A stretch of 63,965 nucleotides of DNA, counting the filler, from Jimgerdemannia flammicorona (lineage: Eukaryota), in NCBI GenBank assembly GCA_003990765.1. It is 2 parts of 2 records of this genome, joined end to end, with 100 filler letters (N's around TTAATTAATTAA, not from the genome) between each part and the next. Parts side by side here need not be neighbours in the genome. Positions count along the whole stretch, not along the records: positions 1 to 31,969 come from RBNJ01000369.1; 1 more part is not named here. One strand, written 5' to 3'. Of the stretch, positions 1 through 63,965 are shown piece after piece; the first letter of the stretch is position 1; every line of letters starts with the position of its first letter. A program made the position numbers and the translations under genes. The notes beneath the pieces are model-generated. The model did not search any database. It had not been told where the DNA came from and was given only the letters and a program-made list of their open reading frames with translations.

Positions 1-31
<31 letters not shown>

Positions 32-164
32 ATGTCAGGAATAAAAATTCTTATATTATCAAGGTATATGTATTCATTTTGGATAGAAACATTCTTGTAT
101 ACCTTCTTTATAATATTACTTCCTTCTTTAAGGATTTGTTTGACAATTTTTTATATATTAGCAT

Positions 165-270
165 TGTTTGGATTACAAGTCATTATGTATCCACATGACT
201 TTACGCCAATTCGTTTACAAGCGCGTTACTTTGTATTATGAATAAATTGCTTCTTCTGTTCGTCACAACA
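165..270 (+). repeat. 5' LTR (106 bp) of copia element
   Basis: TGTTTGGATTACAAGTC...GAATAAATTGCTTCTTCTGTTCGTCACAACA; the last 51 bp are identical to the 3' copy; contains AATAAA. Confidence 0.92.
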
Positions 271-283
271 GGTTATGAGCCCC
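271..283 (+). promoter_or_regulatory. Primer-binding site of the copia/Ty5 type (internal half-tRNA-iMet priming)
   Basis: GGTTATGAGCCC abuts the LTR end and matches the PBS type of Drosophila copia and yeast Ty5, complementary to the anticodon arm of initiator tRNA-Met. Confidence 0.8.
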
Positions 284-381
284 GCTAGCGACTGAGTGGC
301 TATATAGCCCGGTTAGCGGATACCGGTTAGCAGCTAGAACTCCTCTAGTTTATACGCTACGCCGACAGCCAGAGCGCCAAG

Positions 382-1341
382 ATGGGCGTTTCTACAATGG
401 CCCCCCGGCAACGGAAAACGCAGTCCCGTTGTAAGAGAAGCCCGCTAATGGCGATACGAAGTCCTCCCCTGGTGGCAGACGATTACGACAAAGGCGCCCG
501 CCCAGGTGTCGAGGCAAATACGAAGTCCTCCCAGGCTGCAGGTGAAGTCCTCCCTGGTGTTCGAGGCAATTACGACAAGTCCTCCCAAGCAGTAGGCGAA
601 GTCCTCCCTGGTGTTCGAGGCAATTACGAAGCCCTCCCAAGTGGTCGAGGCACGAAGTCCTCCCTGGTGGCAGAGATGATTCTCCCAGCAAATACGACAA
701 CAGCGCCAACAGCGCGTGTACCGCCAACAACACCAATAGCGCGGATACCGCGAACACAGCAATATGGGCACCGCAAACGGGAATGGCACAACAGCCTCCG
801 TATACGCAACAACAATTACGCCCGGCGCGTTCAACATATGACGTCAACGATTACGGCAACAAGAAAGCCAGCTCGAGTTCAGACGTGGCAAACGAAGCCA
901 GCGCGGACAGTACCGGTAACCATACGGCCAGCAAAAAACGCGGCAAACGAGATCGGCGACACGGCCAGCAAAAACGCGGCAAACGAGATCAGCGACACGG
1001 CCAGCAATGAGGCGTGGACAACAACATCAATAGCGCGAGTACCGCCAACAACATCAGCAGCGCGGGTACCATCAACAACATCAGTAGCGCGAGTACCGCC
1101 AGGTCTGCCAGCGCGAGATCTACATATACGAGCAGTTCCACCGCCAAATCCATCAACTCGACATCTACGAATCCCGGTCGGCAAAACACTTTTACACCGA
1201 CGAAAAGGGGCAACAACCGTCAACGGCTCCAACGGCAACATCTTCGGGACAACAACATCCAGCGCAAACGGCGCAACAATCGGCGCAACATCCAGCGCAA
1301 GCAGCGCAAGCAGCGCAACAACCACCGTCAATGCCAGTTAA
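382..1341 (+). CDS. Gag-position ORF of the copia element, low-complexity and internally repetitive
   Basis: 319-aa ORF just downstream of the PBS, built from repeats (KSSQAxGEVLPGVRGNY x2, KNAANEIxDTAS x2, several ARVPPTT). No Gag motif recognised. Confidence 0.4.
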   Translation: MGVSTMAPRQRKTQSRCKRSPLMAIRSPPLVADDYDKGARPGVEANTKSSQAAGEVLPGVRGNYDKSSQAVGEVLPGVRGNYEALPSGRGTKSSLVAEMILPANTTTAPTARVPPTTPIARIPRTQQYGHRKREWHNSLRIRNNNYARRVQHMTSTITATRKPARVQTWQTKPARTVPVTIRPAKNAANEIGDTASKNAANEISDTASNEAWTTTSIARVPPTTSAARVPSTTSVARVPPGLPARDLHIRAVPPPNPSTRHLRIPVGKTLLHRRKGATTVNGSNGNIFGTTTSSANGATIGATSSASSASSATTTVNAS

Positions 1342-1461
1342 ACAACCTGCGACAAACCTAGATGACGGTGATATTCAACCGCCGAAAAGGCAACCGCCAA
1401 AAGAGCCGAAAAAGCAACTACCCAAACAACAACCGTCGACCACAGCGAATACGCCAACATA

Positions 1462-2761
1462 GCCGATGATAACGACTACATCTGGCTAATGGACTTCGGC
1501 ACAACACAGCATATGACGCCACACCGCGAATGGTTCAGCATATACAGGGAGTTCAAGGAACCGATCCCTATCGAACTGGGTGGTAACAACATTATATACG
1601 CCGAAGGGCAAGGAAACGTCAACATGGAACTCTGTGGGAACGTAGCCAATACGTCCATCACGCTATACGACGTCCTCTACGCTCCTGAACTGAAAAAGTA
1701 CCTCTTCTCTATGAGGCAAACGATTATGGCGCGCGGAAACAAGCAAATACGCTTACATTCTAAAGGCGCGACGATATACAACGGTCGAATGCGATTTATG
1801 ACGGCATCGAAACGAGGTAACCTTTACACGATCAACGGTGTACCCGTCCACCGACACGCCGTCCGCCAGCACACTATACGCCAGCACGCGAAAACGATAA
1901 CTACGTCGACCCCGAATGACATCCGTGTCTGGGCTAATTCGACAACTACGCCAAGCGACATCTACATCTGGTACGAACGACTTGGACGTATCCAGCAACC
2001 ACCACCGCATTTAGGAGCCAATTCGGGAGAACCGACGAAAAATGCTCCAGCTGGAAACGTCAGTTCGACATCTACGAAAGCACGGGAGACGACGTCAACG
2101 TCAAGTACACAACCTAGTACATCACCGAAAACGCGGCAACGAGCACCGCAACAAGCACCGCAGGCAGCGCCAGCAGCGCCAACTAAGCAATCTACGGCAA
2201 CTAAAGTCGACGAAGATGTCGACGATTTTTTCACAGCCGAAAGGGCAACAGCCGCCGAAAGAGCAACCGCCGAAAGGGCAACAATCGCTGCCGATGAGTT
2301 CTACATCCCAGCCAGCGCAAGTGCAGCAACCGGCGTCAACCGCATCCTCACCGCCATCCACATCTCCAGCGGTAAAGCAAAATTATTTTCAACCGCTATC
2401 CGAGCCTAGGATAACCGAGATTAAAGATGGCGAAGCCTCCGACGACGAGGAATTATCCCCGAAAGAGCAGGAACCGCCGAAGACACCCCGCCAAGAGCAC
2501 GTGAATCCCTCCAACGACAACAAGGAGTGGATAAGGATATGGGCGAATCTCTCAAAGGGAACGGCGCTTGAGAATGAGAATGGGTATATCAAAGGAACGC
2601 CGGACTATACGATCAACGGATTAAGCGGGAGCAGTATTCTTGTATCTGGCTCCTGCAACACCGATTGGGCCGGCGACATCTACGGCGGCGACCTCTACGA
2701 TGGTTATGACGAGTCTGAAGACGGGTCTGAATACTACGACGAGGACGTGGGCCTTTTTTGA
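1462..2761 (+). pseudogene. Truncated copia pol remnant (protease, gag-pre-integrase, RT end / RNase H start); integrase core and most of RT deleted
   Basis: WLMDFGTTQHMTPHREWF resembles copia protease W.lDSGas.HM. LYDVLYAPELKKYLFS is typical of copia pol. IWYERLGRI resembles pre-integrase WHxRLGH. YIKGT...GSCNTDWAGD resembles YLKGT...GYSDADWAGD and lies in a second frame. Confidence 0.85.
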
Positions 2762-3148
2762 ACATTGCGGGTAACACTACGCCAGCTTTTGGCGAAATCT
2801 AACATTGTTACGCCGATCTTTACGCGGGTGATCACGAGACATTTTTCAGGCTGTTAAAAGCCTCGTACCGCACATACATCTACGTTGGTTACATCCTTCA
2901 TCTACGAGTGGATTACGTGGATTACATACATTGCATTCTTCACTTATGGGTGGATATTTCGGGTATTTCAGAACACTTTTCGACCCTAGATGTAATTCTG
3001 GGTTACATGCAGTTCTAGTTTTTGCATGCGTTATGCATTGCTTTTTATTCTAGTTTGCATTTTATTGCAGGTTGCAATTCCTTTTTTTGGGTACATGTTG
3101 TATTCTTTTTTTTATTTGTTTTGACGTACATATCTCCTTGAGCGGGAG

Positions 3149-3239
3149 TGTTGGGATTACAAGTCGTTATGTATCCACAGCGCCTAAAAGCGCGTTACTT
3201 TGTATTATGAATAAATTGCTTCTTCTGTTCGTCACAACA
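3149..3239 (+). repeat. 3' LTR (91 bp) of copia element, preceded by PPT at 3140-3148
   Basis: TGTTGGGATTACAAGTC...GTCACAACA followed by TSD AGCAT. Confidence 0.92.
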
Positions 3240-5077
3240 AGCATCCTTGGTATACTCCTTGTCTTTCTTAAACAGGCTAGTAACAATATCACTGATTGTT
3301 GTGAGGTCATCCTTCTGAGTACTTTGGGAGAATACATCAGCTACTTTATTTTTAGTACTAGAAATGTGCTTGATTTTGACATCAAAGGATACAAGAATCT
3401 ATATTCATTGTACTTGTCTTTCTGTAAGAATTGAGTATATCTAAATATATATATTGAAGAGCTTGATGGTCTGTTCATAAGGTGAATTTCTTGTTGAAGA
3501 GAAAATATCTCCATATCTATAGAGATTGGATGATAGCAAGGAGTTCCTTGTCTTATATCATATAGTTCTTCTCATATTTATTAATTTTCTGAGATAGATA
3601 TGTGACTGGGTATTTATATTAAATTAGGATAGCTTTGATGCTAATATTTGAAATATCAGTAGTAACTACAAAGGGTTCTATAGAGTCTGGACTGATCAAG
3701 ATTGATGTGTCAGTCAGCATTCTCTTGAGAGTATTTATAACTATAGTATATTCTTCGAATCTTTGAATAAATATTCTATAGTATTTAGCTAATCTATTGA
3801 ATTCTTATAAAGACTTGAGAGTTTTCAGTATTGGCCAATTACAGATTTCTTCAGTTTTCTTTAGATCAATAGTAATACTATTTACTGAAATGATATATCT
3901 AAAGTATTTGATTTTCTTCTTAAAAAAATGATATTTTATCTTTCTTACTGAGAGCTTATTTTTATATAGTATATCAAAAACTATCTATTGTAATGGTGCT
4001 CCCAGAATGATGACATTAGTACAGGAGACAGTCTTTCCTTGTAAGCCACCAGATCAGAGTACAAGAAGATCATATGACATATGAGATGAGCAATGATGAC
4101 CAACTGTGAGTCATTGTGACCACAGTATAAGCATCCTGAGGAATATAAAAGAAGGATCAAGTAACTGCAGTAGCAGCAATCAACAAGACCCACTAATCTC
4201 AAAATAGCTCAAAGACTTACCACAAATGAAATACCTGCTGCTTGCCAAACCTCAAGATCAAGGAACTACCAAGGCATCTCAGTTGAAGAAAGGATGTTCC
4301 AAGACATCAGAAGAGCCATGAGGACCCACTCAAGAAGGACTCCTAGTGTCAACCTAGGTACTGGTGACCCTTATCACTATATTCTCTACTGCTGTGAAAT
4401 GGAAACAAGAATCACTATTGCTACTGAATGCCTCCAAATGTGGCAGGAATATGAAATAGGAAATCTCCTCTGCTGGGAGTTTTCACAGACCAGCACTCAA
4501 GAGCTATAAGATATCACTTCTATAGATATATGCAAAACAAAAGTAGCTAAGAAGATTCATCAGATCTTCAGGTATGCACCATGGTTGATCCCCAACTTGG
4601 AGTATGTTAGAGTCTCAGATTTCAGAGACCTATCATCCTGCTATATCAATGCACTAGAAGTAAGGGTGGCTACAGATGCCTAGTCCACTATTACCCTCAA
4701 TAGTGATGAAGTAGAAGACTTCTAGCACCCCATCCTCCAGGACAACCCAGACCAATTCCTACAAGGATTGATCTCAGTATTCCAAGGCCCAAGTATCTAG
4801 GTTAGACCTCTCCAAGACCCCACATTTGTTCTCTATTTTGTGGAAGAGAACCTCATAGACTAGAGAGTCCCAGATCTCCTTCTCACTGCTGAATGTGATG
4901 ATGTCATCAGCGATGACATCATCCATGCAATATATGTAAAACATATAACAAAGTATGCAAAGTATGTGAAATGTATGATAATGACAAATTCACAGACCTC
5001 ATCTCCTTCAAAGGCATCCTGACCTCTGATGATGAAGCCCCCATAGTTCTGAACATTCTGCTCTAAGTCCCTTAGTT

Positions 5078-5447
5078 ATACTGAATAATACCAGTACTGG
5101 CATTCTGATATAATACTGAATAATACTAGTACTGATATTCTGATGTAACACTGAATAATGCCAGCACTAGTATTCTGATGTAACACTAAATAATGCCAGC
5201 ACTGGTATTCTGATATAACACTGAATAATACCAGCACCAGCATTCTGATGTAATACTGAATAATGCCAGCACCAGCATTCTGATATAATACTGAATAATA
5301 CCAGCACTAGCACTCTAATGTAATACTGAATAATGCCAGCACCAGTATTCTGATGTAATACTGAATAATGCCAGCACTGGCATTCTGAAATAATACTGAA
5401 TAATACCAATACTGATATTCTGATATAATACTGAATTATACCAGCAT
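5078..5447. repeat. 35-bp tandem minisatellite, about 10.5 copies
   Basis: CTGAATAAT (or a one-base variant) recurs at 5081, 5116, 5151, 5186, 5221 ... 5431. Consensus is approximately CTGAATAATGCCAGCACTGGCATTCTGATGTAATA. Confidence 0.95.
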
Positions 5448-5931
5448 CCTGAACCTGTACAATCATCAGTACTGACCCTGGAACTTAGCAGTTTTTCCTG
5501 TCCTGGTATTTTATTTTAGTTATTGGAATTTATATTTAGCTTTATATCTTAGCAACCATCGAATTATATTTTGTATAAATACTCCTCTTATTTCTTCTGA
5601 AATAAAGTCAGTTCCAGTTCACTTATATACAATCTCTTGCAAGCAATCTAAGAGATAACAAGACAGTTAAAGATAAGAAGTTTGAGGACTATAAGATCTT
5701 AGGAAGGCACACTAATAAGAACTTACTTATAACAAACTTGAGTTAGTCTAAGAGATACACCTTGAAGAGAATCTGGCATATTTGAAGGACTCAGCAACTA
5801 CTACATAACAACTTGGTGCCCATTAGCTAGTAGATTCAAGATGAATCTCTCACTTTCAAGCTAAAAAATGAACAACCCCCACAACAACTACTCTGACTAT
5901 AAGAGTCACCTCTGCAAAAATTTAAGACAAG

Positions 5932-6420
5932 ATGGAAATATGCCCCCCCACATTTTATAGATATACTACTGAAGAGTCAATCCTGACCTTCATTGAAGAC
6001 TTTGAACAATTCGCCACCATACAAGCCCTTGGTGTAGATGCACAATTGGCCCTTCTACTAGTCAGCCTCAGAGAACCTACCAGAGACAAGTTCAATGTAG
6101 CTACTATTGCTAATAATAGTGCAGCCAAACTTGTCAATATGAAGACCTTCCTTAGAACAACATACTATACTGAAGAAATCAAGCAAGCTCTCAAGGATCA
6201 ACTCAATACTATCTGCCAGAGATCTCAACTTATTCTATACCCAAATCTGCCACCAGATTGTCTTGACTGGCTATGATGATGCTCTCAAGGAACAAATAGT
6301 GGATTCAACCTTCCTCAAAGGAGTTCACCCTGAAATTGCCCTAGCAATCTGGTCTACCCCAGCTGCACTGATCCTTGATCAGAAAGTGGTCTTTATATAG
6401 ATATATTAAACTATCAGACA
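5932..6420 (+). pseudogene. Degenerate Ty3/gypsy gag-like region
   Basis: PPTF...EESILTFIEDFEQFA...QLALLLVSLREPTRDKF...KTFLRTTY resembles a retrotransposon capsid N-terminus. The downstream FLKGVHPEIA-like segment follows a frame break. Confidence 0.6.
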
Positions 6421-6481
6421 CTCTGCTGAACACTCAATGGAGAAAATAACTGGCATCAAGATGGAGCCATCAAAGTCAACC

Positions 6482-8645
6482 GGCCAAAACCCCAACATAT
6501 ATATAAGGCTATACCTGAGCCAAATAGAATAGCCTCTGCCACCTTAAGTAGAAATAATAGGTAAATAAAAAACTAGTTCCTTTCTCTGCTACCTTATCAG
6601 TTATAATAGTTTAGTAGACAATCTTCTAAGTCCACTTTTCACAACTAATATCCTCTCTATCTTAGGTTAGTTAACTATACCTATTATAAGATAGTGGAAG
6701 GGAGGCAATAGTGATAAGTTACTCCTTTATTGGTATCAGATTTGTGTCTTCTCTACTTTTTCATAGTTTCTGGTATCTTTAGCTATATCTGTAGTATACT
6801 TATTTTAGTATAGTGCCTTCTTCCTTTTGCTGTCACCAATAAGGTATCATCTTGATATATTATGGGTTATATAGGGAGTTGGCCAACCTTGGGCATCAAG
6901 TGTCTAGTATAGGTTATCTGCAGATTCTCAGTATCTATGGTTTGGCTCTCTGGCTTTAAAAAGCTTCCTGGCAAGTGTGGTTCTGGTATAGGTGGCTGTT
7001 TTTTGGGTAATATTGGGTTAGAAGAGGAGATGGCTATCACAGATAAGAGTAAGGGTGATAATGGTAGACCAGTAGAGTACTAGACTGGGGGTGGTCATTG
7101 GGACTATAGTGAGTACTGCTTCAGTGGGGTCTTTTAATTGATACAGGACAGTTAGGTGGTAGGTATTACTCTTGACTACTTTTGGTAATTTGTAGAGTTG
7201 AACTCTAGTCATTAAAGATGACTGGGGGGCCCAAGGCTACCTATGTCAGGTGTCTTAACTATACTCAATTAGAACTGGAAGCTGATGTAGCAATATGATC
7301 AAAATCTATAGACTTGAGTAGTGGAGTATTGGGGGTCTCCTTCTACCTTATGTATAAGTTCTCTACTTATCTCACTTAGAAGAATCAGGTCCTATCCACT
7401 ATTCTGTATCTTGAGGAGAGTATTTTTCTTTATCTGTCTTTTCTACTTAGAGTAACAGGGGCTATTCTATTTGGCTCAGATATGGTCTTGTACATATGTT
7501 GGAGTTTTGGGCATGCACTTTTGGTCATTGGTGTATGACTGAGTTCCCCCTAGTGGTAGAGAGAACATGGTGTATAGAATGAGGTATAGGCCACTATAGG
7601 TTCTGCTACACCCAGCATGATCAAGCTGTTAGATAATAGCTAGCCTAGATTTAATAGGAGAGCAATGCTGAGTGGGTAGTGGGGGAGGGTTGTGGCCTAT
7701 ATAGTCTAGGTTCTCTTCTAATAAAAATCCATGAGACTCTGAGTCTATAAAATAAAACAAAAAATAAAAAACAAAAAACAAAAAACAAAAAACAAAAAAC
7801 AAAGAAAAAATCCTCCTCAAGGTACAGAACAGTAGATAGGGCCTAGTTCTCTCAAGCAAGATGAGTAGAGGACCAGGAGGAGACCCCCAATACCCCACTA
7901 CTCAAGCCTACAGATCTTGATCATATTGCTATATCAGCTCTTGGTTTTAGTTGAGTACAGCCAAGATATCTGACATGGGTAGCCTCAGACCCCCCAGTTA
8001 CTCTTAATGATCAGGACCCAATCCTATGAATTACCAAAAGTAGCCAAGAGTGATACCTACTACCTAACTACTCCACACTAATCAAAAGGCCTTACTGAAG
8101 TAGTATCCACCTCAGCCCCAATAACTATCTCCAGTCTGGCACCCTACTGGTCTACTATTATCACCCTTCCTTCTATCTGTGATGACCATATCTTCTCTCA
8201 TCCTGACATCACCTGGAAAACAGTCACCTATGCCAGAACTGTGCTTATAGAGAAGCTCACTAAAGCCAGAGAGTCTCACTATAGATACTAAGAACCTATA
8301 GGTAACCTATACTGAGCACTTGATACCCAAGGTTAGCTGACTCCCTATGTAATTTGTAATACATACACTGAGATGATACCTTATTAGTAATAACAAAAGG
8401 AAGAAGGCACTGTACTAAAACAAGTATACTCCAGATGTAGCTGAAGGTACTAGAAACTGCAAAAAAGTAGAGAAGACACTGATCTGATACCGATAAAGAG
8501 GTAAATTATCTCCATTATCTCTCTTCTACTGCTCTGCAATAGATACAGCAAACCAACCCAAGGTAGAGGGGGTATTAGATGTGGAAAGTGGACTCAGAAG
8601 GTTGCTTACCAAATTATTGTAACTAGTAAGATAGTAGAAAAAGAG
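6482..8645. repeat. Two diverged copies of a ~1-kb repeat, one nested in inverted orientation inside the other
   Basis: 6482-6554 matches the reverse complement of 7438-7512. About 6575-7440 matches the reverse complement of about 7795-8645. Confidence 0.85.
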
Positions 8646-9167
8646 GTAAGATAAGAAGTTATATCATAAATCTGATATACTTATTTGACTATGTTATTTT
8701 ACTTTTGATCTTCTTCTCTTCTAATAAGATAAGATAAAGGTAGTGTTTTTTTTGACCAGATGGGCAATTGCTATTTCTTGTCCTTTCTCAGTCTTATTGT
8801 ACTAAATTTATTTATTATATTACAATTTTTTACTAAATAGATGATTTTTCCCAATAATATTCTTAGAGATAGCATTAGTAGTATATTCATATAATTCAGA
8901 ATATGTTCTGGTTGAGTTTATTAGCTCTGAGTTTTGTTCAGAAACCATATCTTGAGCTTATCTAAGGGCAGTATCAATTTATTGAAGTATTTATTGACTT
9001 TGTTAGTCTGTTTGACTTTCTTTAAAAGTTACTATTACTTTTGGTACTTGGTATTTTGTTTGGCACTAATAGTGGTTTTGTTTTACCAAGATTTATTCTC
9101 TATCATCAGAGAACTCTTCATAAATGAACCACTAGCCTTTCTGGAAGATAGTGATGATGATGAAGAA

Positions 9168-9555
9168 ATCAAAGTCAAGATTCAGAAAATTCATCTTGAT
9201 GCCATCTTTCCAGAATATATATAAGTCAGAGAATATAGCTAGAATAGATATCACTATAGTAAAAGAAACTATACTTAAGTCCTAGATAACTACCCTACTT
9301 GTAACTAATCTAGAGATAACTATTTCAAAAGACTATATCAGAATTCTTAAGACAAGAAGTAGTCTGACTAAGAGTGAGATTAAAATTAAAGAAGGAGTCA
9401 TTGATTCAGATTATATTAGAGAGTTACTACTCATTGCTAGGAATTATAACTGTTTGGTACAGATGTTGATCTTTTTAGTTCTTCAGCCAAAAATCATAGA
9501 AGTCAAGAAGTTAAAAAAACAGAAAGAGAGAAGAAAGAATTTGGATCCACAGAAA
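9168..9555 (+). pseudogene. dUTPase domain (degenerate) within the gypsy element, upstream of RT
   Basis: Reading across frameshifts gives IKVKIQKIHLDAIFP..KSENIARIDI (motif 1, cf. GSxxAAGYDL), RSSL (motif 2, RSGL), EGVIDSDYIRELLLIARN (motif 3, GVIDSDYRGE), LVQMLI (motif 4) and TEREKKEFGSTE (motif 5, RGxGGFGSTG). Confidence 0.85.
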
Positions 9556-9719
9556 GAGGAGTACTTACTAGTACTACATAAGATTACTAAAATAGATCAC
9601 AAGAAGGAGGAAACTACAATAAGTATAGCTATACTATTAGAGATAAATTTCCACTCAAGAAGGAACTCAAGAAGATATTCTATAAATTTAAGCCACAGAC
9701 TTCAAAGATATTAAGAGAA

Positions 9720-12220
9720 AGACTCTATACTACTATTATGATATAGATATAGAGGACACCAAACCAATCTATCAAAAAGTAAGACCAATACTACCAGTCT
9801 AATCAAGTAGATGGAAGAAGTCAGTATTATTAAAGAAGCCAGCAGCCCTTGGGCTTCACCAGTTGTACTAGCCTCAAAAAAAGAAAGCAAGCCAGGAGAA
9901 TTCACCCTAAGGCTCTGCACTAATTACAGAAAGCTCAACCTGGTTACCAAGAAGAATTACCAGCTACTATCTCTCATTAGTAATATCCTTGTAATCTTAA
10001 GAGACAAAGTACAGCACTATAGTATCTTGGACATCTATATATTCAGGATTCTATCAAATCAGTCTCACAGAAGTAACAAGTGAGAAGTCAGCCTTCATTA
10101 CTCCAATATTTACCTATAAATATCATTCAGAATAACAATATATCAATAAGCTTTAGTGAATGATGAATAAAATCTTCCACTATAATATAAGAAGATAAAT
10201 AATGATCTATATAAATGATTATATCATTTATAGCAAGATAGCTAAAGAATATCTGTAGTATATCTAGCAGATAATAGAGAAACTAAGATAGTATGGCTTA
10301 TACATTAAGCTAAAGAAATATAAATTTGCAGAAATCAAAATCTCCTACCTTGGCTATATCATCAACTGAGATGGAATACATATAGACCCTCTTAAGATTC
10401 AGGTAGTAGTAGCATACCCAAGGCCCACTACTGTCACTGAAGCCCAAGCCTTCATAGAACTTATCTCATACTACTGCAGATTTATCAAAGGATTCTCTAA
10501 TATTGCTGGCTCAATCTATAAACTTAACAAGAAGAATGTCAAGTTTTAATAGACTGGTAGATAACAGAAAGTATTGAGTGAGCTTAAGATCAGGCTGATC
10601 CAAGCACCTATCTCCAGAAGATCAGATTGGACTCAGGAATTTATCCTGTAGACAGATGCAAGTGTACAAAGACTAAGAGCAGTCTTGGTTCAGAGGAAAG
10701 ACAAAGTAGAGTATATTGTTACATATCTTAGTTAAGAAACTCAAGAAGCTGAAAAAGAGTATGAATCCTATAAGTTAGAATATCTTGCAGTCATCTAGAC
10801 TATATTGAAATTTCATTACTACTATACTGAAAGATACTTCACTATCCAGATAGATCATTTAGCTCTTACCTAATAACTGACCACTGGACAACCTAAAGAA
10901 ATCTATGCCAGATGGATTATGAAGTTGCAAGCCTGTGATGTAACCATTATGCACTACTCCAGAAGAACTAATACCAATATAGATACCCTTTCACAGATAT
11001 CCTAAAGGATCTCCAACCAGCAAATCAACTATGAATAAGGAACTCTACTATAGAATTATCACTTATCTAGGATAGTGAAAGATACTCCAACATCTGGAAG
11101 AATGGATATAAATGATTATCAATAGAATATGGAAGCAATTTGAGACTGATGGAAAAATACTAAAAAAGAGAAAGCTACTAGTTATACCCAAATATAAGAA
11201 GGAGTAAGTAATGAAATAAATATACTTTGGCTATCTAGAAGGAATAAATATATATGATAAAGTATGAAAAACAATATAGTGGCCAGGAATAGAGAAAGAT
11301 ATTAGATAATTTGTCAATATCTATGACAAATATCAGAAACAGAAACAAGACCAACAAAATCAAAATTCTGAATCAGTACACATAGAACCAATATTTTTTG
11401 CATATATTATAATGGATGTAATTAACTCTCTACTCTTAACTTTGACTGGCAACCAATATATTATTATTATTATAGACCTTTTCATAAAATAGATAGAGAC
11501 AGAACTTCTCAAAAAAGCCAATGTATAGTCAATTGCTAATTTCTTTTACAAAGAAATCATCTGTTGATTTAAGACCTCATTGCAAGTAACTACAGATAGA
11601 GAAACAGAATTTGTGAATCAGTTCTTTAAGGTTCTCTATAAGTAAAAGATATAGTATATTTAAACTACAGCCTATTATCCTCAGGAAAATAAATAAGCAG
11701 AAAGGATCAACAAGACTCTCAAGAATATCATCACCAAGATCTGTAATAATTATGAAAACTGAAATTACTATCTGCCAATAATATTATCTACTCTCTGGGA
11801 TATCTGATTACAAAGTACCTATTTTATCTCTCAAGAGATACTGTTTAGAGAAGAAAGTTCTCAAGAAATCTTATTATCTAATAGAGATACTATATAGAAA
11901 TGTGTGGATATAGAGATATAGAAACTATACCAAATTAGGAAGAAGACTGAGGATTATACATATAATCAAGGCTCAGACACTATAACAGAATAATGCAGAA
12001 AAGATTTACAAGTCTCTGGAGATTATCAAAATAGGAGACAAAGTTCTGATATATTGGAATATAATAGAAGCTTTATGGTCATAAAAGCTAGAGCCTAAAT
12101 GAGAAGGACCTTACTTAGTGCAAACTATAAAAGAAACTACCTTTTGGTTACAAAAACTCTCAGATACAATCATACTCACTACTATTTACTAAAACTGACT
12201 CAAGAAGTATTATAGCTAAT
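9720..12220 (+). pseudogene. Degenerate Ty3/gypsy pol: reverse transcriptase, RNase H, integrase
   Basis: DIEDTKPIYQK; SSPWASPVVLASKK...LRLCTNYRKLN (RT); TDASVQRLRAVLVQ (RNase H); TDRETEFVN and TAYYPQ...ERINKTLK (integrase); GPYLV near 12,105. The RT-RH-IN order is gypsy-type; many stops. Confidence 0.92.
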
Positions 12221-15060
12221 TAACAAAGTACTGCCACAGCTCTTAAGATCACTAGTGCTATATAATAAGCCATAGAAAGATAATGGTATACTACCAAACC
12301 ACCAATTATAAAAGAATCCTTTGACAGCATCCAGAGTATAGTCCAGACATACTTGTTATAAATCTCATATTTCAAAATCTATCAGAACTAGACTGAGTTT
12401 TAAGTTAGAATAACTACTAAACTTATAGCCAGAGATGGAAAAAAAAGACTGAATCAGAGAGTATCAGCTCTCTTATACTCAGATCATAATTATCAAACAA
12501 GTTAACAAGTTATTCAAAGTGATGAGCCAGCTCTAGCCCATCTCTAAGAAGTAGTTCCAAAAGACTTTAGATATATCAAGAGATATTATTAAGAGAATAT
12601 AATGATACAAATTATACAGTACAAGGAGATACAAATCATAGAAGCTTAATAGTTCAAGTGAATAGAATATTTCAGAGACAAATCACTTATTTAGGAAGAA
12701 GTGATGATAGTTGATCTAAATTAGTAATATAAATTAGAGAAATAGACATTTGATCATAGTATCTGAATCTAATCTCCAAATATAACATAGTCTTATAAAT
12801 AGCAGTTATATTTCACAAATATAGAAACTTAATAAATATTAAAGTATTTATAAATATCAAAGATTTTACAAATGTTAAGGATTAATACTTATAAAGAATG
12901 ACTTACAGAAAACATAGTCATAACTTAGATATTTTATAGCTAGCAAACTTATATAAATATCTTCAATATCTAGAGTAAATAAACCTCAGATCAAAATAGT
13001 TTAAAGTAAAGAGAAAGCAAGAGAACTAGTAAGCCTATGAGCAGATATACTTCAAACTCATTTACCTCTATATTCTGAGAACTCTGTAGAGCCAAAGAAG
13101 ATCAAGTTTTTAAGATATAGAAATCTGACATACTTATATAGTTACATATCTGCTATGTTATACTATATTAGTTATAATAGAGACTATTTCTACTATTATC
13201 AGAATATTTATAATTAGTATATCTATTAAGTTATTGAGCTTATTTTAGCTTATTTTAGCTTATTTTTATTTATAGTATATATTAGAAGTATATTGTTATA
13301 TGTAGCTACTTAGTACTAATAGAGCTCATAATCTTTATTATAAATAGAGTAAAAAGAACAATAGAGAGCATTTGTTTATTTATCTAAATAGTGGGAATTT
13401 ATATGCTAAAATCAGTTATATGTATAATATAGATAATATAATTATATAAACTATAAATTATTGAGATATAAAATAATAAGAATTTTGACAGTAAATAAGA
13501 TAAAAATAAATTAAAAATCTTTATTTAACTTAGTTAATTATTATTATTATTAAAATAAATATTAAAATTAATTTTTTATAAATAACTTATAAACTAATTT
13601 TACTTATAAAAGTTAGCTTTTTAAAATATTTTAATAAGAATAAAATATATTATTTTAATTAGTTATTCTAAAATAGTATTATAATATTTATAACTTAAAT
13701 AAATATCTATAAAAATACTATATTTTTATATTAAGCTACTAATTTGAAAAACATTATAGTTATTTAATAATATTGATATTTATCTATATTTTAACTTCTA
13801 TATCATTAAATTTTATAAAACTAATTATTATGATATATTTTAAAAAGTTTGTTTATAACTCAAATAATATTATTATATTAAGATATTACAACAGCACGTG
13901 ACGTCATCCATCAATCGCAATACACAAAATACATTACTTTGGAATATCTTCTGTTCGGTCTTATGAATCCAATGATTCACTACAGATAGTATATATTTAT
14001 ATATCTTTAATTGTTGTAAATATTAAATTAATAAGCCTGGTATTGTGTTAGTTAATATTCATTTATTCATCATAACTAGCCAATCTTCCTGTTCCAAATA
14101 TGTATAAATTGTAATGTATGTATATATTGATTTTTACTTTCGTAACGAAATTTCAGATTGCTCGTGAAGCAACACCTTCGAGTCCATCCTCATGTCGATT
14201 GGTAAGCTCATCCACTTATACGACAGCTCATTCATTTGTACTAATCCTGGCCCTGCACAATACCTCTTCGACTAAACTAGAATTACACAATAATTTCCTA
14301 TATTGTGTGAACCATCATCAAGCTTGCTTCAATGCTCGAACAAAGAAACTTTGAATATTCATGTAAGAAATTCTGGACGAGCACTGCTGTTTTTATGAAC
14401 AGGGCTTGTTGTGGAATTACTGGAGTACGGATAAGTTTTACGCGTTGCAATTGATGACGTAAATTGATGACATAAATTGATGACGTCTATACTTATAACG
14501 CCTACATAAATATAAGCCATAAATCTTTAATTAATGGATTTATTGGATGGAAGGTTCGGTGGGTTCCAATTCATGTAGATCGAAAATCTATGTTGCACAA
14601 CAAATTTTCTGATCCAGTGTTCGTGTATATATATAACGAAACAAAACGAAAAAATAATTACGGCAACAAGCACACGAACTCATTGTACAGTTATTACTTC
14701 TGTAGCGACATCGAGGACATTGCACTTCTTTCGCCCTATGGGAATTTGTAATCACAATTTCCCCTTAGTTAATGCTGCATTCCATGGAGATATGTAGGCG
14801 CCCTCGCTTGTCTACGGCGGAAATGGCCGAGGCTTGCCTGTTTTACGGGAACCCTTCTAAAAACGATTATCAACACGACTTAAATGTAAAATTGGCAACA
14901 CCCGAAATTACATTAGTAAGGTGAGCTTGGAGTCCACCAATCAAGCTTGGTGGATCGTCCGTCGATCAATCGGAAGGATATCACTTCGACCGCCATAAAC
15001 CTGTCTCTATAAGCTTATCGCCACTTATTACTCCTGACGTCAAAGTTACGATTCCCGACC

Positions 15061-15927
15061 ATGGATTTCTACGAAACCGCTGGGCTCATCTTGAACGGAG
15101 CCATCATCGCCCTCGCTCTTCAGGCGCTTTGGGATATCATCGTGTCTTGGAGCCGTATCCCGCACAAGAAGGTCGCCATTCTCAAGATCGTCTTTACGAT
15201 CACGCTTGCTGCCACGGCCTGCGTGGGATCCGCGTTACAGATGGCCATCAATGGGTGTTTTGTCCCCGCTAAGACATTCGCCACACTCTTCCAACTCAGC
15301 ATGACCGCCGCTGACTGGGTCCTGCTTTCGCGAGCGACCACAGTATTGATAATGAGGCCAAAATTTGCGATGGTTATGGAGTATACGTTTGTGGCGATTA
15401 GATTTGGCGCCGGGATAGCGGACACTGTTCAGACGTATGCCATCGATGGCTCTCCGGGCGCCGAATGCATTTTCAAACAGGATCACGGCACTGGGCTGGC
15501 CACGACCTCCATCGACCTTGTCGTTGACATTTATGTGACTGCCGCTATCACCTTCTACCTTAAAACCCACGCCACTGGGCTTGAACGGAAGCTAAGCGGC
15601 CTGTTTGCCGCCCTCGTTTCTTCCAACCTTCTCCGTACCGTTTTTCTCTTGATCTTCAACGCCTTTACGGTTATCATGTTCCTTTTCCCTTCCTACCTGC
15701 GATGGGTGTCTATCATCTTCCGTTTAGCGAACATTGCGTACATCCTGACCCTCGCCTACGATTCAGACATTTTGAAGTTGATGATAAAGGTACAAGATAA
15801 AATTTCTCAGCAGAAACAGAGTTCGGACCTTCCAGCCGATTCGTGGGTTGACCACGCACACCACCAGGCCTACGTTCTAGACGATATGGCCAATCTGACG
15901 CTGCCCAACGCGGAGTGTAGCAATTAA
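15061..15927 (+). CDS. Single-exon multi-pass membrane protein, 7TM/GPCR-like (288 aa)
   Basis: Clean ORF with about 7 hydrophobic segments, two Cys in predicted outer loops (NGC, AEC) that could form a GPCR-like disulfide, and a hydrophilic C-tail. Confidence 0.75.
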   Translation: MDFYETAGLILNGAIIALALQALWDIIVSWSRIPHKKVAILKIVFTITLAATACVGSALQMAINGCFVPAKTFATLFQLSMTAADWVLLSRATTVLIMRPKFAMVMEYTFVAIRFGAGIADTVQTYAIDGSPGAECIFKQDHGTGLATTSIDLVVDIYVTAAITFYLKTHATGLERKLSGLFAALVSSNLLRTVFLLIFNAFTVIMFLFPSYLRWVSIIFRLANIAYILTLAYDSDILKLMIKVQDKISQQKQSSDLPADSWVDHAHHQAYVLDDMANLTLPNAECSN

Positions 15928-15983
15928 GACAATATGCCCCAAGTACTAAATTTAGGTTTTCTTATGGCAAGTCGTCAGTTCCG

Positions 15984-15986
15984 TTT

Positions 15987-16042
<56 letters not shown>
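15984..16042. repeat. Long poly(T) tract
   Basis: More than 50 consecutive T. Confidence 0.95.
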
Positions 16043-17648
16043 CGTTTCTACATATTTTTGTTTGATCTATGAAAATCGTTGTCTCTCGTACGAGTGCACG
16101 CGGATATGTACCGTTTTGTAACATAAATTTTGTCTTAGACCGATTTATTAAAAAGGCGAATATTTAAACGTATATATAATTCTTTGAAGTTGCACAAGAA
16201 TATATTACGATGCATTTAATATATATATATAATATGAACCACGTTGAATTAGGAATCAATGAAAGTTCCACACTAACTGTATTGGGTTTTTGGAGTCCCG
16301 ACGTTCGCCTGCAAGGAATCGGAAGTCTTATTGTGGCTCCGATGACAACGATGGTTGCAAGGGGTCCTTGTTTCTATTCTCCGGTGTCTAAATCCGGACG
16401 TGCCATTATGACGTACGCGAAGATCCGATGATGCCATCCTTCTCAGGATGGCTCCATTATAATTTTATTTAGCAATATGCATATAAACGTCTTCACTCCT
16501 TGAAACAGGTTCATAGTTTCCGGCGCTTTATAGTTGTGATTGGAATAATTGTTATATGCAATGAATTACACCACAGATATCCTTGGTCTTTGGTTCCAAA
16601 TTATCTCGGACGCCATCGCTCTCACTTACCACTTGTGATAGATAGGTACTTAATCGAGGGCTACAAATCTGCTTTTCCAACGCAGCTCAAAGAACTATCG
16701 TGGGCAAGGCCCGTTTATCCTTCGACTTTTGATACAATCCAATGCTTGCCAAATCCATCACTCATATTCATTTTGCATGCTGAATCGGTTCAGCTGCTAT
16801 GACGACGGAGTTTATGCACTGAAATTTTGGCAATGGTGTGGCAGAGGTGATTCATTTGTGTAAGGTTATCAAAAGAGTATCCAAAATAAACCAAGTTCAT
16901 GCATTTGCCGATTGTAATCGTGAGTCCAGTGGGCCAGTTTGATCGGAAGCGCAAGGCGACCCTTACTAGTTTTATCGTGGCACAAAATTATAGCCCTCTA
17001 CTACGACGAACCCAGTCTTACGCAACGGACGGTATGTGCGGACCCCCCCCCCCAACCTTTACGTGTGGGTCCTGGAGTAAGACCATTGTTAATGTGCTGG
17101 CGTGGTCTTCGGAAATTCTCCCCGCGCTCGTTGACAACACGTATATATATATCCGTCGTTCGAGGAGTGGATAGAGGATGAGGCCTGATTCAATAGCCTG
17201 GAGTGATACAACGCTTGTCGCACACTCACCACCCAGCCACAGTCTGAACAAAGATGAACTTCCTTCCCTCTTAGTCTTAGATGGTTTCGCTTTTCGGTCA
17301 TAGGTTGTACTACATCCATCTTTCAGCATCGCCAAGTTCACTAAGCCACCTCTTGCGTACGCCACACATTGCGGACGAGTTTCTTCAGTATGTCAAAAAT
17401 GAGTATATATTGTAATTTGTAACGATGTGTTTGACGATCGTTTCGAAATCCTTTCGACTCAGCTGTAACACGTCTGGACGGAATTGAGATTATTAATGTA
17501 TGCGAATTTTCATGAAATCTGATTAGTTAACGAAATTTCCGTTAAAAGCCCCTTCGCAATCAACGGGCCCACACCCTTTATATATGTATTGGCTTGTAAC
17601 AAACAGATATAAACTATATACTGAAAATAAATATATAATGAGGAGTCA

Positions 17649-20600
17649 TCAAGCGTCAATGTTGTCTGGGGCATCGAAAAATTTCTCGTCGTTGTCGTCG
17701 TCGTCTTCGTCGCTCGTTTCGCTTGCCGCGTTACTCTCTTTGGTGCTGACTTGTATGGCGGGCGCGAAGTCGGCTTCATCAAAGAAATCCTCCGAAGAAT
17801 CTGGTTTGAACATGGCCATGATTAACGATTTCAAAGGAACAACAGCGAGTGGCAAAATAGCTGTGGAGAAACGATTCGCACCTTGATTGGAATTCGCGTC
17901 CTGCATACTCAGGTGGAGTGCCTCTTCGAGCTGGCGCCTCTCCTCCGGATCCATTGTCTCGTCGGCTTCATTTTGCTGGGCCTGGGGCGGCGGCGGTGCT
18001 TGCCGTTTTTTCGTCAGGAGTAGAAACGCTTCGAGGGTGTGCCCGACTAGCAGGTCTGGGGGTAACACGGCGATGATGGCTTCATCGCGCGAAACGAGTT
18101 CGGCGTAATCATCTATGGACGCATCGGCAGGTATAGTGCATCCGCTGTCGCGGAGATGCCTGAACACGAAGCGCTTGAGCGCGGTGGCGACAGTATCAGT
18201 CAAGCTCGCCGCGTGACAGGCCGCGGTGAGATCGCGTCCAACATGGTCCTTTAGTGGCAGCATATAACTTGATGGCACAAACTCGTTGGGTGTGAGCGCC
18301 AACAATAGATCAAACACCATGTCCTCAATTACCTCGTACGCGGCGACGACGTGCTTGAGCCGCACCTCGCCAAGACAGGTCCGCGCAAACACCTCGTCGG
18401 TCAGCACCGAGAGGGACGAGCGCATACCACCTAGGGCGCAGTGTTGGTTGAGCCAGCCGCGGCAGTAATCGGCCAAAAACATCTCACCATCGCCACCCTG
18501 TGTTCGTTCGAGGTAGCAAAGCACCATCTGCAAGTCCGATAACAAGTCCGGTGCGATATCGCGAATGTGTTCATCACCGCAGATCTGCGCCGCGCGACCC
18601 GCCTCCAGTGGCTCCTGCGGCACGAGTGCGGCAATCTCATCAGCGATGCGCATGTTGTGCCTAAACATCTCGCCCGCGTACGGGAACCCCTCCATCTCGG
18701 GCTGGATGTGAGCCTTGCCCAGAATGAGCAGACGTGCAAGGCGCCACTCGAGCTCGGCCAGGTCAAATTCAATGTTCTGGGCGCCGCCATAATCGAGCCC
18801 TAGCTGGTAGAACGTGAGCAGTTGCGAGTCATAGTCGTTATCCGTTACATAAACTACTTGTGATTCTTGCAGGTCGTGGAAGGTGACAGACGGCCAGGCA
18901 AGAGCGCGCCCATGGTGAACCTCTTCCCCGTTGGTGGCGGTCGCAAAGACATCGGTGGGCTGCAGGAAGAGAAGCGACGGACATTTGTCGCGCTCTATCC
19001 CGTCAATATCGTCGAGGAACGCGTTCTGCAGACGGGCAAGCTGCTCGAGCGCAGCACACAGGTAAACAGCTTCATCCGCGGTCTCGTAGAGTGCAAAGAT
19101 GACCGCGCGTGTCGCATCCATTGTCGGCATCTCGTGCTTTAGCTCTTGGCACTGGTAGTGCGTGACGGACGAGCGGATTGCGTTCCAGGCGCGCTTGAAT
19201 TCGTCAAACAGGCGAAAAAGCCTCTCGTAGGTATGTTCATCCCTTTCTTCGCGTACACGCTCCAGTAGAGCTGCAAACGTAAGCTTCCTAGCCTGGTCAC
19301 GGTTGATACGGTGAGCGAACATTCCCAGGAGCTCGTTGGCAAACCTGGCCAGTGGCATGAGATGGATGAGCATGTCGAGGTTATCTTTGTGCTTAAAGAA
19401 GAGCTGTAGGACGGGGAACCGCCGCTGACGATCGGGGTCGCGGCAGACAAATGCACGCATCTCTCTCACAGCGTCCTCGGGAGACGCGAGCTGACTCGTG
19501 TACCTCCAAAGCCTAGCGAACGACTCTTGCCCCGCATCCATGTCATTCAGATCCAACGTTTCTTTAATCTCGTGCTCGAGCAGATGTTGGTCACGCCCCA
19601 CTCCACCAATCTCCCTCCTGTAAATCGCTAGCGTCTGATGCATGTCGGCAACCATGGGCGTCACGTGCGCGTTCATGAACTCGGTCTCCCAGTCCTCGAC
19701 CATCTTGGAAGTTGAGAGCGGCGCCACGATGTGGTCGTGATCGCGTTCCATCCGTGTGAGAACTGCATGCAACAGTAGATGCATCGTTTCATCGTTGCAA
19801 AGAAGAATCTGGCGCAACATGTCCCAGTCGTTTTCGACGTGCTCGAGGCAGTACAGCACAGGGTCCCTGTCGGTCACAGCATACGCAATTGCAGCCGGCT
19901 GGAATGCGAATATGGCGTGCACGAACAGGTGGAGCATGCGGAAGGCCGCCGTAGTCAGGGTGCGGACCGACTTGGTAGGGTCGCGTAGGGTCTCGGTCGC
20001 CTCCTGGGTGTAGCCGACAACCTCGTCGACGAGTGGCTCGTTCACTACCCTGCTGTTCCCGCTGATGTTATGTCTTTGGCCTCCAATGACGTTTTTGCAT
20101 GTTGGGCATCGACTCTCTACCCACGGCTGTTTCAAAGGTTTGAGAGAGAAACACCAAATTTTAGAGACTGTGGAAGAAACAATGAGTACATAGCAGATGT
20201 TGTGAACGACAACTATTTACCCGACCACAGTTAGTAATGACGTATGTTGTGCCACAAACGCATCGGTACTCGGTCGTATATGCACTACATGGAATATTAC
20301 TTGATCAATCTAAAGCTCAGTGACGTCAATCCAGAAGAAAATATGCATTTTATTACCCATTATCGCCAGCTGCGCGCATCGCCATAAGGACGGCAGTCCT
20401 CTCATCCAATGGACATGTTATCACAAAGTTGCGCTGCACTTCATCTGGCATGTGGATGTATCTGGCCAGGGGCGAGCATTCGGGGTTCATGGCGGCGTGG
20501 ACTACAATTGCACGCGCAACTACAGAGTGCAGAAGAAGCGCTCGGCTATTCTCGGCATCGCGCGGAATCAGCGGAGAGACACGATCAAGCACGAGCCGAT

Positions 20601-23600
20601 CGAGAACCAGACGAACCAGCGGGGAAACCTGAACTCCTTGAAGCCAAGAAGCAAGAGCAAGTCGACCGTCGTCCCATGGCGTCGTTATGGGGATGCAGAG
20701 CGTATTTACGGCCACACCGAGGAATCCGAGCCTCGAGTAGTAATCCTGCAGAGGGAGCAACTGCGCAGCATGCGAATCACTGTGCGAGGTCTGCAGCAAC
20801 GCAAAGGCCTCTGCTGCACGCACCGCCTGCTGGTTGAAACAGTACGGGTCGAAATCCGTTTGACCATAGTTTAACTTCCAATCGATATTAGCTACCCAAC
20901 GGAGAACGACATGGAAAGGCTCAAGGTGCCGCCGTAGCGCGACGGTGGAGAGTCCGAGCTGATCGCGAAGGCTCTGAAGGAAGAAAACCACAGTGCGATG
21001 CACCAGCTCGGGCTCGCCATCGTCCAGAAAATTGTCCAGCGTGGCAAAGTCATCCATATTTATTACATACGGATCGCGATGACACTGCAACGCTAGCCCC
21101 CGGAGCAATGCCTTGAACAGCGCGACAGCGCAGACGTACCTCAGGACGCCTCCTTGCTTGCGTTCGTCTACGAGGATATCAACAGCGTTTGGTAGTAAAA
21201 GAGCGAGCCGCTTCGTTGTTTCAAACGCAAAATAGCGCTCATAAATAACGTCGCAGCAAATTATGGTCATCGCAGATTCGAGTCCTGCTCTCTCAAGACA
21301 CCTGCTGACAACGTGCATTCCCTCGGACAGGCGCTGGACGGCGCGCGTGTCTCCCTCGGGTATCTCAAGAATGCGATAAAACAAGCCCGGAGTACGGTTG
21401 TTCTCCGCCTTGAAGATCCTGTGGACCAAGGGAGCAGACAGCGGAAGTGGGACACGGGCAAATACCTTTTCGAGGATGCGGAGGTCGAGGAGCGACTCGA
21501 ACGACATCATCTCGGAGCCGTTGAGTGCAACGTCGAGGATCTGCGAGAGAAGTAGGTGGCGGCAGGTTTCTTTCTCAGCGCATTCTGGCACTGTATCGCT
21601 GGCGAGATATGAGAGGGTGTCGGCAACAAATGCGTGCACTTTTGTGTTCCTGATATCGTTATGTTCGACATCCCCAATCATATCGACGAGCGGCTGAAGG
21701 GCGATATGCTTGGGAAAGACGAGGGTGGAACACAGGTCGCGGACAAAGCTTAAGACGCGCCATGAAGGGCGTGCGGTGAACTCTGGGACGACCGAGCACA
21801 CCGCCAGGAGGAGGCTCGCGTTCCTTAACCATTCTTCGTACGCTTGATCGGTATCGCCGTTCGGTGTGTCGGTTGTGAAGTCACGAAGTCTTGAAAGAAC
21901 GCGGCGAGACGAAAGGTCGACCAGATTCCCGTGCTCCTTATCAGCATTGATCTCATATCCAAGTGCAAGCGAACAGAATTGAACAATGCGTAGCTGCACC
22001 AACAATCTTTCCCCGTGACCCCACCAGAGTATATGGAGTTCTACAGAATTTGCAATCTTCTCGTCGAATTCGCGAAGCATGAGCGCCTGCATAACGTTGC
22101 GATGCCTAGCCAAGGTACCTGCGGGCAGCACCATTTCCATAAAGTCACTCAAGTACAACTCCGAAAACTCAGAGAACGCGCGGTGTTGCAGGAATGGGAC
22201 GGATGACAAAACGCGCGCAACAAAATTTTCGCGGATGCCGGCGATTCCCACGCCTCCGTGATCACGACGCTCCTGCTGGTAGAACTGTCGAAAGCCCTCG
22301 ATCGATTGGTAAAAGTAACGCGAGAATGGGAATCTAAGATTGTAAAGACGACCGCCGAGGTAGTAGCCATTCGGCCTCGGTTCTTCCTCTTCGTGCGCGC
22401 GAACGACACGCCTTTCCAAGCACACATCCTCCCACAGCTGCATCAAAACGTGTTGCGACGGGTCGAGCCGCAGGAACGAGGGTAATGCGGATGTCTTTTC
22501 GAGAGCATAGATCATCTTTGCCAGGGGCTCACGAACCATGTGACGAATATGCTTCTCGAGGGCACTTGAGAACGAGGTGGACAGTCCGAGCTGCTGCCGG
22601 TCGCACGCAATGCGGAACTGCCAGTCACGCGACTGCTGTTCCTCAAGCCAGTTCTCGACCCAGCGCTGGAGAAAGCGTACGAGGCCGTGGTGCGCAGGTA
22701 TCTCGGTCATTAGCCTCCTGATGTGGTCGAGCGACCCCAATGCTGTGTATCTGATGCAAAGGATGCACCACTGCAGCTCACGCACGAGGATGTTGTGGAA
22801 TGGGTAAACTTTCTGCACAACTCCGCACATCGAATCCTCAAGGAACAATATCAGTGGCCTTTGCGGCGCCAGGTTCTCAATCACGATCTGATACCAGTCG
22901 CAGAGGAAGTCGAACTGGAACATTCGTTGGCCTGCACCCCCAAAACCACGGTGGATATGTACAATGATGCAGGCGCACTTCTTGATTCGCTGCTCTTGAT
23001 GGCCAAGACTAATGAATTCCTTGCGGTGATGATCAACGAGAAACCGTGCGAGTTTCATAGAGCCCTGCGTGGTTGTGGCTGGGTCGCACTGAATCACGAG
23101 TAGGTTGTTGCGAGACTCTAGCCAAAAGTGACGAATGCGCGACTGCAGCTGCCGCTCAGACTTGAAGAGCTCAAGCTTCTCGACTTGGCACGTTAAACTG
23201 CCGTCGAGCTCCTCCAGGTAACGCTGAATGTTTGAATTGATGCTCGAGAAGGTTTTTATGATGACGTTGCCAGAACTTTCACGATCGTCTGACAGGAGGT
23301 GCTCTTCGACAAATGATCGGAGGTTATTGTGCTTGCCTCGTTTGAAGAAGAAGTTCTGCCAGTGCGAGATCTCATCGTGCGACTCGGCCGCGAGCAGGGA
23401 TTTTGAGGCGCGAACAATAGACTCAGAACACGCGATTTCGATTAGATCCTGTTTGCACTGTGTAAGGATCGCGGACTTGTCTGTAATTTTACCCCAGTCT
23501 GAATGCCGCAGTACGAGGCAGCGGAGAGTATCAAGACCGCAGAATCCCACAAACATGTCGGTTGCGTCGAAGGGTTGGCTGCTCGTGAATCGCTGTTGCA

Positions 23601-26600
23601 GCGTCGAGATCCATCTGACCCATTTGTTCAGCTCTTTGACAATTTCTCGATTATTATGGCTCAACAGCGAGTCCCAGCTGATGTGCTGCTTCTCAAAGCG
23701 GTTCAAGAGCGGCGGGTCGGCGTTTGCCACGGCGTTATTGTCCATGACGACGATGCAGCGAAAGTCTGGGTGCACTGGGCACATGGAATTTGCGTATTCG
23801 CCAAGCGCTATCAGAAAAACAAAAAAGAGATCAAAATCCCTTCGAGGATTGATGCCAATTGCAGACAAATTTCTGACAATGAAACAGTTATGGTAAAGAT
23901 CTTACCGACACGGCAGAATTTCTTTTCATGTTTGCCGGACCCAACGCTAGTGTAATTTTGGTTCCAGAGATCGTAGAGGGAGCCTTCAAAAATATGATTG
24001 CGATTGTACGGGTTAGATGCCGTCCATCGTCATCAATGGATGTATGTTATAGTTATCTTAAATACCATAAATGATCTGCAAATCCTTCAGAATCACTGGT
24101 CTGCCCTCCTCAACGCAAAGCAAGATTGTGTTGAGAACGCCGTACGCGTAGGCGGGCCCTTGATCGGCAGGAAACTGGCTGCCATAAATGACACGTGGAG
24201 TTTTAAGCACCCTGGTCACGTCGTCACCCTCGGCCGATAGGCAATTCTCCAGGACATCAATGGTGAGGTCGGTTTCACCAATGACCATGAGATGCCTGGC
24301 ATCGATGTCTCCCAGACTGGCCTTGATGCATGCGAGCGCGCTGGGAAACTCGCTCGAGTCGTCATCACGATCGCCATCATTGTGCGCACTTGGGAAGAAG
24401 CGATGATAGAGGGCTTCGGGGCTCTCCTGACCACCGCCAAAATTGCGCGCGAGAGAATTCTTTTTGACCGTGGGCGTGAGCTCCTCATGGCTACCCAGGC
24501 CTTTGATGAGTGCATAGTAGTCGCGCAGGCCGTGGAAGTTTGCAACCGGTTGCTTGAGCTGATAGTTAGTGTATTCGCTGGCCAAAATGGAGAGCTCATC
24601 ACTCCGTAGGTCAATGGAGGTGACCAACCGACGCGTCGTCTCCTCGAGATCGTTTATGCCCTGGGCGGGTTTCAGAATCCTGACCGCGCGCGACATCTTG
24701 GAAGCTGAAGATGAGAAAAAGTTACTTTGAAATTCACGGATAACAGCAACGTAGTAACCATATTTGTACTGTTACAACCGTACCATCCAGGCGCCAATTG
24801 CTGATGCCAATGACGGCGACAGGCGGGCTGCCATCCTCGGAGCCGCGTGGCTCCAACAGCGCATGTAACACCTTAAGTGGATTGTGGGGAGACGTCTCTG
24901 CTAGACCAACTGCATATATATATATATATATATATTTAAAAAAAGGCTGTTAGAATCGAACGTAAAGTCGCGAACATCATTTGCATCTCCACTATGTATG
25001 GACTCGCACCTTCGTCAAGTAGCACAACCGCTCTGGAAGGAAATCTGTTAGGGTCATGGCGGGTCTCATACCGTTGAGCCTTTGCAAACACCTTCAGAAT
25101 ACCCTCAGAGGTCGACGACGATGAGCCTTGATGTGGTATGATGTACACTTGCGGGTGAGTCTGGAAGTACGGATCGATAGAGTCTCGGCCACGTAGGTTC
25201 TCCTTGATAATCTTGACGGCGAGCGACTTCGACGCGCCAGGCGCGCCGATGAGGAACAGAGGAGTGCGCGTCAAAATGCAGGACGTCATGGAGTGCACAT
25301 TTTCCAAGAGCGCCTCATTGCAGGCGGTTAAGGGAGGCAGGCGCATGCGCGAGATGATGTCCAACTGGTCGTCACGCAAAATGTTTGCGAAGCGTTCGTT
25401 ATCCATAGCAACGCGGTTCTGTACAAAGATCTCGCACATGGCCCTGCGGTATTGCAGCCTGCTTGTCTGGTCGGAAAGCCGACCCTGGTAGCAGAGAGCG
25501 AGGGCCAGCACGATCGGACGCACATTGCGAAACAAGTCTGCAATAGGAGGATAATGATTCCTGGTCTGCCGCAGACGCGAGAGCTGACGGCGCGCAGGTG
25601 AATTGAGTTCTCGATCGAAGAAGCGTACGAAGCCAATAGCGCGCCGCACGTCGCGCAAACTAACACTGTGTGCGTCCTCGATGTCACGGATAAACTGTTG
25701 GGAACGGAAAAGTAACTCAGCAAATAAGGTGATGAAGTGAAGCGACGGGCGAGAGACGTCGCCACTGTCGCTGTGGAGCTCGAGGCCTTCAACCATGATC
25801 CCTATATATGCGCGCTCGTCACGTTCCTCGAGCACGCCATAATCCCAGATGAAGTCCAACAGCTTTTGCGGTAGCGGGTACACCTGATATACGAGTTTGC
25901 TCTGTTCCTCGTACTGTGTAGGTAGCTCGCCGCCGCCGTTCAGCCTCTCTAGACCGGCATCGTTAGCAAACCTTTTTCGGCGACGGTAAGGATTGCATGC
26001 GGCAATCAGGCAGATGTTCGAATGGATCTCGTGGCCCATAAGCACTCGATCACAGATCAGGTTGGCAAGCATGCCGAGGTGATTACACGTGTTGATTTCG
26101 TCGAGGAAAATCTGTGCAGATATGCGATCACCTGTTAAAATAAAATAAAATAAAAAAGCCTATAATAGAAGATATAATTATTTTCCCTACGTACCCAAAC
26201 CTCGCCACGCTTGGCTTCGTCTTCCGCGGCTGCCATGAACTCAATGATCTTGTCTTTAGTGATGCCGGCATGCACATCGAGCACGAGGAACTTGACCTCG
26301 GCCATGTTTGCTAGAAACGCGATCAGAGATGTCTGTTTTCAACAGAGAGAGAGGGTGTAAGTAAAGGTTCAATGTGTTTTAATTCCCCAGGATCGTGCTA
26401 AATCAAACGAGAAGCAAGCATCCGTAATGACTGACTGACCTTGCCGCAACCTGTGCAAAGGAAGCGCGATTGGCTCGAATGAGAAATCTTCACGGTACAA
26501 GTATTTCATAGAGGCGCAAAAATAGCGTGCTACTAACCAGCCTCCCCACAGAGCACAACAGGAACCCTTGCGCGAGTACGCAGCAAGATCAGCGCCATCT

Positions 26601-27905
26601 TGAGCAAATTGTCGGTGGAGAGCGCGTACGAAGGGTACGTACGCTGTACCTGACTCGTACGAGCAATCATCTCGAGAATCTTCAGCAGCTCGCTCGCCGG
26701 CATCTCCGAGCTTTTGAAATTTGCAATCAAACATTAGCCTCGGCAAATCAATAAATCCTCGTAGAGTCAGTAGGGATACTTACAATTCTGGAATCGCAAA
26801 GGTCTCTGTTTGCATGTTGGAAAACTGGAACGGTTGAGTCGCACTAGCTCCAAGCTGGGGAATGGACTGCGACATTAGCAGCTGCTTGATATTCGGTTTT
26901 ACGTGGGTTGGATTGCGGTAGAGCGTGCAGATGCAGCCTTCGTTCTGCGACTGAAAGAATACCTATCGGAATTTCGGTCAAATTTATGGATTAGCAATAA
27001 TTACACGCAAGTTCGTAGGCCTCCATAGGATTGGCATACTCACCAGCAAATGATTAGAATCGGACCACTTGGTCATCGTGTTCATGTACTCGATATAGTC
27101 GGGTGACTCCGCTGCGCTACTGTTGGTCGCAATAGAGCGTAGCGCAAAGTCATGAGATACGTCAATCAGCGCATTCACAAGAGTCGTCCGCGTGTTGGAG
27201 GCGTCAGTACCCGTCAAGTTCAAACCAACAACACTTAAGAAAGGACTCTGAGACAGATGCCGAAGCTGGTCGGCAAGGACGCGTACGAACGTGTCCAAGA
27301 GTCGCATAGACGGCGTCGTGACAATATGGTTAGTCTGAAAGTGGTCGTGTAACAGGCGGCGGCATTCAACTGGAAGGATCGGCGTAGCGGCGAGGTCTAC
27401 ATCTTCACCGTCAAGCGTACAGTTGCGCAGCGCGAAGAGGTAGCGCGACACGACCTGTGTGGGACTAACGTAGTCAATTTCCGGCATGTCAAGGGCATCG
27501 ACATTGAAAGTGAGATGTTGACGGCGGAAATGGGCAGTGAATGACACTATATCTAGCGCGGGGCTACCCTCTCCGCCCGTCCGTGCCCTACGATTGCCGT
27601 TGCCCGCCATGTTAACAGACTCCAGTTCGATAAAGACGGGAATCTCGCGTGGCAAGAAAGCCACCTCAGCTCCAGCAAATATGACACGGAGGATAAGCAG
27701 CTCAAACAAGAAGAGGTTCAACTCGGATGGGTTAGTGACTTTGCCCACAATAATATGTAAAAGCTCTTCTTCTGGATGGAGGGGCGGCTCGTGCAGCTGG
27801 CGCACGATTTCGGCACGGTCAATCATATCACAGATGAGCAGAATGCGTCGCCTGGCGTCAACCGCGGCGGCAAAGTTCTTTACGAAATGTGTCTTTCCTA
27901 CAAGC

Positions 27906-27941
<36 letters not shown>

Positions 27942-30900
27942 GTTCCCATCTTTGCAATGAAAAATATCACAATCATGCGGAGAACGAATACTCACCCTGT
28001 CCGCTGATATCACTCGTCAAAATTTGTACCGAGTCCTTAGTGATGCCGCGAATGATGTTGCCCATCGCGTCGGCACCGAGGCCATCCGTGAAGCGCACAG
28101 ACTCTGCAAATTCGTCGAAGAGGTGGTGAGGTCCATCGTCCCCGCGCACGCACACGAGGCTGAGGAAATATCGGAGGGTAGTGTGCTGAGCTTGCAATTC
28201 GCGGATTCGCTTCACGAGGAACAGCTGTGTCTCGAACGGCAGCATCTCCACTGCCGCGATACAAAAAAGCTGGTCGTCGCCGTCGGCGGCGCGGGACTCC
28301 CAGAAGCAGCGCATGAGCAGGAGGTTTAGCTCCTCTTCTGTCGTGGTCGGTTGGCATATAAGGACCTGCGAGGGCTGGGGCACACGACCGTGGTTCGCAT
28401 AGAGGGACAAGACAACGTTAGGCACGAGGTTTTGGTTGTTGCAGACTGCGACGAAGAGCTTCCGCGCAACAACAATATCCGACATAACGTGGCGTCCAAA
28501 ATTTTTGGGAATTGGCTCTGGGTTTGTAGGTAGCGGCCCGAGCACATCCTCGAGAAGCTCACTTATGTGATCCAAAGTCAGAAATTCATCAGCTTCCGAC
28601 GTCGTGTCCGAGATTGTCGGGGAAGCGTTCCTGTTGTAATAACGAAAAAGAGCCGCACACGTTTGCTTTGTCGCCACTGGATCATCCGAAAAGCCAGAGA
28701 AGAGGTCTCTGAAGACAATAAGATGTCGTCCCATGAAGTACGTAAGGAAATAACTCTTTGAACGCGACTTCTCCAAAGCTACTTCCCAGTCGGTCAGGTC
28801 ATTCGCAAACGTCGTGCGCAAGTCTTTCATCTCGGCCAGTGACTTTACAAGCGCTTCAAACTCCTGGTAGGCAAAGTGGCCAAGGCGGATCAAGTTCGCT
28901 CCAAGATCCATAATCTCGCCGACGAGGTCGACTTGGCCCACAAACTCCTTGACGCAGTCCATGACTTCTTTGTTCTGTTCGTTCAAGACCGCCGACGAGA
29001 ACTCACGACCAAACTTGTTTGTAGAATCGACGAGGAGTAGGCCGCGTCCGCGAAGGTCCACGAGGTCTGCATGGCTGTAAGTTACGCACGCGCCGCCCTT
29101 GTCGACGTACTCTAACGTGACACTGCAGGCGTTGTCACCTTTTGCGCGCTCAAAGATGTATGTGCCGTCAACAGCGTTTTTGATGCGCTCTTTCGTGGCC
29201 TCGCCGCGGTTTGAGATGTTGAGGTGAATTTGTTGGAGTGAGAGAAGGTTTTGGTTGCAGAGGAGGAGTTTCGATGCCGCATGAGGGTTCTTTTTGACAA
29301 GTGCGTTCAGCTCCTTAAGCAGATGTCTAGTGCTGGGGTTTTGTAGCAAAAGGATTGGGAGAAGCTCGCGCTTCACTTCCTCAGCCGACGTGACCAAAGG
29401 TGCTTCCTGCGCGGCACTGTCAACAAAGATCGTGCAATGGGCGATTTTGAGATTCGGAACATGTCGCAACAGGACACAACCGGTTAACTCTAGCGTCTCC
29501 TCACCTGTCATCCGTCAAGTCGTCCACGGCGTTGATCCAATTCTTGAGATCTTCATGTTCGATCTGTCGGAGGAAGGCCAAAAGCTTGGGCGTGTCCAGC
29601 AACCTACGCGAATCAAAGCGAAGCAGACGAAAGAATCATGAGCGCACGAATACACAAATGGAAACCGTGCAATTCAAAGAGAACAAGGCATCGCGACTTA
29701 CGCCTTCCACAGCTCCCACGCGCGATCGTTTACAATATCGGCTAAGTGCTCAGTAAAGAATACATTGAAATCATATATCTCCTTCAGGGAGCACGAGTAC
29801 TCCGTGTCTTGAAGGGTACTCAATTGGGCCCCGATCAAGTTCGCGAGGTTGTCAGAGCTTGCTGATGCGTTGTCTTCGTCCTCAGGAAACAATGCCTGCT
29901 TCAATTGCACAATAGCATTCATCTGTTGCACACGCTCATCGATCACAGCCAGACTCTGCAGCGCATAAACAAGGTCCTTGGCATCTGCTGAACCCTTTTC
30001 AGGCGGCCCACCATCATTTCTCCGCATAAACTCGAGTTCGCCCTCAATGGAATGAACATCATTCACTCCCTTCCAAATCCCCTTCTCAGCTTCGCACTCC
30101 AACTCGTGCCACCGTTCATAACCTCGCGCATGCTTACGAAATCTCTCCACCGCCGGCAACACGATTCTCATTGCAACGGCCTCAAAATCCCAGCGCTCTT
30201 CCGTCGCGGCCACAGAATCGATGATAATATTTTTTAGCGTTCTCGACTGGAGCAATGGATTCGCGATCTCGGCGACAGGAATGATTCCCTCATATGACGA
30301 CCACAAAATGGTGTCATCGATGCTTGCGACGCGGAGATCCTGGGCCTCTCGTTCGCGCTGAATGAGTTCGGCAAGGACACTCTTGTGATTTGTGGCCTTC
30401 GCGAGCGGGCCAAACGTCTCAACGTGAGCGCGGAGGAGGGTGAGGCGATGATGGTAACGGGCAATCGACTCATTTACTGCGTACAGAACGTCGCCCGTGA
30501 TAAGAGAGGGTGCATTTCGTTCGTCCTCGTCTTGTCGGGCAGCGCCAAAGAGATGAAGAAGGGATTTGTTAGGGTATGAGAGCACAGAAGATGCGTGGCC
30601 AATGGTGAGATCGCCCGTCACGAAGGCCGTAGCGAGGGCATTGATGCGTGTGCGAGTGGAGGCGAGGGTTTTTTGAAGTTCGGAAACTTGACCTCGGGCG
30701 CTGAGGGCGAGGGTCCAGAAACGAAGATCGGTGAGCTGCCCGATCACAACCTTCACGTCAGTATTGGCGTGGTAGATATTTTGATTGAGCTGGGAAAGGG
30801 GTTATATCAGTGTGTGAGAACGTTGTGTGAAGTCAGCGTAGGAATATGGGAAGACAGAATAAAGTCGCCACTGCTACCGTTAAAAGACATAGAAGACGGT

Positions 30901-31909
30901 ATTCCGGTGTTTACGGTACCTTATGCTCGATGATGAATTCCACCAACCTCTCGCAGAGACTGACAAAGACGAGGGAAAGTAATCGCGCAGTAAGAGTGTT
31001 ATTCACCTGATTCCCATGCCCCAGCTTCCTAACGAAAGCGAAAACATACGACTCACCGGTTTGGAACGTTCAAAGTATTCCCCTTCTCATATATCCACGC
31101 AAGACTTTCCGACACGGCTTCCTCTCCACGCGTACGATCGAGCCTTCCAGCGGCCTCACGAACGAGTATATCCTGCAACTTTTGCTTCACCAAGTCGTAG
31201 AACATTTTTAACACAGAGTCGGACCTCAGCAGTCCCACTTGCGGTGCAGCTTTCAGCAGCTGTTCGTTACTCGCCCGTTGAATGCGTGCTTTGCCCATTG
31301 CAACCAGCTCGCTTGTTGGCCACATCGCGACATCCACCTTTGGCGGGGGCACGATGAGTGAAAGCTTTTGCAGTGAATGGTAGACGACGTCCTGCTGTGG
31401 CAGCGACCTGTACCAGTTCTTGCAGTCCGTACCCATGCTAACAATGTCAATGCGCATACGCTCGAGTTGTTGCTTTGACAGCGTGAAAACAAACAAGCCG
31501 AGAAGCTTGGGCAGTAGTCCCTTGAGCCGCGGATTGGTTACGAAGCGAGCGAACACCTTGCGGAATATGTTAGCGTGCTCGGGCAAGGTGAAGAGTGAGT
31601 GGAGCAAATCCGTCGCCGGTTCCGCAAAGCCGGTATCGGCGCACGCAATGATTGCCGCGAGCTCGGGTTCCTTCCAATCATGCCACGTGTCCGTGAGAAT
31701 CGCGAGCACACGTTCGCGGTATGTGTTGCTGCACTTGGATACCAGCTGCGCCGGTAACTGTTGGTAGGTGCGCAGGAGGGAGGCCGCGCTTTCCTTTGCG
31801 AGTACCGCAGAGAGCCGGACAAGAAACTCGTTTTCCATTACCTCCTTCGCGAAGAAACTTTTAAACAGTTCGCTGTTGTAGAGGAGGACAAGGTCTTGCT
31901 GACACACGG
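17649..31909 (-). CDS. RNF213: RNF213/mysterin-like giant AAA+ ATPase and RZ-finger E3 ubiquitin ligase; about 17 exons, 5'-incomplete at the gap
   Basis: Spliced GT-AG exons rebuild RNF213 signatures in order: SGQG|KT; YALSTDNLLKM..RARVPVVLCGEAG|CGK|TSL; IFLDEINT; IAACNPYR; LVYQVYPLP; SVSLRDV; NEALLEN; GAPGASKSLA; DE|VGLAETSPHNPLKVLHALLE; IGISNWRLD; GLRDYYALIK; SLYDLWNQNY; HPDFRCIV; PLLNRFEK; RZ finger YRCVCGTTYVITNCGR|PWVESRCPTCKNVIGGQRH. Stop codon at 17,649-17,651. The symbol denotes homology, not proven orthology. Confidence 0.93.
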
Positions 31910-31969
31910 CTGCCTTAATAAGGAGCTTTTAATCATGGAAGGTCAGCCTCTTTTTTTTTTTTTTTTTTT

Positions 31970-32069
31970 NNNNNNNNNNNNNNNNNNNNNNNNNNNNNNN
32001 NNNNNNNNNNNNNTTAATTAATTAANNNNNNNNNNNNNNNNNNNNNNNNNNNNNNNNNNNNNNNNNNNN
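31970..32069. other. Artificial scaffold gap linker N44-TTAATTAATTAA-N44
   Basis: 100-bp symmetric spacer with a 12-mer (32,014-32,025) that gives stop codons in all six frames. Confidence 0.97.
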
Positions 32070-34073
32070 TTTTTTTCGCCTGACCTGGTTTTTGTGCCGT
32101 TTACATTGCTCCAAACCTAGATATCAACACAGCAACTTACCACGAAAAACTGGCGAATCCCAAAATACACATTGGTATGCTCCACTCTACTTAAGGCCCT
32201 GACCTTAAGGCACACGTCTGTTTGCAGAAGCTGCGTCCGCCCTTTTGTGCGTGAAATCCCAATTACTTCAGATCCCCTCCTGTTCGTGGTTAACAATAGG
32301 CGAAAACCTCGGGCAAAAAGACATTGGCATATAAGTAAGGTACACGCGCTTCAATTCTAGCTTTATCGAGATCGACTACACACGCACCTGGCTGATCCTT
32401 AGTGGGGGCTGAAGCTTTCGTAAGAACTTAAGATGGCACGTTCTTATGGTTATAAAATTACTGTTAAGTCGTATACATTAGAGAGAATCAGTTTATTCAA
32501 GAATTATGTCTAGTCAAGACACTACATATTTAGATGGGGTATCTAGGGTATTCATGTGTGTAATTCGGCAAGGATTGTTGATAGACAAAATGGAGCTCAT
32601 CGTATTTTCCCCTCATCTTGTTAATGTGCCGTTGTTTCCATAACCACGCCAACTCGACATATCTGACAAATTGGGTTTGCTCCAAGTGCACAAACCCAAT
32701 CGACCCAGATAATGGTCGACGATTGGTTTGCTGCCTCGATCTTGCTCCGTTTCTGGCTTGAATACGATGTCATAAAAAAAAAAAGCCAATTGGACCTATT
32801 CGTCAGGGGTTCAATTTGAATCATAAACTTCAGTTGGGTGGTCGTACAACAGCAGCAAAAAAAGTAGTGCCTGGCCAATGCTTCCCTCTTACGTACATTG
32901 ACGAGCCTCATTGGCGTGTTTTTTAAACCAGGTCTTGCATTATAAGTGCCAACACGTTCAATAACCAAACACTTGCAAAAGGAACAAAAAAAAAAAAAAA
33001 AGGATGTCGTGACCAATGAAGAAAAGAAGGGGAAAAGTAAATGCGGATTCTAACAGCGTGATGCCACTTTCCGTCATGTTGTTTACTTGCCATAATTATC
33101 CGTTCGGCTTGAAAGTAACCCGGAAAGTGAAATGATGTCTGCTGGTCTGACTACCAAAAAGATGGCCGCAAAGGCTAGTCATCAATCCGCAATACCATTC
33201 CAAGCGATAAACCAATTTAACGAAACGACCTGACTGAGGAAATCCATCAATTTGCTAATTAAGACATGCTATGAACACCACGAGCGTTGTCTTCCAATAA
33301 GCACATGCTCAATAAATCCTCCGATCCATCACAACGAAAATGGAGAATGGATAACAAATATTTATTGTGGCTGATACCAGCATTACCGCTTTTTGGGCCC
33401 CCAAGCATGTAGAATTAAGGAGGTTCATGCTAAACGACGAATCCAGTAACGTCATTGAAGTCGAGTAGGTATCCACCAAGAGAACTCGAAGCTCGATAAA
33501 AAAGTCGAAAGAAGCCGATAGTGATTAGGGATAGCGTTAGGGTAGTAAGAGAGGGTAGAAGGGAGAGGGGGCGGATTCCAAGAATGATGGCGTACGTGAC
33601 AACGTTCACTTGGATGACGTCTTCTGACCAAAGGATGGGGTCACATTGTCGATATTTGTAATCGATGTGATTCCGTAATTCGTCAAGGAAATTGAGTGGA
33701 GTCAGTTTGTTGGTGAGTTGTTTGAAGATGTGTGGGGGCAGGGTGGGTGGGTGGGTGGGTGGGTGGTGGTGGCTGTATGAGATGTGAACGAGCCAGTGAC
33801 TAAAAAAGGGCACTGCTTCTGTAGGAATGTTCTGTCACAAGATTTGCGGGACCTTCCTGCGTGGTGGTATAATTACTGACGGAACCGAAAATGATGTCGT
33901 TGGTGGACGTGGAGATTATGGGGTACACTTGACGAAATCGGTCAGTGGAATGTTCGTAATATTATAGTTAAGGAATTGGGGGGTGAAACGTGCCCAAGGC
34001 AGACATGGTGGCCGTCGCCGCAGACATAATGAGGCTCGAGATTTGTAAATGAGATGAGTTGTGCACGTGCCCA

Positions 34074-34613
34074 TTAGTTCTTGGTCTTGCGACGGCGGGA
34101 GGAACCGAACCATTTTGAATTCTTGCGTTGTGGGTCTTGCGGCGCTTGCGGCACTTGCGACACTTGCGGCGATGTCGTGGGTGGGGGGGTGGGGGGAAGC
34201 GGCGGAATGGTGTATGGGACATCATGTTCGCTACCGACGACGGGCAAGGCATCGTCGTCGCCACCGTTTGCCCAAACCCTCTGCTTGCGGCGGGCCTCCT
34301 CGAACATGCCGAACCAGTTTTGAGGCACCGGATATCTGAGAGACTTGCGCCACATTTCGATGGAGGGATTCCCAGTACTGTCAAAAGCGTCGAAGGCAGA
34401 GAAATCGCCAGGGAGATAACGCGCCTCGGACCAACGCATGGGGACGGCGTCCTCACGGAGGAGGTTGAAGCAGCACATGTCGTCGTTCCAACCCTCGAAG
34501 AGGGCGAGCTTGACAGAGTTGATCTTGAGAAGGTACAGCTTACCCTGCTGCAGGTCCTCAGGCTCGAGGGGCACGGCCTCCTTCATAGGGATTTCCTCTT
34601 TGACTTTGGGCAT
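34074..34613 (-). CDS. Hypothetical 179-aa single-exon protein
   Basis: ATG-initiated ORF with GC-rich codon usage and a TATA-like TTTATAAA about 85 bp upstream. Globular N-half, Pro/Gln-rich linker, basic C-terminus (SRRRKTKN). Confidence 0.6.
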   Translation of the reverse strand: MPKVKEEIPMKEAVPLEPEDLQQGKLYLLKINSVKLALFEGWNDDMCCFNLLREDAVPMRWSEARYLPGDFSAFDAFDSTGNPSIEMWRKSLRYPVPQNWFGMFEEARRKQRVWANGGDDDALPVVGSEHDVPYTIPPLPPTPPPTTSPQVSQVPQAPQDPQRKNSKWFGSSRRRKTKN

Positions 34614-36077
34614 GACTATGAGAAGTGTTTGGGGGGTGGGGGGTGAGGGGGAATGGGAAAGATAGGAAGAGAAGGGGAGAGGGGTGGAGGGGATTTATAA
34701 AGGAGGGGGATTGAAAGAATCGGAGTGGGTGCCGTTTGTGACTTTTGGATGCGATCAAATATATTGGCTCATTCTTCGGTCAATGGATCGGGCCCGGGGG
34801 ATCGCCCCAGCGTGTGTGACAATGATCGACACTCCCGAGCCTCCCCCTCCGGCAATCGGTCTTAAATGTCGTCCCCCTTCCGACAACGCCTTTGCGGCCA
34901 ATTCGGCCAGGAACACTCTGAACCCGCATCCAAACATGCTCGACAGTCGCCTCATTTGGGAATGGCTCCCTGCCATATTTCGCTCGCTTTGTCAAACGTC
35001 CCGGATAAGCCAACATGCGAGGACTTCTAACTCGGCACCTCAACTCGTGTCTTTCCACGAGTGCTAAGGAGCAATATAGAAATCTGAGCCTTCGATGATT
35101 GATAACTTGCTCGCCGTCATATATCAATTACGTCAATTGAGGCCAGCGAACAGACTGTCGATCCGCAAAGGTGATCCAAGGGCGTTTTATTTATTTTATT
35201 TTTGTACCAGATCGCCGCCGCTTGGGCATCTCAAATGGCATGGTCAAATCTTTACCCGTCATTTTTTTTTTTTTTTGGCCTCCTCTCCACTCAATCAGTG
35301 AGAAAACCGCGCTTATTCAATCTTGTGATTTATTTTTATTTTTATATACGATTGTGTCATGCTCTCCCGCTGCCGCAAGAAAGAAAGACGAAGAAAAAGA
35401 TCAATACTGATATTCTATTGAGTGTTATAAGACCCTTAATGTCGGAACAAGTATCCGAGCCTGCCATTCAATAAATGCAGCCTAATAGGTTTGTACCCAT
35501 AAGTTATAGGTGCTAATCTCAGGGGTTGAATTTTCCGAGTGTTTTGTATCCATCAAAAGGGCGGAGCTTCAATGTCTTTCACGTCAGCAATTTTATTCTC
35601 ATGATTCCAGTTACAATTATGAGGTTACGCTGCAGAAAGAGGACAACCGGAACGGGGATAACCGAGTGCTGGCTAAACTATGAATACATATGCAAAAAAA
35701 AAAAAAAATGCAAAAGAAAAAGGAAAAGAAAAGAAAACCGCTCGAGGGCATATCTACAGGTGCATTAAGCTTTCGCAAGGGATGCGCAAACTGGACATTA
35801 CTATTTATAAAGAGTAAAAGGTGGATATGTAATAGATGCATTTCTTCCAACGCGACTATGCGTGCGCCAGTGTGACGAATGTAGCGTAAAGCCTGAGACG
35901 CAGAGCAGTAAAGGCTGTGGAGACCGAGCGATTCGTACTTGGTCTCGCAAGAAAAGAAAAGAAAAAAACAATACATAAATCCTTTCAATGACCAAACTAA
36001 ACCTCCACAATCTGAATCATGGGTCTAATATATTTCTTGCCTATGCCGCTTCTCCCATCTCCTACCGTCCCCGTTCT

Positions 36078-37553
36078 CTAAATCGATCTCACCGATTCCA
36101 ATGGTACCTTCTTCTTCGGTATGTCCGATGATATCGATGGTCTTCCATCCGACGACGAAACCGACGCCCTCAACGACCCAGTCGACCACCTCGCCGGAGG
36201 GCTTTGCTTCACGCGAAGGGATCCAGAGAGGCGCGATACAAAACGACGAAGGCCAACCTTATCAACTTTATCAACCTTTTCGGGGATAACTTCGGCCTTT
36301 GTCGGAGGCAAGGGTGCAGTGTCGACGGAATCGGTGGCAGGTGATCGAGAGATGAAATCGCTGAATCGGCCGTTGATACGGCGCTGTTTTTGAGGGGGGG
36401 GTGGTAAGGGTTTGTTTGAGGAGTCGTTGGTCGCTATCTCGGGTTGGGCAACATTCGAGAACAACTCGTCGCATTCCTCGGCGAACGATGCGAGATACGA
36501 GCTTGTGACGGGGAGCGACTCGTACGAGGTTGTGGTTTCGGTTGCGAGCGTATAGGTGATAGGTTCGGGTGACTTGGAGCGATCCTGCTCTTCAATCGGG
36601 TAGGCGGATGGCACGGATGGCAGCGAGGTGGTGCTCTTGAGGCGTTCATATTGCGAATCCGGTACAAGGGGTATGGTTGTTGTCTTGTACACTGGTGAAG
36701 GAGCCGAGATGGGTTCGGGTACCGCGCTGCGCTTTTGCACCTCAGGAGCGGGCTCGTGATCTTCGATCTTGACTGCGATTCCATGATGATTTGCCTTTTC
36801 GCGGTGCACAACTACCACTGAATGTTGCTCCACCTTACCCTCTCCCACCACCCTCGGTAAGTCGTCGTAGTCATTGAATGTGTTGTTGGGCTCGTTATCG
36901 GGTTGGGAAGGTTCATTTTGGGTTTCGGGGGATTCCATAGGCTCGCTCTCTACGATGGCTTGCAAGCGGTTTTGTTGCTGAGCGGGCTGATGAGCTTTGC
37001 TGCTGTGAGTTTGCGTCGTCTCTGTCATGTCGACGTGTTTGTAATCTCGTAGCATCTGTTCAATCGACCACTCATCCTCCTCCGTGTCATCCTGCGCCGC
37101 AGACTTGGGGTCCATAGTGTTCTGATCATCACTGTGCTCATGCGTGACCTCTTCGTTTTCTTGCTCATGATCCCCCGGCGTCGTCTTCTCCGGCTTGACG
37201 GTACGATGCTCTTGCGTCAGCTGGTTGGCTGACAGATCGTTCGTCATTTGATCCCGTGTAATAGATACGCCTTCCACCTTGCCGTCTTCGGGTTGCATAT
37301 CCGTGCGATTTTCTTGCCTTTCACCGGAGAGAGCATTCGGCTGTGTGTGGGGACTAAGGTACTCTTGAAGCAGCCGCTCGATCGACCACCCGTCATCCTG
37401 CGCAAGTAACGGAAGAAACGCCTTGTTCCAATTCTCTAAAGTGTCCGCAGGCTTTGCGTCGATCCCAGGGCTAAGAGCCTCGGTTTTGGTCAGCCTTGGG
37501 ACCTTTCGAGACTTGTCCTCCAAGGTTGAAGAAACAGGTTGCAAGTTGATCAT
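36078..37553 (-). CDS. Hypothetical, largely disordered Ser/Pro/Glu-rich protein (about 490 aa)
   Basis: Long uninterrupted ORF; first ATG (MINLQ) at 37,553; no domain recognised. Confidence 0.7.
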   Translation of the reverse strand: MINLQPVSSTLEDKSRKVPRLTKTEALSPGIDAKPADTLENWNKAFLPLLAQDDGWSIERLLQEYLSPHTQPNALSGERQENRTDMQPEDGKVEGVSITRDQMTNDLSANQLTQEHRTVKPEKTTPGDHEQENEEVTHEHSDDQNTMDPKSAAQDDTEEDEWSIEQMLRDYKHVDMTETTQTHSSKAHQPAQQQNRLQAIVESEPMESPETQNEPSQPDNEPNNTFNDYDDLPRVVGEGKVEQHSVVVVHREKANHHGIAVKIEDHEPAPEVQKRSAVPEPISAPSPVYKTTTIPLVPDSQYERLKSTTSLPSVPSAYPIEEQDRSKSPEPITYTLATETTTSYESLPVTSSYLASFAEECDELFSNVAQPEIATNDSSNKPLPPPPQKQRRINGRFSDFISRSPATDSVDTAPLPPTKAEVIPEKVDKVDKVGLRRFVSRLSGSLRVKQSPPARWSTGSLRASVSSSDGRPSISSDIPKKKVPLESVRSI

Positions 37554-39765
37554 GGTTGTTCGATGGGCAGTAAAGTCAAGAAATGAATCGTAAGAGGACA
37601 ATCTGGGGTGGCAGAAGCGGTACGGGGTCCGAGCAAGTATGTAATTTGTGGTGATTACTCGACATTCGTGTAACCTATTGGGCTCAACAGCGTGGCCGCT
37701 GAGCAAAAAAGGGAGGCTAAAAGGATGCGCCGATTTGATTAGAGACAACGGAAGGGACAGAATTTGGAAAGGGGTCTGACAAACAGGCCGAAGGATTTGT
37801 CAACCAGTAAATTGCCGGGCGATGATCAGGGGAGGCCAGCCTGTTCAGTCCGGCCGGAAGGCCGGGCAATTGCGGTGATCAAAGTGGCGATTGTCAGAAG
37901 GAGAGTCATGACGGCTTGGCGCCCCTGTGTTGCGGTCGAAAGTGGTTTGTTTTGTCAGGCTAAGCCTCGATGCATTTCCGTAGGATTGATGCCCCCCATC
38001 GCACAAAGACGCGTTTGTCGTATCCCGAGCAGCCCGCGACATTCCAGGCCAAGGTGCTTACCCAATCTTACTGAATCGGCGTGCTAATTTGACTGTCAGA
38101 TTGCGCCGCCCCGGTGACAGTCGTGGTTAGCTGCCATCGGCGGGGAGGGTTGAGCAGCGAAACACGCAGTGCCGCTGCCGTAAAGGCGAATCCTCGTTCT
38201 CCATTTGCTTCATACGGCCAATGACAACGACGTCATATGCCAAAATGGTCTAGCATTTACGACCCTGCATATCAGCTTATAAGCAGGCACCGTCCAAGGG
38301 AGTTGACCCGCCGGACAACACACGTTATTTTTTTTTCTTTTTGATCATCTGCTTGCATAAATATTTATAATATTTATCCAATCTTTTTTACACACCAGTT
38401 CATATCCTCATTACTTCTGTTCAAACATGATTATGTAAGTCAACTTACGTCATGTGTCCACTCGAAGAGGTTTGTTTTCCACCGCCTATCGAGACGACGA
38501 CTCGTCAATCTTTGAAATATAATTTACACTTCTTTCCCGTGATGTCATATTTTGACTGTGAGCGAGTCACATGGTAAATTTTCCATCGGCCTGCAGCGGC
38601 GCAGCAGACACGTGCTGAGTTTGGAATTGGAAACAAACACGCTACCCAAACTAAACGAACAATGGTCATCAGTGCTGTTTGCCCTATGCCATGTATGGCT
38701 TGACGGTCTCATTTGTAAAGTCCTCCCCAAACGCCGCAAACAATTTATGTCTCTATCTCCGCCTCACCCACTCTCCGCTCGTTCTTCCCCAGCGCTGTTC
38801 GTCTGCCAGCCTCAAAGACAACCGAGGAAGGTGTTTTTTTTTTTTTTTTTTTTTTGCTTGTGGGATTGTTGATTAAAGCAAAGAGACGATGGTTGTTTAT
38901 TTGATAGCTTGGTCGTATATTAGCTGCGCCACGACATACTTTTTAATAACTGCACGGCGCAACAAGGGACCCATATTTAATTCCGTTGCATACCTCATGT
39001 AATGGTTCTTTACGTAACTGCTCTGAATCGAAATGACCAACGGACTCTGAGGGAGACATCTAGTCTATAGGCGGCATGTATATACCTTCTCCCAAAGGTC
39101 TAAACATATGACATCAACTCGACACGTCGCAAAGTGATCGGTAAGGCATTCCACAACTACTATTCACTGAAGGGGCTGATTGGATATGAAGAAATTATTA
39201 TAACATCCGAGATTGGTTAATCGGGAGGGCAATAGGTTCCATGGAATGTTTACTGCTATTCGATCTAAGCGTAAATAGGCGGTGGCATTCCAATGCTAGG
39301 GTGAATTTTGTTGGATCGGTTCTCCCCAAGGGGCAATTACGAATTTTTTCTTAGTAAAGAGATGGAACCAAAACTATCTCCCAGAACATGCAAAAAATCG
39401 TTCGAAGGCATAGATTGTATATACTTGAATTCGATATTTATGGTTGACTCTTATGAAGCCAGTCAAAAAGAGACGAAAAGGATGTGCAGCAGTACAAGGT
39501 TGTGAACGAAAATATAACAATACGAAAAATGGTAAACCCAATACTATCATAGGCATTAGCAGCGTCATGCAAACGAAATGTTTCAATGTGATAGTTCCTG
39601 CCTATCACGCCTTTCTTACCACAGCCAACAGATTACCCCCATATTAAACATAACGCCGAATCACAAGAGTCAACAGCTGCCCGAAAACTGGCGCCAAACC
39701 GCCTGCAAGATTTTTTCTATCGATGTGTCGTCGACGCTATCAGTCCATTTCTTGCGTTCATCAAC

Positions 39766-40470
39766 TCAGCATCCCCCAACCGCCTGGGGATTTGAAATGG
39801 CTCTCAAGCCTCTTACCGACGCAACTTTTACAAGTCTGCCCAAGAGACCCTTGGTCTGTGTCGGCGGTATCGTCAACAAACTGTTGTTCTCCACCAGGTT
39901 TGTCATATTTATCGTATTGAGCGGCGGACTCTTAGATCCTATGCCGTCGAACACCTCATTACATAGGTCGTCCAGCTCGGAAGCCATGAGGTTGTTGAGC
40001 AACATGGGTTCGAGGGCGGAAGGAGGCGGAAGCGGGATGGAGGAGGCGAGGAGGGTGAGGGCATCGGGTACAGATGCAGCAAAGGTAAATTTGGATTCAG
40101 TGAAGCTGGTGTGGACGACGGTGGCCTTGTTTTCGGCGACGAGAATTTCGGTATCGGGCCTTTCTTCGGTATGGGCCGAAAATTGCCCTTCCTTCAAAAA
40201 CCCATCCATATCTTTAAAAACGCGGTCTTCGTTCGCGCGTGATGGCTTTGACGGCAAGGATCTCTCCGGTTTTGACGGCCGGCACTGGATATTGGCCTTC
40301 TCTAGGATTTCCTTATGGTGGAGGATAGGAATAGAGGGATCCGTCGGGCGAATCAAGCTACCGTGGGACAGGAAGGAGAGGACGATGGATTGTATGTGTA
40401 TTAGAGGATTTGCGCCGAGATTTATTGAACGCTCGAAAATGGAGGGGGGTATGTCAAAGCTTTGTATTCC
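39766..40470 (-). CDS. Probable terminal exon of a hypothetical Ser/Pro-rich protein (upstream exons unresolved)
   Basis: About 200-aa ORF with coding-like composition. No motif recognised, and the strand is not certain because a 298-aa plus-strand ORF overlaps it. Confidence 0.35.
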   Translation of the reverse strand, partial: GIQSFDIPPSIFERSINLGANPLIHIQSIVLSFLSHGSLIRPTDPSIPILHHKEILEKANIQCRPSKPERSLPSKPSRANEDRVFKDMDGFLKEGQFSAHTEERPDTEILVAENKATVVHTSFTESKFTFAASVPDALTLLASSIPLPPPSALEPMLLNNLMASELDDLCNEVFDGIGSKSPPLNTINMTNLVENNSLLTIPPTQTKGLLGRLVKVASVRGLRAISNPQAVGGC

Positions 40471-41848
40471 GTAACAATTGTTAGAGACAATCCGTGAGTG
40501 AATTCTTGGGTCTTTATGAAAAACATAGTTTCTAAGTGTCCAAGACTGAAATGTTCCAAAATCTCAGGGGCGACTAATAAATTTCCAAACCCATCAGGGG
40601 GTGGTTACCTCACCTTACATAACATGTGCAGGACGTTCCCCCCGGCCATGTGTTATCCACCTCTGGTCCTCCTGCACTTTTCGGGCTCAATACGCAGATC
40701 GCAGTGTCTGTTTTTAAAAAACAGTGTGCCCTTTTCGGATTCGGAATAATCCTCTTTGAGAGAAGGAACCAATCCAGCATGGGCATACTAGAACAGGAAG
40801 AAACTGAAGTCCCTGTTATTAGGAAGCTTTACGGCCGACACCTCCTATTAATTACTCCTGACAATCGCACGAAACCAACTACAGATGCCAATTCGTCTTA
40901 CCCCTTTTCAGATCACCAACACTTGAACCACAACGCCATGGTCCTATCGTTCTCGATAGCATACCAACCATGTTCTACACGCACTCAATCGTAGAACGCC
41001 CCTCATCCCACTATACGAGGCCCTTACGACAAATGCTCCAACTGTGCTATCAATATGAATGGGGATTTCCAATCAAGTCGTGTGGAAACTGGCAAAGGCC
41101 GGGAAGTCGGAACCGAAGGAGGTGATTTTGCACGTGGCGGCGACGGCATCGTGATAAGAGAAGTAAAAATGGGAGAAAGCAAGGAGAGAGACATTTTGAG
41201 AATATTGTCAAATGACTCCACCAGCAAATACATGACCCCTACTTCAATGCCCTACGCTTCAATGACGACCCCCACAGTTGTATGATCCAGGCAGTACTGA
41301 TCTTAGCAGAGAGACCGCACAAACGTTTAACGAGTTGTTAGTTGGTTCTTTTCCGGGGCGGTATCAACAATACTGGAAAGCAAGATAGCGATTTCTTTAA
41401 TTGGATTCGCTTGACATTAGTGAGAGAGGGTGTGTGCCTTCGCTTGCCCCATCAAAGATATTGGAAGGCGAGCACTGCGTCAAACATCTGCGGCCGCTTT
41501 TCCTCAGTGTGAATCGAAACACCGTGGGGCAATCTATTCAATTGTCGACAAACAAAGAAGAGAATCTCCCTCTCTTCTGCACGAATATTACTTAGTGTGA
41601 TTTTGTTGTAACATAATTATATATTATTATTCGAAGCTCGAAGCATAAAGATACATATTTACACTTGGTCTAAATTTCAGCAATACCACTGAGGTATTGC
41701 TGCTATATAGTGTACTCATAATAGATTAAAGTATATGAAAGAAGATTGCATAAAGATGAGAGTTGTTATATCGATATCGAGTATAGCTGGACGTCTAAGG
41801 TTTAGGTTATAGAAATAAAATAAAATAAAATCTAGTTGGTTATACTCA

Positions 41849-42643
41849 TTATATTTCAAAAAGGTTGATATCATAGCGTTTGAAGGCGGTTCTTCGCTCA
41901 ATATGGGCTACGTCGACTTCTTCCCAAACCACCAGAATTTCGGGCCCGTCATCGAAATCGTCATGATCCTTGCAGCATTCTTCCTCATCTACAAACAGGC
42001 TATCGCAACGCGGATCTGTCGATGTGATGGATCCGCATCGTGTGATAGTCCCGATGCTCGAATTGTTGCTGTCGCTAGTCATGCTCGAGAATGAATCGCT
42101 CGATCCGCGCGAGCGCAGCGAAGACGTCGAGGTCGAAGACGAGAAGGGGCCGCATGAATCGCCTAGTGCGAGTCGGTCAAGCACCACATCGACGATATTG
42201 CGTCGGCCGAGTCTCATGTGGATCACTCGGATCCAATCTTTCGCCTCGTCCGAGGAGGTCGCGCAAAAGGTCCATGACTTGTCTTGGTTCAGTGAGGATG
42301 TTTCGATGGGTTCGATCCGGAAGGAACGTGGGCTGGATATTTTTGATGGAATCGAGACCGAGCGGTAGAACTCGAGGTTGATTGCGGTCAGGCTCTTCAT
42401 GTCGTGCTACGGATAGAGAAGGAAAAGAGTCGTCAATGCCTACACTTATATGTATATGGTTGCGATGATTGCACTTGCATATACCATTTTATTTTCATCG
42501 AAGCTTACCTCATTTTTGTAGCACTTCAGTTCATTTCCCAAGAGCACACACCAGACTCGTTTTTGCAACATATTCAACCTCGAATTGTACCGCACCCCCG
42601 AAAGCCATCCGCACTTCACAATTTGATCATGCTTAGTATCCAT
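41849..42643 (-). CDS. Small PH-domain protein (2 exons: 42,643-42,509 and 42,406-41,849)
   Basis: VKCGWL...QKRVWCVLLGNELKCYKNE|HDMKSLTAINL...SFRI...WTFCATSSDEAKDWIRVI is a canonical PH pattern. The GTAAGC...TAG intron keeps the frame. Confidence 0.85.
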
Positions 42644-43944
42644 CTTTCGTAATGAGATTGATCTTGGAAAAGTACTTGTAAACGTATGTACGTCTGTACT
42701 GAAGGACAGGGTTCGATCCCCTGGGGTTATATATTGATTTCCAGCATCACAGTTGTCGTCAATGAGGTCTACTCGTTTGTTTCAAGCGTGGACGTGTGCG
42801 CCCTGACCCCGTCGATCCCTTGCCTTTCACGAACAAATTCAGGAACCGAGGAGAAATTAGAGGCAAGGGGACCAACAACTCGGGGGTGTCCCTCAGAGGC
42901 CCTTACACCTGCAAGGGAATCTCCATGGCCTCAACTCAACGCATACTTTTGCAAAGCACGGTGGGTGGGCGGCTTTGATCTAGGTAAGCAAGGTGCGTTA
43001 TTCGAGATACGGGTTCTCTTTGAAGCCCGACAACTTAAATTTTGCGCTTAATAATCTTTGGTTGAAAATCTCCAATATGCAATCGTGTAGAAAATAGTAT
43101 AGATAAATTCAATAAGTATATGGAGAAAACCCGTACATCCTTTGATTACCATGCAGAAACAATAGCGCAAGCTCATCACAAAAATAGGATCCATCAATGA
43201 GGCATGGCTAGAAATAGCGAGCCGTAATTTCATGCGGTGGTGATACAAGTCATTGGGCGCATGCTTTTATTTTTAAACAGGATTGCAATGGCTATCGGAG
43301 ATTCAAACGAGCTTTGATGGAGTTTTAATGTAAGGGGGGGTGCACTCTTCGAACTTGAAAGCATACCAGAGAATGCACAGGTCCCTGACAGCTGTTACTC
43401 CAACACAATATGACACCAATCTGGAGGCTGTTTTCAAAAATCTCAATTTTCGGGATTAACCCTCGGGATCTATTTCGAGTAACCGACAACGACCATGGTG
43501 CGTGTCGGGGATGGTTTTCGAGGAATGGGGGAGGGGGGGCGGGGGCGGGGGGGAAGTTTCGTCATAATGCAAAGTTAACAATGCTGTAACGGCTTTTTGT
43601 TCCCTTCTTTCTAGATTACATTTCCCGAAATCATATTTCTCTTCATTGTTCATGTAACATGGCCACGGGGACACGGAGGCAATTTACTTAATTATCTCGT
43701 CTACTATTGTTTGTTAACAGAGACATGCACAAAATTGATGTTCAACTCGCCTAGCAAATTGACCACACGGATAGGCATCCAGTTGGAGATGAATAATTGA
43801 AAGGTGTATTTCCCGATATGTCTAACTTTTTTGACTTACAGCAGAGCGTAATGACAATGGGCCATAAGTAACACGAAAGTCAAAGCCACTATAGTCGTTT
43901 ATGTCAACTGCAAAACAGGCATCAGTATGCATACCCAAGGAACG

Positions 43945-44866
43945 ATGTCATATAATGCAGCGCTACTTTTCGATGCATGTGCACATAATGGAGTGAATGA
44001 AGGTCTGTTTCATATCCAGTTCACTTTGCCAAGGGGACATTTTCAAATACATACTAATATTTCGACGTGTTTACTATTAGTACGCGGAATTTTAGAAAGC
44101 AACCCCCAGATCAATCCGAACACCGTCCGCGATGCAAATCTACGTACCCCGCTACATGTTGCGTGCCGGAGGTCCGACCAAGGTGCAGCGGCAATCGCCA
44201 AAGTCTTGATGGGGCGTGGCGCAGGTGTCGGGGTTACAACTGGGTATGCTTCCCGCTTTTTTTCGTTTTGCGACCTTTCTTGATGTAAAAACATGAAATG
44301 ACATTGATCGACATGTATTTTTATCGTATTCTTAGCGGTTCTAGCAAACAACGTCGATTGCGTCATGACACTGATTAAAGGAGGCAAGATTATTTTTTAC
44401 CTGGCATGTCATTAACTCACATGATTAATTATATCCGTGACATTAGGCGCAACTGTCCCAATGTCGGATCCTTTTCGGCCTACTCCACTGGTTATTGCCA
44501 TCTCACAAATGTTTTTACTGTCGCAGTTACATAAAGATAACAACCCACCTTCTACAAGTGCTTCTCAAGGCGAACAGGATTTACACCAGCTCAGAATGGT
44601 ATGTTTACAAGTCACATAGAGGCCCAATTTTGGCGGTTTTGATATGGTTCTGCCTGACACAGATCACGCAAATCCTCATGAACCATATCAACATGAGGCA
44701 TCAATCTCAGTTATCTGTGTCGAACGACAGTTCGGTCAGCACACATGGTCTCTCTCCACAATTCTTTTACCACAACCATGCTCCCGACGCCTCCTTTGAG
44801 ACTCTGGCAAGCAATTTCGAGAATGCCGTGCGCATGCTAACAGAGAAAGCAAGTGTGTTGAAATAG
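43945..44866 (+). CDS. Small multi-exon ankyrin-repeat protein
   Basis: LFDAC..., RTPLHVAC...IAKVLMGRGA, NNVDCVMTLIKG and PTPLVIA are ankyrin-like segments separated by short GT-AG introns. Exon bounds are approximate. Confidence 0.75.
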
Positions 44867-45630
44867 TTCATCAATTGTCCAAACACACTATACCCAAACA
44901 ACCAAACTTCTCTTATTTAATTTTTGTGTGTAGTAATGTAGATAGAATTTTGAACTGATGCTCATTGGCTGAAGATTGCCAAATCATCCATCCCATACGA
45001 AAACCATCTGATGACATGACCGTAAGTTTCAGGACAATCCAGGAACCACATCAGACCTTGCCTTGCAAACTCTGTACGTGAACGACATTAGAGGCGATGG
45101 TTGAAATTGGCGAACGCGCTCTGGTTTTCGGGGTAGCAAACAGATACCAAAATTGGTGAGCGGATGCGTAGGGGTCTCATATATCCAATGAATCTACAGT
45201 TTCCTATGCAAAATGGCACTGCGACGGATTTATTTACGATTGGGCGCCATGGGAATCAACGTGAACCGCTTTGACTCTGGAGCACAGATTACTCTATGTT
45301 GATCTATGTGTGCACGCGCATCAAAGCTCAATATCGTGCCTTCTCGTACCGTTCTGACGGCATCCGGCGCATTGTTGAAAGAAGCCAATTTGGTTGAAGT
45401 TGGAAATATATTTTGTCAGTGGTTTATTCCAACAATATTCAGGATTTTTTTTTTATCTGCCAGGCTCGTTGGTCCTCGGTCCACGGTCGACCATACCACT
45501 ACATTATCGTCGGCATCGATTACCTTACTGCTACTACAATATATACAAGAAAAAGAGGGGGGGGGATCACAAACCCACAAAAAATCACAACTGCCTAAAG
45601 ACGATATTGCCCCGATCCTCTCGAGATCTT

Positions 45631-47003
45631 CTAGCACAACATCGCCAGTTCTGCCTCAGTCATTTCGAACTCAACCTCAAGATCATTGTAGCTGCCCACC
45701 ATCCGTGCAAGCAGCGTGGCATTCCATAATGCCAACATGGTGAATGCAATGTTCGTATATTGGTTAGGCAGGGCACCGACGAGAAGGTCCAGATATACAA
45801 GGATTGGATCCTTTGTTGCATATCGCACCCCCATAATGTCATTACCCTCCTCTGGAGAGCCAGGCCACTGCTCGGCAATAAAGTTAGCGACATGTTCAGG
45901 AGACCAGCAACGTACATCCCTTCCGAGTATTCGATAATGCCGAATGTCATAATTTCGAACCGAGGCACGAATCGGTTCAGGATTTGCTGCAACAAATTTC
46001 CTGTGACAATCAAATAGAAGTTGCGGGTACACCTTGTATAGATACTGCAGCCCGCAAAAAGGAGGGATTGATAAAGTTATATAACGAAGTGAACACATTA
46101 AAACAGCAATATAAAAGTAAATACAATTGACCTGTTTTATAACGCGAGGAAGTGCAGGGACAGCTATGACTGGCGTATTCTCTTCTCTCTGGCTGGGTTG
46201 ATTGGTCTTGCCTTCTTCCTTTTCCCTCTCTTCCTCCGACGCAGGTACGGCCATAACTATAAGTGCGACAGCAAGCATAGCTTTTAACTATATGTATGGC
46301 AACAGGTGTATAAGAAATACAAATCATTCGTAATTATTGAGATCGCTTACCATTACGTATGGTCAATCTGATACTTGTCTCCATCTGATATAGTTTTTGA
46401 AGTACAAGCTTCGGGGTGAGTCTCTCGCTACCTCCATGGTTTGTCTCCATACGCAGCCCCACATTGTATTTTAGGGCCCAGCGAGTTATCTTTCTTGCCG
46501 TCAGCAAAGATGTGAATAGAAAAGAATTACTCAATTGGAAACGATGGTAGTTGCTATTTCGCAACATTCTGGCGAGACGGTGATAGCTGCTCTCTCCTAT
46601 GACACGTGAATGTAAGAATGCGGCGCACTCCGTCTACCAAACTTGTGTCGTCCCAGAGCATCAGACTCATGGCAGCAATGTGGGTGTAATCCCATTCCAC
46701 CAGATGGCGAATGCTCAGGCTATGATTCTTTCGTAAGTATCTCCTAACGTTGTTCCGGTCCAACTTTTGGCTGGAATTGTTGAGATAGTATTGCGCTCGC
46801 GCAATCGAATGTATTGTTTTGAAGCTGTTCCAGGATTTTCTAATTACAATGATGAATAGTACAACCGTTTCCTTTGTCTTGTAAAATTCATCGTTCGATA
46901 AAGAAGTTTGGTTCATGGAACGAGCTACTGTAATGTGCTGGTCTTCGGCTTCTTCAGGATCAGGAGATTCTAAGCCAGAGAGTAGACAGCGGGAATATAC
47001 CAT
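45631..47003 (-). CDS. Hypothetical multi-exon gene
   Basis: Collinear minus-strand ORF blocks (46,554-47,003; about 46,330-46,500; 46,130-46,260; 45,631-46,047) with plausible splice signals. No domain recognised. Confidence 0.4.
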
Positions 47004-47891
47004 AAAAGAGCGCGAACTGAGAATATGACTGTAGTATACCTACCCCTCACACCATTCGCTCTGAGAATCGTACTCGGTTCATAGCCATCTTTTTTGAAGT
47101 ATGAAGTACGCGCCGCCATAAATGAAGTATATATATACACACCATAAATGAAGTACGCACCGTCATAAACAAATGGTCGATCGGGTTAGCCAATCAGAAA
47201 TATCTGGGCCATTGATATCGTTGATGATGTTGGCGTTTTTTTTTTTCTTTTTTCCTTGTCTCTCCCGCTCAATCAAACATGCCTTATCTTTCTTTAATAT
47301 TATAACTTCACTTCCATAATTCCACGGCTAACCATAAATAACTTAAATATACACCTCTTAATCAAAAAGACTGATTTTATGATTCTGCATTGCCTACCCT
47401 TTGCTCATCATGCTTTAGTCGATTCAAGGCCACTGTCACTTCCATGCCACTGCTACTCAGATAAATGGATCTCGGGTTTGTCGCCATCGCCGTTGTCGGG
47501 TATATGATGCAATCCCTTGGTCGTCGCCATCGAATATCTTTCGCCGCCACACTGCTCTTTAATTAAAGCGATTCTCGGATGTCAAGATGAAGCCGTGCAA
47601 ATATTGTGTTTCTGGGCCTCAAACAAACAATACATAGCTTGCTAAATATGTTCAATGTGCAACATGAAAACGCTATTCTCTTCATATAAAATAATTTGGA
47701 AATGAGGCCCAGCCATCGTCACTTCAAAATTTGCTTGTAAACTATGCCCACCATGGTCTCGTGAATCAACCCGGCAATATGTGAACCGGATATTTTATAC
47801 TCGAATGTCTTATGGATGTTTGTCAAGCGATTCTTTGCTTCTTTGTGCGTGGCTCGAAATGGTGACAGTGACATCACCATTTAACCACACA

Positions 47892-47922
<31 letters not shown>

Positions 47923-48856
47923 TCCAGTACCTCAACCAAGCTGCCAGGAATGGCGATTGGACCAACTCAGAATGTTTTTTCGTGCGCACAAACTCTTGCC
48001 ATATAGAAAACAAACGAACCTGCTTTAGCAAAATGTCGCTCTTTATTTTCATTGTAGATTCTACTTAATTGTGGTTTAGTTTTTCTGCCACACAGAATCG
48101 CGGTCCTCGGCCGGATCTTGCTGGCTGGTGATGCATGGTGTCATGGCCTTCGGAATGACCTCTCAGAGACAGGGTTACCATGGCCGCGATGTCTAAAAAC
48201 AGATTTCGAGAGAACAATGAGTCCTGACAAAATGTTTGAGGCACGGGTACAAATACTTGAACTTGGGAAGGGATGTTGGAACACACGACGCCAACAAGCA
48301 TGGCTTGGCGCAAAGATGATGGCAACTTACTCCTCTTTATCTTCCAGGCCTCTCACTAGCCTCTTGGTCATCCTTCACACTTGCTCTTTGCCTCTCGCTA
48401 TACATAATCAATATGCCGATTGAACACCCTAGTACAAATATTGTCAAGGAAGGCACACACATTATTGTAAGCTGCCGTCACCTTACTGGCACGGCACCCT
48501 TCATTCCTTCCAACGGTGCTTGCTCTCTCGTTATAAGGCTGTGATTCCCGATTTGCACGCCGATCAGCAGCAGCCGAGATTTCACAGGCGCATATTATCG
48601 GTCGGTTCCAAGACATGGTCTGGCCAGCCTGTTCTACAGAGGCTTGCAATGGTGCTCTTCGATATAGTTTTTGTATTGACAGTGGTACAGACTGCGCAAG
48701 TGGACGATGTGTTGTATACACAGAGGTGTTGAAAAGGAATTCAGTCGTGGCTATTTATACATTTGTTGAATGATGACATCACCCTCTGACAATAAAGCCA
48801 CCGTCCATTTCTCCTTTCCCTGGTCCTTTCAAAATCTCACAACACTATTCCTCCCA

Positions 48857-51800
48857 ATGCCTCTCGCCGTAACACACCAAGAGCCCGGCTGGACCAACTT
48901 GCGCGCTGATGCCACTGATTTGCTCAAGGACGCTTCGGCCCTCAAGGTCTATAGCGCCGTTCGCGAGCTCGTCGCCACCGCTGATCCCGACGTTATCGCT
49001 ATGCTGTGCGCCGCTTTTCTCTTCGCTCTCGACGGCCACAAGCTGACAAAGTTCCCCGATGAATCGCGTGTCTGGTACGTCGTGGCCGAGACCCAGTACA
49101 CCCTTGCCGTTACGGGACTAGAGGAGCCCGCGGACCCACCACCGGACATCAAGAAGAACATGGGAGGCGAGAACGCATTGCTTGAGCAGAAGGAGTTAGG
49201 CGTCACGGAGGGACCGGAAAAATATGCGGGAAAGGAAAGGGGACCTGCTGGCACAGCAAAAAATTTGCAGAACCGGCCTAATTCGAGTGCGACACCCAAA
49301 AGTAGTGGACCAGTGGCGAAGGTGATAACGAAACCCGCCAAGTACAAGCCAGGACCGAAATTATACTCGCTGAGATCGAAGGGGCCCCCGCCACCGTTAC
49401 AAGCAAGGAAGCGGAAGGCAGGGAAACAGGTGCCGAAAATATTACCAGCAGAGAAACGGCTTGCGGTCGATGATAATGGTACACGTCTTCATGTTTTATT
49501 GCGTTCTCGGTCTAGTCTTCACGTTACGGTTCTGCTTAGATGCACATTCATTTTACTATATTGAGCTTGTTTCATTTTGTCTTATGTTTCTTCATTTTCT
49601 TCGCTATCCAAATCGCATCTTCACCTCGGGCCATTCCCCACCTCACTTATACACTCTCAGTTGTTATCGAAGTCGAAATCCCTAAATTCTCCCCTTTCAA
49701 AAAAGCCCGTCTGGAAAGCCCCGCCGGACCATCGAAACCCCGAGGAATACCCCCGAAACCTATATTAACAACATTCTTGAAGCGCTCCGCGCCACAACCG
49801 ATGCGCGGTCGCGCACGGGGGTTGAGAACGCCTTCAACACCGAGATCAAAACAAGTGGTGGGACCGCCGGAAGATCGCAAAACGCCAGAACAGTCTCCGG
49901 AGAGTTTTGCAAGGTTCTACTCGCCAGGGTCGGAAAGTAAGTTAGGAATCGGAACAGAAAACGGGAATGGATATTGATCTTTTTGAAGAAACGTCGTTTA
50001 TGAATTAGGATTTTAATTCCGCTACATACAACTATCGTTTGTTCCGTACACCTTCTACCATCCCGTGATCCACAGCCAACACCAAGGCCTCCCTTTTGAA
50101 CACGCCCCAACCGTTCTTTAAAGACGCCTCATTCCCGCCAGCACCACAACCAGTGCCCCCCCCCACATTTTATAGCCGTACTCAATCGTTAATCGGTCCT
50201 TCATTTCCAGCCTTCTCGGCGATTGCCGCGGATGACGCACGGGACGCACCGATGGCGACGAACGCGACTGCTGGACATGAGCGGCCGTGGTACGAGAACA
50301 CGGCGAGTGGTGATCAGGCCCAGATTGCTGCGACGCTGAACACTCTTTTCTCATCGGTGCCGATCACAAAGGCGAGCTCGGCGTCAACATTTGTGCACGC
50401 AAGACACACCACCTCCCCACCATCACCACTCACTCCATCATCTTCGCAATCGTTTCAACTTTCTTCTCCCCCGTCCACCATCGTCGCCGAAGCCCTCGCC
50501 CGGAAAATTTCTAGCCAGGCCAAGACACTGAACCTCTTGTTTCAAGGGTACGATAAGGAGAGAGACGAGGGGCATGGAGACGGAGAGGATCGTACGTGGT
50601 CCGGATCCACCGAACGACCGACCGTGGCGAGTTCGATCACACCTGGTCAGGTCCTGGCACAAGCACAGGCTGAGAAGCAGCGACAGCAGTATCTGGCAAG
50701 CATGGCGCATGCGTCATCGGACTCGTCGCCTGCTTTGTCAACGGCGTCGGTGGGGACAGGGGCGGAGACTGGGACGGAACAGGGCACTACGACGGGTGGG
50801 TAGTGTAAACATGTATATTGCATTGGTGCGTTGATATATGGGTCTAAACTTGCAAGCACTTATTGTCATCACATGCATAGCCAAGCCGGTGGTCGCTAAG
50901 CGGTGGTCGACAGAGGAGAATGCAAGATTACAACAGGGGCTGGTATATATCGTTTGGATATGTTGGTGTTAGTGAATTTATTGCTCCCAAAGCATCCAGC
51001 ATGTAAAATCTGGATTGTTGATCTTCTCTTTCCGTGTATGGTCATTCCCTACTATCATTCGTAGGAAAAACATGGTTTCGGCAAATGGAAGGCCATCGCT
51101 GAGATTGTCGGCACTCGCAATCCCGCGCAATGTGCAAAGCACGCACACAGGCTCCAGAACCCCGACGTGTCGAGCAAAAGCCACAGCTTTGCCGAAGCCA
51201 CTGCGGGAACCAACAATCTTTTCGGCGCCGCGAACGCTTTCCCCGCCGATTCACCCACGTCTACCTCTTCTCTTCTCGATCATGCTGACACCGGCGCTGC
51301 GAGTCTCGAACGTATGTCATTGACCCATCAGCTGTTGGACTCGAACGAGCGAGACGGGCATGGCCATTTGGAGGAAGACGACGCTGATGACGTTAACGAT
51401 GATGACGATGACGAGGACGAGGGCGAGGACGAGGGCGAGGACGAGGACGAGGACGAGGACGAAGACGAGGACGAGGACGACAAGATAGCGGAAATTGTAC
51501 GGGACGCTGTGGCGCCCGCATCATCGGATGTGGCGATGGGAGCCGTGACAATGTCGAACTCTTCGCTGCATGGGATCGGGATCATGGACCACACCCAATA
51601 CTCGGTCCCCAGCATCGACCCTTCGACCATATTGGGCCAAAGCCATCACTCGCAGAGGATGGACACGTACGCGCCCACCCATGACGTGGCGTTGCAGGAA
51701 GCGTACCAGAACATGCCATTACATATATCTCACACGACGCACCAGAGCGGCAGCAGAAGCACATTGTATTCGGAGAATACGGTGACTTCCACGACTTCAG

Positions 51801-52294
51801 GCGGGCAAGGATTGCAACAAATGCCCGTGAGGCCGGTGCAGCAAGTGCAGATGACGCAAAATGGGGGTACAGTCGTGGGGTCGAATCTGGGTGTAATGAG
51901 GGGTACGGACGCGTATTATGGGAGCGGGAGTGGGTATCAACAACAGCAGCAACCAACGCACGAATTTCGTGCGGTTGCGTACATCCCCGCCACGCACCCG
52001 TCTTCGTCGTCTTCGTCTCCACACATTCAAACACACCCCATCTCATCCACAACCTCTGATTCCACGCCCTACTACTCCGTTCCGTCCATCCCCTTATCCC
52101 CAACAACAACCTTCCAATTCTCACCGCCAAACATCCACATACAACCCGGGGGTTTTTCGCAGCCATCGGAGCATGAGGTTATGTACAACGAGAACTATGT
52201 GCTTGAAATGTATCCAGATCAGAAGCAAGGTGGCAACGGGGCTGGGGATCGAGAAAATGGGTCACGCATTGGCGGAGGAAGCGGGTTGTTTTGA
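48857..52294 (+). CDS. Hypothetical multi-exon low-complexity protein (helical N-terminal domain, basic NLS-like patches, acidic tract)
   Basis: Collinear plus-strand exons (about 48,857-49,478; 49,661-49,937; 50,075-50,798; 50,881-50,941; 51,065-52,294) with GT/AG ends. RKRK and KKARL motifs, and a D/E run at 51,370-51,482. Could be two genes. Confidence 0.6.
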
Positions 52295-52568
52295 ATGTAA
52301 TTGTTTGGTTTTCCTTATCTTGATGTATATATACATACAAATACATATATACATACAAATATATACCCTTTGGGTGCCCAGATCTGGCGATCTGATGTAT
52401 TGTGGCTTTGTGTGACTTTTTGCATGTGCGCCTTTCTCCTTGTACCCACCCATCCCAACACATCCTCCTCCCCTTCTCCCCCCTTTCTCAACTGTCAGCG
52501 AGATCCCTGCTCTCGCTGGCTAAAGCCTCTGCTTTGCTGACGACAAACAGATAACCCTCTCCAAACCC

Positions 52569-55316
52569 ATGCCAGAAACCACAACTATGACCGCCTTAGC
52601 AACCAATCCGGCACCCACCAATTTCGATGAGACTCAGGCCACCACCGCCGGGCCCGACACTGCGGGATCCAAAATCCCGACCATTAAGACAAGGGGTATG
52701 CAATTCTCTCCTTCACTCTCTCCATCGGATCCTTCCCCATTCATTCTACATCATTCCCGTCCTGACCTTCCCCGCCCCTTGCAGCGAACAACTCCGCCAC
52801 AACCAAACGCTCGTCGGCCCGTTCCGTCTACGCGGCTTACACGACGCCGGCGCTAGTGCTACATCCGCTGAACGACACGTTCGCGCAGAAGACACTCGAG
52901 TTGTACGACAAGCAGCGGGTTAAGGTCGGGAGGCAAACCAGTGCCAAGACTTTACCTGGGCCGACGAACGGGTACTTTGACTCCAAGGTGCTGTCGAGGA
53001 CGCACGCAGAAGTGTGGAGCGAAAAGGGGAAGGTGAGTGGCTTAGAGCTGGGACTGAGTTGCTGGGTGGATGCAGTGTTGCGAAGAGGGATCCTAATTGG
53101 CCTTCGATACTGGCGATTGTCCTGCTCGGAAGAAATTTGGGTCGCTCCAATTCATTCGTTATATCTGAATCCTCAACAATCCCAAACCATCGTGAACAGG
53201 TCTTCATCAAGGATGTCAAATCAAGCAACGGCACCTTTCTGAATGGACAACGGCTTTCGGCAGAGTGCGAGGAGAGCGCTCCGTTCGAACTGAACCAGGA
53301 CGATTTGCTCGAATTCGGGATCGATATCATGAACGAGGATGGATCAGGTACGTAAATGCGGTGACGGATTTTAACTTCATTTCGTTCAGGTTTCCTGGTA
53401 TGCCGGAGTTGGATACGGGATTGACGCCTGAATTTTTTTTCTTCTCTTTTTTTCCATACGATTTTCTTAATGCAGTGCTGTATCACAAGGTTGCGTGTAA
53501 GATTGGGATCGTGCCGGCGAGTCTTGATGGTGTGGCGAATGGTGGGATTCCTGGGGCGGCGGCGATGGGAAAGGATTTCGATTTTCGGGAGGTAGGTTGG
53601 GGTTAGATCGATGAAGCTGGTTTTTGTTTTATCTGGGAAGCTTTTGAGAGAGAGGGGAAAGGGGAGGGAGGGTAGACAATGTGTTGTTATACGGGAAAAA
53701 CACTGCATACCTGCGTAAGTTTTGAAGGCAAAGAGGGAAAACGAGAGGATGTAACTCTGGCATAGAAATCTGAATCCATGCAATCCTTTCACAATGTACA
53801 TTTTCAGGGGTCTTACCGGCCCTTCCCGCAACCGACCTCCGGGTCCTTGAGCAAGACTGCCTCACCTGGCGACTCTCTTTCGCCAACGCCGTCAATGTCT
53901 GCGTCGTCGCGTGCGAATAAGAACGCCGTTAGTGTGGAGCTTTTGGTCGCGAAGTTGCAGGTATGTTTTTTTTTTTTTTTTTTTTTTATGAGTGAGGGGA
54001 GGAGACTATGGGATAAGTATTGTACATTTTCTTTTTATATCAGCGCGTTTTTTCTCTTCCGAACTGAGCTTTTTTAGACAGCGTGACCCCATTCTGATAA
54101 ACCCTTTAAATTCCCTTCGACTTATCCAGTCGGAACTCCAAAAATCGGTCGAGCTCGGTTCCGAGATTGTGACGGTGCGGGCAATGGTAGGGGAAATGGA
54201 GCATGTGTTAAGCGATGAGAATCTGGAGCGATCGGTGAGTGTCGATTTGAGGATCTGTATAGTTGGGATGGTGCGGGGATAGGAATAAGATGCGATGGAA
54301 AGATAAGGAAAATTCGGTGAGGGCTGGAATGAACTGTGCAGGGTATAAGATGATCGGATGAATGGTGGGAATGAATTGGGGAGAGAGATAAGTGGAGGGG
54401 TATTCTGGGCGATGCAATTTGGCAATGTGTGGTGTTTGTGCGTTTACTGGTTATCTGTTTGTTTGCCATCGTTTCTTCGCTAACCATACCAAACATCTTA
54501 TGACCCTCTACTGCATATCCAGTCCGCGAGGATCACATCTCTCCTCCGCCAGCTTCACGACACACGCTCGCAGCTCGCGCACTACATTGACAAGCATCGC
54601 GCCACGGAGCACCTCCTCGCGACAGCGCAGCAGGAGATCGTTGCGGTGCGCGCGCTGTCGGCCACGCAGTTGCGGGACCTGGAACGACGGCACCGGGAGG
54701 AGCGTGACGCGGAGCTGGAGAGGGTTCGGAAGGATCTCGAAGCCGAGGTGGAGAGGCGGGTGAGGGAACGGTGGGAGAAAGAGGGCGGGAAGGGAACGGG
54801 TGGAAGGAGCGCAAGAGATCCGGAGGACGATTTTGAGGTTGTGAACGGACCGCCCGGGTCACCGGCTAGAAGGCGGAGGAGAAAAAGCAGGATCATGCCG
54901 GGGACGTTGCAGGTCGAGGAAGAAGAGGTGGTGGACGGGAAGGGGTTGGGGATCGCGGTTGGGTTGGAGGGAGAAGCGACTGGGAGAGGGGTGGGGGGGA
55001 TAATAGAGTTGATTAAGGTGGGTTGCGTCAATCTATTTCTATTCTAGTTTATGTGTGCATTTGGGGTGTGAGAGAGAAGGGGATGGATGGATGGTGAGAG
55101 AATACTATTCCAGTATTTATTCTTTTCCAGCTCGCTGCATTTTGGCTCTCCTTTATGAAATCATAACCAATGGATGCAACCATCCTCTTTTCTGTCACAT
55201 TCCAATCACAGGCCAACGCGCTTCCTCTCATCTCAGCGAGCGTCATGATTACGGCAGTCGGGGCGTATGCGGTGCTGAAGCGGGCGATAATGTCGGTGGG
55301 TGCGGAGGAACTATAG
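52569..55316 (+). CDS. VPS64: FHA-domain, coiled-coil, tail-anchored protein of the Far9(Vps64)/Far10/SLMAP family (STRIPAK component)
   Basis: VKVGRQT...TNGYFDSKVLSRTHAEVW|VFIKDVKSSNGTFLNGQRLS...DLLEFGIDI|VLYHKVA is the SLMAP/Far9-type FHA. Coiled-coil exons follow, and the last exon (55,212-55,316) encodes a TM anchor (LPLISASVMITAVGAYAVLKR). Confidence 0.88.
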
Positions 55317-55609
55317 GTCGGAGGGGGGAATTTTTGAAGTAGACGGCGGTATATGAGCATATGGGTTTCATTCGGACGTGTAGAAAAAGCAATAGCCAAT
55401 GATATACTATCGATATATGGCTTGTGACTTAAATAGCAAGTTTTTGGATGGTTTTGTTTCTTTCCTCTTCAGTTTGTACAATAAGAATAATACAATGGGA
55501 CTGCTTTAATGGGTGTGTGAAATGCCCCAAAAGCAGGAACCGACCAGAGGCTTAACTTCTCTCCGTCGATATTTCCTTCTTGGTCCATACTTCCTTCTCT
55601 CAACAAACA

Positions 55610-55850
55610 ATGGACGATCTCAATGGCCTCGTCTGGGGCTCACACCCCTCAAAACCCCAACACCACCCCACCAGCCCGCCGCCTCAACAACCCATGAACG
55701 CGACCGCAACCACAACCAGTCGCCAGCCGTCCACCTCGGGTTTCGGCGCCAGCGATCCCTTCAGAAACCTAGTTAACCTCGATCTCAGGAGCGCAGCAAA
55801 GCCGAACGATACTTCCGGCCTATCGCTTGACGAGCAGAGGCGACGCAAGC

Positions 55851-55895
<45 letters not shown>

Positions 55896-58800
55896 AGCAG
55901 CAACAGCAACAACCGTTGCAACCGACGTACTCGCCCTCGCTCTGGGGCACCCCAGCCTCCGCTGCAAACTCCGCGCCCGTCACCTCCTCCAGTCCGAACA
56001 ACACGCAAGACCTCCGCCCCCGCTTCGAGACGTTGCGGCCCCTCTCCCCGACCTCTACCACCACCGGGGCCCGTATCGCTCCACTCTTCCCCCCACCCTC
56101 CTCGTCCTACTCACCCCAGAGATCTTTCACCTCCCCGTCGACGCAACAGCACAACAACATTCTCCAACCCGTTCCTCTGCACAACAACCTGTCCACGTCT
56201 ACCGCCTCAAGTGCACCGCTCGACGACGATGTCTTCGGCTATCTGGTTGGGTCGGCGACGGGTGGCGCGGCGTGGGGAACCAACAAAATCGCCTCCAATA
56301 CGTCGTTGAATTCCATGTAACGTAGAATCGCGCTATATCATAAGTCCGAGTGCGACTTCGCTTTTCCTCGAAAGGTCTATGTGTGCTCAACACCACCCTT
56401 TCTTCCACTTGCGTTCGCGAAATCGATCAGGCGCTTTCAATCCACTGCATCCTCGGGCCCCCTCACTCCCACGCGGATTGGCGCCGTCGCCACAGCGTCC
56501 GCCTCGGTGGGAAGTCATTGGGACTTTGACCTATTGGCGGGAGGCGGGAAGGCGCCGGTACGTTGGCATGCGCAGGGTTATTTCTAGTATTTCTAATTGT
56601 TTGGATGAGAATTGAGTTGCTGCTTCCGAGAAAGAACAGACGTCATCACCAGGGTACCGGTTTGTCGATTGAATGCACCCGCGCTTCTAGAGCTCATGCC
56701 GTTTCATTGGCGCCCCCCCCCCTTTAACTTCACGTTTCGCACATGATATAGTCCGCATCCTCCACACCCTCCGCCACAGTACTAGATCCCTTCGACATGG
56801 ACATCTTTGACACCGCATCTCTGGGGGCTACCACACCGACTTTGCAACGCACGAATACCACTTCGTCTTTTAGCGACGACTTTGATAATCCTTTGGGAGT
56901 GCTGGCGGAGCCGGTCAGGCCCAAAGTATGCAGTTTAGGAGTTGCTGTCAGAATGGCGCGATTGTAATATCGTTATTTGGCATATCCATCCTCTAATATT
57001 TATATCCACTACACAGCCTGCCTCCCCCGCTGCTCCCACGCCCACCTTGACGACTTCCACCTCCACTGCCAACACCACCACCCAGCCTGATTCCACCCTC
57101 GACCACCTGATCGCCCAAATTGTAGATATGGGCTTCACCCCCGCCCAGGCGCGCACGGCCCTCGCCGCTACGCCCTCCGGACGAGACGTCGAGGCGGCGA
57201 TCGAGATCCTGATCCAAGATCGCGAGGACCTATCGGACGGCGACGACCGGCCCGCCGAACTGACACGCCGGAGTAGCGCTACCGGTAAGATCAACCGTCG
57301 CAACAGCAACAATAACAAGAATAAGTACACTGGGATCCGCGGCGCGGAACGCGAACGCCGAAGGATGATCGACGAGGACGAGGACGAGGGTGGCGTAGAC
57401 GGGTACACGACACCTGACAGCGAGGATGACGAGCACCTTGAGAGAAGGCGCAGTGGGAGGAGCCGCGTCCCCACTGAAGATCAGTTCGGCACCAAGACCG
57501 CGCTTGCCAGCGCCGTGCCGGGCACGGGAGGGTCTGTCGCGGGAGGCGGAGGAGGGGGCATGCTGGGTGATTTCGCCGCACGCAGGACCCAGTTCCTCAG
57601 GAGCCTGTCGTCGACCGTCGGCGGCGTGACAGCAGCAGCAAAGCCGCAGCAGGGTGTGCCGTCGTCGAACGCACCCGGACGGGCCGTTGATGCTCCTAAT
57701 GCCCCTACTGGCCCTGGTGGTTCGGAGGACTCGCCGCAATCGGTGGCGGCGGCGGCGGCGGCGGCGGCGGCAGAGGCGAGGCAGCAGGCGCTCAAGCAAT
57801 CCAAGGAGAAGCTCGTGGCTGGGGCGACGGAGTTGGGCGGGTTCCTCTATAAGGGGGCTAGCTCTCTAATCCGTGGAGGGAAAGAAAGGATCGAGAAAGC
57901 CATGGGCGATATGCAACCCGAGTCCGGGGAGGGGAGCGATGGGACCGGAGGGGTTGCCAGTACCGGCGGCAACCTTAGCGGGGGCGGTAGTGGGAGAAAG
58001 AAGGGGGGGATATGGGGCGGTGGGAGAGGAGGAGGAGGTGGTGGTGGTGCTGATGGATTTGACGACGAGGAAGGAGGAGGGGTCAGGGTCAGGGGCGGTT
58101 ACGAGCGATATGTGGACAGTTCGGATGACGATGATGAGGGCAGTGCACACAGACCATTCTGGAGTGATGATTTGGGGGGTGTGGAGGAAAAAGAGAAGGG
58201 AGTCAGTGCCAAAACCGGGAAGGAAAGTGTGGAGGAGGAGAAGGCGAGGCAAGCGCAAGCGCAGAGAGAGCGAGAGCAGAAGGCCAAAAAGCAGGATGTT
58301 GAATCTCCTTACGTCTCGCCCTCGAGACGGCGCAATCCCCCGCCGCCCGTGCCCTCCGCCGCAACCAAACCCTCCTTGTCGAGCTCGACGAGATCGCCGG
58401 CGCCACGGATCCCGCGTACCATCGTCCAGGCCTCGACCTCGCAGCTTTCGACTGCGAAGGCTCACCGAACTAAGGGCAACGATCTCTTCAAGCTCGGTCA
58501 GTTCGGCGACGCCGAACGTGTATATACCCTTGCCATCGACTCCCTCCCCTCGCGCCACGACAACCTCATTTTGCTGCACAATAACCGCGCCGCCGCCAGG
58601 CTTAAAAACGGTGACCACAAAGCATGTGTCGAAGATTGCTCGGTTTCACTCGACGTCATTACGCCGGATTGGGTTGCGGTCGCGGAGACCGAAGGCGGGT
58701 TCCGCGAGCAGGCCATCAAAGCCTTGCTGCGTCGCGCCACAGCATACGAGGCCTTGGAGAAGTACCGCGAGGCCAAGGGTGATTTCGAGAGCCTCATGAA

Positions 58801-59616
58801 GATTGATGGCGGCAGGAACAAGGCCGTTAACGATGGGCTCGGGAGGTGCAACAAGGCTATCCGGCTTGCCGAGTCCGGCGACGTCGACCAAAAGGTCGTA
58901 ACCCCCTCCGGGACACCCTCCCGACCGCCCGCTCTCTCCCCTTCGACGTCGACCTCGTTGAACCTGTTCGACCCGACCCCGCCCAACCCGGCCAACAACC
59001 CGTTCTCGTCGGCCTTCAACCCGTCAGCCTCCTTGTCCTCCTCCTCCATTGCCGCCGCCGTCAACCTGAACAGCCCAGCCGTCGCGCAGATCCGTGCACA
59101 GACAAGGCAGCAGGACGCCGAGGATGCCGAGCGCCTCAGGGTCAAGGATCAAGTCGACGCCAGGCATGCGGGGTGGAGGCAGGGCAAGGAGGCTAATCTT
59201 CGAGCATTGATCGCAAGTCTGGATTTGGTATTGTGGGAGGGGGCTGGGTGGAAGGGCGTCAAGATGAGCGAGTTGATTGAGCCGAGAAGGTGTAAAGTTG
59301 TTTATATGAAAGCCATCGCGAAAGTACATCCTGACAAGGTAGGGTCGGTTAGTTTACTATGAGTTTTTTTTTTTTTTTGCGGTTGGTCAGATACTGGTTC
59401 CACACGAATCATTGCCTAGCCCTTTTATTTAGCTTCAGCACGAATCATTCTGGCATTTTTTCTATACCATATTTAAAATCCCTTCCCATAACCTGACCGA
59501 CCACGGCCCTCTAGCTTCCCGCGAACACGACAGTCGAGCAGCGGTTGCTGGCCAACAGCGTTTTCAGCACGCTGAATGAGGCGTGGGAGTCGTTCAAAAT
59601 GCAGAACGGGCTGTAA
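55610..59616 (+). CDS. SWA2: Auxilin-like clathrin-uncoating factor Swa2 (DPF/NPF motifs, UBA, TPR, C-terminal J-domain)
   Basis: Starts MDDLNGLVW. UBA: IAQIVDMGFTPAQARTAL. TPRs: GNDLFKLGQFGDA...NNRAAARLK...KALLRRATAYEALEKY. J-domain: NLRALIASL...KVVYMKAIAKVHPDK|LP...FSTLNEAW. Stop at 59,614-59,616. Confidence 0.92.
55853..55912 (+). repeat. (CAG)12 plus CAA/CAG tail; coding polyQ microsatellite in the Swa2-like exon 1
   Basis: Encodes Q14-K-Q5. Confidence 0.95.
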
Positions 59617-62419
59617 AGGACGTGATGGCGGGTTGGGATAGTTGGGACTCTATATGTTAGATGGAGCGGAGATCAGCGGGATGATCATGGAGATTTATGT
59701 TTGCGGATGTTTCTGTTGCATGAAGTAGGTTCTCGGTTCCGGAAGGCCTTCGTTTTTGATTTGTGGTTTTGTTCTTTCGTCGTCCGTATATTTATATCTG
59801 ATGTATACTGAGCTTGTTGGGTGTGTAGAATGTACGCGTGAATGATGCTATCAGAGTTCTGGGGATGGCGGAGGTCGATACAACAACCGCCAGACCAATT
59901 TCTATGCTTGCACCCATCCTTTCTGTTCGAATGTCACATACACCCCAACTTTGACCCACAACCCTTATGATCGACGCTCTCGCCACCTGCCACGCTTGAG
60001 CTCGCTACTGCGACAATGCATCACCGTCACCACCTCTGCTCCGCTGGGCAGCGATCTCGACGTTGCTTATGGCCCCCGGCCAAAAATTGACATGCTGCTT
60101 CGAGGGATTTCAAGCAGGATCTTAACATTACAGAGCTTTCCAATAATATTCTATAACAGCAGATACTCGAAACAGATTGAATTTGAAGTACATTCTGGTC
60201 TGCAAAAGGAAAGGCCATTCTTTAAGTAATGCTCAAGCAACTATTAATATTATATATGTAATAGCAGATACTTAAGACCAAGATTTTAAACCTGGCTGCT
60301 CAAGTGGCCTTCAAGCAATATCTAAAGGAATGATATCTAAGTGCATGCGAGATTGTTGAAGTATATTTCTCCAGGCGCAACCCTTGGACCATACAACCAC
60401 TCAACATGCATTGAGCCACTTGAGCACCATTTCGATTTTTGGCCCCGACCGTGAAGTAGTTCTACCCCTATTTCCTATGTATCATACGCGAGTGCTCCGT
60501 CAATCGACTTTTTTTTGTTTTTTGTTTTTTGTTTTTTGTTTTTTGTTTTTTGTGGATGTATTATTTTGCAATGCGCTCATTTCCATTGAGTGGCTAAGTC
60601 CATTCAGAAATAACTTTCGCTATATAATCGCTGTTCAGGGTATGAAGCAGTGCTGTTCATTGATGAGGATTTTACTTTATTTCTATGCTGAGATTGTATG
60701 ACGGAGCCTTTAGTGCTGGAAGTGCCTGGGATGGATGGAGTTATCATATTATTCGAAGCTAGGACGAAAATGGGTGATAGAGTAATGCCAATACTGTTCT
60801 TGTTTTTACTTTTTTTCTTTCCAAAGGCGTTCGATTGTCTTGGCGCCAATTTAGCAGCACAGGCGCGCACGCATACGTATATCATACCCCTTGGCCGTTT
60901 TAACAACCATCGACCGGGATCTTTTTCCGAGAAATCCATTCCGGTTTTGTCCTTGTGTTTAAAACTCTCGACCTTTTTTTCTTCAAGCTGACGAGAATTC
61001 ATCCCTATAGTTCGTGGATGAGTTAGAAGAGATTGATTTCGTGGAAGAGTTAGATTTATTGGGAACTGTAGAAGTTTTGCCAATAAAGAAGAATCAGCTC
61101 AGGCCGTCATCGTCGTCGTTGTGAATGTCGCACCCTCATGTTAAAACCCGATGTGCCATTTCTCCGCGGCAACAGCGGCGCGGACGGATAGGCGTCCAGG
61201 TCGATGCGCGACAGCTTAGCGGACTAGGGAAAGTCCACGTTTGGCTAGCTCTGACTCGCTACGGGGACAAGGCGTCGTCGTCAGGTTTGGGGATCAGGAT
61301 GTTGGTGCGAGATAATTTGGTCGGATAATAAACGACAATTCCTTGTTGACAAAGAAAACTCGTCGGGATGCATGCCGATTCGCGGTGGGTTCCCTATGTG
61401 GTTATATTAATGAAGTTTTTGTCACGTGCAACCCTTTGAGGTGTCCAAAGGGAGAAATCGGTGAAGCATGTCTTGACAGCCTTCTTCACTAAATATCTTG
61501 GAAAATACAAATATACCAGACTCATGCCCGACATGATGTTTCACGATATGGCGCATGGATCATGCAATCGATGTTGAATCTGACAACATGTAATGTTGAG
61601 TAGGATTGGGGCCATGAAACACAAGAGTCACCGCACATTGTCAATGTGTACATATTGCATCAATAACACTTGACACGCACTCTCATAATTGAGTGACCCC
61701 TAGCCCCTCAACATGAGTCATGTTCAACGAAGCGTTTAATTTATCCCAAATTACCTTTTTTTTTTTTTTCTTCGGTTATAATTAGAAGAACTAATTTGAG
61801 GTTCATATTCTTCCTACAATGCCATTGACTGGAGTTGAGGTGGGCAGAATGGTCACGGGTCGTAATCCGTCAAGAACTCAAGATACGTATTATTTATTGG
61901 CCACCGCCGGAAACCCGCATCCTATTGTGAGTGGCCACCAGAGAAAGGATACTCTGGCGTCATAAACCAAAAACAAACTAATAGTTAGGCTAAGTTGGTT
62001 AAAGGGGGGTGGGGGGTATTCGGCTAGTGCCAAGACTCGATGGTGGTCTGTGAGCTACACGGCGATCTGGAGTTGCCATACCGACGACGCAAATCAAAAG
62101 TCGGCATTTTGATTGTGGCGCACCAAAAGCGGAAATGCTCCTGGGCCGTGAAACGTACGGAAATAGGTTCATGATCGGGATAGCCGCAAAAATGTCATTC
62201 AAATCCTTGTTCCCTTTTCTACAGAAAACCCCCCCCTGTCGTTTCGACTAGGGTATTACAATAAAGCAAATGTCTCGCTAGCACACTTCGAGGCTGTAGA
62301 TTCCTGCTACCAGATACCTTAACTCCTCACTCTCCTTACATCAACATATATCATTTTCTTCAATTCATCCTCGTACCATCATACGTGCTGCATCTGCATC
62401 TAGACATTCACAGTACATA

Positions 62420-63965
62420 ATGAAATCCTTCATCATCTCCCTACTCATCCTGGCAGCCGGTTCCGCCCTCACCTCCCTTCCCTTCACCGCTGCCGCCTCT
62501 CAGCACAAGGTCTTCCCGCACTCGAAGCCCGCCAATTTCCCCCTCCGCGTCCCGCTCGTCTCGCGGAAACACCACACGTCCACTCCTGGGAGGCTAAAAC
62601 GCACGCTGGCCAAACATGAGAAACGTACGCGCAAGCTGGATGTTGCCGCAGTTAGCGTTGACGGTGGCGGCTCGGGACCCGCCCTGTTAGTCCCCCGAGA
62701 CATCACCGACGTACACGTGGACGCGTCCGTGGTCGCTCTACTTAGCGCCACGAACACGCCAAACTCAGTTTCTGTACCCATCACAAATTACCAGAACGAT
62801 AACGAGGTGCGTCGAATGGATCGTAACATCTCAGCGGACCCGCTTGGATGCGAGAAGCGCTACTTTTAAATTCTTGTACAATCGAGCCTTGTCATGCGTT
62901 ATTCTCACGTAATACATTAACTCTCTTTCCAGTGGATTGGTCACATCAGCCTCGGCACGCCTCCTCAATTGTTCGTCGTCGACTTTGACACCGGCAGCGC
63001 GGACCTCTGGGTGGCCTCTTCCCTATGCACCTCCACAGGCTGCCAGAAACACAACCAGTTCGACTCGACGCTCTCTTCGACATTTATCAATACGAACGCG
63101 ACTTATCGGATCGACTATGACGACGGCAGCTCGTCTCAGGGTGTGTTCAACCAGGACACGCTGACCATTAGCTCTGTCCTGAAGGTGGAGAACCAAGATT
63201 TTGGTATGACCATAGTTGAATCCGATATATTTCTTGACGATATCGTAGATGGCATGTTTGGACTTGCATATGATAGCGTCAGCTGTAAGTCTGGGACGGT
63301 TACGCCGTTTACGAATATGATGAACCAACAAGTGTTGCCGAAAAATTTGTTTAGCATAAGGTTGAGGAAGGCCAGCGAGGGTGGTGGTGGAGAATACGTA
63401 AGTGTGTTTTTTTGTTATATTTTGTGTGGGGTATCTTTAAATTGTGCTGGCGGAATTGGTGCATAAAAAACATTCTCATACTTATTCTTCCCCTTGCTTC
63501 CCATGAGACAGCTCTTCGGCGGTATGGACCCAACCCTCTACGACCCCTCGACCCTCCTTTACACTCCCGTGACGCAAAAGGCCTTCTGGCAGATTGCTGT
63601 CGACGATATTTCCTTCCCATACGCCCGCGCCTCGGCCTCGCTCGGGTTCAGCGGCCAAGCCATGGTCGACACGGGAACAACGCTCCTGGTCGTCCCGGTC
63701 GCGGCCGGCCTTGCTATCCACGGGCGAATCCCCGGCGCAGTGTGGGAAAACGCGACGCAGGCGTGGACCATACCATGTGTGTACGCCAAGAGGCCGCGCG
63801 AGGGCAAGAATAGAAGACGGAGGATAGGGTGGAAGGAAGCGTGGGGCGGGCAGGTGGAGAAGGACGGAGGCAAGGGGTGGACGGAAGCGCAGTGGAGAAC
63901 CGCGTGGCGAGAGGAGGCGGTCGGGTTGGGAATTGGTGGGGGGTATTATGGTGTGCCACGTAGGT
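62420..63965 (+). CDS. Secreted pepsin-family (A1) aspartic protease, 3'-incomplete at the window edge
   Basis: Signal peptide MKSFIISLLILAAG, basic propeptide, WIGHISLGTPPQLFVVDFDTGSADLWV, flap Y (IDYDDGS), DGMFGLAY, second catalytic motif MVDTGTTLL. Introns at 62,807-62,932 and about 63,398-63,511. Confidence 0.95.

Follow-up and report, generated by a model that had tools for sequence, protein, structure and literature searches.

The closest described counterparts of the protein considered here are the animal RNF213 (mysterin) ligases, of which human and mouse chains have been solved (8S24, 6TAX, 7OIK). In the available excerpts of PMC11549300, coat formation by human RNF213 is said to require the activity of its own RZ finger; the means of recruitment, the delivery of RNF213 to membranes, lipid droplets and pathogen surfaces, and its amplification by its own ligase activity are described there as still unclear. 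Short linear motifs that address proteins to the endoplasmic reticulum (ER) are likewise described elsewhere. Conventional FFAT motifs combine an EFFDAxE core with an acidic tract, are found on lipid-transfer proteins and tethers, and bind the MSP domain of VAP or Scs2; a fungal precedent, in excerpts of PMC11116812, is the binding of Scs2 to the C-terminal FFAT of yeast Num1. For the deubiquitinase USP20, docking on VAP has been suggested to occur by way of a conserved FFAT-like motif within an unstructured loop (PMC3261905, excerpts). CALCOCO1, a soluble ER-phagy receptor, binds VAPA/B through an FFAT-like motif at residues 680–686, near its C-terminus, and a second region of this protein binds the UIM-docking site of ATG8; the same source cites Marshall et al. 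2019 for the binding of ATG8 by sequences resembling ubiquitin-interacting motifs (UIMs; PMC7396842, excerpts). Classical UIMs are single helices, exemplified by the tandem UIMs of ataxin-3 (PDB 2KLZ) and by STAM2 (PDB 5IXF).

The window, a 63,965-nucleotide stretch of DNA from the root-associated fungus Jimgerdemannia flammicorona, carries at positions 17649–17960 of the minus strand the C-terminal end of a 4229-residue RNF213-family protein (P0002). Searched against the PDB, the full protein matched RNF213 and nothing else, all nine sequences found being RNF213, with the AAA+ core at residues 992–2425 aligned to residues 1872–3367 of human RNF213 (E 1e-112). Pfam placed an RZ-type zinc finger (PF20173) at residues 3385–3429 with a score above the cut-off (E 9e-14). 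The dynein-like AAA+ core homologous to that of RNF213, and the RZ finger followed by the RNF213 C-terminal domain, assign the fungal protein to the family and bear out a sequence-only reading of this DNA that had called it RNF213-like. The strings quoted by that reading, which left the strand unstated, all lie in the minus-strand frame 17649–20216; we refer to this last-exon part as P0001. The AAA+ core, RZ finger and C-terminal domain are collinear in the animal and fungal proteins, whereas the fungal one has about 1000 fewer residues and, in a gene model that is imperfect, yielded no RING finger in a Pfam search up to E 10 or with the C3HC4 pattern. Several RNF213-family paralogues occur in Endogonales and in Glomeromycotina. 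An Endogone paralogue possesses a near-threshold N-terminal CBM20 by Pfam, a domain reported for human RNF213 in excerpts of PMC11549300.

The last exon opens with part of the RZ finger (20052–20129, residues 30–55 of P0001), followed by the RNF213-type C-terminal domain (18012–20051). A phmmer search with P0001 alone found no match in the PDB, and a profile was therefore needed; profile A2, built from 21 homologues, matched the human and mouse RNF213 chains across its positions 16–768 (E about 5e-88), and all nine distinct sequences found were RNF213. In the solved animal structures the chain stops between 10 (human) and 20 (mouse) residues past the last aligned domain position, so that these RNF213 chains lack the tail that follows in the fungal protein, in agreement with the sequence-only reading. 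This tail begins with a Pro/Gln-rich linker (17952–18011), the sequence of which is unconserved among relatives, and continues through a UIM (17898–17951), an intron, a first FF motif and an acidic tract with a C-terminal FFAT to the stop codon (17649–17651).

The intron, which the same reading had suspected, is real and has exactly the borders that it gave. It comprises 81 nt (17801–17881) in phase 1, is bounded by GT..AG on the minus strand, stays in frame and holds no stop codon. Assembled RNA contigs from two of the four runs, X1 and X3, which belong to two studies, joined position 17800 directly to 17882. The X1 contig spans 12,684 nt, is identical to the window and lacks the intron; it begins in coding sequence farther upstream, crosses the tail and its stop codon, and enters the 3′ untranslated region (17458–17648); it stops at 17458 and continues in adapter-like letters, so that its end does not prove a true RNA end. 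X3 is a root metatranscriptome and furnished an independent contig with the same spliced structure. The intron interior (17810–17870) was covered by contigs in none of the four runs, X4 and X5 having no contig across the site; as splicing was read from assembled contigs, a minor unspliced form could escape this count. The prediction that the motifs survive with or without splicing thus holds formally, the intron being in frame and free of stops, while the spliced form was the only one seen. The GenBank model erroneously retains the intron as 27 hydrophobic residues, which are missing from the Endogone orthologue P0003. These residues of the deposited protein are intron, and the public gene model is corrected here; a membrane anchor, which we had considered for them, was rejected on the same ground.

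The UIM is centered on the core LEEALHLS (17907–17930), preceded by acidic residues. Hofmann and Falquet are reported to have defined the UIM consensus in 2001 as an acidic run followed by hydrophobic-x-x-Ala-x-x-x-Ser, and the fungal sequence fits this pattern. The Ala and Ser were invariant in all five aligned tails. When a profile of the tail UIM was searched against the PDB at E up to 10, the sole two matches were ataxin-3, through its two UIMs, and STAM2, the alignment falling on the UIM in either case, with E-values of 0.15 and 0.74 that are non-significant. With these classical motifs the fungal UIM shares the acidic run, the Ala/Ser core and the following Gln; it differs in being a single copy that falls below the Pfam thresholds and has a predicted ligand. 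Pfam UIM models (PF02809 and PF23625) matched nothing in the tail encoded by the window up to an E-value of 10, and in two of the five sequences scanned they matched at the exact position with scores (P0090, 14.8 bits; P0007, 10.9 bits) beneath the gathering cut-off of 21 bits. A single-sequence AF2 model of the relative P0090, rather than of the window's own protein, had a mean pLDDT of 50, and the helix equivalent to the UIM (residues 112–125) was its most confident element, with a block pLDDT of 79. Across 268,416 positions in the bodies of homologues the UIM pattern occurred five times, a count that is descriptive only because the pattern was written after the tails had been viewed. The UIM of the sequence-only reading agrees with the consensus and is conserved in relatives.

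Two FF-containing elements lie downstream of the intron. We scored them with the Phospho-FFAT matrix in Table EV4 of PMC7705450, adapted such that an acid is required at position 4 and only the upstream tract is considered; this differs from the conventional matrix of Slee and Levine 2019. Candidate motifs in PMC7705450 range from 0 to 3. The last element, an acidic tract with the core KFFDAPD (17664–17711; core 17664–17684) ending four residues before the C-terminus, scored 1.5, within that range and consistent with a strong conventional FFAT. Its K at position 1 is sub-optimal, where conventional FFATs have an acid; up to two sub-optimal elements are allowed in candidates in the excerpted text of PMC3261905. 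Core, tract and C-terminal, putatively disordered location otherwise resemble those of conventional FFATs, though the host is a giant E3 ligase and binding is predicted from sequence. The first element, SSEDFFDEAD (17769–17798; core DFFDEAD 17769–17789), scored 4.5, or 3.0 in an alternative register, and did not qualify, making it a weak FFAT or none at all; a change to E at position 5 eliminated targeting to the ER in yeast cells (Mikitova and Levine 2012, excerpts). Of the two FFAT-like motifs originally proposed, the last agrees with published criteria and the first is a poor FFAT in this species. The Endogone counterpart of the first element, EFFDFDT, scored 2.0. Other identities tried for it were rejected: an LIR/Atg8-interacting motif, as no [WFY]-x-x-[LIV] core is common to the tails, and an FDF-type motif, which is seen only in the Endogone orthologue.

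The last motif is well kept among relatives. The orthologue P0003 carries EFFDAED (score 0.0), and paralogues and metagenome relatives scored 0–1.0. In five of the six tails an F-[FV]-D-A core follows an upstream acidic tract, with scores of 0–1.5 and an acid at position 1 except for the K of the window; in P0090, E replaces D at position 4 (EFFEADE, score 0). The FFAT region of P0090 is coil in the same AF2 model (single-sequence, mean pLDDT 50) and sits in an acidic, low-complexity context. Within the bodies of homologues, a score of 2 or better was reached at 7 of 267,540 positions.

The two motifs also travel together. Among 167 proteins of at least 100 residues, we searched the last 150 residues for matches to the UIM pattern and for an FFAT scoring 2 or better; both were present in eight, representing six distinct tails, while the FFAT occurred alone in one and the UIM alone in none. 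The six are the window's tail, Endogone P0003, a J. flammicorona paralogue (P0007/P0159), an Endogone paralogue (P0008) and two metagenome fragments (P0090 and P0163); UIM and strong FFAT thus occupy two paralogue lineages of Jimgerdemannia and Endogone together with the two fragments, and the evidence for conservation, which the sequence-only reading had proposed to check, spans one fungal order plus these fragments. The motifs keep their register while the linkers between them diverge, and the first FF element and a mid-tail acidic-aromatic element are loosely conserved and score as poor FFATs. No other homologue examined had both motifs together; the tail was missing from the Glomeromycotina homologues examined and from a third Endogone paralogue (P0160). 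Word-based searches with the P0003 tail region returned only P0003 itself and P0002, and those with P0090 only P0090 itself and P0163. When metagenome DNA was scanned with alignment A3, 156 stretches fitted the pattern, and not one of them was confirmed to be a relative. In the strain of runs X3–X5 a 3-nt deletion at 17694, within the acidic tract, is in frame; it is the sole indel in the covered tail of this root-metatranscriptome strain, in which all three substitutions are synonymous.

A model for the tail emerges from these data, which we consider probable when taken as a whole. The stretch is an expressed, probably disordered C-terminal extension of a giant RNF213-family AAA+/RZ-finger ligase, for which sequence, transcript, splicing, family membership, motif scores and conservation were observed directly; it is made up of linker, UIM, weak FF element and strong FFAT, with ER docking and ubiquitin binding as its putative roles; that the tail was gained in the Endogonales lineage, before gene duplication, belongs to the same probable account. 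The tail is taken to be cytosolic, as is assumed from the RNF213 family. [quoted passage not shown] The UIM, in turn, would bind ubiquitin, and we propose that its own products may thereby retain or regulate the enzyme. The tail suggests that this fungal ligase may be anchored to the ER; its binding to VAP and to ubiquitin, and a role at the ER or at lipid droplets, are what we infer from the motifs.

Among the described proteins, CALCOCO1 too has, in the excerpted text of PMC7396842, a near-C-terminal FFAT-like motif for VAP and another short element that recognizes a ubiquitin-like protein; it differs in having no enzymatic domains, a degenerate FFAT-like motif (FFFSTQD) and a second element that binds ATG8. 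The fungal order, helix and then C-terminal FFAT, is that of CALCOCO1, and the UIM-like helix might by analogy engage the UIM-docking site of Atg8 instead of ubiquitin, making the ligase or its cargo a VAP-anchored autophagy or ER-phagy adaptor. We regard this as unlikely: by inspection, the six tails share no conserved LIR core ([WFY]-x-x-[LIV]), the helix resembles classical ubiquitin-binding UIMs in the profile comparison with the PDB, and the docking region of CALCOCO1 itself, as far as those excerpts of PMC7396842 go, contains no UIM-like sequence. USP20 offers a ubiquitin-system enzyme with an FFAT-like motif, but has the opposite enzymatic activity and carries the motif in a loop within the protein, not in a tail at the C-terminus, with no adjacent UIM described in the excerpts of PMC3261905. 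Comparably doubtful is a reading in which the likeness to FFATs is convergent and the acidic Phe motifs either recognize some protein besides VAP or form an autoinhibitory tail that packs against a basic surface within the ligase itself. The last 50 residues do hold 19 acidic and only two basic ones, and the loosely conserved first FF and mid-tail elements are poor FFATs, as this reading would have it; the F-[FV]-D-A core kept in five of six tails is, however, far more specific than an acidic-aromatic patch.

The same acidity raises the question of whether the matches are chance features of a low-complexity tail with no specific function, which we judge quite improbable. Disordered acidic sequence readily gives rise to short linear motifs, the Pfam UIM thresholds were missed, the strong acidity of the tails favors FFAT-like matches, and for two tails about one in a hundred composition-preserving shuffles reached the observed best FFAT score. 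Set against this are the full shuffle counts, which at 46, 0, 8, 63 and 0 of 5000 for five tails indicate more than chance, the register of the motifs in both paralogue lineages and in the two metagenome fragments amid divergent linkers, their near-exclusive co-occurrence (eight of 167 proteins, against one and none for either alone), and the exclusively synonymous substitutions and in-frame indel of the metatranscriptome strain. That the tail is an annotation artefact lying outside the mature protein is scarcely credible: the GenBank model is indeed wrong at the intron, but the X1 contig, continuous from coding sequence through tail and stop to 3′ UTR, and the independent metatranscriptome contig contradict it.

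Our literature search found no paper joining RNF213 to FFAT or VAP docking, ten of the eleven co-mentions being unrelated by title and opening lines of the abstract and mostly concerned with Chlamydia; nor, among the records listed, any that gives RNF213 a UIM of its own, nor any joining RNF213 to Mucoromycota. The VAP-anchored, ubiquitin-sensing ligase proposed here would link the RNF213 family to ER contact sites through a fungal tail. Endogonales and Glomeromycotina fungi are hosts of intracellular bacteria, and, as part of the low-probability speculation set out below, the several paralogues that they possess could be cell-autonomous immune or symbiont-control ligases at ER contact sites. 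None of the fungi that carry the tail is a culturable model organism. A natural RNF213 relative with explicit ER-docking and ubiquitin-binding motifs would offer a simple model, testable by mutation in yeast and in vitro. In its boldest form, which we advance as speculation with a small chance of being right, the finding would mean that RNF213-type ligases in an ancestor of the Endogonales gained a two-part address tag that may have turned them into VAP-anchored, ubiquitin-sensing machines on the ER; if true, the tag would be a linear-motif form of the self-amplifying recruitment displayed by human RNF213.

The minus-strand frame at 17649–20216 is open for 855 codons and constitutes the final exon of a very large gene (about 17649 to beyond 31900, minus strand); its translation (P0001) is 100% identical to the deposited 4229-residue protein BC938DRAFT_479135 of Jimgerdemannia flammicorona, Endogonales (P0002). 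By sequence similarity, the protein is assigned to the RNF213 family: a PDB search with the whole of P0002 returned RNF213 chains only (E 1e-112; residues 992–2425 against human 1872–3367), Pfam detected an RZ finger (E 9e-14), and a profile built from the C-terminal regions of 21 homologues recovered nine distinct PDB sequences, all RNF213 (E about 5e-88). The profile alignment stops at residue 5237 of 5247 in human and 4618 of 4638 in mouse; animal RNF213 therefore ends 10–20 residues past the C-terminal domain and lacks a tail of the kind described below, as the sequence-only reading had suspected. Neither Pfam, at E up to 10, nor a C3HC4 pattern detected a RING finger in P0002, and the RZ finger is the sole candidate ligase element seen. 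Several family paralogues are found in Endogonales, as well as in the Glomeromycotina genera Rhizophagus, Ambispora, Acaulospora, Racocetra, Cetraspora, Scutellospora and Dentiscutata, with homologues also in amphioxus and a green alga. A CBM20 starch-binding domain lies near threshold (22.7 bits, cut-off 23.3) in the N-terminal part, residues 71–155, of the tailed Endogone paralogue P0008, paralleling the CBM20 reported for human RNF213 in excerpts of PMC11549300; a J. flammicorona cluster member, P0158, is a CBM20 protein by its source's naming.

All strings quoted in the sequence-only reading are present in this frame. On the minus strand, the tail runs from a Pro/Gln linker (17952–18011) through the ubiquitin-interacting motif (UIM) stretch (17898–17951), a first FF motif (17769–17798) and an acidic tract with a last FF motif (17664–17711) to the stop codon (17649–17651). 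It is interrupted by an 81-nucleotide GT..AG intron of phase 1 (17801–17881, minus strand), whose split codon reads Asp after splicing. Contigs of four sequencing runs (X1, X3, X4 and X5) were placed on 17200–19000. The joint from 17800 to 17882 is present in X1, RNA by guess only, and in X3, recorded as a root metatranscriptome; no contig of X4 or X5 spans the site, and 17810–17870 is covered in none of the four. The X1 contig (12,684 nucleotides, depth 72, the longest record of its run) is identical to the window and stops at 17458, where adapter-like letters follow. In the Endogone sp. orthologue P0003, which is 74% identical, precisely those 27 hydrophobic residues that the intron would encode are missing, and the sequence then continues in register. 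The intron, at precisely the borders proposed earlier, is therefore real and removed, with the proviso that contigs could miss a minor unspliced form, and the deposited gene model is wrong at this point. The 27 residues of the public model, not in the mRNA contigs, could pass for a membrane segment.

Soluble proteins typically dock on the VAP MSP domain at the ER through a strong FFAT motif in a disordered cytosolic tail. The matrix used to score candidates was adapted from Di Mattia et al. 2020 (PMC7705450, Table EV4), with position 4 restricted to Asp/Glu and the upstream tract only, so that small departures from published scores may arise. KFFDAPD, the last motif, follows DDDNDE and scores 1.5, and the first, DFFDEAD, scores 4.5 (3.0 in a shifted register), Glu at position 5 carrying a heavy penalty; an EFFDE-D change abolished ER targeting in Mikitova and Levine 2012 (PMC3261905). 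The FFAT-like motifs first claimed for the tail are thereby reduced to one good predicted motif in this species, KFFDAPD, whereas DFFDEAD drops out. A score of 2 or better occurs at 7 of 267,540 homologue body positions, and composition-preserving shuffles matched the observed best FFAT score in 46, 0, 8, 63 and 0 of 5000 for the five distinct tails tested. Between the UIM and FFAT of P0007, P0008, P0090 and P0163, at the position of the window gene's first FF motif, lies a loosely conserved acidic-aromatic element (e.g. around DDLYS); no known motif fits all of its copies.

The UIM consensus is hydrophobic-x-x-Ala-x-x-x-Ser with acids before it, and the core of the window gene's tail has this form; its Ala and Ser, and the Gln that follows, are invariant across five aligned tails. 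Searched against the PDB at E up to 10, a profile of the five matched two of 177,635 distinct sequences, ataxin-3 (across both tandem UIMs) and STAM2 (at its UIM), at E-values of 0.15 and 0.74 that are not significant for a motif so short. In a single-sequence AlphaFold2 model of the relative P0090, poor overall (mean pLDDT 50), the best-confidence element is helix 112–125, which is the UIM. The UIM pattern, devised after the tails were seen, occurs at 5 of 268,416 homologue body positions. The proposed UIM agrees with the consensus and is conserved in relatives; Pfam yielded no UIM match on the window's own tail segment and sub-threshold matches at the exact position in two of five sequences scanned (P0090, UIM_2, 14.8 bits; P0007, UIM, 10.9 bits; cut-off 21).

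Beside the window gene, a UIM-type helix is accompanied by FFAT motifs in P0003 (EFFDAED, 0.0; EFFDFDT, 2.0), in a second paralogue lineage of J. flammicorona (P0007/P0159; EFVDAEE, 1.0; EFFDADE, 0.5) and Endogone sp. (P0008; DFVDAEE, 1.0), and in the metagenome fragments P0090 (EFFEADE, 0.0) and P0163 (DFVDAEE at the C-terminus, 1.0). Across the last 150 residues of 167 proteins of 100 residues or more, many of them fragments without a true C-terminus in which absence says little, an FFAT score of 2 or better was found in nine, the UIM pattern in eight and both in eight; the ninth FFAT-bearing protein, P0146, has FFAT only. With P0001/P0002 and P0007/P0159 each a duplicate pair, the eight amount to six distinct tails. 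Conservation holds among these six but does not extend to the full-length third Endogone paralogue P0160, to the Glomeromycotina protein ends read or scanned (Rhizophagus, Ambispora, Acaulospora, Racocetra), or to the full-length amphioxus and green-alga relatives, from which it follows that the tail was gained in or close to Endogonales, ahead of the duplication giving the two tailed lineages. In the root-metatranscriptome strain (X3–X5), the covered part of the tail shows three substitutions, all synonymous (17733, 17739, 17745), and the single tail indel is an in-frame 3-nucleotide loss inside the acidic tract (17694). The strain also carries a Thr-to-Met change in the linker at 18013. The related fragment P0119 (146 residues) breaks off in the UIM region, with unrelated residues after, and may contain an uncalled intron or be a decayed copy.

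Elsewhere in the window, an AT-rich tract spans 10001–14000 (GC 0.23–0.31 versus about 0.5 in the gene), and a plus-strand open frame at 1372–2409 with a retrotransposon Pol beta-barrel domain (PF22936, E 6e-21) is probably a transposon remnant. A plus-strand frame of 807 codons at 56939–59362 encodes a ubiquitin-binding protein with a UBA domain and TPR repeats about 40 kb off, and a Myb-like frame lies at 51065–52294.

Taken as a whole, the reading that we somewhat favor is one in which the UIM would act as a ubiquitin binder, tying the ligase to what it produces, and the FFAT would dock it on the VAP MSP domain at the ER. Human RNF213 is said, after Sugihara et al. 2019, to affect lipid-droplet homeostasis. 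Excerpts of PMC11549300 describe human RNF213 coating bacteria by 'enzymatically amplified cooperative recruitment', with RZ-finger activity required, and excerpts of PMC11116812 describe FFAT docking by fungal Scs2, including on the C-terminal FFAT of Num1. Given the FFAT–VAP docking norm and these coat and lipid-droplet roles, the placement at ER or lipid-droplet contact sites that the sequence-only reading proposed is reasonable as a prediction.

Other readings bear on the same features. The helix may bind the UIM-docking site of Atg8, which would make the ligase or its cargo a VAP-anchored autophagy adaptor like CALCOCO1 (PMC7396842). Alternatively, the acidic Phe motifs may contact some other partner, or else the ligase that carries them. 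Chance in acidic low-complexity sequence may also account for the matches. That the tail may be an artefact is contradicted by the X1 and X3 contigs, which run through it with the intron removed.

No paper tying RNF213 to FFAT or VAP docking came up in a literature search, the co-mentions listed (10 of 11) being unrelated by title and start of abstract; nor did any description of a UIM of RNF213 itself, as judged from listings, or anything on RNF213 in Mucoromycota. The UIM, the FFAT motif and the RNF213 family are all familiar individually; what is new is that the two motifs sit together on a ligase of the RNF213 type. The tail offers a hypothesis that is clear and cheap to test, but one confined to a single order of fungi that are difficult to grow, and founded on predicted motifs.
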